Origin: Candidatus Tectimicrobiota bacterium
GTDB taxonomy: Bacteria > JACPUC01
Reading direction: 5' to 3'
Assembly (NCBI GenBank): GCA_016192455.1
Contig: JACPUC010000001.1
Coordinates: 1-64,000, forward strand
DNA length: 64,000 bases
Part shown: piece after piece, positions 1 through 64,000 of the stretch
Position numbering within the stretch: the stretch's first letter is position 1
How the letters are laid out: the number at the start of each line of letters is the position of its first letter
Made by a program: the position numbers and the translations under genes
Notes under the pieces: model-generated
Told to the model about the DNA's origin: nothing
Seen by the model: only the letters and a program-made list of their open reading frames with translations
The model's database searches: none

Positions 1-166
1 AGGGTTGGTCGTGCGGAACTTGCGTGGCATAACACCCCCACCAGCAAACAGCGGAACAGGGCCGGCACCCCGCCGGTTGCGAACACCTCACAGTCTACCA
101 AAAACCAGACGCCTGCGGGGGTTTCTCCGACAGGCTCCTAGCGGCGGCAGGCCCTGCCAAAAAGCT

Positions 167-195
167 TTGACAGCCGCGCCCGCGCAGGCTACCAT
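167..195 (+). promoter_or_regulatory. sigma70-type promoter of tRNA-Leu(CAG)
   Basis: TTGACA (167-172), 17-nt spacer, TACCAT (190-195), about 40 nt upstream of the tRNA. Confidence 0.7.
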
Positions 196-236
196 AGATG
201 CGGAGAGACAGGCGACCTCACCCCGCCCCATGGTGT

Positions 237-323
237 GCCGAAGTGGCGGAACTGGTAGACGCGTGCGGTTCAGGGCCGTATGCCCGCAAGGGCGTGGGAG
301 TTCGATTCTCCCCTTCGGCACCA
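237..323 (+). tRNA. tRNA-Leu (anticodon CAG)
   Basis: GCCGAAG/CTTCGGC acceptor stem, ACCA end, D-arm GGCGGAACTGGTAGACGC, anticodon stem TGCGG/CCGTA with loop TTCAGGG, long variable arm, GTTCGATTC T-loop. Confidence 0.97.
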
Positions 324-487
324 AGTACTTCTTGTAAGTTATTGGAATTGCATCAGATATTTGACTTGATGGGTGTGGGAGTTCGTGCCAAAGTCGGTGG
401 GGCTTGAATAGGCACTTAAGCCGCTCTTGCTGCCACGTGCCGCGAGAACGAGCGATCCGTCGTGAGTTCAGCTTGAGCAACTCAACC
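312..487 (+). repeat. att-like island-end element, copy 1 (tRNA 3' end plus ~165 bp conserved flank)
   Basis: 312-344 identical to 2834-2866 (33 bp); collinear blocks GTGGGAGTTCG (375-385 / 2897-2907) and AGTTCAGCTTGAGCAACTCAACC (465-487 / 2989-3011). Confidence 0.9.
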
Positions 488-2866
488 GATCAGTCACCTG
501 CAGCCTCGACGAAGGCTTCAAGGAGAGACTGAGCCTTCAGCAGCGCTCATTCAAGACGACGCATTGCATTGAGCACGTTCATGTGGTGGAGAAAGAAAGC
601 TACGCTAAGGTCGGTGGCTCGAAGAACTCTAGCAAGAGATGACACTGGAGCGCCGCCTCCGTGGTTGCTCTACAGGGTAATTTTGACGTACGCTGATCTC
701 TTTTTGAGTTGAGCTACCTTCCCTTTCATTCCGAGCGTCGTAAGCTTCCGCTTCAGTTCGTTTGCGGCTCTTCTTGGAGTCCCGCCGCTTTTCGTCTCCA
801 GCAGGTAGAGGTATGCCGCGCCTGTTCGTGCTGATAGTTGCAAGATCCCTCCATCAAACTCGTGTTCGATATTCTCCTGAGTCTTGATTAGGCGGATTGA
901 AGCTGTAATTAAGAAATAACGCCGACGCGGACGCGCACTTTGCATCGACCGCGTGCTTTTTTGAAGCTGATTTCGAAGCTGCGCCACTCCGTGTAGCTCG
1001 TGTTGAAGTGATTCGTAGCCCGACTGGACGCGGCGGGGACTGCGTACGATGTGTCGAGTGACACCGTCCTGTAGGTTTGATGCTGACAGCCATATGCAGA
1101 CCTCGTCCGCATCTGTTCCTCGTTCCTGGAACTTTCCAAGACGAGTTAAAGCCCAGGGCTTAAGGTCAACTCTGCATTCGGGCCACGCTATTTTCACAAG
1201 CTGCCCAATGAGGTGCTTGTAAACTTGTTCGAGTTCGGGCTTGGCCATCCAAAAGATATCATCCTGTGGGTCTTCAGGGAAGCTGTCAAGCTTGTCAGTA
1301 ACCCATCGCATAAGGCGTCCTACGTGCTTCGTGAGCGCTTTCCCTAGGACATACACGTCTACGTAAATATGCGCGGGCTCAATGGCGTGTTGAGAATCAA
1401 GTGGTACATATTGAAGCCCTCCGACTGCAAACTCCGCAGTATCACGAGCCCTTGATATCTGAGCCGTTAGTAGCTTCGTCAGCATCTCCTCGGTATCATA
1501 GATGCTTCCAGGCAGGCTCGGGAAGAAACTTCGCAGAGAAATAGAACCGATCAGGCATGAGGTTCGCAGGTCACGCCGTAATAACTTTCCGCGCCGGACT
1601 TTGCTAAGCCGGTGGTCATACATCCAGGAAACGATTGTTCGTTCCGGGTTTTGCTCATTTTTCAGCAAACAAAAAACCCTCCACGCGACCACAGCTGCCA
1701 CCTGACGTGCCTCTGCTCGATGGTAAAAGCGCTCGAAGACCATATGCTCATATGCAACGAGGATCTCTCTGGACTGCATGAGAGCGTCACTTGTCATGCC
1801 TTTGGGATCGACCAGGTTTGAAAGCAAAGGGGAAAGTCCAACCAAGATCGGGGATTCAACAAGTACTGTGTCTTGATTCAGGTACGCTAATCGCCTTACT
1901 AAATTGAAGTACTCGTCGATCTCAGTCCAACGCAGATTCGGTTGACGCAGCTCCTTCAGCACAAACGGCGCGAACAAATCGTGAATCAGCCAGTCAGGCA
2001 CATTTACCCTGACCCGCTTGTGTGCGAAATCCGCTGCCAACTTGATTATGCTCAACAAGCGGCTAAGGATTAGATAGTCACCATCCGCAAGACTTGAATC
2101 AGCTTTATCCATTAGTAGGCTGACCCTGCTGTCATTCACAATATCATCAGAGCCATAGTTCTCCACGAGGAGAGCCATAAGTCTTTCACCGCTTTGTCTC
2201 TGAGAAAGAAGAAATCGGCACACACCCTTTTCGACACTGTATGTTCCCGGTAGGTGCCCAATGTTCGAGATGAGAGCAAGACACTGAAGGGCGGCAGCAG
2301 TAGAGGAAAAATTCGCATTACCGAGAGAGAAGTTGGTGTTTGTAGTCAGACTACGGAGGCGGGTAGCAACGTAAAGCATTGAGACCGTATAGTCCCAGCG
2401 ATTATGCGAGATCCCAGGATAAGCGAATTCCAGAGCCCCGATGTGCGGAAGGCAACGTAAACGGTGTGTTTCTCCTGCCTTTCTAAGGAGGGAATAGACG
2501 GTGTCCGCCGGGGGGTAAAGGGGAATACTGACCGGGCCAACGTTAGGAATGGTGTAGCGAATCGGATCCATGTTCTTATTATAGCATTAATTACCCAGCC
2601 ACGCTAGCCTCCGCCCTATTTGACGACGCACAAGTTCAGCGAAGGATTTCCATATACCTCAACTTCCCGCGACACCCTTCACATCTTTAGTCCCCCCAGA
2701 AACATGTCTTCCACAACTATCGTAGGAGAGCACCGGGGAGGATTGTCTAACACATTGAAGAACAAGGAGAGACTACGCCACCCGCAGCCTCAATTCCGCC
2801 AACCAACCCCGTCCAAGTGACGTATGTGTCGCACCTTCGGCACCAAGTACTTCTTGTAAGTTATTG
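324..2866. mobile_element. tRNA-Leu-anchored genomic islet (about 2.5 kb, low GC, no integrase)
   Basis: Flanked by a 33-bp direct repeat containing the tRNA 3' end; visibly lower GC than the backbone; single cargo gene; IHF-like TAAnnnnTTGA motifs near both ends. Confidence 0.85.
670..2571 (-). CDS. Degenerate HD-domain (SAMHD1/dNTPase-like) protein with C-terminal PD-(D/E)xK-like nuclease; putative defence protein
   Basis: 633 aa; RLRCLPHIG..AYPGISHNRWDY, LISNIGHLPGTY and VRRLAYLNQD follow the SAMHD1-type motif order but lack the metal ligands; C-terminal EFDGG-x-LLETKS. Confidence 0.7.
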   Translation of the reverse strand: MDPIRYTIPNVGPVSIPLYPPADTVYSLLRKAGETHRLRCLPHIGALEFAYPGISHNRWDYTVSMLYVATRLRSLTTNTNFSLGNANFSSTAAALQCLALISNIGHLPGTYSVEKGVCRFLLSQRQSGERLMALLVENYGSDDIVNDSRVSLLMDKADSSLADGDYLILSRLLSIIKLAADFAHKRVRVNVPDWLIHDLFAPFVLKELRQPNLRWTEIDEYFNLVRRLAYLNQDTVLVESPILVGLSPLLSNLVDPKGMTSDALMQSREILVAYEHMVFERFYHRAEARQVAAVVAWRVFCLLKNEQNPERTIVSWMYDHRLSKVRRGKLLRRDLRTSCLIGSISLRSFFPSLPGSIYDTEEMLTKLLTAQISRARDTAEFAVGGLQYVPLDSQHAIEPAHIYVDVYVLGKALTKHVGRLMRWVTDKLDSFPEDPQDDIFWMAKPELEQVYKHLIGQLVKIAWPECRVDLKPWALTRLGKFQERGTDADEVCIWLSASNLQDGVTRHIVRSPRRVQSGYESLQHELHGVAQLRNQLQKSTRSMQSARPRRRYFLITASIRLIKTQENIEHEFDGGILQLSARTGAAYLYLLETKSGGTPRRAANELKRKLTTLGMKGKVAQLKKRSAYVKITL

Positions 2867-3011
2867 TAATTACATGCGATATGAAAGTGTCTAGGCGTGG
2901 GAGTTCGGGCCGAAGGTGCTGGAGTTTCGATTGGGCAGACCAGTCATCCTCCCACCATTTGCTGCGTGAGTACGAGCAATCCTTCCTCAGTTCAGCTTGA
3001 GCAACTCAACC
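2834..3011 (+). repeat. att-like island-end element, copy 2
   Basis: See copy 1; also a perfect 11-bp inverted repeat GCACCTTCGGC (2831-2841) / GCCGAAGGTGC (2909-2919). Confidence 0.9.
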
Positions 3012-3191
3012 AGTCAGCGCCACTGGTGCGCCGCGGTCCTGCTCGACATCGAGCCGCGCCTGAGGAAAGCATTGCGTGGCCGCGAAACCGGGGGAACTTC
3101 AGGACCGGAAGCGCGAGCGCACCTGGGACTACGTTGACTTCCCCGAGCAGCGCGGCGCCTGGCGCTGCTTCCGCCGCGGCCTTCCCTCACC

Positions 3192-4025
3192 TTATTTCCA
3201 CAGGCTGGCGAGGAGAATCCGCAGCGCCACAAACGCCAGGGCTACGGCAAGCGCGCGGATGATCCAGGAGCCGGAGAGGCGATTGGAAAGCCGCGCGCCC
3301 AGCGGCGCTCCCGCGAGGACACCGGTGGCCAGGGCTAACGTGAGGTAGACCCCGTGGTGGAACGTTCCTGTCGCCACGTGCACGAGCGTTCCGGTAAACG
3401 CCATGATGGCCAGGATGAAATGCGAGGTAGCCGTGGCGATATGCACCGGGAAGTTCAGCACCTGCACGAGCACGGGCACGTGGATGATGCCGCCGCCGAT
3501 GCCCAACAGACTGGAGAAATACCCCACCAGCAGGCTCACCCCGACGCCGGTGGGCAGGTGATACGAGAAGCTGTGGGCCATGCCGTTCGCCTCCACGAGC
3601 GTGCGCGACATGTTCTGACCCCTGGTCGGCTTTGCCGCCCTTTGGGTACGCTGCGGGCGGGCGATGAGATAGGTCGATGCCGCGATCAACAGCAGACCGA
3701 AAATGAGATTGAACGCTCGCCGCGGAATGAAAGAGGTCGAGAATGCCCCCAGAATAGCCCCCGGAATGGTTGCCGCGGAGAAGAAAAGTCCGGACTTGTA
3801 GTCGATTCGCCGCATGCGGCCGTAGGCTACTGATCCAGACAGGGCGTTGAAGAAAACAACCGCCAGGGAAACACTGGTAATCAGCTCCGGGCTCTCGCGC
3901 GGATAGAGCAACAGAAGAACCGGCACGAGGATGAATCCCCCGCCGGCGCCCACCAGCGTTCCGCCGACGCCGACGGCAAACCCCATCGGGATGAACCAGA
4001 GATAAGGCGCCAGCGTCTCCAGCAC
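3192..4025 (-). CDS. Sulfite exporter TauE/SafE (TSUP) family membrane protein
   Basis: GTLVGAGGGFILVP and SLLGIGGGIIHVP duplicated motifs, multiple TM segments; GTG start after GGAGGAGG RBS. Confidence 0.9.
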   Translation of the reverse strand: MLETLAPYLWFIPMGFAVGVGGTLVGAGGGFILVPVLLLLYPRESPELITSVSLAVVFFNALSGSVAYGRMRRIDYKSGLFFSAATIPGAILGAFSTSFIPRRAFNLIFGLLLIAASTYLIARPQRTQRAAKPTRGQNMSRTLVEANGMAHSFSYHLPTGVGVSLLVGYFSSLLGIGGGIIHVPVLVQVLNFPVHIATATSHFILAIMAFTGTLVHVATGTFHHGVYLTLALATGVLAGAPLGARLSNRLSGSWIIRALAVALAFVALRILLASLWK

Positions 4026-4454
4026 GGAAAGGCCTCCTCCCGAACATCGCGGGTTGCTTTCGTCGGCGTCGGGAAAGAACGACGCGCCGGGTTCCGGCGT
4101 CGCCGGCGGCTGGCGCGTCCCACGCCCCTTGGTTCTGCCTCGCGCCCTTGCGGGCTGATGCGGCGCAGCGCGGCATGCCGGCCGCACGCGGTTCCGGGAT
4201 GCGCCGCATACAGCTCGCTGTCGGCGCTACCCGTCCGGCGTACGCGCTGCGTGGCTTCCTGTCAGGCGTTCGTGTTGAGGGGAGCGAGAAACACCGTGCA
4301 GTCTCGGCCTTCAGCGCCTCCCCTCGTCCCTGGGCTAGCTTCCCTCGCAGGAGTGCGAGGCCCAGCGGCACGACCTTCCAGGGGCCGCGCGAGAAGCGGG
4401 CCCAAGAAGAGCTGATCCGAATCCCTGGGACAATGGGGTAACTACCCGCCGCCC

Positions 4455-6035
4455 TTACGGCTGGTAGACCGCGTCGGTGCCGTCATCCAGGTGCCAGCCC
4501 GTAATGGAGAAGTCTTTCAGCACCTCGTCGGCTTCGCAGGGGAAGGGACAGAGGGCGCAGGTGCTCAGGAAGGGCTGCTCCGCGGTCATGAGTTCGAATG
4601 CCAAGGGGGCGGTGCGGAAGCCGGTGCGCAGCCGTGCGTTGTCGAACGTGCTGCACATCTCCTCGACGGTCAAGTCAGCATTGCCGCCCATGGCTTCGGC
4701 GGCTAGGTTGCCCATCCGGTAGGCCGCCTGCGAGGACAGGGGGTCGAGACTGCCGTAGGAGGCGTATTCGGCGTAATGCGCCCCCAGGAGTTGGATGGAA
4801 AAGGGCACTTCCAGGAGATTGGAGACAAAGCCGTAGAGGATGTCGTTCGCAATGTGGGCCATGACGCAGGTGCCGCACAGGGTGATCGTGCGTTGACCAT
4901 CGCCCGCCGTGCACGATTCCGTGGGACAGATGGACTCGTCATTGGCATTCCTCTTCGGCCGCACCTGGAAGTCGATGTTTACGCCGTTTCGTTCCAGGAA
5001 CCCGGTGCCGTCGTACCAGCCGATTTCGCTGGCGGGGAGGTTCGCCACGCGCTGTTTGATCCGCCGCAGCGCTTGCAGCAGCACATTGTTGATGTCCGGC
5101 CCGCAATAGCTGGCCTGCGGATCGATCTCTTCCCCAAAGAGCGTGGGCGGCGGGGTATCGCGGGGGTCGTCGCCGTCATCGCCGCCGCTCACCGTGCCGC
5201 CGTTGCTGACGGAGGTGCCGCCGTTGCTGACGGAGGTGCCGCCGACGCCGGTCTCGGTTCCCGTGCCGGTTCCGGTCTCTTGCGCTCCGAGACTGAGTCC
5301 GGTGGTCTCTTCCCAGGCCTGGACCTGGGTGCCGCTGATGGTGAGTTGCATGGGGACGAGACTGCTCACCGTGCCGAAGCCGCAGCGGGTGGGATCGGGA
5401 TCCGCGAGCTGTCCCTGGTCAACGGAGACCGCGAAGCCGGTGATGTGGTAGTGGCTCTCCGGGCAGCGATCCGGGCCGGCGAGCCGGAACTGGGCGACGG
5501 GGAAGTACTGCGCGCCGATGCCGAAGACCATCACCGAGAAGGAGCGTTCGGCATCAGGCGGGACCGGCCCGCCCTCGGCGCAGCTTGCTGCTCCCACCAG
5601 GCAATCCAGGGCCACGCCGACCTCCGGCCAGACCTCCTGAAGTTGAAACAGCACGGGGCCCGCCCCGGGCATGAAGTCCAACCTCACCTCAAACGCTTCT
5701 CCGCCGACGGTGACCATGGGGATGCGGAGTTCTCCGCTGGCCAGCGAGAATGTCGCGGGGTCAGGGTGGACATCGCAGGTAGGTATGGCGTTCTCCAGCT
5801 CAAATTCCGGCAGGGCGGGATCAGGCAGGCGAAGGGTTACCCGGAAACTCCCCGCGTCCGGAATGTAGACGACAGGCAGTTCAAGTTGACCGGTAGCGAA
5901 GGAGAAGGTGAAGGGTTCTACCTCCCCTTGGGCCGCCCCGCTCTCCCCTTCGTCGCACCTCGGCGGCGTCTGCGCGATACCGGCGCCAGCCAAACACAAG
6001 CTGAGTATTAGGGCCAAGCCGGCGATTCTATTCAT
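4455..6035 (-). CDS. Secreted Cys-rich protein with Gly/Thr-rich linker and C-terminal Ntox44-like domain
   Basis: Signal peptide MNRIAGLALILSLCLAGAGIAQ; duplicated beta-rich N-terminal unit; GGTSVSN repeats; TITLCGTC..ANDILYGFV..LLGAHYAE..D...AYRMG pattern. Confidence 0.6.
   Translation of the reverse strand: MNRIAGLALILSLCLAGAGIAQTPPRCDEGESGAAQGEVEPFTFSFATGQLELPVVYIPDAGSFRVTLRLPDPALPEFELENAIPTCDVHPDPATFSLASGELRIPMVTVGGEAFEVRLDFMPGAGPVLFQLQEVWPEVGVALDCLVGAASCAEGGPVPPDAERSFSVMVFGIGAQYFPVAQFRLAGPDRCPESHYHITGFAVSVDQGQLADPDPTRCGFGTVSSLVPMQLTISGTQVQAWEETTGLSLGAQETGTGTGTETGVGGTSVSNGGTSVSNGGTVSGGDDGDDPRDTPPPTLFGEEIDPQASYCGPDINNVLLQALRRIKQRVANLPASEIGWYDGTGFLERNGVNIDFQVRPKRNANDESICPTESCTAGDGQRTITLCGTCVMAHIANDILYGFVSNLLEVPFSIQLLGAHYAEYASYGSLDPLSSQAAYRMGNLAAEAMGGNADLTVEEMCSTFDNARLRTGFRTAPLAFELMTAEQPFLSTCALCPFPCEADEVLKDFSITGWHLDDGTDAVYQP
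5194..5244. repeat. 21-bp tandem repeat (about 2.4 units) encoding the GGTSVSN linker
   Basis: GTGCCGCCGTTGCTGACGGAG twice plus a partial copy. Confidence 0.9.
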
Positions 6036-6139
6036 GACGGTGTTCCCCCCCTCGTCTGGACTGATTCGGCGAGAGCCCCAACCGCAGTCGGACTCCTTGC
6101 AGAACCAAACAGATTGAAGCCTCCCGGCCACTACTCTTC

Positions 6140-6262
6140 CTATCGTTTGAAGATGTCAAGCAACAATGCGACAATTGAAGACGAATACAGAACCAGTGAG
6201 AACACTTGTAGAACATTCACCAAATCAAAGCGGCTCACCCAATCCATTGTCTCGCTGGCCAC
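6140..6262 (-). CDS. Putative small single-TM membrane peptide (35-40 aa)
   Basis: AAGGAGG just upstream of the GTG; MDWVSRFDLVNVLQVFSLVLYSSSIVALLLDIFKR hydrophobic helix; lies upstream of the secreted protein on the same strand. Confidence 0.35.
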   Translation of the reverse strand: MASETMDWVSRFDLVNVLQVFSLVLYSSSIVALLLDIFKR

Positions 6263-6443
6263 CGCCTCCTTGCAAGGCCGAGAACCACCACCCCAAGACG
6301 GAGACGGGATTCGGCGTGCCACGATTCAGCGGAGCTCCTGTATTCATTAGGTCGAGTACGTTATCGAACAACCAGGGAATATTTCACTGGCAAAAAACTG
6401 CAGCTCGGCCATGCACGTGCTTGAGAGTGAGGTGCGCACCGTA

Positions 6444-6476
6444 CCCTCGGCGCCAGAGTATCTTGTAAAGTTATTG
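6444..6476 (+). repeat. Degenerate third att-like copy
   Basis: CCCTCGGCGCCAGAGTATCTTGTAAAGTTATTG versus CCTTCGGCACCAAGTACTTCTTGTAAGTTATTG; overlaps an IHF-like AAAGTTATTGATT. Confidence 0.65.
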
Positions 6477-6559
6477 ATTTCAACGAACAATTGGCATTGA
6501 ACCAGGTTGCTTAGTCGTGCCCTCCAGCCTCGACTGATGGTCCAACAAAACCCCCGGGC

Positions 6560-6620
6560 GGGGGTCTGCTTGGCAATGCCCAGCGCGCGGCTGATCTCAG
6601 CGATCGGGATATTTTCCTCG
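6560..6620 (-). pseudogene. Remnant helix-turn-helix (resolvase/transposase-type C-terminal HTH)
   Basis: ENIPIAEISRALGIAKQT in ORF 6347..6673, next to att copy 3. Confidence 0.4.
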
Positions 6621-6669
6621 ATCGGTGCCGAGGAACTGGTCCTCTGCTCTGCCGCCAATCGTGAGCAGT

Positions 6670-8049
6670 TCATCTTCTCATCTGAACTTGCGCCTCTTCC
6701 CAGAGTTTGGCTGCCCTGACCTTGGTATCAACGGAGAGTTCCAAGCGCTGCGCGTACGGTCCCAGCGGACGGGTCGAATCGATGCCGACCTTTGTGGTAA
6801 CGCCTTGCTCCGTCGTCGAAGGATCCAAAATGACCCCCATGGAGCGCGGCATCACCATGATGCTTCGATCTCCCTGCATTCGAGTAGACATCGCCCAGAG
6901 CACATCTTTTTCATCAAAGACATCCACATCGTCATCGACTACAATCACCAGTTTGCAGCCATGATCAATTCCGAAAGCGGCATAGATAGCCTGTTGAGGC
7001 TGGCCTTCCGCGGTTTTCTTGATGGAGATATAGCAGTGGAAAATTCCACAGCCCGAAATCGGCACATGGACCGCTTTGACATTAGGAACCGTGCGACGCA
7101 CTGCCTCAATAACATCAGTTTCACGAGTAAATCCCATGATCGTGTTGAGGTCTCCAGCAAAACCAGAACAGATACTCTGATAAAGAGGCTTGTCCCGATA
7201 CGATACGGCTTCTACAAGGAAGACATGCCGGGTGCTGCGGTACGAGGCATAGCCTGTAAATTCGCTGAACGGCCCTTCCGGTTCACGCACGCCGGAAAGA
7301 ATCCTGCCTTCCAGGACGATCTCGGACCAGGCTGGAACCATGAGATCAAGCGTCGCGCAGCGCGCCACTTCCATCGGCTCGCCGAAGAGTCCGCCGATCA
7401 GTTGGAACTTACTTTCGTCGTAGGGCAACAGCGCCATGGATGCCAGAGAGTGTATCGGATGCAAGCCGATACAGATGGCCGCCGGCAGGTCCTGCTTCAG
7501 CTCCTCCGCCCGAAGCTGATACTCCCAGACGCGGCGACGGCCGTGCAGACTGATTCCGAGTCTGTTTTTGCACTTGACCATGCAACGGTGATACCCCAAC
7601 GTATCGGTGCCGGTTATGGGATCACGTGTGACCACCATGGCGGCGGTGATGTAGGGAGCGGGATCAACCGGGAAATAGGTAAGAATCGGCAGCTTCGTCA
7701 GGTCAACTTCGCTACCAGTCTGCACGTTGGCGTGAAATGGGGCCTTGCGAATTTCGCTGGGGGCGATTCGGTTCACACTGCGTCGGATATAGGTTTGTGT
7801 TGCCTGCTCCAGCGGCACGCCCAAGGCATCGGCAAAACGTTTCCGATGGGAAAGCACGCCTGTAACCACCGGCAGGTCGGACCCCTTGATACGGTGAAAG
7901 AGAAACAAGGGATAATGACCATGCCGTTCGGCTTCGAGCATGACGCCGGTTACGTCGTACTTGGGATCAACCTCATCCTGTATATGAAGCACTTCATCGG
8001 GTCGGTCGGCTTCCATTTTGGCAATAAAATCGCGTAACTCCTGGGGCAT
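6670..8049 (-). CDS. UbiD family (prFMN-dependent) decarboxylase
   Basis: EIVLEGRI..EPEGPFSEFTGY, KLVIVVDDDVDVFD..VLWAMSTR, LDPS, KVGIDST; lower GC than the backbone. Confidence 0.92.
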   Translation of the reverse strand: MPQELRDFIAKMEADRPDEVLHIQDEVDPKYDVTGVMLEAERHGHYPLFLFHRIKGSDLPVVTGVLSHRKRFADALGVPLEQATQTYIRRSVNRIAPSEIRKAPFHANVQTGSEVDLTKLPILTYFPVDPAPYITAAMVVTRDPITGTDTLGYHRCMVKCKNRLGISLHGRRRVWEYQLRAEELKQDLPAAICIGLHPIHSLASMALLPYDESKFQLIGGLFGEPMEVARCATLDLMVPAWSEIVLEGRILSGVREPEGPFSEFTGYASYRSTRHVFLVEAVSYRDKPLYQSICSGFAGDLNTIMGFTRETDVIEAVRRTVPNVKAVHVPISGCGIFHCYISIKKTAEGQPQQAIYAAFGIDHGCKLVIVVDDDVDVFDEKDVLWAMSTRMQGDRSIMVMPRSMGVILDPSTTEQGVTTKVGIDSTRPLGPYAQRLELSVDTKVRAAKLWEEAQVQMRR

Positions 8050-8931
8050 GGTCCTCACCCTCCTGCACAAACGAGTACTGCCCTTGGAGGTGACGGCGAC
8101 GGGCCATGGTCCGCGTCTGGACCGCCACCTCGGCCGCGATCCTCGAAAAGATCGCGCGACATTGTAAAACCGAAACCGAGCGAGTCTTCTTTAGGGAAAG
8201 GACTACCCTTTAAGGGTAAATGTTGTACACACAAGCGCTGCAACGCCGCATGGGGCTAACCATGGGCAACCCAAAGGGTGAAGGTTGAGCATGGCACGAA
8301 TCGACGCCCGCCGCAAGGTTGAATCACCACGCCTCGGCGAGGTGCAGATCGCCACGGAGCCCCCGACCGCCAGTGAGGGCGGGAGCCGCTTGGTGCGCCA
8401 CCTGGCCAGCATCGGGCCGGCGCCGTATGTCGAGCGGCTTTCCCAGTGCCTGCGTGTCACCCCTCATCCATTCCTTGCCACCTCATGCAATGATTCCGGA
8501 CAGATGCTGGAGCACTGGGACGAAGAGGCGGGCACGGCGAGCGCTGGCCGGCGCGGCTCCCCACCTTCCACCAGCGCGACGCGCAGGCAGGCCTGCGGGC
8601 CGGCTCAATTCAAGCGGCTGCTGCTTCACCATCCTGAGCCGTTCCGAGCCGCCCAGCTTCAGCTTCAGCTTCGGCGCAAGGCGCAAGCCGGCGCACCGCC
8701 AGCGACGCCTGCCTCACCGCCCCTGACCCGACGGGGACCGCCCCCGCAGGCGCCGCAAGGGCACCTCGCCTCCCCTTTGAAAACCAGCCAGGAAAGCCGT
8801 ACCTTTATAGCCGTCGTTGACAGTGGGGGGATTCGCTGCTCGTTCGCGTTGCCGTTGCAGCTTCTGAACGGCATCCCACCAGGGGACGGTCGAGGACGGG
8901 AGTCTTCTTGGGAGGCTCTCGAGGAGGTGCC

Positions 8932-10086
8932 ATGCGTATCGAGATTTCCGAACTTCCCGAGGAAACCCAGCTTATCGTTGGGGAGCTGAAGAACCTCTTG
9001 AAGAAGCACCTCAACGAGGAGCTGATCGCCGAGCACGAGCAGAAGAAACGCCTGCCGCAGCACGTCCTGGGCGCCCTCTTCGAGCAGGGGTTCATGGGCA
9101 TGTTGACGCCGGAGGAGTACGGCGGCAGCCCCTCGACCATGACCACCCTGGCGGCCGTGGGGGAAGAGATCGCCGCCGCCTGGGCCAGCCTCATGCTCGC
9201 CTGGTCGGTGCAGAACACCCTGGCGCCGACGGCCCTCCTCATCGCCGGCAGCGAGGCCCAGAAGCGCGCCTGGCTGCCGCGCCTGGCCCAGCGCGACCTC
9301 GGCGCCTTTGCCCTGACGGAGCCGGAGTGCGGATCGGACTCCGCCGCCCTGCAGCTCAAGGCCGCCAAGACCGACCACGGCTGGCTGCTGAACGGCAGGA
9401 AGATCTTCATCTCGAACGCCGTCGGCGGCAAGATCGCCACCGTTTACGCCCGCACCGCGCCGCCGAAGCACACCGGCATCAGCGCCTTCATGGTGGATAT
9501 GGAGGCGGCGACGGCGAACGGGGGCTTGAAGATCAACCAGCAGATGGAGCAAAAGCTGGGGGTGAACGCCTCGCCCATCGCCGAGCTCGTCTTCGACAAC
9601 TGCGAGCTGCCGCGCGACGCCCTCGTCGGCGAGGAGGGGCAGGGGTTCATCCTGGCTATGAAGACGCTTGATGTCGGGCGCGTGACCATCGCCGCGCAGG
9701 CCCTCGGCGTCGCCCGCAGCGCCCTCGCCGCCGCCAAGGAGTATATGGGGGAACGCAGCGCCTTCGGCCGCAAGCTCAAGGAGCTCGACAAGCTGCGCGC
9801 CAAGCTGGCGCATATGCAGACGAAGTACGACGCGGCCCGCCTCCTCACCTTCCGCGCCGCCTGGCTGCAGGATGAGGGCAAGGAGTTCACCCGCCTGGCC
9901 TCCGAGGCGAAGCTCTTCGCCACCAAGGCGGCCGAGGAGATCACCAACGACGCCGTGCAGATCCATGGCGGCGTGGGCGTCATCCTGCCGGTGGAGCGCC
10001 TCTACCGCGACGCCAAGGTCTTCTCCATCTATGAAGGCACCAGCGAAATCCAGGAGAACATCATCGCCCGCGAGCTGCTCGATTAA
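8932..10086 (+). CDS. Acyl-CoA dehydrogenase
   Basis: FALTEPECGSD, LNGRKIFISN, GRVTIAAQALG, AVQIHGG, IYEGTSEIQ; GAGGAGG RBS. Confidence 0.95.
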   Translation: MRIEISELPEETQLIVGELKNLLKKHLNEELIAEHEQKKRLPQHVLGALFEQGFMGMLTPEEYGGSPSTMTTLAAVGEEIAAAWASLMLAWSVQNTLAPTALLIAGSEAQKRAWLPRLAQRDLGAFALTEPECGSDSAALQLKAAKTDHGWLLNGRKIFISNAVGGKIATVYARTAPPKHTGISAFMVDMEAATANGGLKINQQMEQKLGVNASPIAELVFDNCELPRDALVGEEGQGFILAMKTLDVGRVTIAAQALGVARSALAAAKEYMGERSAFGRKLKELDKLRAKLAHMQTKYDAARLLTFRAAWLQDEGKEFTRLASEAKLFATKAAEEITNDAVQIHGGVGVILPVERLYRDAKVFSIYEGTSEIQENIIARELLD

Positions 10087-10365
10087 ACGAGCCGGCTCAC
10101 TGTCATGGCTCAGCCTTGCGCCTCGAAGTGCGAGGTTGTCATTCGGTCGCGGGGCGCTTCAGTGGCGGGGTGTCGGTGCCGCCGAAGGGTTCCGCGCCCA
10201 TCGTGACAGGCGATCGGGGCTCCCGCCTCCTGGCACGGAGCCCTCCGCCGCATCGTCACCGCATTGCCACACGCTCTCTGCAATGCCGCTGCAGTTTCAT
10301 CCGTCTGCGGGTCGCAGATGGGGGGGAATAGATGCACCTGAACTGGAATTGCAGAGGAGCATGCC

Positions 10366-13300
10366 ATGTTCCCGCGGGCCCGGTTACTTGCTGCCTTGCT
10401 GGCTTCTCTCCTCCTTCTCGGCCTCTCCACCACCTCAGCACGGTCGCAGGGGGGGCTCACCCTCACCCTCGAGCCCGCCGCGGTGCGCGCCGGTGAGGTC
10501 CTGCGCCTGTCGGCGGCGGGCCTTCCCGACCTTCCCCTCCTCATCGCCGCCTCCACCGCCAACAGCGGCCTGGGCGAGGTCGGCGGGCAGCCCCTCCTCC
10601 TGGGACCAGACGCCTTCGTGCTCTTCACGGTGCGGACGGACGCTGAGGGCAGATTCAGCGTGACGGTGAGCATCCCTCCCGGCGTCGGCGGCACCTTCTT
10701 CCTCCAGGCAGCTCAGGCACTCGAAGCCGATTTCTCTCGCCTCCTCCTCTCCAACGGCGCGCAGGTGGCCATCACCGGGTTGCCCGCGAACCCGGACACC
10801 GTCTTCATCCCGCACCTCGACGGCGACGGCGACGGCATCCCCAATTTCTTGGAGGGGAGTGGGGACGCCGACGGCGACGGCGTGCCGAACTTCCTCGACC
10901 CCGACAGCGACGGCGACGGCATCCCGGATAGCGCGGCGGCATCCACCTCCGGTGCTTCCTACGTGGATACGGACGGCGACGGCATCCCCGACTTCCTCGA
11001 TCGGGACGATGACGGCGACGGCATCCCGGACAGCGAGGACGATGACCCGCTGACGCCCGTTTCCCCGACCGACTTCCGCAGCGAGGCGCGCCTGGTCGTC
11101 CGCTCACTCGAAACGCGCGTCACCGGCCTGTCGCTGGCGGCGGCGGCGCGCCCCGGCGACCTCATCGACCTGGTGGTGCAGGGGATCAGCGCGAGCCGCG
11201 GCGGCTACGCGGTGCTCTTCAGCACCGGCGCCGAAGACGGCTCGCGGCTGCCCGTGGCGCCCATCGCCGTGCGGCCCGAAGGGGAGGGGAGCGTCGAGCG
11301 CCTGACGGTGCGGGTGCCCGAGACCGCCAGCAGTGGGCCGGTGCAGGTCCGCCAGGGGGCGCTCCTCTCGGACGAGGTGGCGCTTCAGGTGGTGCCGCCG
11401 GCCCTGCCGCTGATCATCAGCCAGCAGGAGGACGACCCCGCCAGCCCCTTGGTGGCCTCCATCGCCGAAGGTGCGCCGCTGACGCTCATCGGCGATGGGT
11501 TCCGCCAAGATGACATGGTCATGTTCGCCACGGCTGAGGGCGCCGAATTTTCCCAGAGACCAACGACGGTCAGCCCCGACGGCAGCGAGCTGTCGGTGGA
11601 ACTCCCCCACCCCGCAGTGCGCCTCGTGTGGATCGAGCGCCAGGGGAGCGAGAGCAACCGCTTGCTGCTGAACGTCACGCGTCAGGTCAGCGGCCGCCTC
11701 GAGCTGCCGCCGGGGATCGCCGTGGCGGAGCTGCGCGTCGAGAGCGGTCTGCTGGCGGAGGCGACACCGGCCGCGGACGGCAGCTTCAGCATCGCGGTGC
11801 GCGCCCAGGCGCGCCCACTGATCGAGGTGGTGGAGGCTTCGACGGGGGTCATCCTCCTCATGGCGTTCGTCGAGTCCACCGCCTCCGACGTGGTGGTGAC
11901 CCCCCTCACCACCGTCACCGCCCAGATCGTCCGCGCTCTCATGCTCGAGGTGAGCCTGGAGGATGCCTCGCTGCCTGAGGCCCTGGCGATCATCGCCGCG
12001 ACGCCGGAGGCGGCGGCCGCGGCGGCGGTGCTGGCGGAACGCCTGCCGCTGGACCGCACCCTGCTTATCGGGCGGGACGAGCGCTACGCCGCTGCTTTCA
12101 CCAGCGCCGTCGAGGCCGCCAACACCGCCTTGCGGGCGGCGCTCGACCAGGGGCGCCTGCGCGCCAAGGCGCAGCGCGCCGGAACGAAGCGCGAGGCGAG
12201 AATCCTGCCGCGGCAAGAGCAGTACGACATCATGCTTGCCGAGAACCCGGCCGATCCGGGGAATTTGCTGATCGAGAACGATACCCAACTGCTGCTCAGC
12301 GTGCAGATGAAAGACAAAGAGAACGGCGACATCCTGCACAGCCACGCACGGACCTTCTTTGACAACAACGTCGTGGGACCTCAAGGAGGCGGCCTGCTCT
12401 TCATCGCCAGCACGAAGTTCTTCAAGCTCCCGCAAAACCGCGACGTCGAGGTCGAGATACTCACCGGCGGCTTGTTCAGCGACGTCACGCCAACACCCTT
12501 GCAGCTCGAGACGAATACGGTCCTTACGGTGCGCTTCTCACTCGAGCGCATCTTGACCCCCGTCATCAACTCCATGCTGGATGCCATCTTCTCGCCGCAG
12601 ATCGGCATCCCGCGCTCCCAGCACCTGTTCATCAGGGTGGTCGCCAACTTCGGCGACGACTTCATGCGCCAGCTCGTGAGCTTCGCCGTCTCAGAAGAAC
12701 ACCACGACATCTATGAGATTGTCGCCTTCGCGGCCCGCCTCCTCTTCGAGGACGCCTGGCAGTTCCCCCCAGGCCCGCTCACCACCCACCTCATCCAAGC
12801 CTTGCTCCTCACGAGAGGGCCCAATGTGGCGGTCGTCCTCGTCGATAAGCTCGCCAAGCGTCTGGCGGGCCAGCTCAACGCCATCTCCAGCGCCCTCCTC
12901 GTGCTGCGCACGGTCACCAACATGGTCGGCGTCTCCAAGGCGGTGGCTGATATCGTGACCGTCCCGGCGATCGTCGAGTTCGAGGCGGACTTCGCGCAGC
13001 CCATCGTCGAATCCATCGATCCCTCCTGCATCTCCTCCCGCCAGACCGAACTGGACGCCGTCGTTGTGGGACGCAACTTCCGCAACTTCGATGACGACCT
13101 CGACGCCGAGCCGAACTTCGCCGTCAGCATCCCCTTCGAGGAGGGCGGCAGCGCGACGCGCCACGAAGTCCTGGTGCGGGCCGGCACGTACGGGCGCGTC
13201 ACCTCCCTGAACGCGCGGGGCACGCGCGCTCTCGTGCGCTTCCAGACGGCCGGCGGCACGTTCGCCGGCGGCGCCGTGCAGGCGCGCTTCGGCGAGACGC

Positions 13301-14775
13301 AGCGTGCCCCGATCACCAGCGCCACTCTGGAGGTGGTGGAGGAGCCGCGCATCAACGCCGTCGAGCCGGCGCGCGCCCGCCGCGGCGAGCTCGTGCGCCT
13401 CTCCGGCTGCGGCTTCGGGTTCGAGCGCGAGGCGAACGAGGTGACCTTCATCGACGTGGACGGTGGCGAAGTCAGCCTGGCGCCGGAGGCTGCCGGCGGG
13501 AATGGCAACTTCCTGCTGGTACGCGTGCCGCAGGAGGTGACGCCGGGTCCGGGCAGCATCCGCGTCACCAGCACCATCGCCGATCAGAGCCTGACCTCGG
13601 AGCGCGCCGACTTCTTCGTCGACGCCGTGCTCTTCGTCGTCAGCCTGCCCCCGACGATCCGCGCCGGCATCCCCTTCAGCATGTCCGTCATTGCCACCGA
13701 TCCAGCGGGACAGGTCCGCGCCGACTTTCGGGAGGCCGTGCCGCTGACGCTCTCTGGCGATCCTGAAAGTCCGCCGCCCTCCGGCCGCCTGGCCATTGCC
13801 GCCATCCCGCCGGACGCCTGGGTAAACGGCGCCTTCAGCACCGACGCTCAAAGCTACAGCGGCGATGAGGACGCCTACCTGCTCACCGTCACCGCCTTCC
13901 GCCCCGTGGATCCGCGCGACATGGGAGTCGGCCACACCGTGGTGAACGGCACGGAGCTCGCCACCAGGGCCGTCGGCTTCTTCCGCTCCACCGACAGCGG
14001 CGCGAGCTATGCGTTTGAGGCGCAATCCAGCATCGGCGGCGCCGGCCTTGACGGCGGCTTGCTCCGCGGCGTCGGCGGCGAGGGCTCCTGCCGCAGCATC
14101 GTCGTCTGCGAGGACCGCCGCGAGGTGACCGGCAGGGCCGTGCAGATCGTGAGCCTCGACCCGGCGAGCCCGAACGGCGTTGGTCCCCTGCCGTCCACCA
14201 TCGACAGCGTCCTCGTCTCAGGCGCCGCCTTGGTGAGTGGGTACTTCAGCTTCAACTTCATACCAGCCGTCGGCGTTGAGGTTGGGGTCATCGGCCTGGA
14301 AGTCGCCATCAATCCGCGCACCTATCTGGCAAGCCTTGCGATGCCTGGCTTGCCGCGCTTCTTCTTCGACGCGCATAGCAGCCGTCCGGCGCAGAGTCCG
14401 CGAGGCCGGCACGTGGCGGCCATCCGGGCCACGCCGTTGCGCATCTACTCGTACGATTCGTTCAGGTCGCGTTCGACGATCCGCAACCTGCGCGAGGCAG
14501 ACTTCGTCCTTCCGGGGCTCGCCCGTGTTCCGCCCGACCTGGAGAAGCAGCCATTCTCCTTCAGCCTGCCCGTCACCGGGCCGGAGGTCTACCTGAGCGC
14601 CTACGGCGATCCTGCGGCAATCGACCTCCTCGAACTGGTCGGGCGTCGGGTGGTGGAGGCGGTCCCTCAGGATCCGCTCAACCCGGTGACGTATGAGGCG
14701 ATAGGGGGCTTCTCAATGAACATGACCTGCGATGGCTGTGGGATGTCCGTGATCGGCTTCCGGCGGCAGCGGTAG
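10366..14775 (+). CDS. Large secreted protein (1469 aa) with TSP3-like Ca-binding DxDxDG repeats and IPT/TIG-like domains
   Basis: Signal peptide; [27 protein letters not shown] repeats (about 10816-11045); [29 protein letters not shown] Ig-like motif. Confidence 0.8.
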
Positions 14776-14860
14776 GAGGAGAGAACCGTGGCAAGAGGCG
14801 CCAATCCGACGCTGGGAAGCGAGGCCGGAGTCGGCTGCGAGGCTCGGCGAAGGGTGCGCG

Positions 14861-16366
14861 TCAGCCATGGCTGTCAGGAACCTCGGCGGCGAGATCGGCC
14901 AGAAATTCCTCCGACTCGAGCAGCGTCTTCAGGCTCACGAGGAACTCGATGGCGCCCAGGCGCTCGCCGCTGAGGTTCAGGCCGTCGATCAGCCGATGGT
15001 CGAAGGTGAGGGAGAAGATGGCCGTCTTCAGGGGATCGTCGGGGTCATAGGCGCCGAAGCTGAGGATGGCGGTGGTGGGGTGATCCTCGACCGCCCAGGG
15101 GATGATGGAGGTGCCGGTGAGGTCGGCGTGGGGGCCGGTGCCCGGGCGCGGCTGGTAGCGCCCCGCGGCGTCGAGCTGCAACCTCCGCGGCAGGCCGGTG
15201 TTGTTGATCGTGAAGGTCAGCCCGGTAAGGTCCTCAAAAGGCGGGTTGGGCTGCTGGGCGCGGGCGAGGTGCGCCTGGATCGCCTCCACAAGCTCGCGGA
15301 ACGACTTCGTTTCCGCCTCCTTCACCACCGTCACCAACAGGCCCTCCTCGTAAGGACGCGCCACCGCGAAGCCCAGGCCGACGTGTTCCCGCGCCACGAC
15401 GGAGCGCCCGTCCTCGGTGACGTAGCCGTTGAAGTAGGCGAAGCGCGGGTCCTTCAGGAGGTACGCCGCCGCCGAGGCGATGGCGTGCAGGAACGAGGCC
15501 TGCCGGGCCTTGGTCGCCTCGATGGCCCACTTCAGGGCGATGCGCACCTTGCTGGTGGCCGCCGGGATGGTGACGTGGCTGTGCGCCAGCAGACGGGCCT
15601 CATGGCGCCGCCGGGGCAGCAAGGGGACGGCCCGCGGCGGTTCGGCCGCCGGCGGCGTCGGTTCCGCCACCGGCGCGGCGACGCCCGGCTGCACGGCGCC
15701 ATGCGCCCTCTCCACGTCGGCTGCGGTGATGACCCGGCCGCGCAGGCCTGTCGGCTGCACCTGGGTGAGATCAACCCCAAGTCGGCGGCTCGCGGCGCGG
15801 GCCCGGTCGGTCGCCGGCGGGGCCTGGGGCTCGGCCGCTGCGAGCCGCGCCAGGGCTGCGGCCGCGGCCGAGCCGTCGCCGGCCTCCGCGGGGGCTCGAC
15901 TCACTCCGGGGGATGGCTTCGCAGCGGCGCGCGCGCCGCGCTCGCGGGCGCCCGCCCCACCCCGCCGCCCGTTGGCCGCCGTGCGTTCTGGCGCGGCTGC
16001 CGGTCTTGCTGGCGCAACGGGGCGCTCCTTGCGGCCTCGCTCCTTGCCCTCCCCTGTCCGCACCTGACTCTGCACCCGCCTCGGCTTCGGCGCAGCCTCG
16101 CCTGCCTGCGGCGGCTCGACCGCCGCCGTCTCGATGCGCGCCAGCAGCACACCGCGCGGGCCGCTCTCACCCTCGGCCAGACAATGCTCCAAAAGAACCC
16201 CATCCACCGGCGACTCGAAATCAATCTCCGTCTTCACCACATCGAGGCAGGCCAGCGCCTCTCCCTTTTTGATGGACTCGCCGGGAAACTTGTACCAGCG
16301 GACGACGGTGACCTCCTCGACGGAGTAGTCGATCCCCGCTATGGCGCGTACCTCAAACGGCTGCAT
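14861..16366 (-). CDS. 2-oxoacid dehydrogenase E2 (dihydrolipoamide acyltransferase), divergent
   Basis: N-terminal lipoyl domain (VVK-TEIDFESPVDG), E3-binding domain (GVDLTQVQPTGLRGRVITAADV), catalytic FDHRLIDG. Confidence 0.88.
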   Translation of the reverse strand: MQPFEVRAIAGIDYSVEEVTVVRWYKFPGESIKKGEALACLDVVKTEIDFESPVDGVLLEHCLAEGESGPRGVLLARIETAAVEPPQAGEAAPKPRRVQSQVRTGEGKERGRKERPVAPARPAAAPERTAANGRRGGAGARERGARAAAKPSPGVSRAPAEAGDGSAAAAALARLAAAEPQAPPATDRARAASRRLGVDLTQVQPTGLRGRVITAADVERAHGAVQPGVAAPVAEPTPPAAEPPRAVPLLPRRRHEARLLAHSHVTIPAATSKVRIALKWAIEATKARQASFLHAIASAAAYLLKDPRFAYFNGYVTEDGRSVVAREHVGLGFAVARPYEEGLLVTVVKEAETKSFRELVEAIQAHLARAQQPNPPFEDLTGLTFTINNTGLPRRLQLDAAGRYQPRPGTGPHADLTGTSIIPWAVEDHPTTAILSFGAYDPDDPLKTAIFSLTFDHRLIDGLNLSGERLGAIEFLVSLKTLLESEEFLADLAAEVPDSHG

Positions 16367-18572
16367 ACGTGCCGCTCCCGTATTCCATGAGAACCCGGGC
16401 GGCCTCGATGACGGCGTCCTGGCTGGGGAGGCGATACTCCTCGAGGACCAGGCTCCCTGGCACCCCCGTCTCCTTGGCGCCGAGCACCACCAGCGGCGGC
16501 TCCTTGGCGTCGCCCCAGCGCGACCTGGCCCGCGCCTCCGGGCTGCTCAGCAGCCTCGCCACTTCGCCGCCGAAGCCGAACGCCTCCACCGACTCATGCA
16601 GGACGATGGCTCGCCCCGTCTTGGCGTAGCTGGCGAGGATCGCCACGCGGTCCAGCGGCTTGAGGGTGCGCATGTTGAGGACCTCCACCGAGACGCCGTC
16701 GTCGGCCAACTGCCGTGCCGCCTCCTCGGCCCGATGCACCATCAGCGCGCCATAGGTGATGATCGACAGCTCCGTCCCTTCGCGGCGCACTTGGGCCTTG
16801 CCGAGGGGGAGATAGTAGGGCTGCTCCGGCACCGGCGTCGCATATGCCTTGCGGGAATACGCATGAATCTGCTCGAGGAAAATCACCGGGTCGGGGTCCT
16901 TGATCGCCGACAGGAGCAACCCCTTGGCCTCGAAGGCATCGGCGGGGAAGACCACCTTGAGGCCCGGGAAGTTGAGCAGGCTCATCTCCTCCATCAGCGA
17001 GTGGTAGGTGCCGCTCGACGGCACGTAGCCGCCCGGCACGCGGATCACCAGCGGCAGGCTGTGCCCGGTTTGCCAGTAGTGGGTGGCCACGATGTCAACG
17101 AGCTGGCTGAAGCCGCAGGTGAGGAAGGTGAAGAACTGGATTTCGGTGACCGCCCGCACGCCCATGTAAGCCAGGCCGCCGGCGAAGCCGATGAGCCACG
17201 CCTCGCTGAGCGGCGTATTGAAGCAGCGCTCGAGGCCGAAGAGCTCGGTCAGCCCGTGGGTGATGCCGTAGACGCCGCCGCGACCGCCGAGGCGCTCCTC
17301 ATCGCTCTTCACATCCTCGCCAAAGACGACGACGCGCTCATCCTCCTGCATCGCCTGCTTGAGGGCCTCGTTGAGCGCCTGCCCATAGAGGAGCGTGCGG
17401 CTGGTGGGCCGTGGCGGCTGCTCCTCGGCCAGGCGGGCGCTCACCTCGCAGGCCGGATCGGCGAAGGGCGAGCCGAGGTCCTCATCCGTCGGCTGCGGGT
17501 CGGCGGCCTCCTCGGCGCGGTCGAACGCCTCGCTGATCTGCTCCCGCAGCGTCGCCTCGAGCTCCCCCAGCTCCTCATCGCTCTTCAGACCTCGCCGCAG
17601 CACGAGGAACTCGGCGAAGGCGAGCGGGTCGCGTGGGAGGTAGTGCTCCAGCTCCGCCTGGCGGGGCTTGCGGTAGCGCGTCGGCTCGGTGCGGTTGTGT
17701 CCTTCGAAGCGGTACGTCTGCGCCGCCACCAGGGCCGGGCCGAACCCCTGGCGGGCCCGCTCGAGGGCATACTTGACGCGGTAGTAGACCTCCTCGACGT
17801 CCCAGCCGTTGGTGAGCATGATGCCGGGCATGCCGAAGCCGCGGGCGCGATCGGCGAAGCTCGACAGGGGATCGGCGAAGGGATGCGTCTCTTCAGGCAG
17901 CACGGAGATGGCGTGGCGATTCAGGTTGATCAGCCAAACGACGGGGATGTTCAGCACCGTGGCGGCGTTCATCGTTTCCAGGACCGCCCCCTGGTTGGAG
18001 GCGCCCTCGCCGATGCAGATGACGCCCACGACGCGCGTCTCGTCGCTCAGGGCGCCGGCGCGCTGGCGGAGGTAGTTGGCGGCCCAGACGGCGCCGGAGA
18101 GGATGGGGGCGCCGGCGCCCATATGGCTGATGAAGCGCAGCACGCCCTGCTCCGGCAAGTGCAGGTGCCAGTTGAGGTCGCGGCCCCGCGCCGGCCCCTC
18201 GCGCTTGGCGAAGAACTGCAACCCGACGACATAGGGGTCGAGCCCTTTCACGAGGTAGAAGCCGGCGTCGCGGTGCGACGGGAAGACAAGGTCCTGCGCC
18301 TCCAAGGCCCAGGCCATGCCGACGGAAAGGGCCTCCTGGCCCTTGCTGTCGAAGACCGTGCCGGGGATCGGGCTGGGCTCCTTCATCTTGCGGCGGTAGA
18401 GCTCCTCCTCAACGAGGCGCGCCTTCAGGATGCCCTCATACATGCCGAGGAGGTCGTCAGACCGCAGGTAGCCGAACGTGGCGTAGCGCTGCATCGCCTT
18501 TTGCTCATTGATGAGAGTCACGTTGCCCTCCCTCGGAAGCTCTCCTTCTCCCTGCGCGTAGCGGTGGAGCAC
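16353..18572 (-). CDS. Fused E1 alpha/beta 2-oxoacid dehydrogenase
   Basis: GQEA, SHRD, GEGASNQG ThDP motif, YRFEGHN; beta part FGEDV..GGVYG, FNTPLSE, GLKVVFP, DPVIFLE; AGGAGG RBS. Confidence 0.92.
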   Translation of the reverse strand: MLHRYAQGEGELPREGNVTLINEQKAMQRYATFGYLRSDDLLGMYEGILKARLVEEELYRRKMKEPSPIPGTVFDSKGQEALSVGMAWALEAQDLVFPSHRDAGFYLVKGLDPYVVGLQFFAKREGPARGRDLNWHLHLPEQGVLRFISHMGAGAPILSGAVWAANYLRQRAGALSDETRVVGVICIGEGASNQGAVLETMNAATVLNIPVVWLINLNRHAISVLPEETHPFADPLSSFADRARGFGMPGIMLTNGWDVEEVYYRVKYALERARQGFGPALVAAQTYRFEGHNRTEPTRYRKPRQAELEHYLPRDPLAFAEFLVLRRGLKSDEELGELEATLREQISEAFDRAEEAADPQPTDEDLGSPFADPACEVSARLAEEQPPRPTSRTLLYGQALNEALKQAMQEDERVVVFGEDVKSDEERLGGRGGVYGITHGLTELFGLERCFNTPLSEAWLIGFAGGLAYMGVRAVTEIQFFTFLTCGFSQLVDIVATHYWQTGHSLPLVIRVPGGYVPSSGTYHSLMEEMSLLNFPGLKVVFPADAFEAKGLLLSAIKDPDPVIFLEQIHAYSRKAYATPVPEQPYYLPLGKAQVRREGTELSIITYGALMVHRAEEAARQLADDGVSVEVLNMRTLKPLDRVAILASYAKTGRAIVLHESVEAFGFGGEVARLLSSPEARARSRWGDAKEPPLVVLGAKETGVPGSLVLEEYRLPSQDAVIEAARVLMEYGSGTYAAV

Positions 18573-19085
18573 ACCCCCTCCTAGAAACTCTCGTGGGGAG
18601 GATCATTCCTCCCCGCTTCGTGGGGCCGGCTCGAAGCGAGCGCTCCCGTGCCGCTCGCGAGCCTCCGGCTCACCGCCCCGGCGGGGCGGCGGAGCTTGAA
18701 ACGGCTCCCCCAGCAGCCATGCGCCGGCAGGGACATCTCGTCGAAAACGCAAGGGCGGAGAGGGTACCGTGGTGCGCCCCTCTCTTCTTCGAGTATAGAA
18801 GTGGGGGATGACGGGAGCAAGCCGCCGCGGAGCGACGGCGGCGCGGCTGGAAGGCGTGCCGTGAGTCACCCGGTCCCTCGCGCCGTTGGAGGCACCCGGC
18901 CGCACTCGTGAGCCGCCTTTTTCCCCTGCCGACCGCTCTACCTTCCGCGCTTGCGCCCTCCCGCCAGCGTGCTACCATGGCCGTGACTCCTCGGTGCGCG
19001 TAAGGGTCTCTCCTGGAAGATGTCCGCTGGCGGGTGGCCGCCAGGGGGCTTGGGCCGGACAGGCACGAGAAGAAGGAGGAAGGAT

Positions 19086-20111
19086 ATGAAGCGGCTGCGA
19101 GGCATGGGAATACTTGCGAGTTTCCTGATCGGCGCCAGCCTTCTCCTCGGCAGCGCGGCGGTGCGCGGGGAGCCCCTGAAGATCAGGGTGGCGCAGAGCG
19201 TCGCCGCGCCGGTGAACATCATCGGCTTGATCTACATGGAACCGTCGCTCCTGAAGCATTACGGCAAGAGCTACACGGTAGACTATGTTCTCTTCCGCGG
19301 CACCTCGCCGCAGATCCAGGCGTTTGCCGCCAAGGAGCTGGATGTCGGCTACCTCGCCTACGCCAGCCTCCCCTTCGCCATCGTGAAGGGGAACCTCGAC
19401 ATCAAGGTGGTGGCCGATCTCTCCCAGGAACGCGAAGGTTCCCATTCATCGGTCTGGGTGGCCCTGGAGGGCTCCGGGATCAAAAGCCCGAAGGACCTGA
19501 AGGGGAAGCGCATCGGTATCAACCTCCACAATACCGCCGTGTCGATCGCCACGCAGTTGAAGCTGCGGCAGTACGGCTACGAGTGGCCGCGCGACTACCA
19601 GATGGTGGAGGTGAACTTCCCCGCCCAGGAGGCCTTCCTGCGCGAGAAGAAGATCGACGCCGCCTGCCTGGTGGGGCCGTTCCTCTTCAAGGCGCTGAAG
19701 AATGGCGGCCTCGTGCAGCTCTACGATAGCCGGGAGCCGTTCGGCGAGGTGCAGACGCTGATGACCGTGGCGCGGTCGGAGTGGATGCAGAAGAACCGCG
19801 CCGCGGCAGCCGACTTCTTTGAGGACTGGCTGCGCTTCTGGCGCTGGTACCAGAATCCGGCCAACCGCGATGCGGCATTGAAGCTCGTGGCGCGCGCTTT
19901 GAAGCAGCCCGTGAGCAACTTCCAGGACTGGGCCCTGACGAAGAAGGGGGATTACTACCGCGATCCCAACGCCATGCCGAACGTTGCGGCCTTAAAGAAG
20001 AATATCGCCGCCATGCAAGAGGTGGGTATTCTGAAAGAGCCCTTTGACGTTGCAAAGCACGTCGATACCTCCCTGCTGCAGGAGGCGATGAAGCGCCTGG
20101 ACGGCAAGTAA
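19086..20111 (+). CDS. ABC transporter substrate-binding protein (NitT/TauT/SsuA family)
   Basis: Signal peptide; SGIKSPKDLKGKRIG motif; AAGGAGG RBS. Confidence 0.88.
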   Translation: MKRLRGMGILASFLIGASLLLGSAAVRGEPLKIRVAQSVAAPVNIIGLIYMEPSLLKHYGKSYTVDYVLFRGTSPQIQAFAAKELDVGYLAYASLPFAIVKGNLDIKVVADLSQEREGSHSSVWVALEGSGIKSPKDLKGKRIGINLHNTAVSIATQLKLRQYGYEWPRDYQMVEVNFPAQEAFLREKKIDAACLVGPFLFKALKNGGLVQLYDSREPFGEVQTLMTVARSEWMQKNRAAAADFFEDWLRFWRWYQNPANRDAALKLVARALKQPVSNFQDWALTKKGDYYRDPNAMPNVAALKKNIAAMQEVGILKEPFDVAKHVDTSLLQEAMKRLDGK

Positions 20112-20381
20112 CCGCGGAGAGCGGGCGGGCGCTCCTATGCTCGGAGGGAGAACGGCGAGGGGGGAAACGTCTTCCCTCGCCCCCATCGAGGAGTGATCGT
20201 TTGCTCGCCTGTCTGTTGTGCATTGGCGCGGTGAGGGTGCGAGGCGGGAGGACAGGGCATCCTCTCGCCGACCGGATGCCCTCCTGTCGCCGCGGCGGCG
20301 GGGGTCATCGGGGATGGATGCTAGGCAGCACCGAAAGTCACCTCCCCCTGCGAACCGGCCGGGCGCCTTTGGGGACGAACC

Positions 20382-21455
20382 ATGAAGGACGACGCGTCCA
20401 CACGGCTCTCCTTCCTGGACCGCTACCTGACACTGTGGATTTTTCTCGCCATGGCCATCGGCGTCAGCGGCGGCTACTTCACCCCGGGCCTGGCCCTGGG
20501 TCTCGATCGCCTGCAGGTCGGCACGACAAATATCCCCATCGCCATCGGCTTGATCCTGATGATGTACCCGCCCTTGGCCAAGGTGAGGTACGAGGAGCTT
20601 GGCGATGTGTTCCGCGACGTCAGGGTGCTTGTCCTGTCGTTGGTACAGAATTGGGTGATCGGACCATTCTTGATGTTTGGCCTGGCGGCGGCGTTCTTGC
20701 ACGGCTATCCGGAGTACATGGTCGGCCTGATCATGATCGGCCTGGCACGCTGCATCGCCATGGTCATTGTCTGGAATGATCTCGCCGGGGGAGATGCGGA
20801 GTACGCCGCGGGATTGGTGGCTCTGAACTCAATTTTCCAGGTCTTCCTCTATTCCATCTATGCCTGGGTGTTCATCACCGTGCTGCCGCCTCTCTTCAAC
20901 CTGCAAGGCAGCGCGGTCGACGTTACCATCGGCCAGATCGCCGAGAGCGTCTTTATCTACCTGGGCGTTCCATTCCTGGGGGGAGGAATCGGCAGGTTTG
21001 TGCTCCTGAAGACGAAAGGCAAGCGCTGGTACGAGCAACGCTTCATTCCGACCATCTCTCCTCTGACGCTGGCGGCCCTGCTGTTTACCATCATCGTCAT
21101 GTTTTCGTTGAAGGGCGAGTATATCGTCCACCTGCCGTTTGATGTGCTGCGCATCGCCGTGCCGCTCGGCCTCTACTTCGTCGCCATGTTCCTCCTGTCG
21201 TTCTGGATGGGGCAAAAACTTGGGGCCGATTACGCGAAAACCACCACCATCGCGTTTACGGCCGCGAGCAATAACTTCGAGCTGGCGATCGCCGTGGCCG
21301 TGGCGGTGTTCGGCATCAACTCCGGCGTGGCCTTCGCCGCGGTGGTCGGGCCGCTGGTCGAGGTTCCGGTTCTCATCAGCCTGGTGAACGTGGCCCGGTG
21401 GTTCCAACGGGCTTTCTTCCAGCCCCGGGTCCTGCCGCAAACGCTCTCACCTTGA
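20382..21455 (+). CDS. acr3: ACR3 family arsenite efflux transporter
   Basis: [53 protein letters not shown]. Confidence 0.96.
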
Positions 21456-21600
21456 TGGCGGCCCTGACCTGGGCGGCTCCCCTGCGCGCTGACCGCTCGG
21501 AGTCTTTCCAGTTCCGCGCGGCGGGTCAGTGTCGCGGCAGCGTCTCCTGGGCGGCACTCCGGTCCGCGGCTTCGCTTCCTCCCGCTCCTTCCGGCACACC

Positions 21601-22284
21601 CTACGACAGGCAGGCCATGCCGACGGCATCGAAATAGGAAGGGATGCTCTCGGTGATCGGGAAACCGTGGCCGGTGGCGATCATGCGGATGCTGAGGCCG
21701 CGCACTTTCTCCAGGAGGGCGACGGCCTTGGCTGGGGATGGCATGCTCATCTTGAACATGCCCACGAGGCTCTCGGTGAACGCCGGGCCTTGCAGCGGCG
21801 TCTCGCCGCGCTGGCTGAAGAAATCGCTGCTGAAGAGAATGCGCCCGCTCTCCTCGTAGACGATGATGCCGTCCCAGAGGTGCATCTCCGCGCCGACGGT
21901 GAGGCAGCGCAGGCGCATCCTGCCAAGCTCCACCACCTCGCCATCCTCAACCACCTTGACGCGGTTGGTGAGGCCGAAGCCGCTGAGCTGGCGGCAGCAG
22001 ACCGCCCCCACGACCGGCTCCACGGCGGGCGCCAGCCCCTGCCAGGTGGTGAGGGCGCCGCACTCGTCGGCCTCGAAGTGCGGCACGACGATGTAACGCA
22101 GCCCCCTGACGTCCGTCACCTCATCGATGCAGCGGCGAATCCCCTCCACCATCTGCACGGAGCCCGCGGAGATGAGCGTCGGCTGCTCATCAAGCAGGAG
22201 GTACTGGTTGAAGGTGATGCCGATGCGCGGGTTATACTCGCTGATGAGATGGACACCCGGAGCGATTTCCTGACGACTCTGCAT
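21601..22284 (-). CDS. MBL-fold di-iron protein (FprA N-terminal / ODP-like)
   Basis: FNQYLL, PHFEADECG, MHLWD, LFSSDFF, IATGHG. Confidence 0.8.
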   Translation of the reverse strand: MQSRQEIAPGVHLISEYNPRIGITFNQYLLLDEQPTLISAGSVQMVEGIRRCIDEVTDVRGLRYIVVPHFEADECGALTTWQGLAPAVEPVVGAVCCRQLSGFGLTNRVKVVEDGEVVELGRMRLRCLTVGAEMHLWDGIIVYEESGRILFSSDFFSQRGETPLQGPAFTESLVGMFKMSMPSPAKAVALLEKVRGLSIRMIATGHGFPITESIPSYFDAVGMACLS

Positions 22285-22408
22285 AACCCCTCCCTACGGG
22301 ACGACCTGCTGGCTCTGCCGCAGCGGGTTGCCGTGCGGCAGGTCTGGGAACCCACCCACCTCCGGGCGGCTAACGCCCCCAGGCATCTCCCGGCGCGTCC
22401 TGGAAGGT

Positions 22409-23095
22409 TCACCGCGGCGGCAGGGCGGCGACGGCCTTCTGCAGCGCCTCCGGCGCCGGGCGGTCAGTGGGGTGCTCGCCGATGTGGGCGAAGCGGATGA
22501 TCCCCTTCTGGTCAATGAGGAACGTGGAGGGACGTGGCTGCTCAATGCCATCAATGGTGGTGAGAAGGCCGTACGTCTTCGCCAGCTCCTTGCCGTTCAG
22601 CGCCAGCGGGAAGGGCGGATCATAGGCTTTCCCCGTCTCGAGCTTCTTGCCCAGCAGCAGCTCTTCGAAGAGCTTGGGGTTGTCGGGGAACAACTGATCC
22701 ATGGAGCGGTTGTTCAAGAAGAGGCTGGCCGCCCGCAGGAACTCCCGCGTCTTCTCCTCGCCGTGCGGGCTCACGAAGACCACCTCCACACCTTGCCGCG
22801 CGTAAGCTGCGTAATCGCGAACCAGCTCGCCGAGCTGGCGCTCGCAGTAAGGTCACCAGTAGCCCACCCAGCCGCGGTAGAAGACGAGGAGCACGCTCCG
22901 CTTGCCGCGGAAGGAGGCCAGGCTCACTTCGCCCCCCTTCAGGGTGGGCAGGGCAAAGCCGGGCGCGGGATCGCCCACCTTGGCTTGGGCATGGCCGGGA
23001 GCAGCCCACCCAAGAACCCCCAGAAGTATTCCGAGGCACATCCCAGCGACGAAGATCGGCATGCCGACGCGCGTCCGGACGCGAATCCTCTGCAT
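22409..23095 (-). CDS. AhpC/TSA peroxiredoxin-like selenoprotein (UxxC, in-frame TGA at 22853-22855)
   Basis: ORFs 22853..23095 and 22409..22789 are in frame: KVGDPAPGFAL..VLLVFYRGWVGYW-TGA-PYCERQL..PSTFLIDQKGIIRF; SECIS-like hairpin follows; selA and selB are in the window. Confidence 0.88.
22817..22845 (-). promoter_or_regulatory. Putative bacterial SECIS hairpin
   Basis: GCGAG-CG-CCAGCTC-GGC-GAGCTGG-TTCGC starting 8 nt 3' of the UGA. Confidence 0.65.
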
Positions 23096-23214
23096 GGTGA
23101 CCAGTTCTCCTGCCAGGCAAGGGAGATAGGGAGGGGGTGGTGATCATGATGGAGGCCCCCACCCTGCAGCTCCATGAGATTGCCCGGCGCTTCAGGCTGT
23201 CATTGCTGCGCGGC

Positions 23215-24588
23215 TCAGGCGCCGAAGAGGCGATCCACCGCCGCGGCAAGCTCCGCCAGGGTGCTCACCTTGTGGACGCTGTAGCAGTGCGGGATGTACT
23301 GCTGGATGTCGCTGTCACCCGTGCCCCACAGGTGCGGCGCCTCCGGGTTCATCCACACCAGGCGCCGGGCGCGGCGCTTCATCAGCTCGAAGCAATCGAG
23401 GCGCGGATCATGGTAGTTGTTGCGCCCATCCCCCAGGATGATCACTGTGGTGCGGCGATCAACGGCGTCCAGCTTCGTATGGCAGAACTGCGCCAGGCTT
23501 TGCCCCAGGTCGGTGTTGTAGTGGCCCGCCGGCAGGCGCCGGAGCACGCTCACGATGGCCTCCTGCGGGTGGTGCTCGTTGAAGTCGTCGCTGATCTCTT
23601 CTAGATGGTCGATGAAAGCGAAGCTGCGCGCTTTCGCCACCTGATCCTGCAGCTCGTAGATGAGCCGCAGGAGGAACTCGGCGCAGAAGCGCACCGAGGT
23701 GGAGATATCGCAGATGAGGACGAGCTTGGGTTTGAGGCGGCGGCGCTTGAAGCGCAGGTCGAGGGGCACGCCGGCGTAGCGCTGGTTGGCCCGCACCGTC
23801 GCCTTGGCGTCGAGGCCGCCGCGCCGGCCGCGGCGCTGGCGCAGGGCGGCGCGGCTGCGCAGGCGGGCCGCCAGCCGCCGCACCTCCTGCCGCAAGGCGT
23901 GGGCTTCCGCTTCGCTGAGGTGGCTGAAGGGGCGATCGAGGAGATCGGGGCCGGGGCGCCGCTCCTGCTCCTCGACGTGCTGGCGGGCCGCGGCCTGGCC
24001 GGCGAAGTGGCGGAGCTGCTCCTCGAGGGCCTCGAGGTTGTGCCCGAGGAGGGCGCGCAAGCGCTCCATCCCCTCCTCGCTCATGCCGAGCGCGGCGAGC
24101 TTCTCGAACAGCTCGTTGAGGAGCTCTTCGAGCTCCTTCAGCCCCAGCGCGCGCAGCAACTGGCGCGCCCGCCAGTCGCGGCTGCGCGGCGAGCGGCGGG
24201 GGGGCGGTCCCCCTTGCCGCTGCATCGCCTCAAGCTCTTCTTGGCTGAGGGCGCGTGCGTCGAGGAGACGCCGCAGCAGCTCGTTGAGGCGACCGGCCAG
24301 CTCCTCGAGGGCCTGCCGCAACAGCTCCTCTTCATCCTCGCTCAGGGCGTCCTGAGGGCGCAGCATGGGGGGTTGCCCGTGCCCGAAGTAGAGCGGGAAG
24401 AGATCGTTGAAGGTGGGGAGATCGCGCCGCTCCTTGACGAGGCTGGCGGCCAGGATGTCCCGGAAGACTGTGCGATCCTGCACGCCGACGGCCTCGACGG
24501 CGCGGAAGCAGTCTTCGCTTTCCGCCACGGAGACGCGCACGCCGGCTGCCCGCAACGCCGCGACGAACTCAACGAGGCGTCTCTCCAT
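23215..24588 (-). CDS. VWA domain protein (CoxE-like)
   Basis: LVLICDISTSV MIDAS-like motif, TDLGQSL, IILGDGRNN, VWMNPE. Confidence 0.9.
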   Translation of the reverse strand: MERRLVEFVAALRAAGVRVSVAESEDCFRAVEAVGVQDRTVFRDILAASLVKERRDLPTFNDLFPLYFGHGQPPMLRPQDALSEDEEELLRQALEELAGRLNELLRRLLDARALSQEELEAMQRQGGPPPRRSPRSRDWRARQLLRALGLKELEELLNELFEKLAALGMSEEGMERLRALLGHNLEALEEQLRHFAGQAAARQHVEEQERRPGPDLLDRPFSHLSEAEAHALRQEVRRLAARLRSRAALRQRRGRRGGLDAKATVRANQRYAGVPLDLRFKRRRLKPKLVLICDISTSVRFCAEFLLRLIYELQDQVAKARSFAFIDHLEEISDDFNEHHPQEAIVSVLRRLPAGHYNTDLGQSLAQFCHTKLDAVDRRTTVIILGDGRNNYHDPRLDCFELMKRRARRLVWMNPEAPHLWGTGDSDIQQYIPHCYSVHKVSTLAELAAAVDRLFGA

Positions 24589-25507
24589 ACTCCTCCCTGC
24601 CGGCGCCGTTGTCGCTCAGGCGCAGGCGGCGGGCGCGCAGCACATCGCGTTCATGCTTCAGGAGCACCGTGATGGTGCTGCGCAGCGTCGCCTCGTCGAT
24701 GGCCGCGGCGTTCAGCGTCACGAGCGAGCGCGCCCAATCCAGCGTCTCGCTGACGCTTGGCTGCTTGCGCAGGTCGAGCTGGCGCAGGCGCTGCACGAGC
24801 TCGACCGCCTGCCGCGCCAGCTCCGGCCCCAGCTCCGGCACTTTGAGCTGGACGATGCGCAGCTCCTGCTCGATGGAGGGGTAGTCGATGTAGAGGTAGA
24901 GACAGCGGCGTTTCAACGCGTCGCTCAGTTCGCGGGTGTTGTTGCTGGTGAGCACCACGGCGGGATGCACCTTGGCCTTCAGCGTCCCCAGCTCCGGGAC
25001 GCTGACCTGGAAGTCGCTCAGCACCTCCAGGAGGAAGGCTTCGAACTCGGCGTCGGAGCGGTCGATCTCGTCGATGAGCAGGAGGCTCGGCACGTCCGCC
25101 TGGATGGCGCGCAGCAGGGGCCGCTGCAGGAGGAAACGCTCCGAGAAGAAGACATCCTCCTCGCGGGCCAGGCGGTCGGCGGCGTCGGCGAGGCTGGTCG
25201 CCTCGGCCAGCAGGTCGTGCAGCTTCTCGCGCAAAAGCTGCGTGTAGAGCATCTGCTTGGCGTACTCCCACTCGTAGAGCGCCTTCGACTCGTCCAGCCC
25301 TTCGTAGCATTGCAGGCGAAAGAGCCGCCGACCCGTCGCCTGCGACCAGACCTTGGCCAGCTCGGTCTTGCCGACGCCCGCGGGGCCTTCGACGAGAACC
25401 GGCTTGCCGAGCCGTTCAGCCAGGAAGAGGACCGTGGCGATTTCCTCCGAGGGGATGTACTGCTGACCTACGAGAGCATCCGCGACGCCTTGGATGGAAC
25501 TGAACAT
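24569..25507 (-). CDS. MoxR family AAA+ ATPase (CoxD-like)
   Basis: EGPAGVGKTELAK, RLQCYEGLD, LLIDEIDR, ELSDALKRRC. Confidence 0.93.
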   Translation of the reverse strand: MFSSIQGVADALVGQQYIPSEEIATVLFLAERLGKPVLVEGPAGVGKTELAKVWSQATGRRLFRLQCYEGLDESKALYEWEYAKQMLYTQLLREKLHDLLAEATSLADAADRLAREEDVFFSERFLLQRPLLRAIQADVPSLLLIDEIDRSDAEFEAFLLEVLSDFQVSVPELGTLKAKVHPAVVLTSNNTRELSDALKRRCLYLYIDYPSIEQELRIVQLKVPELGPELARQAVELVQRLRQLDLRKQPSVSETLDWARSLVTLNAAAIDEATLRSTITVLLKHERDVLRARRLRLSDNGAGREEYGETPR

Positions 25508-25673
25508 GGCGCGTCCTTCGCGCTTCACGGCATGGAGGCGAACCCGAACCCCTACCTTACGCGCCATTTGGCGTCTCGGGGGGTCTCGGCGGGATGAGCA
25601 AACGTCGAGGCGCGGATGAACCCAAACCCTGCTGGCGCGCCGCACCTCTTTACCTTCGCCCTGAGTCCGCCAT

Positions 25674-26336
25674 TCAACTTAGCGTCACCGATCCCGGCCG
25701 CCCCATGACCCGCAGGAAACTCTGCAGGTCGGCGAACTGCATCGTCGGGTTCGTGCGCCGCTCGTAGCCGAGGGTGGAGATCGGCACGTCGGCGTAGTTG
25801 TGACCGGGATAGAGCCACGTGGTGTCGTCGAACTTCGCCAGCACGCGCGTCAGCGTCTGGTACATGGTGGCCGCGTCGCCGCCGGGGAAATCGGTGCGCC
25901 CGCATGAGCCGATGAACAACGTATCACCCGAAACCAGCTTGTCGTCAATGGCGAAGCACTGCGAGCCGGGGGTGTGCCCGGGGGTGTGGACGAAGGTGAT
26001 GGTGAGGTCGCCGAGGCGCAGGGTGTCCCCCCCGTCGGTCTTCACCATGTTGCTCCACATGGCCCGGTGGAACTCGGCCTCGGCCTTGTGGAGGTAGACC
26101 TGGGCATCGGTGCGGTGGAGCATCTCCTCCACGCCGTTGATGTGATCCGGATGCGAGTGGGTGATGATGAGGTGCTTGATCCGCATCTCATCCTCAGCCG
26201 CCACCTCAAGAATCTGCCGCACATCCCAGGCGGGATCGACCACGGCCGCCTCATGGGTCCGGCGCGAGCCGATGAGGTAGACGAAGTTCGCCATCGGACC
26301 GAGTTCCATCTGCTTCAAGTAGAGATCGCTGCTCAT
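25674..26336 (-). CDS. MBL-fold metallo-hydrolase (glyoxalase II-like)
   Basis: THSHPDH, HTPGHTPG, SGDTLFIGSCGRTD, YPGHNY. Confidence 0.92.
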   Translation of the reverse strand: MSSDLYLKQMELGPMANFVYLIGSRRTHEAAVVDPAWDVRQILEVAAEDEMRIKHLIITHSHPDHINGVEEMLHRTDAQVYLHKAEAEFHRAMWSNMVKTDGGDTLRLGDLTITFVHTPGHTPGSQCFAIDDKLVSGDTLFIGSCGRTDFPGGDAATMYQTLTRVLAKFDDTTWLYPGHNYADVPISTLGYERRTNPTMQFADLQSFLRVMGRPGSVTLS

Positions 26337-26392
26337 GCGACACCTTCTCTTGCCTCGTGGTAAGATTGCTTCTTATCAACGGGCAGGTTTGG

Positions 26393-26520
26393 GCGAGGGA
26401 GCCGCGCCCCTCTGTCTGCCGATAGGCAGGCGCACCCCGCCTTGTAGGGGCGGTTCGCGAACCGCCCCTACCGGATGGGGGGGTGGGGGAGCAAGGGTCC
26501 CCACGAAAAACCTGCCTCCT
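26393..26520. repeat. Composite REP/MITE-like element, copy A (contains GTAG REP palindrome 26444-26471)
   Basis: Perfect palindrome GTAGGGGCGGTTCGCGAACCGCCCCTAC; flanking blocks shared with 53980-54105. Confidence 0.8.
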
Positions 26521-26571
26521 TTTGCCGACGGTGACGCATCCTCCTCGCTAGCGAACGATTGCGAAATACCG

Positions 26572-27114
26572 TCAGGCCACGCTATCAACGAGGCGCTTCA
26601 TGGCGCGGAAGAACTCCAGCTTCGCGGCGCGCGGGAAGCGGCCGTTGCGCGCCGAGGTGGAGGGCATGACGAAGACGCGGCTGGCGCCGAGATCGGCCTG
26701 CGCGCCGAGGGCCGCCCTAGCCTCGCCAAGGCGCGGGCGGACGTGCTCGTAGACCCCCTTGCCGTTGAAACAGATGACCCGCGGCGCGTAGCGCTGCAGC
26801 TTTGCCAGCAGCGCCTCCCGGCCGCGCGCCACCTCCCGCCGGGTGAGGTCGGCGGAGGACGGCGTGCTGCGCCGCACCAGGTCGGTGAGGCCGATGCCGA
26901 ACTCGAGGACGCGGTGGTCCTCCGCGAAATTCAGCGGCACCCGCGTCAGGCCGGCCTCGTAGAGGAGCGGCCAGAAGAGGTTCCCCGGCCCGGCGTAGTA
27001 GTGCCCGAGCCGCGCCGATTTCGTGCCGGGGTTGAAGCCGACCACCACCAGCCGCAGGCCGAAGTCCAGGTAATCCGGCAGCACTCCCTGGGCTGATTGG
27101 CTCACCTCCTGCAC
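26572..27114 (-). CDS. mug: Mismatch-specific uracil/thymine DNA glycosylase (Mug family)
   Basis: LPDYLDFGL..GFNPG..GHYYAGPGNLFW, GIGLTDLV, MPSTSARN; start codon uncertain (27084-27114). Confidence 0.9.
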   Translation of the reverse strand: MQEVSQSAQGVLPDYLDFGLRLVVVGFNPGTKSARLGHYYAGPGNLFWPLLYEAGLTRVPLNFAEDHRVLEFGIGLTDLVRRSTPSSADLTRREVARGREALLAKLQRYAPRVICFNGKGVYEHVRPRLGEARAALGAQADLGASRVFVMPSTSARNGRFPRAAKLEFFRAMKRLVDSVA

Positions 27115-27395
27115 CTTGGCCCTCCCCAGCAGCGCTAGAGCAGCGCGGCACAGCTCCGCCGCGACGGCGAGCGGTTCCGCGCCGGCGCCGCCTCGGCGCC
27201 TCACGAATATAGGCAGCGCGCCGCCGGCGTTCAATCAGAAAGGGAGCGCGCCCCGGCGGCGCGGCTGCCAGCGTCTTGCCTCCCCCGTGGGGCTTCTGCT
27301 ACAAGAGGGAGGCGCGCGCGGCAGCCGTTCGCGCTTCCCTGCACTGCCCGCCCTTCTTCCCGCCGCTGCATGCCTACGCCTCGGGAGCATCAACC

Positions 27396-28775
27396 ATGCG
27401 CGAGTTTTGGAACCGGCACACGAGAGAGAGCCCCTACTGGAACCCGTACACCGAGACCATGCCGCGGGAGCAGCTCCGGCAGATGCAGTTCAAGCGGGTG
27501 AACCTGCTCCTCGAGTACGCCTACGCGCGCAGCCCGCTCTACCGCCGCGTCTACCGCAACGCCGGCATGGAGCCGGGTGACATCACGAGCTGGGACGACT
27601 TCGTCGAGCGCGTGCCTCTCCTCGATAAGAAAGACCTCCTCGAAGCCCAGGCCGAGCATCCCCCCTTCGGCGCCTGTCAGGCGGCGCCCCTCGAGCACTA
27701 CTTCTACCTCTTCCAGACCTCCGGCTCGACGGGCATGCCGATGATGACGCCCTTCAGCTTCTACGCGGCGGCGCAGAACGGCGACCAGTGGGCGCATGCG
27801 CTCTGGGGCATCGGCATGCGGCAAACGGACTCCGCCTACTTCGCCTTCAACTGGGGAACCTTCTCTGGGTTCTGGGCCGCTTACTGGGGGTGCCGCCGCC
27901 TCGGCGCCACGGTTTACTCCGGCGGCGGGCTGGACACGCGCCAGCGCATCCGGCAAATTCTCGAGCTGCGCCCCACCGTCCTCCTCTCCACGCCGACGTA
28001 CGCCCTCTACATGGCCGAGGTGGCGCGCGACCTGGGGGTGGACCTCGCTGGCTCCAGCATCCGCCTCAGCTTCCACGCCGGCGAGCCCGGCGTGAACATC
28101 CCGGCCACGCGCGAGGCCATTGAAAGCGCCTGGGGGTGTACGGCGCACGAGTGCTACGGCGTCGCCGAAGCGGGGTCCCTGGCGGCCGGCTGCCCCACGC
28201 CGGGCATGATCCACATCGTCGAAGATTTCTCCACCTCGGTGGTGCTTGACGAGAACGGCAGGCAGGTCGGCGACGGCGAGGTGGGGGAGAACATCACCAC
28301 CTGTTTCAACAACTACCTCCATCCGATCATCAAGTACCGCACCCATGACCTTGTGCGGCCGCGCTACGACCGCTGCGCCTGCGGGCGCACCTCGCTGCGG
28401 TTCGAGGGGGGCGTGTTGGGTCGCACCGATCACATGATCATCATCAAGGGGACGAACGTCTACCCGTCGGCCATCGAAGCCCTCATGGGGAAAGTGCCCG
28501 GCCTGACCGAGCACTTCGAAATCCACGTCGATCGCGAGCAGCGCAATGATACCGTGCTCGTCAAGGTGGAGGCGGCGCCGCGGCAACAGGCGGGCGCCTA
28601 CGCCAAGCTGCGGGACTCCTTTGCGCGGCTCCTGCACGAAAGCATCAAGGTGCGCATCGGCGTCGAGGTGCTGCCGCCGCAGTCGCTGCCGCGCTACGAG
28701 TTGAAGGCCAAGCGTCTCTTCGATCACCGCCCCAAAGAGCACCGCTGGCAGGTTGACCAGCAGCGGACGGCCTGA
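27396..28775 (+). CDS. Phenylacetate-CoA ligase (PaaK) family protein
   Basis: TSGSTGMP, AGEPG, YGVAE, PIIKYRTHDL, GRTDHMIIIKGTNVYPS. Confidence 0.9.
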   Translation: MREFWNRHTRESPYWNPYTETMPREQLRQMQFKRVNLLLEYAYARSPLYRRVYRNAGMEPGDITSWDDFVERVPLLDKKDLLEAQAEHPPFGACQAAPLEHYFYLFQTSGSTGMPMMTPFSFYAAAQNGDQWAHALWGIGMRQTDSAYFAFNWGTFSGFWAAYWGCRRLGATVYSGGGLDTRQRIRQILELRPTVLLSTPTYALYMAEVARDLGVDLAGSSIRLSFHAGEPGVNIPATREAIESAWGCTAHECYGVAEAGSLAAGCPTPGMIHIVEDFSTSVVLDENGRQVGDGEVGENITTCFNNYLHPIIKYRTHDLVRPRYDRCACGRTSLRFEGGVLGRTDHMIIIKGTNVYPSAIEALMGKVPGLTEHFEIHVDREQRNDTVLVKVEAAPRQQAGAYAKLRDSFARLLHESIKVRIGVEVLPPQSLPRYELKAKRLFDHRPKEHRWQVDQQRTA

Positions 28776-28936
28776 GCTCACCCTTCCACCCAGCTCCCCT
28801 CATCGTCAGGGTGCGCATGCGGTGCATCGAACGCCAAGGCCCCCTCATAATTTGGGATCTGCCGGATTGCGGGTGCGTGGCTGCTGAAGCGAAGCTGAAC
28901 TTGCCCCGATGAAGCTATCCTAACCCGAAGTTACCC

Positions 28937-29205
28937 GGCTGGGAGGAGCACGCGGGCGAACTGGAGAAGCGCGGTCATCTCACGGCGCTGGACCAATCGG
29001 CATTCGTCGTGCGTTGGGTGACCTGGGCGAACATCGCGCAGACCGAGGAGGAGCACGCGGCGCGAGGGAGAGGTAAGCGAGGGACCGCGCCGCGTGCTCT
29101 TGCAGCACCCGAGAGTGAGCGCACTCAACAAGGAGCGTCGCCTCTTCGCCGTGTTCGCAAAGGACTTCGGCCTCACCTCCCCCGCGAGCCTGGGGCAACT
29201 GCCGG
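28937..29205 (+). pseudogene. Frameshifted phage terminase small subunit (P27-family-like) remnant
   Basis: Frame A: WEEHAGELEKRGHLTALDQSAF..WANI; frame B: QHPRVSALNKERRLFAVFAKDFGLTSPAS; adjacent to the tRNA-Val 3' end. Confidence 0.6.
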
Positions 29206-29457
29206 CGGTGGAGAAGCCCCTGGCTCAGTGCGTGAGTTTCTTTTCGGCCCGCGCCTGGCGCCTCCGGTGAGGCCCCCCTCTTGCGCCTGACGCCTCCTGA
29301 GCCAACCGCAGTAAGAAGCCCCCTCCAGGTCATCGGAAGGGGCTTCGTCATCAGCGCCGGGAGGCCGGAAGTTCCTCACCACTCCCGCCAAAATGGTTCC
29401 TTCGTGGTTCCTCTTCTGGACGCCAGAATTTAAGCTCTCCGTAAGCGCTTGCTTTCA

Positions 29458-29532
29458 TGGTGGGCGATGCAGGATTTGAACCTGCGACCTCTGCCGTGTG
29501 AAGGCAGCGCTCCCCCGCTGAGCTAATCGCCC
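29458..29532 (-). tRNA. tRNA-Val (anticodon CAC)
   Basis: GGGCGAT/ATCGCCC acceptor stem, ACCA end, anticodon stem CTGCC/GGCAG with loop TTCACAC, GGTTCAAATCC. Confidence 0.97.
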
Positions 29533-29796
29533 ACCGTGCCTCTGGCTGGCGGCAAGAGTTTCCACGATCGGAAACATTAGGGCATGCTGGGTTACCTATA
29601 GCGCAGTTGCGGCGGCTGCGCAAGCAGGTTTCAGGCGCTGCGCCGGCGGTGGAAGCACGCAACGGGTGAGGCGCGGAGGTCGGGTGGGCAAGGGGGCGAT
29701 CCAGCCGCGGCGCAAGGGGAACGTCCCGAGCGGGGGTTCCCCCTTGCCTGGTGTTACCGCGCCGCGCGGGCAGGGAGCGGTTCCGTGGAGCGCCGC

Positions 29797-30975
29797 TTAT
29801 CTCAAGTTCTCGACGATGGTGGCGATGCCCTGTCCGCCGCCGATGCAGAGGGTGGCGAGACCGTAGCGCAGCCGGCGGCGCTGCATCTCATAGAGGAGCT
29901 TCGTCAGGATGGTGACGCCGGTGGCGGCGATGGGGTGCCCCAGGGCGATTGCGCCGCCGTTGACGTTGAGCTTTTCGAGATCGAGCTTCAGCTCCCGTAT
30001 GACGGCGATGGACTGCGAGGCGAACGCCTCATTGAGCTCGATGAGGTCGATGTCGTCCATCACCAGGCCGGCCTTCGCCAGCGCTTTCTTCGTCGCCGGC
30101 ACCGGGCCGATGCCCATGATCTCCGGGGGGACGCCGGCGGAGGCGTAAGAGACGATGCGCGCCAGCGGCTTGACGCCGAGCTGCGCGGCGCGCTCCGCCG
30201 ACATCACCACGGCCATGCCGGCGCCGTCGTTCATCTTGCTGGAGTTGCCGGCGGTCAGGGTGCCGTTCTCCTTGAACACCGGCTGCAGCTTGGCGAGGGA
30301 CTCCATGGTGGTGCCGAAGCGCGGCGTCTCGTCGCTGTCGAAGAGCCGCGTCTGCCCCTTGCCGGCGGGCACCTCGATGGGCGCCACCTCAGCGCGGAAG
30401 CGACCCGAGCGCACCGCCGCTTCGGCCTTGTGCTCGCTCGCCAGGGCGAAGCGGTCCTGCTCCTCGCGGCTGATCTGGTACTGCTCGGCGAGCTTCTCGC
30501 CCGTCTGTCCCATGGTGCAGCCGGAGAGGGGATCATAGAGGACCAGGGGGTCCAGGAGCTGCCCATGCCCCAGCCGGCCTCCCCAGCGCGCCGCCGGCAC
30601 CATGTAGGCGGCGCGGCTCATGCTCTCCAGGCCGCCGGCGACGATGAGGTCGGCATCGCCCGCCTTGATGATCTGCGCCGCCAGGTTCACGGCGCGCAGG
30701 CTACTGCCGCAGTGCTTGTTCATGGTGAACTCCGGCGTCTCGATCGGCACGCCGGCGCGCACGGCGATGACGCGCGAGATGTTCACCGGCGAGTCGCCGG
30801 TGCGATAACTCTGCGCGATGATCACCTCATCGATCGCCTCGAGCGCGATGTCGGCGCGCTCGACCGCGGCGCTGAACGCGGTGACCCCAAGCTTCCAGTC
30901 CGGCACCTCGCGCAGACTGCCGCCAAACTTCCCCACCGGCAGGCGAGCCGCAGCGGCGATGACGACCTCTCTCAT
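29797..30975 (-). CDS. Acetyl-CoA C-acyltransferase (thiolase)
   Basis: NKHCGSS, TAGNSSKMNDGA, NEAFA, NVNGGAIALGHPIAATG, LCIGGGQG. Confidence 0.96.
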   Translation of the reverse strand: MREVVIAAAARLPVGKFGGSLREVPDWKLGVTAFSAAVERADIALEAIDEVIIAQSYRTGDSPVNISRVIAVRAGVPIETPEFTMNKHCGSSLRAVNLAAQIIKAGDADLIVAGGLESMSRAAYMVPAARWGGRLGHGQLLDPLVLYDPLSGCTMGQTGEKLAEQYQISREEQDRFALASEHKAEAAVRSGRFRAEVAPIEVPAGKGQTRLFDSDETPRFGTTMESLAKLQPVFKENGTLTAGNSSKMNDGAGMAVVMSAERAAQLGVKPLARIVSYASAGVPPEIMGIGPVPATKKALAKAGLVMDDIDLIELNEAFASQSIAVIRELKLDLEKLNVNGGAIALGHPIAATGVTILTKLLYEMQRRRLRYGLATLCIGGGQGIATIVENLR

Positions 30976-31395
30976 GCGTCTCCTCCTTGTCTTACCCCGT
31001 TCCTGCCGCGCGAGCCTGAGCAGACTACGGCGCGTTCCAGCCCCCGCGCCGGGTGCCCGCAGGCGACCTTGCGACACCAGGCCCGAGAAGGGGCCGGTCG
31101 GCCCAGGCGCCGTGCCTCTGCGCCCCCCCTGCGGGGAACAGCCTGATGTCGGTCGCTCCTTCCGCAATCATCCCCTGTCGTTGACAGGCTGGGCTGCTCA
31201 CGGCAGGCTGAAAGGTGGCGGTAGCCCGTATGGTTTCGCAGCAGCCCTCCGCTGTCAAGCTGGATCCTCAGACCGGCGGCGCGGCGGCCCGGCGGAGGAC
31301 GCTGCTGTCTGCGGCCCTCTGCCTTGCGGAGCGCAGGGGAGCGGAGGTGGCGGTGCGATCATGCGGTGCAGCAGCCAAGGGCGGCACGAAGGCCG

Positions 31396-31443
31396 TTGAC
31401 ATGCGGAGAGGTCCTCAATATCTTTACAGTCAACTTGTTGTCT
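31396..31443 (+). promoter_or_regulatory. sigma70 promoter and putative MarR operator
   Basis: TTGACA (31396-31401), 17 nt, TATCTT (31419-31424); imperfect palindrome AGTCAAC-TT-GTTGTCT (31428-31443) over the likely start site. Confidence 0.65.
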
Positions 31444-31486
31444 AGTTTCATCGGGGCAATTCCTGCTCTTCCTGAGGCGCGCGCGA

Positions 31487-31927
31487 GTGAATGATAAACA
31501 GCTCCATGAGAACATTGTGCTGCACATCTTCAAGACCGCCAACCTGTTGCTCAAGGTGGGCAACCGGCTGGCCCGCGAGGTCGGCATCTCATTCCAGCAG
31601 TGGTTCATCCTGCTGCAACTATGGGAAAAAGGAGAGCTCGGCGCCACCCCCACGGAGCTGGGGAGCAGCCTGTTCGTGACGAAGCAGAACATGACGGGGA
31701 TGATCGACCGCATGGAGCGGGATGGGTACGTAGCCCGCGGCAGCGATCCGAACGATCGGCGGGTGTCGCGCATCCTCCTGACCAGCAAGGGGCGCAAGGC
31801 GCTGCAGCAGATCGAGCCGCTGAAGGATCAATGGAACAAGGAGGCCTTCGCGCTGCTGACGCGCGAGGAGAAGGAGGCCCTCTTCAAGCTGCTGGACCGC
31901 TACCTGGCCTTCCTGTCGTCGCACTGA
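31487..31927 (+). CDS. MarR family transcriptional regulator
   Basis: GISFQQWFIL..TPTELG..NMTGMIDRMERDGYVAR..DPNDRR..ILLTSKG. Confidence 0.93.
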   Translation: MNDKQLHENIVLHIFKTANLLLKVGNRLAREVGISFQQWFILLQLWEKGELGATPTELGSSLFVTKQNMTGMIDRMERDGYVARGSDPNDRRVSRILLTSKGRKALQQIEPLKDQWNKEAFALLTREEKEALFKLLDRYLAFLSSH

Positions 31928-31993
31928 GTCTGACGCTCCAGCGCGCCCTGGCGGTATCCGCCGCGAACGTTTTTCGTAGGGAGGTGGAGGCTC

Positions 31994-33127
31994 ATGAACT
32001 GGCCCAAGCGACACGTCGATGAGGTGACCACCCGCGTCGTCGGCAAGATGGAGCGCTTCGACCAGCGCGACATCCCGCACACGAAAGCCGCCATCGGCAG
32101 CTACGGCGACAAGGTGCAGGAGCGCTGGACCTCGGAGTCGGTCGATCCCTTCCGGCGCATCTTCTACCCCGAGAAACGTCCCCGCAACTCGCCCATACGC
32201 TCCTGGGTCGGCGTCGCCGACGGTCCGCTGAACCCGGAGCGCGTCGAGGTAGAGAACCCGCGGCGCATGAGCGAGCTGATCAAGGAGGTGGCGCTCTTCC
32301 TGGGGGCGGAGCTGGTCGGCATCTGCGAGCTTGACCAGACCTTCGTTTACACCAAGAAGGGGCTGCGCATCGACTTCCACAAGGGCCGCGACGGCCAGGA
32401 GGTGAAGCTGCCGCACCGCTTCGCCATCTCCTGCGGCCAGCAGATGGGCTACAAGCATTTCCGCTACTCGCCGAGCTTCATCGACAACGCCGAGGTGGGG
32501 CTGGGCTACCTCGAGTCGGGCAAGGTGGCGGTGGCCCTGGCGGCCTACATCCGCGAGCTGGGCTGGCCGGCGAAGGCGCACTTCCACATGGCCGAAGAGG
32601 TCATGCACGTGCCGATCGCCGTGCAGGCGGGGCTGGGCGAACTGGCCCGCAACGGCTCCCTCATCAGCCGCGAGTTCGGCCCCCGCATGCGGCTGTCGAC
32701 CGTCACCACCGACCTGCCGCTTGCCCCCGATAAGCCGGTGGACCTCGGCGTGCAGAAGCTCTGCGCCGAGTGCGACAAGTGCGCCGTCAACTGCCCGGCC
32801 CAGGCGATCCCCTTCGGCGCCAAGGTGGTGACGAACGGCATCGAGCGCTGGCAGGTGGACAATGACAAGTGCATGGTCTACTGGACCGCCAACCGCGCCA
32901 AGTGGAACGATTGCGGCCGCTGCATCGCCGTCTGCCCGTGGAACAAGCCGCCCACCTGGTGGCACCGGGCGGCGAGCTGGGTGGTGCCGCGCTCCCGCCT
33001 GGGACGCAAGCTGCTCCTGCTGCTCGACGACCTGATGAACGGCGTGAAGCCGAAGCCGGCACAGGAGTGGCTCTACTACAAGGTCAACACGCCCGAGAAG
33101 GTCTATGAGCTGAAGGTGGTCAGGTAA
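31994..33127 (+). CDS. Reductive-dehalogenase-like (RdhA/QueG superfamily) protein with two 4Fe-4S motifs
   Basis: LFLGAELVGI, AGLGELARNG..FGPRMRL..VTTDLPLAPDKP, CAECDKCAVNCP and C..CGRCIAVCPWNKP; no Tat signal. Confidence 0.82.
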   Translation: MNWPKRHVDEVTTRVVGKMERFDQRDIPHTKAAIGSYGDKVQERWTSESVDPFRRIFYPEKRPRNSPIRSWVGVADGPLNPERVEVENPRRMSELIKEVALFLGAELVGICELDQTFVYTKKGLRIDFHKGRDGQEVKLPHRFAISCGQQMGYKHFRYSPSFIDNAEVGLGYLESGKVAVALAAYIRELGWPAKAHFHMAEEVMHVPIAVQAGLGELARNGSLISREFGPRMRLSTVTTDLPLAPDKPVDLGVQKLCAECDKCAVNCPAQAIPFGAKVVTNGIERWQVDNDKCMVYWTANRAKWNDCGRCIAVCPWNKPPTWWHRAASWVVPRSRLGRKLLLLLDDLMNGVKPKPAQEWLYYKVNTPEKVYELKVVR

Positions 33128-33152
33128 GTCCTTGGTAGGGTAACCAACCCGA

Positions 33153-33350
33153 ATGCCGCGAAAGATCAGAGAACTCATCAGAGACCTCGAGACTGCCGGC
33201 TTTGTGAATCGAGGAGGGAAGGGAGACCATAGGAACTTCGTGCATCCCAAGGTAGCCAAGCCGGTCACTATCGCCGGGAAAGCTGGAGCGGATGCGAAGC
33301 AGTATCAAGAGAAGGCGGTACGATTAGCAATCGAGGAGTCGCGGGGATGA
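33153..33350 (+). CDS. hicA: HicA family toxin
   Basis: LETAGF..GGKGDHRNFVHP..VTIAG; ATGA overlap with the next gene. Confidence 0.9.
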   Translation: MPRKIRELIRDLETAGFVNRGGKGDHRNFVHPKVAKPVTIAGKAGADAKQYQEKAVRLAIEESRG

Positions 33351-33586
33351 AAGACAGTGCCCGGTATGTCAAGATCGTCGAGTGGTCTGAAGAGGACCAG
33401 TGCTTTGTGGGAAGCTGCCCAGGATTGTTCTATGGAGGTTGTCACGGCGACGATGAACAAGCCGTTTTCGCGGAGTTGTGCGAAGTCGTGGACGAGACGA
33501 TCGAGCTGTACAAGAAGGATGGGAGGACCTTGCCTCCTCCTACCGCTGGAAAGGACTACGCCAACAAGATGCTTCACGTTGCCTGA
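33347..33586 (+). CDS. hicB: HicB family antitoxin (short form)
   Basis: IVEWSEEDQCFVGSCPGL..GCHGD..ELYKKDGRTLPPP. Confidence 0.88.
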   Translation: MKDSARYVKIVEWSEEDQCFVGSCPGLFYGGCHGDDEQAVFAELCEVVDETIELYKKDGRTLPPPTAGKDYANKMLHVA

Positions 33587-33859
33587 CAACTACGGAACGA
33601 AGCCTTACGGATAAGAGGGCGGACGTCTCAGCCCCGGCGTTGACCCCTTTCTATTGGAAACAGAAAAAGACTCCTGAGATATTTTTAATCCGGCGGGGAC
33701 TTTTCCGGGGATCAGGCGAACCCTCGGCGTGCTGACCCTACCGCGTTGAACGGCTAATGCTGAGTCGGCGTCCTGGAGGCGGTAGGCGCGATCAGGTGCG
33801 AATCGCGGGCTTCATCGTGGCGTCAGGTCGTGCGCTCTCTGCGCTGCATGGGTGAAGGG

Positions 33860-35512
33860 ATGTTGCGAATCGTTGCAGGGTTGCGGTCCTCGTGTCGGGG
33901 GTTTCGCGTGCCGGTATGGCCGGCGCTCGTCGCCGTGGCCGCACTTGCCCTGCTGTCCGCTCACCTGCTTGGGGTGAGTGCGGCTCAGACAACGCCGCGC
34001 TCCGACTCCGCCGGCGCCGAGATCCCTCGGCGCGGCGGCACCCTCATCTACGGGCGCGGCGGCGATTCGGTGAACCTCGACCCGGCGCACGCCATTGACG
34101 GCGAGTCGCTGAAGATCGCCGATAACGTCTTCGACACGCTGGTGCGCTATCGCCTCGGCACCACCGAGCTCGAGCCGGCCCTGGCGACCTCGTGGGAAGT
34201 CTCCAAGGATGGCCTCGCCTACACCTTTCACCTGCGCCGCGGCGTCACCTTCCACGACGGCACGCCCTTCGATGCCGACGCCGTCATCTTCTCCCTGGCG
34301 CGGCAGCTCGATCCCCGGCACCCTTTCCACAAGGTGGGGGGACGGTACCTCTACTGGGACGCCATGCGCATGGCTGACATCGTCGAGCGCCTTGAGGCGC
34401 TCGATCCCTACCGCGTGCGCATCACCCTGAAGCAGCCCGAAGCCCCCTTCCTGGCTAACCTGGGGATGAACTTCGCCGCCATCGTCAGCCCCGCCGCGGC
34501 GCGCCGGTACGGCGAAACCTTCTCCAGCCACCCGGTGGGGACCGGCCCCTTCATCTTCGAGCGCTGGCGCAAGGACGACCGCATCGAGCTGCGCGCCAAC
34601 CCCTCCTACTGGGAGGGCCGCCCCTACCTCGATCGCCTCATCTTCCGCTCCATCCCCGATAACTCCGTGCGCTACCTCGAGCTGCGCGGCGGGGCCATCC
34701 ACATCATGGAGTTCCCCAACCCCGATGACCTGCCGCTCATCGAGCGCGACCGCAGCCTGCAACTGCTCTCACAGCCGGGGATGAACGTCGGCTACCTGGC
34801 GCTGAACACCCGCCGGCCTCCCTTCGATAACCCCCTCGTGCGGCGCGCCGTGAACCATGCCATCAACAAGGAGGCGCTCGTGCAGGTCGTTTTCGGCGGC
34901 CGCGCCCAGCCGGCGGTCAACCCGCTGCCGCCGGTGATTTGGGGCTACCATGACGGCATCGCGGCGTACGCCTACGATCCCGCCCGCGCCCGCCGGCTTC
35001 TTGCCGAGGCCGGTCTGCCGAACGGCTTCCCGGCCGCGCTCTGGGCCATGACCGTACCGCGCCCCTACATGCCGGATGGACTCAAGGCGGCGGAGGCCAT
35101 CCGCGCCGATCTCAGCCAGGTCGGGGTCACGGCGCGCATCGTCACCTACGAGTGGGGGACCTACCTCGCCAAGACGCGCAACGGCGAACACGACATGGCC
35201 CTCCTCGGCTGGACGGGCGATAACGGCGATCCCGACAACTTCCTCGCCGTGCTCTTCGAGGCCACGAGCAACGCCAACATCGCCTTCTACCAGAACGCCG
35301 AGCTGCAGGATCTCCTGCAGCGCGCCAAGCGGAGCACCGCGCAAACCGTCCGCGAAGGCCTCTACCGCCGCGCCCAGGAGATCATCCACGGCGACGCCCC
35401 CTGGGTGCCCCTCGCGCATGCGGTGCAAGTGCTCCCTATGCGGCGCAACGTCCAGGGCTTCGTCCTCGAGCCGACCGGCAAGCGGCGGCTGCATCGGACC
35501 TGGCTGCGGTGA
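33860..35512 (+). CDS. dppA: Dipeptide/oligopeptide ABC transporter substrate-binding protein (DppA-like)
   Basis: LDPA, EPALATSWEVS, LRRGVTFHDG, PVGTGPF, RPYMPD, GWTGDNGDPDNF; start uncertain (33830-33908). Confidence 0.9.
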   Translation: MLRIVAGLRSSCRGFRVPVWPALVAVAALALLSAHLLGVSAAQTTPRSDSAGAEIPRRGGTLIYGRGGDSVNLDPAHAIDGESLKIADNVFDTLVRYRLGTTELEPALATSWEVSKDGLAYTFHLRRGVTFHDGTPFDADAVIFSLARQLDPRHPFHKVGGRYLYWDAMRMADIVERLEALDPYRVRITLKQPEAPFLANLGMNFAAIVSPAAARRYGETFSSHPVGTGPFIFERWRKDDRIELRANPSYWEGRPYLDRLIFRSIPDNSVRYLELRGGAIHIMEFPNPDDLPLIERDRSLQLLSQPGMNVGYLALNTRRPPFDNPLVRRAVNHAINKEALVQVVFGGRAQPAVNPLPPVIWGYHDGIAAYAYDPARARRLLAEAGLPNGFPAALWAMTVPRPYMPDGLKAAEAIRADLSQVGVTARIVTYEWGTYLAKTRNGEHDMALLGWTGDNGDPDNFLAVLFEATSNANIAFYQNAELQDLLQRAKRSTAQTVREGLYRRAQEIIHGDAPWVPLAHAVQVLPMRRNVQGFVLEPTGKRRLHRTWLR

Positions 35513-35554
35513 CGGGCACACCAGGGCGCCGTCCCACAAGTCCGCGGTGAGACC

Positions 35555-36562
35555 ATGCTCCCCCTCGTCCTGCGCCGTTGCCTCAGCATCGTGCCGACGC
35601 TCTTCGTCGTCTCGGTGCTGATGTTCCTGCTGGCGCGGCTGGCGCCGGGCGACCCGGCGGTGCTGCTGCTGGGCGAGCGCGCCACCCCCGAGGCGGTGGC
35701 CGCCCTGCGCCGCGACCTTGGCCTCGACGATCCCCTCCTGGCACAGTACGGGCGCTACGCGCTGAAGGTGCTGCGGGGCGACTTCGGCTTGTCGCTGCGG
35801 ACGCGCGCGCCGGTGGGCGAGGAGCTGTGGGAGCGCTTCCCGGCCACCCTCGAGCTGGCCCTGGTGAGCATGCTCTGGGCCACGGCCGTCGGCATGCTTG
35901 CCGGCGTCCTGGCGGCGCTGCGGCGCGGCGGCTGGTTCGACCTCCTGAGCCGGGCCGCCGCCGTCACCGGCGTTTCCATGCCGGTCTACTGGCTGGGGCT
36001 TCTGCTGCTGCTGATCTTCTCCGTCTGGCTTGGCTGGCTGCCGCTCTCCGGCCGTCTCAGCATCGGCCTCGAGGCGCCGCGCGTCAGCGGGCTGCTCCTC
36101 GTCGATACGCTGCTGGCGGGGGATCGCGGCGCTTTCCTCGATGCGCTGCGCCACCTCATTCTGCCGGCGCTGGCGCTGGGGTCCATCCCGGTGGCGCTGG
36201 TCGCCCGCATGACGCGGGCCAGCGTGCTTGACGTCCTGCATCAGGATTACGTGCGCACGGCCCGCGCCAAGGGGTTGCCGCCGCGGCGGGTGGTGGGGAA
36301 GCATGTCCTAAAGAACGCGCTCATCGCCATCACTACCGTGGTGGGGCTGCAGTTCGGCCTGCTGCTGAGCGGCGCCATCCTGACCGAAACGATCTTCTCC
36401 TGGCCGGGGATGGGGCGCTGGCTCATCCAGGCCGTCTACGAGCGTGATTTCCAGGTGCTGCAATGCGGCGCCCTCGTCGTCGCCACGGCCTTCGTGCTCA
36501 TCAACCTCCTTGTCGATCTCTCCTATCTCGCGGTTGATCCGCGCCTGCGGCAAAGGAGCTGA
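35555..36562 (+). CDS. dppB: Peptide ABC transporter permease (DppB-like)
   Basis: PGDP, RFPATLEL, DYVRTARAKG, ETIFSWPGMG. Confidence 0.93.
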   Translation: MLPLVLRRCLSIVPTLFVVSVLMFLLARLAPGDPAVLLLGERATPEAVAALRRDLGLDDPLLAQYGRYALKVLRGDFGLSLRTRAPVGEELWERFPATLELALVSMLWATAVGMLAGVLAALRRGGWFDLLSRAAAVTGVSMPVYWLGLLLLLIFSVWLGWLPLSGRLSIGLEAPRVSGLLLVDTLLAGDRGAFLDALRHLILPALALGSIPVALVARMTRASVLDVLHQDYVRTARAKGLPPRRVVGKHVLKNALIAITTVVGLQFGLLLSGAILTETIFSWPGMGRWLIQAVYERDFQVLQCGALVVATAFVLINLLVDLSYLAVDPRLRQRS

Positions 36563-36688
36563 GCAGCTCGCCGCCTCTCGGCGGGCCTGGCGTCGCCACA
36601 CCATCCCGCGCTGCTGCTTGCTCGACGCTGCCGCCATGTGTAGGCTAAGAGGCGTTGGATCGGCGATGCGCCGCCGCGGAAGAGGGCG

Positions 36689-36988
36689 ATGTCTCGCATG
36701 CGCTGCCACAACTGTTCGACGAGCATCGAGGTGCAGCCGGGGGCGCCGCTGGCGCGCAACGCTGAGTGCCCGAGCTGCGCGGCGGAGCTGCACTGCTGCC
36801 TCAACTGCCGCTTCTACGACAGCGCGGCGCCGAACCAGTGTCGCGAGCCGCAGGCCGAGTGGGTGGCGCGCAAAGAGCGGGCGAACTTCTGCGGCTTCTT
36901 CACCCCTCAGGCGGAGGAGGGGAGGCGCCCGCCGAGGACCTCCAAGGAGACGGCGCGCGACCAGTTGAAGCGGTTGTTCAAGAAGTAG
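36689..36988 (+). CDS. Small Cys-rich (probably Zn-binding) hypothetical protein
   Basis: CxxC, CxxC, CCxxC, C, NFC pattern; codon usage like the host; sits between dppB and dppC. Confidence 0.75.
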   Translation: MSRMRCHNCSTSIEVQPGAPLARNAECPSCAAELHCCLNCRFYDSAAPNQCREPQAEWVARKERANFCGFFTPQAEEGRRPPRTSKETARDQLKRLFKK

Positions 36989-37051
36989 CCGCTGCTTCGT
37001 GGCGGGAGAGGCGCGGGCGCTGCGGCATCTGCCCCGGCTTCGTGGTGGAGG

Positions 37052-37894
37052 GTGGGAAGAATCTTGGGCAGGGGGTCGCTGTCGCTCCTCGCGGGGAGCG
37101 CCATCGTTATCGTCATGGTGCTCGCCGCGGCGCTGGCGCCGCTGCTGGCGCCGCACCCGCCCCTGGCCCACGATCTCCCCAACCGCCTGCGGCCCCCCTG
37201 GGGGTTCGCCGCCGGCGACGCCCGCCATCTCCTCGGCACCGATGACTTCGGCCGCGATCTCCTCAGCCGGCTCCTCCACGGGGCGCGCTATTCCCTCCTG
37301 GTGGGTTTCCTCTCCATGGGCATCGCCCTCCTCGGCGGCGGCGTCCTCGGCGCGGCGGCGGGCTTCGCGGGGCGCCTGGCGGATGTCGTCCTCATGCGCG
37401 CCGTCGATGTGATGCTCGCCTTCCCGGCCATCCTCCTGGCCATCATCATCGTGGCGCTCCTGGGGCCGAGCCTCGGTCACGCCATGCTCGCCGTGGGCGT
37501 CGTCGGCATCCCGCACGTGGCCCGCCTGACGCGCGCCACGGTGATGGCGGAGCTGGCGCGCGACTACGTCCTGGCTGCCCGCGCCGCGGGAGCCGGCGCC
37601 CCCCGCGTCCTCCTGCGCGGCATCCTCCCCAACATCGCGGGGCCGCTGGCGGTGCAGGCGAGCCTCACCTTTGCGAGCGCCATTGTCGAGGCGGCGGGAC
37701 TCAGCTTCCTCGGCCTCGGCGCCCAGCCGCCCTTGCCGGAGTGGGGGGCCATGCTCAACGCGGGCCGACCCCTCCTCTTCCGCGCTTGGTGGGTGATCAC
37801 CTTCCCTGGTTTGGCGATCCTCCTGGCGGGTCTGGCGTTCAACCTCCTCGGCGACGGCCTGCGCGACCTCCTCGATCCGGCCGGGCGGCGCTAG
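37052..37894 (+). CDS. dppC: Peptide ABC transporter permease (DppC-like)
   Basis: HLLGTDDFGRDLLSRL, LSFLGLGAQPPLPEWG, FNLLGDGLRD. Confidence 0.93.
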   Translation: MGRILGRGSLSLLAGSAIVIVMVLAAALAPLLAPHPPLAHDLPNRLRPPWGFAAGDARHLLGTDDFGRDLLSRLLHGARYSLLVGFLSMGIALLGGGVLGAAAGFAGRLADVVLMRAVDVMLAFPAILLAIIIVALLGPSLGHAMLAVGVVGIPHVARLTRATVMAELARDYVLAARAAGAGAPRVLLRGILPNIAGPLAVQASLTFASAIVEAAGLSFLGLGAQPPLPEWGAMLNAGRPLLFRAWWVITFPGLAILLAGLAFNLLGDGLRDLLDPAGRR

Positions 37895-38280
37895 GACGCG
37901 CCTTGCAGGCACTCGCCGCGGGGGGGCCCTCGCTCCCGCGGCCACGCCGGCGACGTCGCTCCTCACGGACATGGCGCGTGCCCAGCCCCCCAGTTGCCGG
38001 CTTCGAGCCGCCTGGGTCCGTAGCGTGTTGACGCAAGAGCGGCATTGGGAATATCCTGGTGAACAATCAAGAAAGCTTTCCGCCCGAAAGAGTTGGGGCG
38101 TCGCGGGGCGGCTTTCGGGTGGCTCCGACGTTCCGCCGCGCACGCAGACCGCCCAGAAGGTGGGTGCGAGTTCCTGTAAACCGTTACCGGCCGTCCTGCG
38201 CCGTCGAATTCCGGCTCATTCTCAATGCCGATCGACCGGACACCGTCCCTGCGCGGGATGTATCAAAGGGGGGAATGGCG

Positions 38281-39450
38281 ATGCAAGCGAGGATATATCG
38301 AATCGTCGTCGTTGCGGTGGCCCTGCTGTTAGCTCTCGCTATCCTGCCGGCGCCGCGAACTGCTGCTGCTGAGTTGAAGATCGGCGCCATTCTGCCCATC
38401 TCGGGCTACCTGGCGGCCGTGGGCCAGGGACAAAAGGTTGCCATGGACATGGCGGTGGAGGAAATCAACGCCGCCGGCGGCGTCAACGGCAAAAAGATTC
38501 AGGTCATGGTGGTTGACGATAGCGGCAAGATCGAGGAATCGATCACCGCGGCAAAGCGCGTGATCGACCGCGACAAGGTGCTGATGATCTGGGGTCCCTT
38601 CACGAGCGGCCAGTCCGAAAGCACCTTCCCGGTTGCCAATCGCGCCGGCGTGCCGATCGTCTCCTCCTCGTCAGCGAAGCCCGGCGTCGCGGCGGCGAAC
38701 CGGCCCTGGGCGTTTCGGAACTCCGTGACGACCGATAAGCGCTACCGCGATATCGTTCAACTCTGGGTGAAGCGGTTCAACATCAAGCGGGTGGTGATTC
38801 TCTTCGACAGCCAGGAACCGGTGATGAAGGCCACGGCCGAGCAGGACTTTCCGATGCTGGTGAAGAATGCCGGAGCGCAGGTTGTCGATTCGATCACGCA
38901 TGGGACGAAAGACGTTGATCACAGCGCCCAGATCACCCGCTTGAAGTCCGTGAAACCGGATGGCGTGATGGTGAGCGCCGTCCATGGCGGCGCCGCGTTG
39001 ATCGCCAAGGAAATGGTGAAGCAAGGGCTGGGGAAACTCCCCGTCATGGGCGGCATTGCGCATGATTCGCGCTGGGTGGAGCTGGCGGGCAGCGCCGCCG
39101 AGGGCGCCTGGACGACCAACGGCTTCTGGACCGATAGTCCCGATGCCAACATGCAGAAGTTCCTCAAAGCGTTCAAGGAGCGCAGCAAAGGGGGATTCGC
39201 GCCGAACGCGGAAATCGCCGCCCTCTACGACACGGTCCACATCAGCGCGAAGATCATGAAAGAGCAGGCAATTACAGGCGAGCCGGCGAAGCTCCAGGAG
39301 GAGCGCGAGAAAATCCGTCGGGGCTGGGAAGCGGTGAAGGAGTATCCAGGCGTGACCGGCCTCACCACCATGACGCCGAGCGGCGATACCTTCAAGACCA
39401 CGGAGATGCTGGTGGTGCGGGAGGGGCGTTTCCAGCGCATTCCGCAATAG
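38281..39450 (+). CDS. Branched-chain amino acid (LivJ/K-like) ABC substrate-binding protein
   Basis: Signal peptide; LKIGAILPISG..AVEEINAAGGVNGK. Confidence 0.9.
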   Translation: MQARIYRIVVVAVALLLALAILPAPRTAAAELKIGAILPISGYLAAVGQGQKVAMDMAVEEINAAGGVNGKKIQVMVVDDSGKIEESITAAKRVIDRDKVLMIWGPFTSGQSESTFPVANRAGVPIVSSSSAKPGVAAANRPWAFRNSVTTDKRYRDIVQLWVKRFNIKRVVILFDSQEPVMKATAEQDFPMLVKNAGAQVVDSITHGTKDVDHSAQITRLKSVKPDGVMVSAVHGGAALIAKEMVKQGLGKLPVMGGIAHDSRWVELAGSAAEGAWTTNGFWTDSPDANMQKFLKAFKERSKGGFAPNAEIAALYDTVHISAKIMKEQAITGEPAKLQEEREKIRRGWEAVKEYPGVTGLTTMTPSGDTFKTTEMLVVREGRFQRIPQ

Positions 39451-39629
39451 CGCCAGGAGAACCTGCCAGGCCGCGTTGGAAGCAGGCGGCGGTTGGCGGT
39501 TTTCGCCGCGGGCCGCCGCCGAAGCGCTGTTGCTGCGGCGAGCTCCCCGTCGCGCAGGGGTGGGAGTGATCGGCGGCGGGAGGGGCCGTCCCATTGCTGA
39601 GGCGGCGGCAGAGAGGCAGCCGCGGCAGC

Positions 39630-40541
39630 CTACGTGGCAGCCGCGGCGGCGTCGCGCTGCTCGAGGAGGAAGCGCTGGAAGAGCCTGCAGATAGGGCTCA
39701 TCGTGTGGCCGCGTCGGCTGACGATGTAGAAGCAGCGCCGGAAGTGGACGTCCTTGATCGTCACCACCTGCAGGCGGCCGGCGGCCACGTCGTCGGCGAC
39801 GGCGCGGCGGGAGAGGATCGAGAGGCCCACGCCGGCCTTGATGCCCTGCAGGACGGCGACGTTGCTCCCCATCTCCGCCGCCACGGAGAAGCTGGCGGGG
39901 TCGATGCCGTGCTGCCGGGAGAGATCCTCGAAGATGCGGCGCGACCCGGAGCCGCGCTCGCGTAGAATAAAGGGCTGCCGCTGCACCTCGGCCATGCTGA
40001 CGCGGCCGCGCCCGGCCAGCGGGTGCGAGGTCGGTACGACCAGAACAAGCTCGTCGTGCAAGAACTCTACGTACTCGAGCTTGGCGTTGCCGAGCTTCGC
40101 CCCCACCACGCCAAGCTCGATCTCTCCTTCCTTCACGGCTTCGAGTATACCCTTCGAGTCGTCGATGCGCAGCGTCACGCGCACCTCCGGGTAGTGCCGC
40201 TTGAACTCCCCCAGCATGCCGGGCAGGAGGTACTCCCCCGGGATGGTGCTGCCGCCAACGAGAAGCTCGCCGCGCACGTAGCCGCCAAGCTGGTCGAGTG
40301 CCTGGCGCGCCTCCTGCACGAGGTGCACCAGGCGGCGCGCGTAGTGGTACAGGATGTCGCCCGCCGGCGTGGGGGCGATGCGGTTGCCGAGGCGATCAAA
40401 GAGGCGCGCGCCGAGGTCCTCCTCGAGCTGCTTGATATGACCGCTGACCGTGGGCTGGGTGAGGGCAAGCTCGGACGCCGCGCGCGAGAAGCTGGCATGC
40501 TCGTACACCTTGCTGAACACTTCGAGCTGCCGCAGGTCCAT
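39630..40541 (-). CDS. LysR family regulator (CysL-like, selenium-metabolism associated)
   Basis: SFSRAA..LTQPTVSGHIKQLE HTH; STIPGEYLLP; RERGSGSR; downstream of selAB. Confidence 0.92.
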   Translation of the reverse strand: MDLRQLEVFSKVYEHASFSRAASELALTQPTVSGHIKQLEEDLGARLFDRLGNRIAPTPAGDILYHYARRLVHLVQEARQALDQLGGYVRGELLVGGSTIPGEYLLPGMLGEFKRHYPEVRVTLRIDDSKGILEAVKEGEIELGVVGAKLGNAKLEYVEFLHDELVLVVPTSHPLAGRGRVSMAEVQRQPFILRERGSGSRRIFEDLSRQHGIDPASFSVAAEMGSNVAVLQGIKAGVGLSILSRRAVADDVAAGRLQVVTIKDVHFRRCFYIVSRRGHTMSPICRLFQRFLLEQRDAAAAAT

Positions 40542-40648
40542 GGCTCTCCCTGCGCCGGCAGGCCGGCGCGTCGCGCCGGCTCGATCCGGCAGGTTGGTGG
40601 CGACCGTCACGCCCGCGCCGCCGTGCCGGAGCTGGAGGGGACGCCTCC

Positions 40649-42553
40649 CTAGCCGCGCAGCACGCGCTTGTCCCCCACGCGCATCGTGACGCGGGCGTTG
40701 TCGAAGTACTCGAGCAGCGGAATGGCGTGCTTGCGGGAGATGGCGAGGAGGTCGCGGAACTCCGAGGGGGCGATCTCGCCGCTGCGCTCGAGGTGCTCGC
40801 GCAGGAGCTGCTCGGCGTGTTCGAGCTGACGGCGGTGGAAGACGAGGTTATCCTTCAGGCGCACCAGGGTCTGCTGGTCGATGAGGACCTGGATGAGCTC
40901 CCTCGCATTCACCCCGGGGTGGTTGAACTGCGCCGCCACCTCGTCCACCGTGGGCGGCTGCAGACCATACCCCAGGTAGGCCGCTTCGAGGTCATGCCGC
41001 AGGGCTTCCTCTGCCGCGCCGAGCTGCACGCGGTGCGAGCCGAGGCGCACGAGGCTGCCGCTGCTGACCACGGCGCCGCGCTGCTCGAGGCGCTGGAGCA
41101 GGACGCTGAACACCTTGTCGGCGTCGAGATGCGTGCGCGACCGCAGTTCGCCGCGCGCCATCCCCTCCTTCAAAGGCTGCGCGGTATGAAAGGCGCCGAG
41201 CTGTTCGAGCAAGTGCGCTTCCACCTGGCGCGCCACTTCGGGATGGATCACCCAGCGACTCTCGGCGTCGATGAGCCGGAGCTCAGCCGCGGCCAGCAGC
41301 TCGTCCACCACCGCGGTGAGCTGGGCCAAGCTCAGGTGCGTGCGCGGCAGGAGGTCCCTGACGTTGATGCCGTTGTCGCCGGCGCTGCGGACGTGCAGCT
41401 TCACCAGCTCCGCGTCGCTCCCCGTCTCCAGCCCTTTGAAGTACTCCAGCGTCTCGGCGCGGAAGCGCTTCAGGCGGCCCGGTCCGACGTCGAGGATGAC
41501 GCCGCCGCCGATCGTGGACATGGGGGAGTAGCTGCGCGCCACGAAGCGGTCGCGCGGCCGCACCGCCAGCGGGCGCTCGAGGCGCGCCTGCACGGGGGCT
41601 TGCTGGCCCGGCTCCAACAGCTCGCGGTCGAAGAGGTAGAGACGCGCCATCACCTCGCTGGTGCCGGTGTGGAAGCGCACGCGATGGCGGTGCTTGAGGG
41701 GCGCGGGGGCATCGGCGAGGAGCCGAAAGCGGACATTGAGCACCGACGTCGCCAAGAGCTCCCCCGGATGCGCCAGCACGCTGCCGCGGTCAAGCTGGTC
41801 CTTCTCGATGCCTTGCAGGTTCACCGCGGTGCGCTGCCCGGCCACGGCGCGGGAGACCGCGGCGTTGTGGACCTGCAGGCCGCGCACCCGAGCCGCAAGG
41901 CCCTCGGGGTAGACCTCCACCCGATCCTCAACCTCGACGCTGCCCGAGGTGAGGGTTCCCGTCACCACCGTGCCGAAGCCGCGCATGCTGAAGACTCGGT
42001 CGATGGGCAGGCGGAAGGGGCCGTCGCTCTGCTTCGGCGCCGCCCGTGCCAGGACCTCCCGCAGCGCCTGCTTCAGGTCCTCCAGACCCGCAAGGGTCTT
42101 CGAGGAGACCGGCACGATGGGCTTGCCGCCCAAGCATGTCGGGGCGAAGAACTCCTCCACATCGTCGCGCACGAGGTCCAGCCACTCCTCGTCCACCATG
42201 TCGATCTTGGTGAGGGCGATGACGCCGTCCTGAATGGCGAGGAGGTCGCAGATCGCCAGGTGCTCGCGCGTCTGCGGCATCACCCCTTCATCGGCGGCGA
42301 TGACGAAGAGCACCAGGTCGATGCCGCCGACGCCGGCCAGCATGTTCTTCACGAAGCGCTCGTGCCCCGGCACATCGACGATGCCCACGTGGTAGTCGCC
42401 CCCGGGGTCCCAGGAGGCAAACCCCAGGTCGATCGTGATGCCCCGCTCCTTCTCCTCCTTCAGGCGGTCGGTGTCGATGCCGGTCAAGGCCTTCACCAGG
42501 CTGGTCTTGCCGTGGTCGATGTGGCCGGCCGTGCCGATGACGATCTCTTTCAT
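40649..42553 (-). CDS. selB: Selenocysteine-specific elongation factor SelB
   Basis: [33 protein letters not shown]-terminal winged helix [13 protein letters not shown]. Confidence 0.97.
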
Positions 42554-42699
42554 GCTCAGGCATCCACCATGGGCTGCACTCGGCAAGCGCGGCGGCGGCA
42601 AAAGCCGGCTGCGCGGGCAGCCGCGGCGCGCCTCGCCCCCGGCTGGGCGATGGAAGAGCGCCGGCGCTTGCTGAAAGGATAGCACGCCGCCTCGGTTCG

Positions 42700-44127
42700 T
42701 CAATCTGTCGGCGGCTGCTCCGGCGGCAGGGTGGCCAGGCGCGCCGCCGACCTGACGAGGTCCGACAGATCATCCGGCAGCAGGGTGCGGACGTCGAGCA
42801 GAACGACATCGTGCCGCACCCGCGCGATTACCGGCGGCTCGCCGCCGCGCAGGTGGCGCTCGATGGCGGCGGAGCCGAGGCTGTCGCAGCGCAAGGCGAC
42901 GGCCGTCGTCGGCAGCTCGAGGGTGGGAAGCGAGCCGCCGCCGGGCGCTGAGGTCGTTTCGGCGAGCTCGATCGTGAAGCGGGAGTCCAGCACTTCGCGG
43001 AGCCGCTTCGCCAGTTCCTTGGCCAGCACTGCGAGTTCCTCAGGGGTGAGGGTCAAGAGGCGCAGGGTGGGGACGTGCCGCCGGGCGCGCGCCTCGTCGA
43101 GGTAGAGGCGCAGCGTCGCTTCCAGGGCGGCGAGGGTCAGCTTGTCGACGCGCACCGCGCGGGTGAGGGGATGCCGCTGCAGGCGCCGCAGGAGATCGCG
43201 GGCCCCGACGATGATGCCGGCCTGAGGTCCGCCGAGGAGCTTATCGCCGCTGAAGCAGACGAGGTCGGCGCCGGCGGCGACGACGTCGGGGACGGTTGGC
43301 TCATCGCCCGGCAGGCCGGAGAGGAAGCTGCCGCTGCCCAGGTCCACCATCACCGGCAGGTTGCGCCGTCGGCCGAGCGCCGCGAGTTCAGCCGGCGGAA
43401 CCTCTTCGGCGAACCCAACGACGCGGAAGTTGCTCGGGTGCACCTTCAGAAGTAGGGCGGTGTGCGGCCCGATGGCGCCCTCGTAGTCGGCGAGGCGCGT
43501 CTTGTTCGTCGTCCCCACCTCGCGCAGGAGCGCGCCGCTCAGCGCCATGATCTCCGGGATGCGGAAGGAGCCGCCGATCTCCACCAGCTCGCCGCGCGAC
43601 ACGATGACCTCGCGGCCCTGCGCCAGGGCCTGCAGGGAGAGGAGGACCGCGGCGGCGTTGTTGTTCACCACCAGGGCGTCCTCGGCGCCGGCGAGGCGAC
43701 GCAAGAGCGCCCGCAGGTGCTCGTACCGTTCGCCCCGCTCCCCGGCCTGCAGGTCGTACTCGAGGTTCGTGTAGCTGGCCGCCGTGCGCTGGATGGCCTG
43801 CATGGCCTCTTCGGCCAGCACGGAGCGCCCCAGGTTGGTATGCAAGATGACCCCCGTGGCATTGATGACCCGCCGGAGCTGGGGGTGCCGCACCTGCCGC
43901 AGGCGCGCCACGACCTCGCCGGCCAGCGCCGCGGACTCCCGCTCGCCGGCTTGGTCTGGGGAGACCGCCTGCAGGATGCGCTGCCGGGCGGCCTCGATGG
44001 CCTCGCGCACCGCTGCCACCAACAGCCGATGCGGCAACCCGCCCGCCTGCTCCGCCACGAGCGGATGGCGCAGGATCTCATCGACCGCCGGCAAGCGGCG
44101 CAGGTGCTCGGATTTCCAGGCGCTCAT
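42700..44127 (-). CDS. selA: L-seryl-tRNA(Sec) selenium transferase SelA
   Basis: VINATGVILHTNLGRS, VNNNAAAV, EIGGSFRIP, FSGDKLLGGPQAG. Confidence 0.97.
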   Translation of the reverse strand: MSAWKSEHLRRLPAVDEILRHPLVAEQAGGLPHRLLVAAVREAIEAARQRILQAVSPDQAGERESAALAGEVVARLRQVRHPQLRRVINATGVILHTNLGRSVLAEEAMQAIQRTAASYTNLEYDLQAGERGERYEHLRALLRRLAGAEDALVVNNNAAAVLLSLQALAQGREVIVSRGELVEIGGSFRIPEIMALSGALLREVGTTNKTRLADYEGAIGPHTALLLKVHPSNFRVVGFAEEVPPAELAALGRRRNLPVMVDLGSGSFLSGLPGDEPTVPDVVAAGADLVCFSGDKLLGGPQAGIIVGARDLLRRLQRHPLTRAVRVDKLTLAALEATLRLYLDEARARRHVPTLRLLTLTPEELAVLAKELAKRLREVLDSRFTIELAETTSAPGGGSLPTLELPTTAVALRCDSLGSAAIERHLRGGEPPVIARVRHDVVLLDVRTLLPDDLSDLVRSAARLATLPPEQPPTD

Positions 44128-44529
44128 GGGAGATTTCCATGCAAGCGGGCAGGGCCAGTCTAAGTCTTTGAAAATGAACGTATCACACGACTCCTCCGGT
44201 TGCAAGTCAGGGGTGGGGGCGGGGCGGGGGAGCTTCGGCGGGCAGGCGCCGGGCGCGGCCCTCGCGTCCGCCCAGCCGCGCGAGGGAGGCCCAGCTCAAG
44301 CGGCCTGGCAACGTTCGCGCCTCGGCGCGGTGTTCCGTCTTCATCCGCCGAGGGGAGCATGCTATGATACACGAGGAGGTGGGGCGGGGAAGTCCCATCC
44401 GCAGCCCTCGGTGGGGCGAGAGCGATGCGGCCGAGCGCGATGCGGCCGAGCGCGCGGCCGTCTTGACCCTCGCGGGAGGCATGCCGGAGGGCGCTGGTGC
44501 GCGCGGCCTCCCTGCAGCAGGTGCGCCAC

Positions 44530-45306
44530 ATGGCCTACGAAGTGAAGCTGCCGTTTTTCGAAGGACCCCTCGACCTCCTCATCCATCTCATCCGCGAGAA
44601 CGAACTCGATATCTACGATATTCCGATCGCCACCATCACCGAGCAGTACCTTGCCTACCTCGAGACGATGCGCAGCTTGAACCTCGACGTGGCCGGCGAG
44701 TTCCTGGTGATGGCCGCCACCCTCACCCACATCAAGTCGCAGATGCTCCTGCCCAGGCCGACGCTCGAGGGCCTCGACGACGAGGGGGGGGTTGATCCGC
44801 GGCTGGAGCTCGTTGAGCGCCTCCTCGAGTACCAGCGCTACAAGGCGGCGGCGGTCGAGCTGCGCCAGCGCGAGCTCGAGTGCCTCGACACGTTCGCGAG
44901 AGAGGCCGCGAACGACCTGTCCGCGTCGAGCCGAGAGGAGGGAGGCTTCCTCGAGGTGGGTCTCTTCGACCTGCTCGCCGCGCTCAAGGAGGTGCTGGCG
45001 CGGCTGCCGCAGGAGTCCTTCCACGAGGTTACGCTGGACGCCATCAGCGTCACCGACCGCATCAACTGGCTGATGAGCCGGCTGGCGGAGACGCCGCGCT
45101 GCGTCTTCCAGGAGCTCTTCGCCGATAGCAGCAGCCGCATGGAGATGATCGTCACCTTCCTGGCCCTCCTCGAGGTGGTGCGGCTGCGCCTCGTGCGCCT
45201 CGTGCAGGTGCAGCGCTTCGGGCCGATCCACGTCTCCCTCGCTGTGGAGCCCTCCCTGGAGGAGGCCGCATCCGATGGACCCCCGGCAAGCGAAAGCCAT
45301 CATTGA
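44530..45306 (+). CDS. scpA: Segregation and condensation protein A
   Basis: FEGPLDLLIHLI..IDIYDIP-like, AGEFLVMAATL..IKS, VTFLALLE. Confidence 0.95.
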   Translation: MAYEVKLPFFEGPLDLLIHLIRENELDIYDIPIATITEQYLAYLETMRSLNLDVAGEFLVMAATLTHIKSQMLLPRPTLEGLDDEGGVDPRLELVERLLEYQRYKAAAVELRQRELECLDTFAREAANDLSASSREEGGFLEVGLFDLLAALKEVLARLPQESFHEVTLDAISVTDRINWLMSRLAETPRCVFQELFADSSSRMEMIVTFLALLEVVRLRLVRLVQVQRFGPIHVSLAVEPSLEEAASDGPPASESHH

Positions 45307-46036
45307 ATCGCTGCTCCTCGTCGCCGACCGTCCGCTGAGCGCCTTGGAAATCAGCAAGGTGTTTGACGGCGAAGTGGAGCGGCGGCAAGTCGAGGCGCTG
45401 CTCGAGGAGCTGGTGGCGGACTACGCCGCGCACCCCTTGCAGGTGGTCGCCGTGGCGGGCGGCTACCGCCTCTCCACCCGCGCCGCTTACGCTCCGTGGG
45501 TGCGGCGCTTCCTCCATGATGCCAGACGCGTCAAGCTGTCGCGCGCGGCGCTCGAGACGCTGGCGGTCATCGCCTACAAACAGCCGATGACGAAGCCTGA
45601 GATCGAGTACCTGCGCGGCGGCGTGGATGCGGGCGGCGTCCTCCGCACCCTCCTTGAGCGTCGCCTGATCAAGATTCTCGGCCGCAAGCAGGTTCCCGGC
45701 CGGCCGGCGATGTACGGGACGACGCAGGAGTTCCTCCTCTACTTCGGCCTGCGTGATCTCACCGACCTCCCCACCCTGCAGGAGTTCATCGACCAGGCGG
45801 AGGGCGGGGCCGAGGAGGCCGACGCGGGAGACCTCGGGGAAGAGGAGGGGAAGGAATCGACGGCGTCCCTCGAGGAGGAGTTCGAGCCGTCGCCCCCCCT
45901 GGGCGAGGAAACGCCGGCGCTGCGGCGGTCCTCGCCGGCGGCCGCCGAGGACGCTGCGCAGGCGTCGCACCTCCGCCGCGCCGCGGAGCCGCCCGCGCTG
46001 GACGCGGAGGGAACCGATGAGGTGGCGCCGGCATGA
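45275..46036 (+). CDS. scpB: Segregation and condensation protein B
   Basis: LSRAALETLAVIAYKQP, GRP..YGTTQEFL.YFGL..L.DLP. Confidence 0.95.
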   Translation: MDPRQAKAIIESLLLVADRPLSALEISKVFDGEVERRQVEALLEELVADYAAHPLQVVAVAGGYRLSTRAAYAPWVRRFLHDARRVKLSRAALETLAVIAYKQPMTKPEIEYLRGGVDAGGVLRTLLERRLIKILGRKQVPGRPAMYGTTQEFLLYFGLRDLTDLPTLQEFIDQAEGGAEEADAGDLGEEEGKESTASLEEEFEPSPPLGEETPALRRSSPAAAEDAAQASHLRRAAEPPALDAEGTDEVAPA

Positions 46037-46806
46037 GCGCCTCGGAGCAGCGTCAGGAGGAGGGAGCGCGCGGCGTACGCCTGAACAAATTCATTGCCGC
46101 GGCGGGCATTGCCTCGCGGCGCGGCGCCGAGGCGCTGATCCGCCAGGGCGCCGTCCTGCTGAACGGCCAACCGGTGCGCTCCCTGGCCACCCTCGTGGAC
46201 CCGGCCCGTGATCGCGTGCGCGTGCACGGCAAGCTGATCAAGCAACTCGAGCACAAGGTCTCCCTTGTTCTGAACAAGCCGAAGGGATATATTTGCACCC
46301 GTCGCGATGAGCTGGATCGACCCACGGTCCTTGATCTCGTGCCGTCGAAACCCCGCCTCTTTCCCGTCGGGCGCTTGGACTACGATGCCGGGGGGGTGCT
46401 GATCCTCACCAACGATGGTGATCTGGCGCATACCCTCCTCCACCCGCGCCATGGCGTGCCGCGCGTCTACCTCGTGAAGGTGCGGGGGGAGCCGACCGCC
46501 GCTGAGTTGCTGCGCATGACGACCGGCCTTCCCCTCGCCGACGGCCGGCGGGTCCAAGCCGAGGTGCGCGTCGAGGCAAGGCGCGCCAAGCATGTCTGGT
46601 TGCGGATGAAACTCCACGAGGGACGGCACGGTCAAATCAAGGAGATGTGTCAGCGCATTGGTCATCCGGCGCTGAAGCTGAAGCGCATCAGTTTCGGTCC
46701 CTTCACGGCGGCCGGGCTGGAACCCGGCGCCTGGCGGCGCATCAGCGAGGGAGAGCTCGCGAAGCTGCGGGGGGCGGGCCGGCTTGCGGCGGCGCCGCAG
46801 GCCTGA
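46033..46806 (+). CDS. rluB: rRNA pseudouridine synthase (RluB/RsuA family)
   Basis: S4 domain RLNKFIAAAGIASRR, NKPKG, GRLD, EGR..QIK; scpAB-rluB synteny. Confidence 0.9.
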   Translation: MSASEQRQEEGARGVRLNKFIAAAGIASRRGAEALIRQGAVLLNGQPVRSLATLVDPARDRVRVHGKLIKQLEHKVSLVLNKPKGYICTRRDELDRPTVLDLVPSKPRLFPVGRLDYDAGGVLILTNDGDLAHTLLHPRHGVPRVYLVKVRGEPTAAELLRMTTGLPLADGRRVQAEVRVEARRAKHVWLRMKLHEGRHGQIKEMCQRIGHPALKLKRISFGPFTAAGLEPGAWRRISEGELAKLRGAGRLAAAPQA

Positions 46807-47006
46807 AGTTGCCGGGTCAGCCGTCGGGGGAGCGCACCGCGTCGTCGTCGGCAGCGGTGGAGGGCGGCCTGCCGCCGGCTGGATGCCCGTCGCCGAGGAA
46901 CAGCGAGGCACGCGGCGTGGCGTGGCCGGGTGGAGGCGGCACCGCAAGGTGGCCTCTCCCTCCGGCGGGCGGCCGGCAGCCAGGAAGGGGCAGGGGAGCG
47001 CGCGCC

Positions 47007-48119
47007 ATGCGACGCATGCTGATCGCGGTTGCCGTCCTGCAGGTGCTGAGCCTCGCTGGCCTCCTGCCTGCTGGAGCCGTCGAGGGCTTGCCGCCGCGCG
47101 TCAAGCTTGCCCTCGACCATGGCCGCCTCGAGGAGGCGCAGCGCCTGCTGAGCGATGAGCTGCGGCGCGCGCCGAGGCGCCTCGAACTCTTGGTCGGCAT
47201 GGCCGAGATCGCCATGGAGCGACGGCGCTTCGAGGAGGCTCGGCAGCTCTACCAGCGTGTGCGCAAGCTCGAGCCGCGCAACGTCGAAGCCCGCATCGGC
47301 CTCGGCAAGCTCCACCTCTTCCAGGGCCGCCCGCGCGAGGCCTTTGAAAACCTTCAGGAGGTTGTGGAGGAGGAGCCTGAGAACTCCGAAGCGCGCCGCT
47401 TCCTGCGCTTCGTCCTGGCCGTGCGCAAGGACCCGCCCCGGTCCCCCTTGTATCTCTCCCTCATCAAGAAAGCCGTGTGCAGCCGCGCCGAGTTCGCCTT
47501 CCTGGCGCATGAAGCGCTGCGCCCCTTCTGGGACCAATCGATGGAGCTGCCCGCGAACATCCGCAGCGACACCCTCGATCACTGGGCTGGCAACAGCCTC
47601 AACCTGCTGGCCAACCATGGCATTCTCGAGGAGTACCCGAACCACACGCTGGAGCCGGATGCGCCACTCAGCTACCACCAGCTAGCCTGGGCCTTCTGGC
47701 GCATTGCTCAGAGGCTCAACGTGGCCGCGCGGCCCGCTGGGGAGGAGGGTGGCGCGAACGGCCGCGCGAGCCTGCCGCCCTCGCCGCCGACAGGGTTCCC
47801 GGCCGGCGTGGCGCCGGCAAGGGGACGGGGAGACGGCGCGGCGCCTGCCGAGCCGGCCGCTGCTGTCCTCGCCGCCAAGGAGGGAGCGCCGGAGGCGTCG
47901 CAGGGAGAAGAGAGCCGCTGGCTGAGGCAGCTCGATCAGCGGGCGCACACCTATCCGGCATGGCGGTTCGTCGTGGCTCACGAGTTCCTCCCGGAGCCGG
48001 CGGAGCCTGGCGCTGTCGCCTCCCAGCCCTCCTGCGAAGAGGTCGAAGCAAGCCTGGCGCGCCTTACCGGCTTCCTCGACGCGCAGGGCGCACTCAGGCG
48101 GGGGGGATCCACACCCTAG
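47007..48119 (+). CDS. Exported TPR-repeat protein with SLH-like domain
   Basis: Signal peptide; TPR helices; SDTLDHWAG..GILEEYPNHTLEPDAPLS SLH-like motif. Confidence 0.75.
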   Translation: MRRMLIAVAVLQVLSLAGLLPAGAVEGLPPRVKLALDHGRLEEAQRLLSDELRRAPRRLELLVGMAEIAMERRRFEEARQLYQRVRKLEPRNVEARIGLGKLHLFQGRPREAFENLQEVVEEEPENSEARRFLRFVLAVRKDPPRSPLYLSLIKKAVCSRAEFAFLAHEALRPFWDQSMELPANIRSDTLDHWAGNSLNLLANHGILEEYPNHTLEPDAPLSYHQLAWAFWRIAQRLNVAARPAGEEGGANGRASLPPSPPTGFPAGVAPARGRGDGAAPAEPAAAVLAAKEGAPEASQGEESRWLRQLDQRAHTYPAWRFVVAHEFLPEPAEPGAVASQPSCEEVEASLARLTGFLDAQGALRRGGSTP

Positions 48120-48248
48120 GCGCGGCGCCTATCCTGGCCGCCGCTGGTTGTCGGGACTCCGCGGGCCTCCCTCGAGGTCCCGCCGGGCGCCCGGCGGGTG
48201 ACGGCGCGGCCCGAGGCGACAGCCGGCGGTTGGGCCGGTCACTGAGGA

Positions 48249-48911
48249 GTGGAAGTGATGATTCCCGGCACCCAGTCAGGAGCGCCGCGCCCGGAACCGA
48301 AAGGCACGCCCTCCCCGCCTGAGAACGGCACGAGTGCGCGGACGGAGGCGGCCAGCAACGGCACCCAGGCTGCCGGGGTGCTCAGCTTACCGAACCGGAT
48401 CACCCTCTGTCGCATTGTGGCGGCCCCGATCTTCTTGATCCTCGTCGTCTACGGTTACCACCGCTCGGCGCTCTTCCTCTTCATCCTCTCCTCGCTGACG
48501 GATGCCCTCGACGGCTTCCTGGCCCGGACGTACCACCAGCGCACCCGCCTGGGACGCATCCTCGATCCCCTGGCCGACAAGCTGCTGCTTGCCGCGGCCT
48601 TCATCGTGATGGCGATGAAGGAGATGCTGCCCGCCTGGATCACCATTGTGGTGGTGAGCCGCGATGCCCTCATCGTGCTCGGCGCGCTGCTGCTCTTCCT
48701 GGCCACGGGACAGCTTGCCAATGGTCCGAGCAAGCTGGGCAAGGCGACGACCGCGGCACAGTTCTGCCTGATCATTCTGGTCCTCGCTTTCCCGGTCCCG
48801 GCGAAGCAGCCAGCCTTTGTCGTGCAGCTCGGCTGGCTTACGGCGTTTCTCACCGCAGCCTCGGGCGTCCACTACCTGTACCACGGCATGCGCAGGCTGA
48901 ATGACGCGTAG
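48249..48911 (+). CDS. CDP-alcohol phosphatidyltransferase (PgsA-like)
   Basis: LPNRITLCR, TDALDGFLAR..TRLGRILDPLADK. Confidence 0.92.
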   Translation: MEVMIPGTQSGAPRPEPKGTPSPPENGTSARTEAASNGTQAAGVLSLPNRITLCRIVAAPIFLILVVYGYHRSALFLFILSSLTDALDGFLARTYHQRTRLGRILDPLADKLLLAAAFIVMAMKEMLPAWITIVVVSRDALIVLGALLLFLATGQLANGPSKLGKATTAAQFCLIILVLAFPVPAKQPAFVVQLGWLTAFLTAASGVHYLYHGMRRLNDA

Positions 48912-48987
48912 GTTCATGCCGGCCTCGTGACGCCGAGATCGTCGCGTTTCACTCAAGACGCCTCGAGGAGGCGGCGGGAGCCAGCCG

Positions 48988-50067
48988 ATCTCCTGGAAGA
49001 AATCGCTCCTCATCGCAGCAGCCCTGGCAGCCTTCCTCTACTTCCTCTACGCCTCGCGCCAGGTCCTGACGCCATTCCTGTTCGCGTTCGTCTTTGCCTA
49101 CACCCTCGATCCGCTGGTGCGGGTTCTGCAGCGCTGCCGCATTCCCCGCACGCTCGCCATCATCCTGCTCATGCTGCTGGCGAGCTTCCTGCTGCTCCTG
49201 CTGGTGCTGTTGGTGGGCCCCCTCGTGCGCCAGCAGCTTGAGAACCTCGCCTCCAATCTGCCTACCTCCCTCGAACAGACCCGCCGCAAGATCGAGCCGC
49301 TGCTGCAGCGTCTTCCCGACCTGCAGAACTTCGACGCGCAAGAGGTCCTCTCGGAGGTGACGACGCGCTTTGGCGCGCTGCCCGAGCATCTCCTGCGGGC
49401 CATCCCGACGATTCTCAGCACCTCGTTCAGCGGCGTTGTCAGTGTGATCTACGTGGCGCTCAACCTCCTGGTGATTCCGGTTGCCACCTTCTACTTCCTG
49501 CGGGATTTCGCGGCCTTGAAGGAGCAGGCGCTCGCCTACCTGCCGCCGCGCTACCACCAGCCGGTGGTGACCTACCTGCAGGAGATCGACCGCGTGCTCT
49601 CAAACTTCATGCGCGGGCAGCTCATCGTGGCGCTCATCCTGGCTTCCTGTTACAGCCTGGGGCTGGTGCTCGTGGGGACGCCGATGGGCCTCGTGCTTGG
49701 CCTCTTCGCCGGGGTCGTCAGCTTTATCCCCTACCTCGGCCTCATCCTGGGGCTGGGCCCGGCTTTGCTGCTCACGTTCCTGCAATTTCAGGACTGGCAG
49801 CACAGCCTGCTGGTGGTGGGAGTGTTCGCCGCGGCGCAGTTCCTGGAGGGGAACTTTGTCACGCCGCGGGTCGTGGGCGGGAAACTGGGCCTGCATCCGG
49901 TGGCGGTGATGATGGCGGTGCTGCTGGGGGGGAACTTCTTCGGCGTGCTCGGCGTGCTGCTTGCCGTGCCGGCGGCGGCCGTGCTGCGGGTGCTCCTCGA
50001 TGGCTGGCTGCTTGCGCGGCGCCGGACTGCGGACCCCAACACCGGCACGCTTGGCCCGGCGAAATGA
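48988..50067 (+). CDS. AI-2E family transporter (start anomalous)
   Basis: VLTPFLFAFVFAYTLDPLV, FIPYLG, LEGNFVTPRVVG..GLHP; the first TM segments lie in frame upstream of the first canonical start at 49117. Confidence 0.85.
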   Translation: MSWKKSLLIAAALAAFLYFLYASRQVLTPFLFAFVFAYTLDPLVRVLQRCRIPRTLAIILLMLLASFLLLLLVLLVGPLVRQQLENLASNLPTSLEQTRRKIEPLLQRLPDLQNFDAQEVLSEVTTRFGALPEHLLRAIPTILSTSFSGVVSVIYVALNLLVIPVATFYFLRDFAALKEQALAYLPPRYHQPVVTYLQEIDRVLSNFMRGQLIVALILASCYSLGLVLVGTPMGLVLGLFAGVVSFIPYLGLILGLGPALLLTFLQFQDWQHSLLVVGVFAAAQFLEGNFVTPRVVGGKLGLHPVAVMMAVLLGGNFFGVLGVLLAVPAAAVLRVLLDGWLLARRRTADPNTGTLGPAK

Positions 50068-50090
50068 GGCGCCTGGCCGCGCCGGCGCAC

Positions 50091-50738
50091 CTAGGAAGCG
50101 GCGTGCCGGTTGCGCAGTCCAGGGAGGCTGCTGAGTTTGCGCAGGGCAAGGTTCTGAATCTGCCGCACCCGCTCGCGCGTCAGGTTCAGCTCGGCGCCGA
50201 TGCTCTCCAGGGTCTGCACCGGGGTCTTGCCCAACCCCAGGCGCTTGCCCAGGATGAGGGCCTCGCGGCTACTCAGGCCGTCCAGAACCTTGAGGGGGTC
50301 GCCGCGGCCTTCGCACAGGTAGCTGACGACCTCGGGGTACTGGCTGGGGGGCTGGGGGCCGGCATGCCCAAACTTGGGGCGACGGGGGATTTGGTACTCG
50401 CGCAGCCGCGACAGCACCGTTGATTTGCTGTAACCGTACTGCCCGGCGATCTGCGCCGCGGGGAGCTCCTTCTCGACGTACTGGCGCCGCAACCAGCGCT
50501 CGTCGATGGAGATCTTCCGCAGGTGCCGCTCGGTGTCGAGGTCCAGGTCGCGGAAGAACCTCTCCCCGTTGATATGGAAGGCGTCGATGATCTTGCGCAG
50601 GCTCTCCTCGCTGGGAATCCGCTCGCCATTCTCGAAGTACGAGATGGCGGTAAGGCTTAAGCCGCACGCCGCGGCGAACTTCTTCCGTGACAGACCGAGG
50701 ACGGTGCGGAGCTCCCGAAGCTTGTCGTTGATCTTCAC
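50091..50738 (-). CDS. XRE HTH + second HTH + sigma70 region-4 fusion protein
   Basis: LRELRTVLGLS..ISYFENGERIPS; YVEKELPAAQIAGQYGYSKSTVLSRL; LSSREALIL..TLESIGAELNLTRERVRQIQNLALRKL. Confidence 0.8.
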   Translation of the reverse strand: MKINDKLRELRTVLGLSRKKFAAACGLSLTAISYFENGERIPSEESLRKIIDAFHINGERFFRDLDLDTERHLRKISIDERWLRRQYVEKELPAAQIAGQYGYSKSTVLSRLREYQIPRRPKFGHAGPQPPSQYPEVVSYLCEGRGDPLKVLDGLSSREALILGKRLGLGKTPVQTLESIGAELNLTRERVRQIQNLALRKLSSLPGLRNRHAAS

Positions 50739-51517
50739 GCGGACCTCCCACCCCCGGGGCGCCGCTGTGCAGGCGCGCCAGCTTGGCGTTCACCCTCGAG
50801 GCGGCGCCACGCCGGCAGCCGCGGCAAACCCCCAGGCCGTGGCGCCCTCGCCAGCCGCCGCTTGACCTAGGCCCCCCACGACACTCACACCGCAGCGCAC
50901 GGCAAGGGAACTACTCTGGGACGCGTCAGCCCACAGAAGCCCTCTCCGTCTCCAGGTCTGCCTCTTGACAATATAGCCTAGCGATGTTAATGGACGCAAC
51001 CAGATTTTGCCCTTCGTAGCGCCGCAGTTCTTGGCACGTCTCGGAGCGTCGCGGTGCCGCCCGCCACGCCTGGCGTTGGGGGAAACGTGCAATCGGGCGG
51101 GCTGCCGGCGCGCCCCATCGTAGCCCTCTGAATTTGCGTTCGTGCGCGCGGTATGTGGTGGGACTTGGCGTGGAGAGCTGCGCCCCGGCGCGGCGGCGAG
51201 GGGCAGACGACCGGCCGCCAGCCTGGCGGGCGGCGCGGCGCGGCGTAAGAATGCTTTGCGGCAGGGTCTACTTCCTTCTATAATTCAACTCTCCAGGTGG
51301 GAACGGTATTCTCTCTGCGCGGGTTGCTTGGAGAGACCGGCGGCGGGGAGCGGGGCGCCGACGCCTGCCGTGTGCCTGCCGCCGGCGCGCGCCACGAGCT
51401 CAGGCATGCCCGAGATCGCCGCCGAGGCCGGCGCGAGGTGCGCGCCTGGCGAGGGTGTGGAAACCACGCCTCACCGCGGCGGGCTGGCAACGCTGCGGGG
51501 CGATGGACAGGAAGGCC

Positions 51518-51913
51518 ATGGGCGAAGACGTCATCGTACGCGGGACGATCACACTGGGGCTCGGCGAGGCCGTGAAGTTCACCCAGATCGACTGGGTGCA
51601 AGAGCAGTGCGAGGAGAAGTTTGGGTTCCGGCCGTACCCGGGAACCCTCAACCTCAGGGTGCGCGGCGAGCATCTCGAGCGCTGGCGCCGGCTGCGCAAC
51701 GCAGCGGGCGTCCTCGTGGTGCCGCCGAATGCCGAGTTCTGCAACTCGAAGGGCTTCCCGGTGCACATCGGCTCCGTTCGCGGCGCGGTGATCTTCCCCA
51801 TGGTGGCGGGCTACCCCGAGGACGTGATTGAGATCATGGCGCCGGTGCACTTGAAAGAGACGCAGGGATGGAGCGATGGAGAGTGCGTGAGCGTTACCTT
51901 CGTGGGTGAGTAA
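51518..51913 (+). CDS. CTP-dependent (archaeal-type, DUF120) riboflavin kinase
   Basis: GLGEAVKF, GFRPYPGTLNL, IEIMAPVHLKE. Confidence 0.85.
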   Translation: MGEDVIVRGTITLGLGEAVKFTQIDWVQEQCEEKFGFRPYPGTLNLRVRGEHLERWRRLRNAAGVLVVPPNAEFCNSKGFPVHIGSVRGAVIFPMVAGYPEDVIEIMAPVHLKETQGWSDGECVSVTFVGE

Positions 51914-52120
51914 CCGCCGTGTCGCCGCGAGGCGCCGCCGAGGGGGGCCCGCCCCTGGCGCTGCATGCGCCGCTGCTCCATACCTTCTCTACGAGAGGGT
52001 CGGCCTCCAGAGGCTCGACGGGTTGGCGCAGAGACAGGGCGAATCCAGAAGAGACTGCGGCGTGGGGCGGCAGCCGTCAGGAGGGAGTCGGCACGGCGCC
52101 AAGGTCGGAAAGGATGCGGC

Positions 52121-52840
52121 GTGCGCTTTCGCGCCATTCTCTTCGATGTGCACCAGACCCTCATCAGGAAGGACTATACGCTGCTCTCCCTGGCGCAGCG
52201 GAATGCCGCGGCGGTTCTTCAGGAAGCCGGCTACGATGTCACCCTGGAGGCGCTCACCTCCGCCTGGGAACAGAATCGACGCCAGGTGGGGGCCCGGCTC
52301 GCGAACGGGCGGCACGACGAGGTGGAGTTCTACACCTGGTACGAGAGCTTGCTGGGCCTAGCCGGGATTCCGCGGGCGCCGGTGGAGCTCATCGACCGCT
52401 TCAATGACGTCTTCGCCTCCTCCTTCGCTGGCGGCATCGCCGCCTTTCCGGGAGCGCCGGAGGCGCTTACCGAGCTGCGGCGGCGCTACACCCTGGGCAT
52501 CATCTCGAACAGCCTCGGCCGCAACACCCGCTTCGACCTGCGCATCGCCGGGCTGTACGATTACTTCACGCACTTCTCCATCTCTTCGGAGATTGGCAAA
52601 CGGAAGCCACACCCCGCCATCTTTCAGTCAGCCCTGGACGGGTTGGGCATGACCGCCGCCGCAGCGGTGATGGTGGGCGACCATCCGGGCGAGGACGTGC
52701 GGGGCGCGCGGCAGGTGGGGATGACGGCCATCCAGGTCGCCGCCCCGGGAACCGAGGCCAGCCCGGAGGCTGATGCGGTCATCCACGACCTGAGCCGGCT
52801 CGTGCTCGTCGTTGAGAGGCTGGAAGACGCGCACTCCTGA
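52121..52840 (+). CDS. HAD-superfamily hydrolase
   Basis: ILFDVHQTL, IISN, KPHPAIF, MVGDHPGEDV.GA. Confidence 0.88.
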   Translation: MRFRAILFDVHQTLIRKDYTLLSLAQRNAAAVLQEAGYDVTLEALTSAWEQNRRQVGARLANGRHDEVEFYTWYESLLGLAGIPRAPVELIDRFNDVFASSFAGGIAAFPGAPEALTELRRRYTLGIISNSLGRNTRFDLRIAGLYDYFTHFSISSEIGKRKPHPAIFQSALDGLGMTAAAAVMVGDHPGEDVRGARQVGMTAIQVAAPGTEASPEADAVIHDLSRLVLVVERLEDAHS

Positions 52841-53005
52841 CGCGCGCCGGCATCCCCGAGGCGCCCGGCGAAGGGGCTTCCTGTGCCCATGCCGCGCGAG
52901 GCTTCCGGGTTGTGGGCGCGGCGGGCGTAACTTCGGGCTCCGCCTCAGCGCCTCACGCCGCGGAGGCGGCTGTGGGTGGTGAGAATCGGTAAAGGAGGAG
53001 AGCCC

Positions 53006-53827
53006 ATGCGAGCAGGGAGAGCGGGCACTCTGTGTCTCTGGTTGACGGTGCTGGTTGTCATGGTCTGGCTGGGCGTCGCCCCAGCGCTGCGGGCCGCCGA
53101 GAACGTCGAGATGCGCGTGGCGGGGGTGGCGGAGGACCCCCTCTCGAATAGCCCCATTGTGGTCCTTGAAGACTTGAAGGGAGATGTGGCGTTCCCGATC
53201 TGGGTCGGCCTCACCGAAGCCCAGGCGATCATGTTGGAGCTGGAAGGCGTGCGTGCCCCGCGCCCGCTCACCCACGACCTCGTGAAGCGCATCCTGGAGA
53301 GCGTCAACTCTCGCGTCGCCAAGATCACCGTCACCGACCTGCGCGACAACACCTTCTTTGCTAGGGTCACCCTGGAACGCGGCGGCGAAATGAGCGACAT
53401 TGACAGCCGCCCCAGCGATGCGATCGCCCTCGCCCTGCGCTTCAAGGCGCCCATCTACGTGAACTCGGCCCTCTTCGAGCGCGTCAGCGCCGTGCACCTG
53501 AAGCAGCGCACGTCCCAAGACCTGGTGCGGCGGCGCCTGGGGCTGGCGGTGCAGGACCTCACGCCGCCCTTGGCCGAGGCCTTCGAGATGCCCGGCGCCG
53601 AGGGGGTGCTCATCGCCGGGGTCGGCGGCTCCAGCCCGGCGGCGCGCGATGGCGTGAAGCGCGGCGACGTGATCGTCGAGGTGAACGGCGCGAAGGTGAA
53701 GAATGTCGACGAGCTGGACCGTCTCCTGCGAACGCCGCCGGCCGAGGCCGCCTTGATGATGGTGGTATTGCGCGGCAAGGAGACGCTGCGCCTCACCATC
53801 CATACCACTCCCGCGCCGCCGCGGTAG
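53006..53827 (+). CDS. Bifunctional nuclease (DUF151) domain fused to C-terminal PDZ, with N-terminal signal/TM
   Basis: PIWVG..EAQAI, PRPLTHDL, IDSRPSDAIALA; GVLIAGV..SPAARDGVKRGDVIVEVNG PDZ; AAAGGAGG RBS. Confidence 0.85.
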   Translation: MRAGRAGTLCLWLTVLVVMVWLGVAPALRAAENVEMRVAGVAEDPLSNSPIVVLEDLKGDVAFPIWVGLTEAQAIMLELEGVRAPRPLTHDLVKRILESVNSRVAKITVTDLRDNTFFARVTLERGGEMSDIDSRPSDAIALALRFKAPIYVNSALFERVSAVHLKQRTSQDLVRRRLGLAVQDLTPPLAEAFEMPGAEGVLIAGVGGSSPAARDGVKRGDVIVEVNGAKVKNVDELDRLLRTPPAEAALMMVVLRGKETLRLTIHTTPAPPR

Positions 53828-53979
53828 GCGGACCGTTTCTCGAAGAAGGCGGCGGCCGTCGCCGGGGCCCCGCCGGTTCAGCGCCGGCGCGCGGCCCCCG
53901 GGAAGCTGGATGCACTGCCCATGAGAGCGCCTCCCCGGACAGTTCGTGTGCTGTTTCTCAACTGAGATCGCAGAGATGT

Positions 53980-54105
53980 GCGAGGGAGCCTCGCCCCCGG
54001 AACAATGTTCCGCGCGCACCCCGGCTTGAAGGGGCGGTTCGCGAACCGCCCCTACGAAATTGGCGGTGTGGGGGAGCAAGGGCCCCTACAACAACTTCCC
54101 CTTAC
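53980..54105. repeat. Composite REP/MITE-like element, copy B (REP 54030-54055)
   Basis: AGGGGCGGTTCGCGAACCGCCCCTAC plus GCGAGGGAGCC, GCGCACCCCG and GTGGGGGAGCAAGGG blocks shared with 26393-26520. Confidence 0.8.
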
Positions 54106-54133
54106 ATGGCGCGAAGAAGGCGGCGAATTAAGA

Positions 54134-54781
54134 ATGGAACCTGTGAGACGTAACTCTCGCCGTCTCCCGCGCGCCAGGCCGCTGTTGGCGCTGGGCCTCG
54201 GCCTCCTCCTCGGCGGCCTGGGGGTAACGTCCTCCAGCGCCGAAATTTACAAGTGGGTGGACCCGGACGGCGGCGTTCACTTCTCGAACACGGCTCCACC
54301 CTCCCGCGGGCAGCGCGGCGTCGAGGTGCGCCGCGAGGCCCCCAGCGATCCCGCCGGCAGCGTCCCCGCGCTGCCCGCCCGCCGCTCCGCCGGCAACGTC
54401 ACCCTCAGCTTCGAGCGCGAGGGGGGCGCCATCGTCATTCCCGCCGTCGTCAACGACCGCCACCCCGCCCGCTTCATCATTGACACCGGCGCCACCTACA
54501 CCGTCATCTCCACCGAGTTCGCCCGCCGCCTGCGGCAAGAAACCCCCGGCGAGCCGCGGCGGGTGATCCTACAGACGGCCAGCGGCTCCATCGAGGCGCC
54601 GCTCATTCAGCTCGCCTCCATCCGCATCCGCGACGCCGAGGTGCGCCAGGTGCCAACCGCCGTGCACACCATCAATGCCGGCGGCAACATCACCGGCGTC
54701 CTCGGCCTCAGCTTCCTCAGCGCCTTCCGCGTCACCATCGACCACGAAACCGGCTCCCTCTCCCTCGAACCGAGGCCGTGA
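54134..54781 (+). CDS. DUF4124 + retropepsin-like aspartic protease
   Basis: Signal peptide, IYKWVDPDGGVHFSNTAP, FIIDTGAT, GVLGLSFL. Confidence 0.88.
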   Translation: MEPVRRNSRRLPRARPLLALGLGLLLGGLGVTSSSAEIYKWVDPDGGVHFSNTAPPSRGQRGVEVRREAPSDPAGSVPALPARRSAGNVTLSFEREGGAIVIPAVVNDRHPARFIIDTGATYTVISTEFARRLRQETPGEPRRVILQTASGSIEAPLIQLASIRIRDAEVRQVPTAVHTINAGGNITGVLGLSFLSAFRVTIDHETGSLSLEPRP

Positions 54782-54791
54782 GCGAAGAAAC

Positions 54792-54954
54792 ACAAGAACC
54801 ACTGATAAACACAGATGCACACGGATTAAACGAAGCCGGCCGCGTCTCCCTTGAACCAAGGCGGTGAGGGAAACACGACAAGAACCACTGATGAACACGG
54901 ATGCACACGGATTAAACGAAATCGGCTGCCTTTGCCTTGAACCAAGGCCGTAAG
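54792..54954 (+). repeat. 86-bp-period intergenic tandem repeat (2 copies)
   Basis: ACAAGAACCACTGAT.AACAC.GATGCACACGGATTAAACGAA...CCTTGAACCAAGGC at 54792 and 54878. Confidence 0.85.
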
Positions 54955-55011
54955 CCACCGTCCCGCCTCTCCCCGCCGTCCCGGTAAACCGTTCAAACCG
55001 GAGCTCCCGCC

Positions 55012-56553
55012 ATGGCGAACGAGGAACACCTCGCCATTCTCAAACAAGGGGTGAAGGTTTGGAATGCGTGGAGGAAGAAGAATCCCAAGGTGCGGCCTGA
55101 TCTCCGCGGGGTGGACCTCAGCGGCGCAGATCTCAGCGAGGCGGACCTCCGCAGGGCGGACCTCAGCGGGGCGGACCTCTTCAGGGCGGACCTCAGCGGG
55201 GCGAAGCTCTCATTTGCGATCCTCAGCAAGGCGGACCTCCTCGAGGCGGACCTCCTCGGGGCGAAGCTCGGCGGGGCGAAGCTCAGCGGGGCGAAGCTCC
55301 TCTGGGCGGACCTCAGCGGGGCGGACCTCAGCGGGGCGAGCCTCGGCGGGGCGAGCCTCTTCCAGGCGAACCTCTTCAGAGCCAACCTCACGAGGGCGAA
55401 GCTCAGCGGGGCATCCCTCAAATTGGCTCTTCTCCTCCAGGCAAACCTCAGTGGGGCGAACCTCACCAATACGGACCTTAGCACCGCCAATTTAATTGGA
55501 GCCGAGATGGACGGTGCTACGCTCACCGGCGTAAAGCTGTGGGAGACGCAGCGAGCAGGCTGGTCGATCAAGGGGGTGATTTGCGAGCGAGCCTCCTGGG
55601 ATAAGGAAGGCAAAGAGTTCACAGAGTATGCCCCCGGCGAGTTCGAGCGGCTCTTCTCGGATAGAACGAAGGTTGTCCTTCATTACGAGGGAAATATTAG
55701 TCCCATCGAGGTCGCAACGCTGCCGGCGGTTCTTGCCAAGCTCGAAGAGGAGCACCCTGGCTGCATCCTTCGCCTGCAATCCATCCAGGGGGCGGCCGGC
55801 GGGGCCACAGTCACCATAGCAATCGACGACCCTGGCGAGCATGACCCAGCCACGCTGCAAGAAGAGCTGAGGGAAGCGGGCAGGCGATATCAAGCTGCAA
55901 TGAGAGGTATGCTGGAAGAGAGGTCGGCCAGACAGCAGATCGAAATGCAGCTTGATCAACTCCAGAAGAAAATCTTCCCGTTGCTCCTGGAAAAGGCCAC
56001 GGCCCAGTCGCGGGATGCAGCGCCAACCAGGAAGTTCCTTACCGTTCTCTTCCTTGACCTTGCCGGGTTCTCTCGGATGCCCGAAGAGGAGCGGCAAAGC
56101 AAGCTGGAGCTGCTTCGTGGCTTTGCCAGCACCCTCTTGGAACAGGGAGAAGGCCGTTATACCAACACCTGGGGTGACGCCATCGTTGCCGGTTTCGAGA
56201 ATTCAAACGATGGCGTGAGTTGCGCCTGTACCTTGATCGAGGTGCTCAAGGCTGCGGGGATCGCCGCCCGCATCGGCATGAGCCGGGGCGAGGCGCTGGT
56301 GCACTACAACCCCCTGACCGACCGCGCGGACATCGACGGCGACAGCATCAACGAAGGCTCCCGCCTGGAACCGATGGCAAAAGCTGGAGAGGTGCTGATC
56401 TCTGAAGAACTGCGCTATCACCCTGAGAGCGACGAGGATCGTTTCATCTTCGAGAAGGTTCTGCGGCCCCTGCACAAGGACGTGGGCGTGAAGAAGGAAG
56501 GCGAGACGATCGAGTGCTACACCGTGCGCCTGAAGCCGAAAGCTGAGCCATGA
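55012..56553 (+). CDS. Pentapeptide-repeat protein with coiled coil and class III nucleotide cyclase domain
   Basis: MANEEHLAILKQGV.WNAWR N-terminus, many A(D/K/N)LxG/A repeats; VLFLDLAGFS, NTWGDAI, RIGMSRG, GDSINEGSRLE, VLISE. Confidence 0.9.
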   Translation: MANEEHLAILKQGVKVWNAWRKKNPKVRPDLRGVDLSGADLSEADLRRADLSGADLFRADLSGAKLSFAILSKADLLEADLLGAKLGGAKLSGAKLLWADLSGADLSGASLGGASLFQANLFRANLTRAKLSGASLKLALLLQANLSGANLTNTDLSTANLIGAEMDGATLTGVKLWETQRAGWSIKGVICERASWDKEGKEFTEYAPGEFERLFSDRTKVVLHYEGNISPIEVATLPAVLAKLEEEHPGCILRLQSIQGAAGGATVTIAIDDPGEHDPATLQEELREAGRRYQAAMRGMLEERSARQQIEMQLDQLQKKIFPLLLEKATAQSRDAAPTRKFLTVLFLDLAGFSRMPEEERQSKLELLRGFASTLLEQGEGRYTNTWGDAIVAGFENSNDGVSCACTLIEVLKAAGIAARIGMSRGEALVHYNPLTDRADIDGDSINEGSRLEPMAKAGEVLISEELRYHPESDEDRFIFEKVLRPLHKDVGVKKEGETIECYTVRLKPKAEP

Positions 56554-56882
56554 CCGACCCCCTCCTTACACAGGACCCGACGCTCGCCGAGATCGTCCGG
56601 CGACTGGTGGCGGCGTACCAGCCGGAACGAATTTACCTCTTTGGCTCGGTGGCCCGCGGCGAGGCAGGCCCGGACAGCGATTACGACCTGCTGCTGGTCG
56701 TGCCGGACGATGCGCCGCCGGAACGCCGGGGGAGCAAACCGGCGTATGAAACGCTGTGGGGAAGCGGCGCCGCGGCAGATGTCATCGTTTGGGAGAAATC
56801 GCCATTTGAACGGCGTGCCCGTGTGGTCTGCTCCCTACCGGCTACGGTTCTGCGCGAAGGGAGGCTTCTCTATGCCGCATGA
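56550..56882 (+). CDS. Minimal nucleotidyltransferase (MNT), copy 1
   Basis: IYLFGSVARGE..DSDYDLLLV. Confidence 0.92.
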   Translation: MTDPLLTQDPTLAEIVRRLVAAYQPERIYLFGSVARGEAGPDSDYDLLLVVPDDAPPERRGSKPAYETLWGSGAAADVIVWEKSPFERRARVVCSLPATVLREGRLLYAA

Positions 56883-57285
56883 TCCCGAGCTGGTGGCTGA
56901 GACGAGGGCGTGGGTTGCAAGGGCCGAAGACGACCTGCGGGCCGGCGCGATTGTTCTCAGCGCCGAGCCGCCTTTAACTGCGGCCGTGGTATTTCACGCG
57001 CAACAGGCAGCAGAGAAGGCCATGAAGGGTTTCCTCACGTGGCACAGCCGACCGTTCCGCAAGACATACAATCTCACCGAGATTGGTGGCATGTGCGTGG
57101 GACGCGATGCGTCCTTGGAGCCCCTGCTTCGCCGGGCCGCCATGCTCACCGACTACGCCTGGAAGTTTCGTTATCCTGGCGAGCCCGAATATCCCCCGCG
57201 TGAGGAGGCCGAGGAAGCCCTGGACACCGCCCGCGAGGTCTTTGACGCCATTCTCGCCCGTTTGCCGGAGGAGGTGCGGCCATGA
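56872..57285 (+). CDS. HEPN domain protein
   Basis: W..RAEDDL, FHAQQAAEKAMKGFL, RYPG; overlaps the MNT stop. Confidence 0.9.
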   Translation: MPHDPELVAETRAWVARAEDDLRAGAIVLSAEPPLTAAVVFHAQQAAEKAMKGFLTWHSRPFRKTYNLTEIGGMCVGRDASLEPLLRRAAMLTDYAWKFRYPGEPEYPPREEAEEALDTAREVFDAILARLPEEVRP

Positions 57286-57614
57286 CCGACCCCCTCCTCA
57301 CGCAGGACCCGACGCTTGCCGAGATCGTCCGGCGACTGGTGGCGGCGTACCAGCCGGAACGAATTTACCTCTTTGGCTCCGTGGCCCGCGGCGAGTCGGG
57401 ACCGGACAGCGATTACGACCTGCTGCTGGTTGTGCCGGACGATGCGCCGCCGGAGCGGCATGACAGTGATCTCGCCTACAAGGTTCTGCGCGGGACTGGG
57501 ATCGGCGCCGACGTTGTGGTATGGACACGCTCGCGATTCGAGCGGCGCAAGCACGTGGTCTGCTCCCTTCCGGCGACGGTTCTGCGCGAAGGGAGGCTGC
57601 TCTATGCCGCATGA
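57282..57614 (+). CDS. Minimal nucleotidyltransferase (MNT), copy 2
   Basis: Near-identical N- and C-termini to copy 1; followed by a truncated HEPN start MPHDSSPRPK* (57604-57636). Confidence 0.92.
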   Translation: MTDPLLTQDPTLAEIVRRLVAAYQPERIYLFGSVARGESGPDSDYDLLLVVPDDAPPERHDSDLAYKVLRGTGIGADVVVWTRSRFERRKHVVCSLPATVLREGRLLYAA

Positions 57615-57801
57615 CTCCTCGCCAAGACCCAAATGAAAAACAGGCTCTTCTCAAACCTCATCGCCCGAACCACGCTGGGCAAGCAACGTGCCCGCAGGGG
57701 CTATGGGCCAAAGCTGAACCTGCAATGCTCCTGCGCGTGGATGTTCGAAGAGAGGGACGGCGAGTTTTGAAACGCCGTGGCGTGCCCGCCTCGTCTCAGG
57801 T

Positions 57802-57853
57802 GTAGGGGCAGGGCTGGCCCTGCCCAGAAGGGCGCAGCAAGCGGCGCCCCTAC
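57802..57853. repeat. GTAG-type REP doublet
   Basis: GTAGGGGCAGGGCTGGCCCTGCCC-AGAA-GGGCGCAGCAAGCGGCGCCCCTAC; a related single REP lies at 58297-58320. Confidence 0.75.
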
Positions 57854-57993
57854 GAGCCGACCGTACGCCTCATTGCATCAAAGTGGGAATGCCCGCCGCA
57901 AGCTCTTTTCAGGGCTTCAGAATGAGCCGCGGCTCCTCAGTCACGGCCATACCACCCCCCAAAAGCATGCGCAAATTCCTATGAGGCCCCAAT

Positions 57994-58019
57994 AAAAAAG
58001 GGGATACGTTGGTATCCCC
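57994..58019 (-). terminator. Intrinsic terminator of tRNA-Leu(CAA)
   Basis: GGGGATAC-CAAC-GTATCCCC followed by TTTTTT on the minus strand. Confidence 0.85.
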
Positions 58020-58031
58020 CGCCGCGTTGCA

Positions 58032-58118
58032 TGGTGCCGGAGGCCGGAATCGAACCGGCACGGGGTTGCCCCCACGGGATTTTGAGTCCCGCGCGTCTAC
58101 CAGTTTCACCACTCCGGC
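58032..58118 (-). tRNA. tRNA-Leu (anticodon CAA)
   Basis: GCCGGAG/CTCCGGC acceptor stem, ACCA end, anticodon stem CGGGA/TCCCG with loop CTCAAAA, long variable arm. Confidence 0.97.
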
Positions 58119-58398
58119 ACGTCGGTCTGGTCGCGCCCGGCCGCGCCGCCGCCCGCCGGCATCCCAGCGCCGCCACGCACCCCTTACTCTAGCGCAGCCA
58201 GCCGCTCCGTTCAAGGGGTGCGGCGATCCTCCCTTGGTTCCTCCCCGCACCCTCCAGCAGCGTTCCAGGCCAGGAGACCGACGCGTCTGCGGGATCGGGC
58301 GGGGCAAGCCCCGCCCCTACGAACCTGCGGCGGCGTTTGCGGCGACGAGACCGAGGCGCCGGCCATTCCCTTCCCGCCGCGCCGCTCCGTCCGCGGCC

Positions 58399-60828
58399 TC
58401 ACGCCGTGGCGGCGGCGGTCGCCTTCAGCAGCTTCCAGACGCGCGACGGGTGCAGGGGGATGTGGGTGATCGACACCCCCAGGGGCGCCAAGGCGTCCTC
58501 GACTGCGTTGGCGACCGCCGGCGGCACGCTGATGGCGCTCCCTTCGCCGCATCCCTTCGTCCCCAGCACGGTGAACGGCGAGGGCGACTCCATGTGCGCC
58601 ATGGTGATCGGCGGCAGGTCCATGACCCCCGGGCAGAGGTAGTCGCTGAACGTGGCCGCGGTCATCTGGCCGTCGGCGTCGTAGCTCATCTCCTCGTAGA
58701 GGGCGCCGCCGATGCCGTGCACGATGGCGCCGAGCAACTGCCCCTCGATGATCAGGGGGTTGAGGATGACGCCGGCGTCGTGCACGGAGTAGAAGTCGCG
58801 CAGCTCCACCTCGCCGGTGGTGATGTCCACCTCGACCACCGCCAGCTCGGCGATGAAGCCGTAGGTGCTGCAGGAGTTGACGCGGTCGCCCGCGTCGGGG
58901 GCCTCGGCGACCGAGATGTTGAAGAGGTGGGTGCACTGCAAGCCCATCTCCATGCCGGCGGGGAGGAGCTGCGGGCTCCAGTGGGCGGTGCCGGCGACGT
59001 GGGCGAAGTCGAGGACGCGCTGGGCGTCGCCGCGCACCTGGAAGCGGCCGTTGCGCAGCTCGATGTCGTCGGTGCGCGCTTCGAGGAGGTGGGCGGCGAT
59101 GTCGATCATCTTCTTGCGGATGGTGCGCGCCGCCATGGCGAAGGCGCTGGCGCCGGTGGAGGCGAAGCGGCTGGCGTAGGTGCCGGTGGTGACGCTCCAG
59201 GGGTGCAGGAAGGTGTCGAGGGCCGTGGTAACGGTGATTTCCTGCGGCGGAATGGTCAGCTCGTGGCCGATGATCTGCGCCACGATGGTCTCATGCCCCT
59301 GCCCTTGGGCGGCGGTGTTGACCACGGCGGTGACCTTGCCGAGGGGATCGACCTTGACGATGCCGGTGGCGCTGGTGCCGGTTTTGGCCAGGTAGGTCGA
59401 CTGAGCGCGCTCTTCAGGGGTGCGCACCAGGCTCCCCCAGGCGAGGTTGGTGGTCGTCGGGTCCGTCACCGTCGCCAGGCCGATGCCCAGGTAGCGCCCC
59501 TGGGCGCGGGCCTGGCGCTGTTCGGCGCGCAGCTTCTCATAGCGGCACATGTCGAGCAGACGCTCCAAGCCCGCGGGGTAATCGCCGCTGTCGTAGAGGC
59601 CGCCGGTGGGGGTGCGGTAGGGGAACTGGTCGGGCTGCAGGAAGTTGCGGCGGCGCAGCTCCGTCGGGTCCATGTCGAGACGGCGGGCGATGCGGTCCAT
59701 CAGCCGCTCGAGGGTGAAGTACCACTGCTGCCCGCCCCAGCCGCGGTTGGGTCCGGTGGGCAGGCGGTTGGTCATCACGGCGGAGCAGGTCAGATCAATG
59801 TGCTGGATGCGGTACGAACCCACCCAGCACCCCGCGGTGCGGAAGAGGCAGCCCGGCTCCGGGGCGCGGATGTAGGCGCCGACGTTATCGAAGAAGTTGA
59901 TGCGCAGGCCGAGGATGGCGCCGTCGTTCTTGACGGCCGCCTCGACGTCGGTGACGCGGTCGGTGTGGCTGGAACTGCCGATCAGGTGCTCGCGGCGATC
60001 CTCGACCCACTTCACCGGGCAGCCCATCTTGCGCGCCGCCAGCGCCATGAGGGTCATGTAGGGGTACATGCTCACCTTGATGCCGAAGCCGCCGCCGACG
60101 TTCCCCGGCACGATGACGCGCAGCTTGTTCTCCGGCAGCCGCAGGGCCCGCGCCATCACCGAGTGCAGGAGAAACGGCCCCTGAAAGTTTGCTTTTATGG
60201 TGACGACGCCGTCGCCGGGCTCATAGTCGGCGATGACCGCGTAGGTCTCCAGGGGGATGGAGCTGTAACGCGGGAAGTGCAGGCGCGCGCTGACGGTGAG
60301 GTCGGCCTCGCGGAAGGCGGCCTCGGGATCGCCGAAGCGCATGGTGCGCTGCACGGCGATGTTGCGCGCGGCGTGCTCGTGGAGCTGCGGCGCGCCGGCG
60401 GTCATTGCCTCCTCCGGATCGACGGCGGCCGGCAGGGGCTCGTACTCGACGACCACGAGGTCGGCGGCGTCCTCCGCCACGTAACGGTCCCGCGCCACCA
60501 CCACGGCAACGGGCTCGCCCACGTAGCGCACCCGGTCGATGGCGCAGCAGAAGTAATCGACGCGCGTGGTGGTGCCGATGGGGAAGGGGCGGGACATGGC
60601 CTTGACGTCGGCCCCGGTGAGGACCCCCACCACCCCGGGGAGCCGCTCCGCGGCGCGCGTGTCGATACGGAGGATGGTTGCATGAGGGTGAGGGCTGCGC
60701 ACCAGGGCGGCGTGGTGGAGACCGGCCACCAGCAGGTCATCCATGAACTGCCCGCGGCCGCGCAGCAGCCGGCCGTCCTCGAACCTGGCCACCCGCTTGC
60801 CGATCCACCCCTCCTCCGCCTGAGTCAT
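58399..60828 (-). CDS. Xanthine dehydrogenase family Mo-binding large subunit (CoxL-like)
   Basis: RFEDGRLLRGRG, RSPHPHA, VGGGFGIK, PNRGWG, QGQGHET, HDAG..LNP..IEGQ, GTKGCGEG. Confidence 0.93.
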   Translation of the reverse strand: MTQAEEGWIGKRVARFEDGRLLRGRGQFMDDLLVAGLHHAALVRSPHPHATILRIDTRAAERLPGVVGVLTGADVKAMSRPFPIGTTTRVDYFCCAIDRVRYVGEPVAVVVARDRYVAEDAADLVVVEYEPLPAAVDPEEAMTAGAPQLHEHAARNIAVQRTMRFGDPEAAFREADLTVSARLHFPRYSSIPLETYAVIADYEPGDGVVTIKANFQGPFLLHSVMARALRLPENKLRVIVPGNVGGGFGIKVSMYPYMTLMALAARKMGCPVKWVEDRREHLIGSSSHTDRVTDVEAAVKNDGAILGLRINFFDNVGAYIRAPEPGCLFRTAGCWVGSYRIQHIDLTCSAVMTNRLPTGPNRGWGGQQWYFTLERLMDRIARRLDMDPTELRRRNFLQPDQFPYRTPTGGLYDSGDYPAGLERLLDMCRYEKLRAEQRQARAQGRYLGIGLATVTDPTTTNLAWGSLVRTPEERAQSTYLAKTGTSATGIVKVDPLGKVTAVVNTAAQGQGHETIVAQIIGHELTIPPQEITVTTALDTFLHPWSVTTGTYASRFASTGASAFAMAARTIRKKMIDIAAHLLEARTDDIELRNGRFQVRGDAQRVLDFAHVAGTAHWSPQLLPAGMEMGLQCTHLFNISVAEAPDAGDRVNSCSTYGFIAELAVVEVDITTGEVELRDFYSVHDAGVILNPLIIEGQLLGAIVHGIGGALYEEMSYDADGQMTAATFSDYLCPGVMDLPPITMAHMESPSPFTVLGTKGCGEGSAISVPPAVANAVEDALAPLGVSITHIPLHPSRVWKLLKATAAATA

Positions 60829-61015
60829 GGTCTTCCCTCCTCGAGCTGGGGGCTTGCGATCCCCGCGGCTTGTCGTCGTGCTGCCTGGCTGTCCAGGGTG
60901 CCGCCTACGTGTCGGCAGCCGCGGCCTGCCGGGGCGCCAGGGTCCGTCCTGCATGCTGATGAGCGCCGGCCGAGGCCGGCCGGCTTGGCGGCGTTGCCCG
61001 GAGGCGCGGGCGGCC

Positions 61016-62581
61016 TCAGGCGGCGCTGATCTCGCGCAGCTTGTAGCGCTGGATTTTGCCCGTTGCCGTCTTCGGCAGGTCCTTCACGAACTCGTACGAG
61101 CGTGGGTACTTGTAAGGAGCGAGGCGTTCGCGCAGGTGCTCGGTATACTGCTTGCCGGCGTCCGGCTGCGGCTGGAAGCCCTCCTTCAGGACCACGTAGG
61201 CTTTCGGCTTGATCAGCTTGTTGTCGTCTTCCTGCCCGATGACGGCGCATTCCAGCACCGAGGGGTGCTCGAGCAGGGCGTTCTCGATCTCGATGGGCGA
61301 CACCCAGATGCCGCCGACCTTCAACATATCGTCGGAGCGGCCGCAGAAGACGAAGTAGCCCTCTTCGTCGAGGTAGTACTTATCTCCCGTGATGATCCAT
61401 TCGCCGATCATCGTCGTCTTCGTCTTCTCGTGACGGTTCCAGTAGTAGGGCGCGGTGCTGTCGCCGCAAATCCAGAGGTTTCCGACCTCGCCGCGGGGCG
61501 CCTCGTTCCCCTGATCGTCGGCGATGCGGGCCCGATAGCCGGGGACGAGCTTGCCGCTGGCGCCGAGCTTGACGCTCCCCGGCTGGTTCGAGATGAAGAG
61601 GTGCAGCGCCTCGGTGGAGCCGATGCCGTCGACGATCTCCAGGCCGAAGCGCTCCTTCCAGCGCCGGTAGAGTTCCGGCGGCAGCGCCTCGCCGGCCGAG
61701 AAGCAGGTGCGCAGGGAGCCCAGGTCGTACTGCGCGGCATCCTTCACCTGCAGCATCATGGCGTACATCGTGGGCACGCTGAAGAAGACCGTCGGCTTGT
61801 AGCGGTCGATGACCTTGAACATGTCCTGCGGCAGGGGTCGGGCCGGCCAGAACACCGACGCGCCACCGATGCTGAAGGGATGGAAGAGGGCGTTTCCAAG
61901 TCCGTAGGCAAAGAAGAGCTTGGGGACGGAGAAGACGATGTCGTCCGCCCGGATGTCGTAGAGGAGTCGGCCGGCGGTGACGCAGCAGTGGTGCATGTCG
62001 TGCTGCAGGTGCACGACGCCCTTGGGAAACCCCGTGCTGCCGGAACTGTAGAGCCAGAACGCCATGTCGTCGCGGTGCGTCGGCGCCGGCTGAAGCTCGT
62101 CCGACTCGTTCTCGATCAGAGCCTGGAAGGAGAGGTGGCCGTCCGGCGCATCGCCGATGACGATGACATGCTTCAGGAAGGGAGAGCGGGCGAGCACCGG
62201 CTTCACTTCGGGGTAGACCTCGCGGCTGACGATGAGCGCCTGGGCGCGGCTGTCCGTGAGGAAGTACTCGTAGTCCTGCGAGCGCATGATGGTGTTGGCG
62301 GGGATGGGGATCGCCCCAATCTTGATGGCTCCCAGGAAGCTGGCAACGAACTCCGGGCAATCCAGCACCAGCATCAGGACGCGCTGCTCCATCACCAGCC
62401 CAAGCCTGCGCAGAGCGTTGCCGGTGCGGTTTGCGAGCCGCTGCAGGTCGCGATAGGTATAGGTTGCGTCCTGGTAGTAGACGGCGACCCTGTCACCACG
62501 TCCCTGGGCAACATGCTCATCCAGCAGTGGGACCGCCGCATTGAACTGCTCGGGGAGTTCCAACGATGTGTTCGTATCCAT
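61016..62581 (-). CDS. Benzoate-CoA ligase family protein
   Basis: FWLYSSGSTGFPKG, KLFFAYGLGN, SAGEALP, DGIGSTE.LH.FISN, KTATGKIQR. Confidence 0.93.
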   Translation of the reverse strand: MDTNTSLELPEQFNAAVPLLDEHVAQGRGDRVAVYYQDATYTYRDLQRLANRTGNALRRLGLVMEQRVLMLVLDCPEFVASFLGAIKIGAIPIPANTIMRSQDYEYFLTDSRAQALIVSREVYPEVKPVLARSPFLKHVIVIGDAPDGHLSFQALIENESDELQPAPTHRDDMAFWLYSSGSTGFPKGVVHLQHDMHHCCVTAGRLLYDIRADDIVFSVPKLFFAYGLGNALFHPFSIGGASVFWPARPLPQDMFKVIDRYKPTVFFSVPTMYAMMLQVKDAAQYDLGSLRTCFSAGEALPPELYRRWKERFGLEIVDGIGSTEALHLFISNQPGSVKLGASGKLVPGYRARIADDQGNEAPRGEVGNLWICGDSTAPYYWNRHEKTKTTMIGEWIITGDKYYLDEEGYFVFCGRSDDMLKVGGIWVSPIEIENALLEHPSVLECAVIGQEDDNKLIKPKAYVVLKEGFQPQPDAGKQYTEHLRERLAPYKYPRSYEFVKDLPKTATGKIQRYKLREISAA

Positions 62582-62999
62582 GGCTCACCTCGTCCTCATC
62601 GCGCGGCTGTCGCCTGGTCCAGCGGCAGCGCGCCGCGCCCGGCCCGCCTGGGCGTCGCAAGCAAACAGGCCGGCACAGGCAGGCACTGGCGCGAGCCGCC
62701 GAGCCTCCGCTCCCTCCGCAGCCGGCCAGGCGGCAGGGCTGAAGCGGGAGCAGGAGATCGAGCCGGCTCGGCAGGCGCGCGGTCCTCAGTCCTCCGCCGG
62801 GCATGCCGCCACCGCGCGCCGCTTGCGGGGATGCGCGCCCCGCGGCCACCCTGCCCGCCGGTTCCACCTTGTTGCGGCATGGCGCTGCTTTCACCTTCCT
62901 CGCCACGGCGCCGAGGCCCCGAGACACAGGCGACCGGCACTCCGCGCCGGGCTTGCCCGCGCGCTGGGCTCCCTCCAGCGGCCGCCCCTGCCGCCCGCC

Positions 63000-63395
63000 T
63001 CAGTCGATTGCGGCCACCGCCTCGATCTCGACGAGGAAATCGGGGTGGGCGAGCTGGCTGATCTCGACCAGGGTGCTCGTGGGGTAGTCGCGGGGAAAGT
63101 ACGCCTTGCGAAGGTCGCCGGTGTGTTGGCGAAAGGCGGGGAGGTCGGTGGTGAAGATGGTGAGCTTCGCAATGTCCCGCAGCGAGCCGCCGGCTCCCTC
63201 GACCGCGGTCTTGAGGTTCTCCATCACCTGGCGGGTCTGCGCGGCGATGTCTCCCTTGCCCACGAGCTTGCCCTGCGCATCGACGGCGGTTTGGCCGGCG
63301 ATAAAGACGAGCTTGCCGCTCGACACCTCGATGACCTGGGAGTAGTTGGCGATCGGCTTCGCCAAAGCATCAGGTTGACGGAACGTCAGCGCCAT
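63000..63395 (-). CDS. RidA/YjgF family protein (lacks the catalytic Arg)
   Basis: YSQ, VFIAGQ, PTSTLV..L..PDFLVEIEAVA; GAAGGAG RBS. Confidence 0.9.
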   Translation of the reverse strand: MALTFRQPDALAKPIANYSQVIEVSSGKLVFIAGQTAVDAQGKLVGKGDIAAQTRQVMENLKTAVEGAGGSLRDIAKLTIFTTDLPAFRQHTGDLRKAYFPRDYPTSTLVEISQLAHPDFLVEIEAVAAID

Positions 63396-63906
63396 GGGGG
63401 CTCCTTCGCGAGTTGAGAATTGACTCCACCTCTCCTCAGAGGCTGGCGCCGCGAAGGAGGAGAGGCGTTTCTCGCACGCTCTCCTCCGGCGACGGAAGGA
63501 CGGCCCAGCCGGAGGCGGGACCGAGGAACGAACGAGGTGAAACACAGGCCAATCCCGAAGCTCTCCTGCTCGGTTGCTCCAATGATGGCCTGCGGTGGTG
63601 TGTAGCGAAGGGCGGCGCTGTCGCTCCATCAGCGGAACTTCGTCGCCTCTCGAGGGGGGCGCTCCGGCGCGAGCCCCCCGGAGGCGAACGTCGTTTGGCG
63701 TTGCGATGGATGCTTGCCGTTCAACGTGGCGGACTCATTGCGCTGCCGTTCCATCCCTCTCTCAGGTTCGGTATCGAGGCTGGGGTTGCTTCGCCTCTCC
63801 TCCAACGCCGCACCGCGCGGCGCGGCTCCCGGCGCTGGTCTCACGGCGCGCTGCCGCCCTCAGCCGAGCGCAATCCTCTTCTGAGTCCATCCTGATGGTT
63901 GCGCGT

Positions 63907-63935
63907 ACCATAGTTCAATGCGCTGGTTGTGTCAA
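63907..63935 (-). promoter_or_regulatory. sigma70-type promoter driving a ~500-nt leader toward the Rid gene
   Basis: TTGACA (63935-63930), 17 nt, TATGGT (63912-63907) on the minus strand. Confidence 0.6.
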
Positions 63936-64000
63936 CCGAGCGGGCAGGATCACGGAGGAAGCGCAGTGATTGCGCCGCCGCGCCTGCGAGAGGCCGGCTG

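Follow-up and report, generated by a model that had tools for sequence, protein, structure and literature searches.

What might be the role of a gene that sits alone in a low-GC islet at a tRNA gene, and whose product joins the fold of a SAMHD1-type dNTPase with a replaced metal site to a nuclease-like domain? We addressed this question for one such gene of the window, by which we mean the whole stretch of 64,000 nucleotides analysed here. The initial annotation had taken the product for a candidate anti-phage protein, and its claims are considered below together with the results that bear on them.

An intact gene in an islet at tRNA-Leu

The gene and its islet are delimited as follows.

237..323, plus strand: tRNA-Leu(CAG), ending in 12 nt that form the left direct-repeat copy of the islet
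312..493, plus strand: left boundary, composed of the core (the tRNA's last 12 nt) and a conserved left-end sequence of ~170 nt, of which contigs C4 and C2 of the genome carry related copies
670..2571, minus strand: whole gene, 633 codons plus stop (670-672)
2761..2846, plus strand: right boundary, composed of a conserved right-end sequence of ~75 nt and the second core copy
2847..3017, plus strand: second left-end copy without cargo, directly behind the islet, 76-85% identical to 324-493

The ORF at 670..2571 on the minus strand is intact and encodes 633 residues. The source gene call (P0002) is 502 residues long, begins at M132 and lacks the HD-like motifs. Full-length alignments of relatives run from residue 1-4 through residue 631-633 of the longer protein, and M1 is supported as its start because they begin at residue 1-4. 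All the motifs picked out in the initial annotation are present in this protein, namely HRLRCLPHIG..AYPGISHNRWDY at 36-61, LISNIGHLPGTY at 100-111, LVRRLAYLNQD at 224-234, RFYH at 281-284 and, in the C-terminal part, EFDGG..LLETKS at 571-595, with the D573-x18-E592-T-K594 arrangement. Searches with the 633-residue protein returned no family at E<=10 in Pfam and NCBIfam, and none at E<=10 in PADLOC-DB v2.0.0, the DefenseFinder/PADLOC check that had been suggested. Neither the Pfam HD model (PF01966) nor any NCBIfam dGTPase model matched the query at E<=10, and the Pfam HD model found nothing in 78 relatives at E<=0.1. The source names encountered in the family were all "hypothetical."

The description of this gene as the only one in a low-GC tRNA islet was borne out. 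The islet measures 2.5 kb and lies at the 3' end of tRNA-Leu, and the ORF list shows no further notable ORF within it. GC content is 0.48-0.53 over positions 600-3000 versus 0.59-0.71 over about 2800-6000, and the gene itself has a GC content of 0.509 versus 0.671 in the rest of the window. A perfect 33-nt direct repeat (312-344 and 2834-2866) begins with the last 12 nt of the tRNA, so that a repeat containing the tRNA 3' end stands at both borders, as in tRNA-targeting islets. The left and right ends are conserved and common to three islets of this genome. The islet has no integrase of its own; the five tyrosine-recombinase genes of the genome (PF00589 matches) are on contigs C3, C11, C9, C2 and C20, the one on C2 being 217 kb from that contig's islet.

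Integrase-less islets with att-like repeats at tRNA genes belong to what we take to be the cis-mobilisable type of element. The present islets are likewise characterized by a repeat that includes the tRNA 3' end, conserved ends and no integrase inside. They differ from that type in that they span only 2.5-3.9 kb and carry between one and three cargo genes, and in that two of the three copies are found at remnants resembling a tRNA 3' half rather than at a tRNA gene called by ARAGORN. The sibling islets carry a DUF6844/CsgG-like protein and a secreted-repeat-like protein, respectively. We considered them as defence cassettes and rejected this idea, as their cargo is of outer-membrane or lipoprotein type (DUF6844/CsgG-like, atlas score 0.95) and of secreted repeat type.

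Five groundwater metagenome runs contain the stretch, four of them most of it and one a small part, and no RNA run is listed among the sequencing runs that contain it. A joint linking position 339 to 2894 was evaluated as an excised or empty site and rejected; we read it as a sibling islet. Its two sides are separated by 32 foreign letters, its short side is 22 letters long, and it comes from a 6-kb contig with 14 differences in 109 positions. The contigs break at the repeats. A scan of 300-3100 for promoters and terminators found sites no more numerous than in shuffles, and the tRNA was the sole Rfam match. Among the 40 genomes compared there was no near kin of this genome, and the one weak match was to a canonical HD enzyme.

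A dNTPase-type core and a nuclease-like domain

The protein is divided into two parts, with the following landmarks.

1204..2571, minus strand: residues 1-456, complete SAMHD1-type dNTPase core fold, with HD lobe and C-terminal lobe, metal site replaced
2389..2406, minus strand: H56-N-R58-W-D-Y61, with Y61 at the position of the first metal-binding His (placed by HMMER, hhalign and MAFFT)
2239..2274, minus strand: L100-ISNIGHLPGT-Y111, with S102-N103 instead of the HD dyad, G105 and H106 retained (placed by HMMER, hhalign and MAFFT)
1870..1902, minus strand: L224-VRRLAYLNQ-D234, with R226 instead of the fourth metal ligand (Asp), Y230 and D234 retained (opposite canonical DADRFDYLLRD in MAFFT)
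1723..1725, minus strand: Y283 in the pocket's RFYH stretch, invariant in 92/92 relatives
673..1203, minus strand: residues 457-633, C-terminal alpha/beta domain of 177 residues
997..999, minus strand: E525, on a long helix ahead of the sheet, candidate first acidic residue of the nuclease site (E in 83/92)
790..861, minus strand: E571-F-D573-GG ... E592-T-K594, candidate catalytic motif, from family conservation

Residues 1-456 have the catalytic-core fold of HD-domain dNTP triphosphohydrolases (SAMHD1/Dgt type), and the 633-residue protein lacks the H..HD..D metal ligands of these enzymes. Ligand positions were assigned by HMMER against PDB chains 2q14_A, 9mr6_A and 2o6i_A, by hhalign against a canonical HD dNTPase of another genome, and by adding that same canonical enzyme to the family alignment with MAFFT --add. 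The three methods reproduced the manual motif alignment of the initial annotation, and with it the claim that the four metal ligands are replaced: the first His aligns with Y61, the HD dyad with S102-N103, and the last Asp with R226.

This loss is family-wide and no peculiarity of one copy, as none of 92 full-length relatives, on which all residue counts given here are based, keeps the H, the HD or the D. Position 61 is Y in 88 of them and F in 2, never H; position 102 is variable (L 27, S 23, W 17, and others), again never H; position 103 is N in 81 and never D; and position 226 is R in 89 and K in 3. A motif survey of 161 proteins gave the same picture, with Y in 49/49 of those in which the first motif was found, and HD in 0/78 of those with the second. 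Since the ligands are replaced in all 92 relatives, dNTP hydrolysis by the known HD mechanism is predicted to be excluded.

The pocket residues said to remain, R58, H106, Y230 and D234, are indeed retained. R58 is found in 87/92 relatives, G105 in 92/92, H106 in 91/92, T110 in 88/92, E114 in 91/92 and D234 in 91/92, and position 230 is Y in 72 and F in 17. Conservation of R58, G105, H106, T110, E114, D234 and Y283 in 87 to 92 of 92 relatives each indicates a remodelled pocket that is under selection, with no decay.

The conserved Tyr, Asn and Arg might just as well support a new catalytic activity or the binding of DNA. The HD-like domain would then be no sensor but an enzyme with changed chemistry, for instance a metal-independent or differently coordinated nucleotide hydrolase or transferase beside the nuclease. 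The near invariance of the replacing residues (Y61 88/92, N103 81/92, R226 89/92), along with that of E114, D234, H106 and Y283, is equally characteristic of active sites and of binding sites. Nevertheless, all characterised members of the SAMHD1-type fold use, to our knowledge, the H..HD..D metal centre, and the exchange of a metal-binding Asp for an Arg points to a charge that substitutes for the metal rather than to a new metal site. We consider a change of chemistry to be very unlikely.

Residues 457-633 probably form a divergent PD-(D/E)xK nuclease domain of the Card1/Can2-like kind, as predicted from motifs, secondary structure and structural matches. The D..ExK motif proposed earlier is conserved in the homologs, with D573 in 92/92 relatives, E592 in 91/92 and K594 in 88/92; position 571 is E in 75 and D in 16, and E525 is invariant across 27 C-terminal domains. 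The domain is built of a helix, a sheet, a helix and strands. E525 falls in helix 520-541, D573 at the turn ahead of strand 575-580, and E592 and K594 go with strand 586-593 in the secondary structure, which reproduces the PD-(D/E)xK order E .. D .. (D/E)xK on helix, strand and strand. In an unbiased structure search, six of the best eight matches (ranks 1, 2, 4, 5, 6 and 7) were PD-(D/E)xK nuclease domains, five of them of the ligand-activated Card1/Can1/Can2 type. Two Card1_endonuc proteins show the same ExD..(E/S)xK pattern. When the 27 C-terminal domains were compared with these two by hhalign, the motifs were superposed at a probability of 0.1% and an E value of 0.55, hence no profile-level similarity to Card1_endonuc (PF09002), and neither the query nor its relatives have a Pfam match to that family. 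Prediction of a C-terminal homodimer scored 0.09 versus a mark of 0.42, which speaks neither for nor against such a dimer.

A mobile family in defence neighbourhoods

The family comprises 328 representative clusters and has no Pfam, NCBIfam or PADLOC model. Its hosts carry at least eight phylum-level labels, at 27-48% identity, and it is distributed patchily, in small clusters scattered over many phyla. The GC content of the gene is below that of its 3-kb flanks in 15 of 18 homolog loci, by at least 0.05 in 11, and the low-GC loci include some flanked by housekeeping genes (ArgRS, Fpg, an aminotransferase). The gene is therefore horizontally mobile as a single gene. IMG/VR viral contigs yielded nine pattern matches and no confirmed relative, and tblastn found no relative in 72,556 plasmid records or 50,697 phage records; this absence is neutral for a role in defence. 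No fused longer form scored among 7996 candidates of 1109-3165 residues, which is weak evidence.

The test for defence islands that had been called for gave a positive result. PADLOC matches at E<=1e-5 were found beside the gene in 13 of 30 homolog loci and in 20 of 40 neighbouring proteins (adjacent or a few genes away), versus 1 of 10 distal control genes; these are small numbers, with 1-3 neighbours scanned per locus and partly chosen as large upstream ORFs. Type IIG/DrmMI-like methyltransferases lie near the gene in six loci, and the other matches are type III Mod+Res, BrxL, DruE/DrmD/DpdE-like helicases, GajA/AriA/OLD-like ATPases, HEC-07 and PDC-S23. The systems named are thus type IIG and III RM, BREX, DISARM/Druantia-like helicases and Gabija-like ATPases. 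For the closest relatives (43-51% identity; L003, L012, L018, L019 and L031), none of the five loci had a PADLOC match among the neighbours examined, so that the defence association rests on members at 27-37% identity.

In many loci, a type IIG-like methyltransferase and a helicase or ATPase precede the gene, which is the last of an operon-like row. Rows in which the homolog is last, on the same strand, are the following.

L023: DpdE/DrmD-like SNF2 helicase (949 aa) and DrmMI/type IIG (1412 aa)
L040: HKD+Snf2 (1119 aa) and type IIG (1127 aa)
L015: type IIG/DrmMI (1484 aa) and DruE-like helicase (1801 aa)
L020: DrmMI-like (1336 aa) and LmuB-like (689 aa)
L028: type III Mod and Res
L004 and L038: type IIG-like methyltransferase

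The repeated occurrence of a methyltransferase, a helicase and the homolog in a row points to undescribed RM-like systems. It also raises the possibility that the protein is the nuclease component of multi-gene systems with a methyltransferase and a helicase (DISARM-, BREX- or Druantia-like, or new RM-like), in which case the copy in the window would be an orphan that has travelled on its own and is perhaps inactive or put to another use. Such a role would account for the rows listed above and for the start of the homolog, which overlaps or almost abuts the upstream gene in L004, L021, L028, L033 and L038. It appears improbable, as the partners vary between loci, which is expected of defence-island neighbours rather than of fixed subunits. 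In addition, in at least seven loci (the window, L003, L005, L006, L009, L011 and L012) the gene is alone as a low-GC insert, in several cases between housekeeping genes, with the ORF and all motifs intact. No PADLOC or defence-like Pfam match occurred among the scanned neighbours of these seven loci. The proposal of a single-gene system fits the window and several solitary low-GC loci; many other loci have the operon-like rows.

The gene might also have no part in defence and be a selfish mobile nuclease, a gene of addiction type, or a nuclease of DNA repair or housekeeping that merely travels in islets. The solitary low-GC inserts are what a selfish gene, too, would leave. Sibling islets with the same ends carry non-defence cargo, and defence neighbours are missing from the five loci of the closest subfamily. 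The excess of defence neighbours over control genes, the patchy distribution across phyla and the lack of any recurrent repair-gene context at the homolog loci nevertheless leave a role outside defence only a slight probability.

A nuclease gated by a former catalytic pocket?

Our preferred reading, held tentatively and with a little less than even confidence, is that of a stand-alone mobile defence nuclease gated by a remodelled, non-hydrolytic nucleotide pocket. We infer that the SAMHD1-type core, having lost its metal site, may still bind a phosphate-bearing nucleotide ligand, which could be either a (d)NTP or a nucleotide that is modified, made by the phage or incorporated in nucleic acid. 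Occupancy of the pocket would gate the Card1/Can2-like PD-(D/E)xK domain, and upon infection the nuclease would then cut phage DNA or all DNA. Binding of nucleotides by the dead domain, switching on of the nuclease and abortive defence, as put forward in the initial annotation, are likewise proposals. With no methyltransferase in its islet, a nuclease on its own has to restrain itself, which fits a built-in sensor. The predicted arrangement recalls Card1, Can1 and Can2, which combine a CARF sensor with a PD-(D/E)xK nuclease and are activated by cyclic oligoadenylates.

A narrower and bolder proposal, which we think rather unlikely to be correct as it stands, is that the pocket monitors the nucleotide pool as an immune receptor: having abandoned catalysis for sensing, the pseudo-dNTPase would unleash a Card1-like nuclease. 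The pocket might respond to a modified dNTP that is made solely in infected cells, to dNTP levels that surge or collapse, or to an anti-dNTPase factor of the phage. If true, this would be a self-contained sensor-effector on a SAMHD1 scaffold and the first case in which this antiviral enzyme fold has come to serve as a receptor in place of an effector.

Alternatively, the protein might be a type IV-like, modification-dependent restriction enzyme whose pocket directs the nuclease to phage DNA by recognising a flipped-out modified nucleotide or a particular DNA end or strand, which involves neither free-nucleotide sensing nor abortive infection. Like type IV and other modification-dependent enzymes, it is a single polypeptide with a putative reader and a PD-(D/E)xK-like nuclease; like the lone nucleases at RM or BREX edges, it has no cognate methyltransferase in the window, and its relatives adjoin BrxL, type IIG and type III RM genes. 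Unlike type IV enzymes, however, the query and its relatives have no known DNA-modification reader domain in Pfam, the conserved residues map to the former catalytic pocket and not to allosteric sites, and the structural matches are far below significance. We rate this alternative as unlikely, to about the same degree as the pool receptor.

The family departs from known SAMHD1-type proteins. Relative to HD dNTPases of the SAMHD1, EF1143 and BT4208 type, including bacterial dGTPase defence enzymes, it is devoid of all four metal ligands, adds a nuclease-like domain of 177 residues and has no Pfam HD match. In the portion of PMC13519002 covered here, dGTPase appears as an effector, in fusions with CARD, death, TIR, NLR, SIR2 and SAM, and none of those fusions joins a nuclease to a dead dGTPase. 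PMC12839542 contains no occurrence of SAMHD1, dGTPase, HD domain or dNTP. No dead dNTPase-nuclease fusion was found in full-text literature searches, in that portion of PMC13519002 or in PMC12839542, in line with the initial annotation, which knew of no description of this architecture.

In immunity, the part known for SAMHD1-type dNTPases is solely that of effectors, which deprive viruses of dNTPs. Described here is a whole family in which the fold and the pocket have been kept, Tyr, Asn and Arg have taken the place of the metal centre, and a nuclease-like domain has been gained. A single cloned gene and a few point mutants would suffice to test these claims. If the pocket does gate the nuclease, the family would show the conversion of an enzyme into a receptor, would represent a one-gene defence system missed by current annotation tools, and would give direct access to the ways in which bacteria, in the course of infection, might sense their nucleotide pool or modified nucleotides.

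Reading frame, core fold and metal site

The gene under study was examined as the following frame.

670..2571, minus strand: gene of 633 codons, one open frame

We placed its start at M1 because alignments with relatives of 600 to 640 aa begin at residue 1-4 and run to the protein end. The public gene call P0002 (window 670-2178, minus strand; 502 aa) begins at M132 and lacks the N-terminal 131 residues, including the HD-like motifs; the relationship is therefore hidden from annotation. The ATG is preceded, at a distance of 6 nt, by a perfect TATAAT (window 2572-2600, minus strand), and no Shine-Dalgarno sequence is evident; the transcript may thus start without a leader or with only a very short one. 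A consensus promoter scan of that interval and strand called no promoter.

All motifs quoted in the initial annotation were present in the translated ORF (residues 36-61, 100-111, 224-234, 281-284 and 571-595), and the nuclease motif had the spacing that it gave, D573-x18-E592-T-K594. The whole protein had no match at E<=10 in Pfam, NCBIfam or PADLOC. Single-sequence HMMER searches of PDB sequences returned weak matches to HD dNTPases (2q14_A, 3.2e-5; 9mr6_A, 2e-4), and a profile of 92 relatives gave a stronger one (2q14_A, 6e-8). An AlphaFold2 model built from the 92 sequences had a mean pLDDT of 93.5 and a pTM of 0.94; Foldseek ranked SAMHD1 chains first (E 7.6e-7), with 176 matches at E<=0.001. 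The predicted structure and the profile matches bear out the SAMHD1-like character of the N-terminal half, and residues 1-456 almost certainly form a complete core fold of this type.

The initial annotation had also proposed that all four metal ligands are replaced. Three independent alignments concurred: HMMER against PDB chains, hhalign with a canonical HD enzyme of another genome (G030), and the family alignment after this enzyme had been added by MAFFT --add. Y61 faces the first metal His (HSRFTH versus HNRWDY), S102-N103 the HD dyad (LLHDIGH versus LISNIGH) and R226 the last Asp (DADRFDYLLRD versus LVRRLAYLNQD), positions that we take to be SAMHD1 H167, H206-D207 and D311. The loss is family-wide: none of the 92 full-length relatives has a canonical ligand at any of the four positions, which hold Y (88) or F (2); L (27), S (23), W (17), A (8), T (7) and others; N (81) or S (5); and R (89) or K (3). 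In a wider motif survey of 161 collected proteins, the 49 with the first motif all have Y, and the 78 with the second all lack HD.

The pocket residues said to be retained were indeed conserved among the 92, namely R58 (87), H106 (91), Y230 (72, plus F in 17) and D234 (91), as were G105 (92), T110 (88), E114 (91) and Y283 (92). As read from these alignments, the pattern is that of a site selected for a different function rather than of a decaying one. Canonical catalysis has very probably been lost; a rival reading is an HD-like domain with a changed catalytic activity. Arg in place of a metal-binding Asp, beside the basic R58 and R227, suggests direct, metal-free phosphate binding. The protein shares its fold with SAMHD1-type dNTPases, but we do not class it with them because it lacks that family's defining chemistry and does not match its sequence models.

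The C-terminal domain

The C-terminal 177 residues, modelled alone, reached a pLDDT of 95.3. In the predicted topology, a long helix (520-541, with E525) is followed by a sheet, then by a helix (599-613) and two further strands; E571-x-D573 lies at the turn before strand 575-580 and E592-x-K594 in strand 586-593. In the model, the order of these elements is that expected for a PD-(D/E)xK site. D573 (92/92), E592 (91/92), K594 (88/92) and E525 (83/92) are very highly conserved, and a set of 27 isolated C-terminal domains shows no variation at any of the four. Two genuine Card1_endonuc proteins share the ExD..(E/S)xK pattern; hhalign superposed the motifs, with a probability of only 0.1%. Foldseek found no match to the domain at E<=0.001, and the nearest rows of the structure search, Card1/Can2-type nuclease domains among them, all scored under the tool's noise level of 7-8. 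Of the proposed PD-(D/E)xK tail, motif order and conservation held up, whereas the fold match stayed below significance. The fold evidence from the model is weak, and we consider it reasonably probable that this is a nuclease domain.

The islet and its siblings

As first reported, the gene lies in a low-GC stretch (0.48-0.53) that adjoins a tRNA gene and contains no other sizeable ORF; tRNA-Leu(CAG) (237-323) and a TauE/SafE exporter gene (~3192-4187; GC there 0.6-0.7) bound this stretch. The gene's own GC is 0.509, versus 0.671 in the remainder of the window. The first 12 nt of a perfect 33-nt direct repeat (312-344 and 2834-2866) correspond to the 3' end of the tRNA, and 76-85% similarity continues for ~150 nt more. 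Searching the window's own genome with the right border revealed the same ends on two other contigs.

312-3017: window islet plus extra left end
Contig C4, 10095-14094 (4096-8095 of stretch L051): sibling, 3.9 kb
Contig C2, 68694-71221 (4695-7222 of stretch L052): sibling, 2.5 kb

The six aligned borders share a common plan: a tRNA-3'-end core, a ~170-nt left end, cargo, a ~75-nt right end and the core again. The C4 copy has three ORFs and a GC of 0.39-0.50 inside flanks of 0.70-0.75. Both siblings carry tRNA-3'-half-like remnants, and ARAGORN called no tRNA gene at either. Their cargo differs from that of the window and is not defence-like in look; a non-defence selfish or repair nuclease is a rival explanation for the gene. 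No integrase was found in any of the three islets, the genome's five tyrosine-recombinase matches lying elsewhere. Together the islets resemble a cassette family that lacks integrases of its own and may be mobilised in trans. A second, cargo-less left end directly behind the right border (2847-3017) suggests a tandem insertion or the remnant of an earlier element. Four groundwater metagenome runs of one study cover most of the stretch and one run of another study a small part; no clean empty site was found in contigs of these five runs.

Four large ORFs near the islet had no Pfam family at E<=0.001.

4455-6131, minus strand: 558 aa
6625-8037, plus strand: 470 aa
8665-9966, minus strand: 433 aa
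10366-14775, plus strand: 1469 aa

Family, neighbourhoods and proposed function

An exhaustive profile-free search gave 328 representative clusters at E<=1e-3, with 52 of them reaching E<=1e-30; most are of ~600 aa, and genome matches were labelled with at least eight phyla. The 78 members scanned had no Pfam family in common. Ten inspected clusters had one to four members each, labelled 'hypothetical protein' or nameless; in the ESM Atlas the nearest clusters were nameless, HD-family clusters appearing only at scores <=0.84. Two of the homologs, both from long-read MAGs, are disrupted. That of L012 (10001-11854) breaks frame after 181 codons, though similarity spans residues 1-633; the L014 product P0014 (10001-11205; 357 aa) is without the nuclease domain, and its tail aligns with the last part of PF12102, the model of the McrB N-terminal domain (5.1e-6). 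Both defects may be sequencing errors or real decay.

ORFs were called in 39 distinct homolog loci. PADLOC matched 20 of 40 neighbouring proteins (only one to three per locus, next to the homolog or a few genes away, ten of them picked for large size), in 13 of 30 loci.

PADLOC matches beside homologs, by locus
L004, L038: type IIG-like methyltransferase directly upstream
L015: type IIG/DrmMI-like protein, DruE-like helicase
L020: DrmMI-like, LmuB-like
L023 (identical to L022): DpdE/DrmD-like SNF2 helicase, DrmMI-like
L040: HKD+Snf2, type IIG
L028: type III Mod and Res
L032: BrxL
L008: SngA-like and AriA/GajA-like upstream; nuclease-UvrD helicase downstream
L014: OLD/GajA-like ATPase
L026: HEC-07
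L027: PDC-S23
L021: weak HmaA-like fragment

The control set comprised ten genes of these loci that lie 4-10 kb away from the homolog, and a single one had a match (AbiEii, L014); in these small numbers the proposed test for defence neighbourhoods came out in favour. In the window protein's own subfamily (43-51% identity), none of five loci had a PADLOC match, three of those contigs being under 5 kb. Other neighbours were mobile elements (L004, rve transposase; L037, Mu transposase domain) or housekeeping and other non-defence genes (L005 ArgRS, L009 Fpg, L011 aminotransferase, L006 FAA hydrolase, L003 MFS transporter, L017 GGDEF). Homolog GC was below that of the 3-kb flanks in 15 of 18 loci, by at least 0.05 in 11, and the biggest drops were between housekeeping flanks. 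The gene thus frequently moves by itself, as it did in the window. A tRNA gene lay within 500 nt of the homolog in 2 of 39 loci (L006, 12312-12386; L042, 45-119; tRNA-Val and tRNA-Asn).

A helicase or ATPase (SNF2/DpdE/DrmD-like, HKD+Snf2, DruE-like or LmuB-like), a type IIG/DrmMI-like methyltransferase and the dead-HD nuclease recur in same-strand rows.

L023, 340-9243
L040, 3172-11089
L015, 3-11857
L020, 3759-11815

These may be undescribed RM-like systems, and a rival reading makes the protein a nuclease subunit of such methyltransferase-helicase systems. Upstream of the L021 homolog (1751-5820), three ORFs, of 542 aa (an AAA_5 ATPase), 458 aa and 241 aa, form an arrangement reminiscent of McrBC; the ATPase and the 458-aa ORF had no PADLOC match.

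A defence role for the 670..2571 protein is likely. Because it moves alone, with no methyltransferase, its nuclease would have to stay silent in the uninfected cell. The rest of the protein is a full dNTPase core whose pocket is conserved but very probably incapable of hydrolysis by the known mechanism. On the simplest reading, the pocket would bind a nucleotide-type ligand whose occupancy, or its loss, would control the nuclease; gating by a free nucleotide is a tentative candidate, and rather doubtful. A type IV-like enzyme reading modified DNA is a further rival. Card1/Can2 operate on the principle of ligand control proposed here, and their nuclease domains are the nearest structural neighbours, all below noise level; by sequence the protein is not a member of that family.

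A 2026 survey of dGTPase architectures (PMC13519002) lists fusions to CARD, death, TIR, NLR, SIR2 and SAM, with the dGTPase as effector, and demands a canonical annotated dGTPase domain, which the dead-HD family lacks. Our full-text search of articles in their main text found no description of a dead dNTPase joined to a nuclease. We rate the protein as a proposed one-chain sensor-nuclease defence protein on an unexpected scaffold, the SAMHD1 fold.
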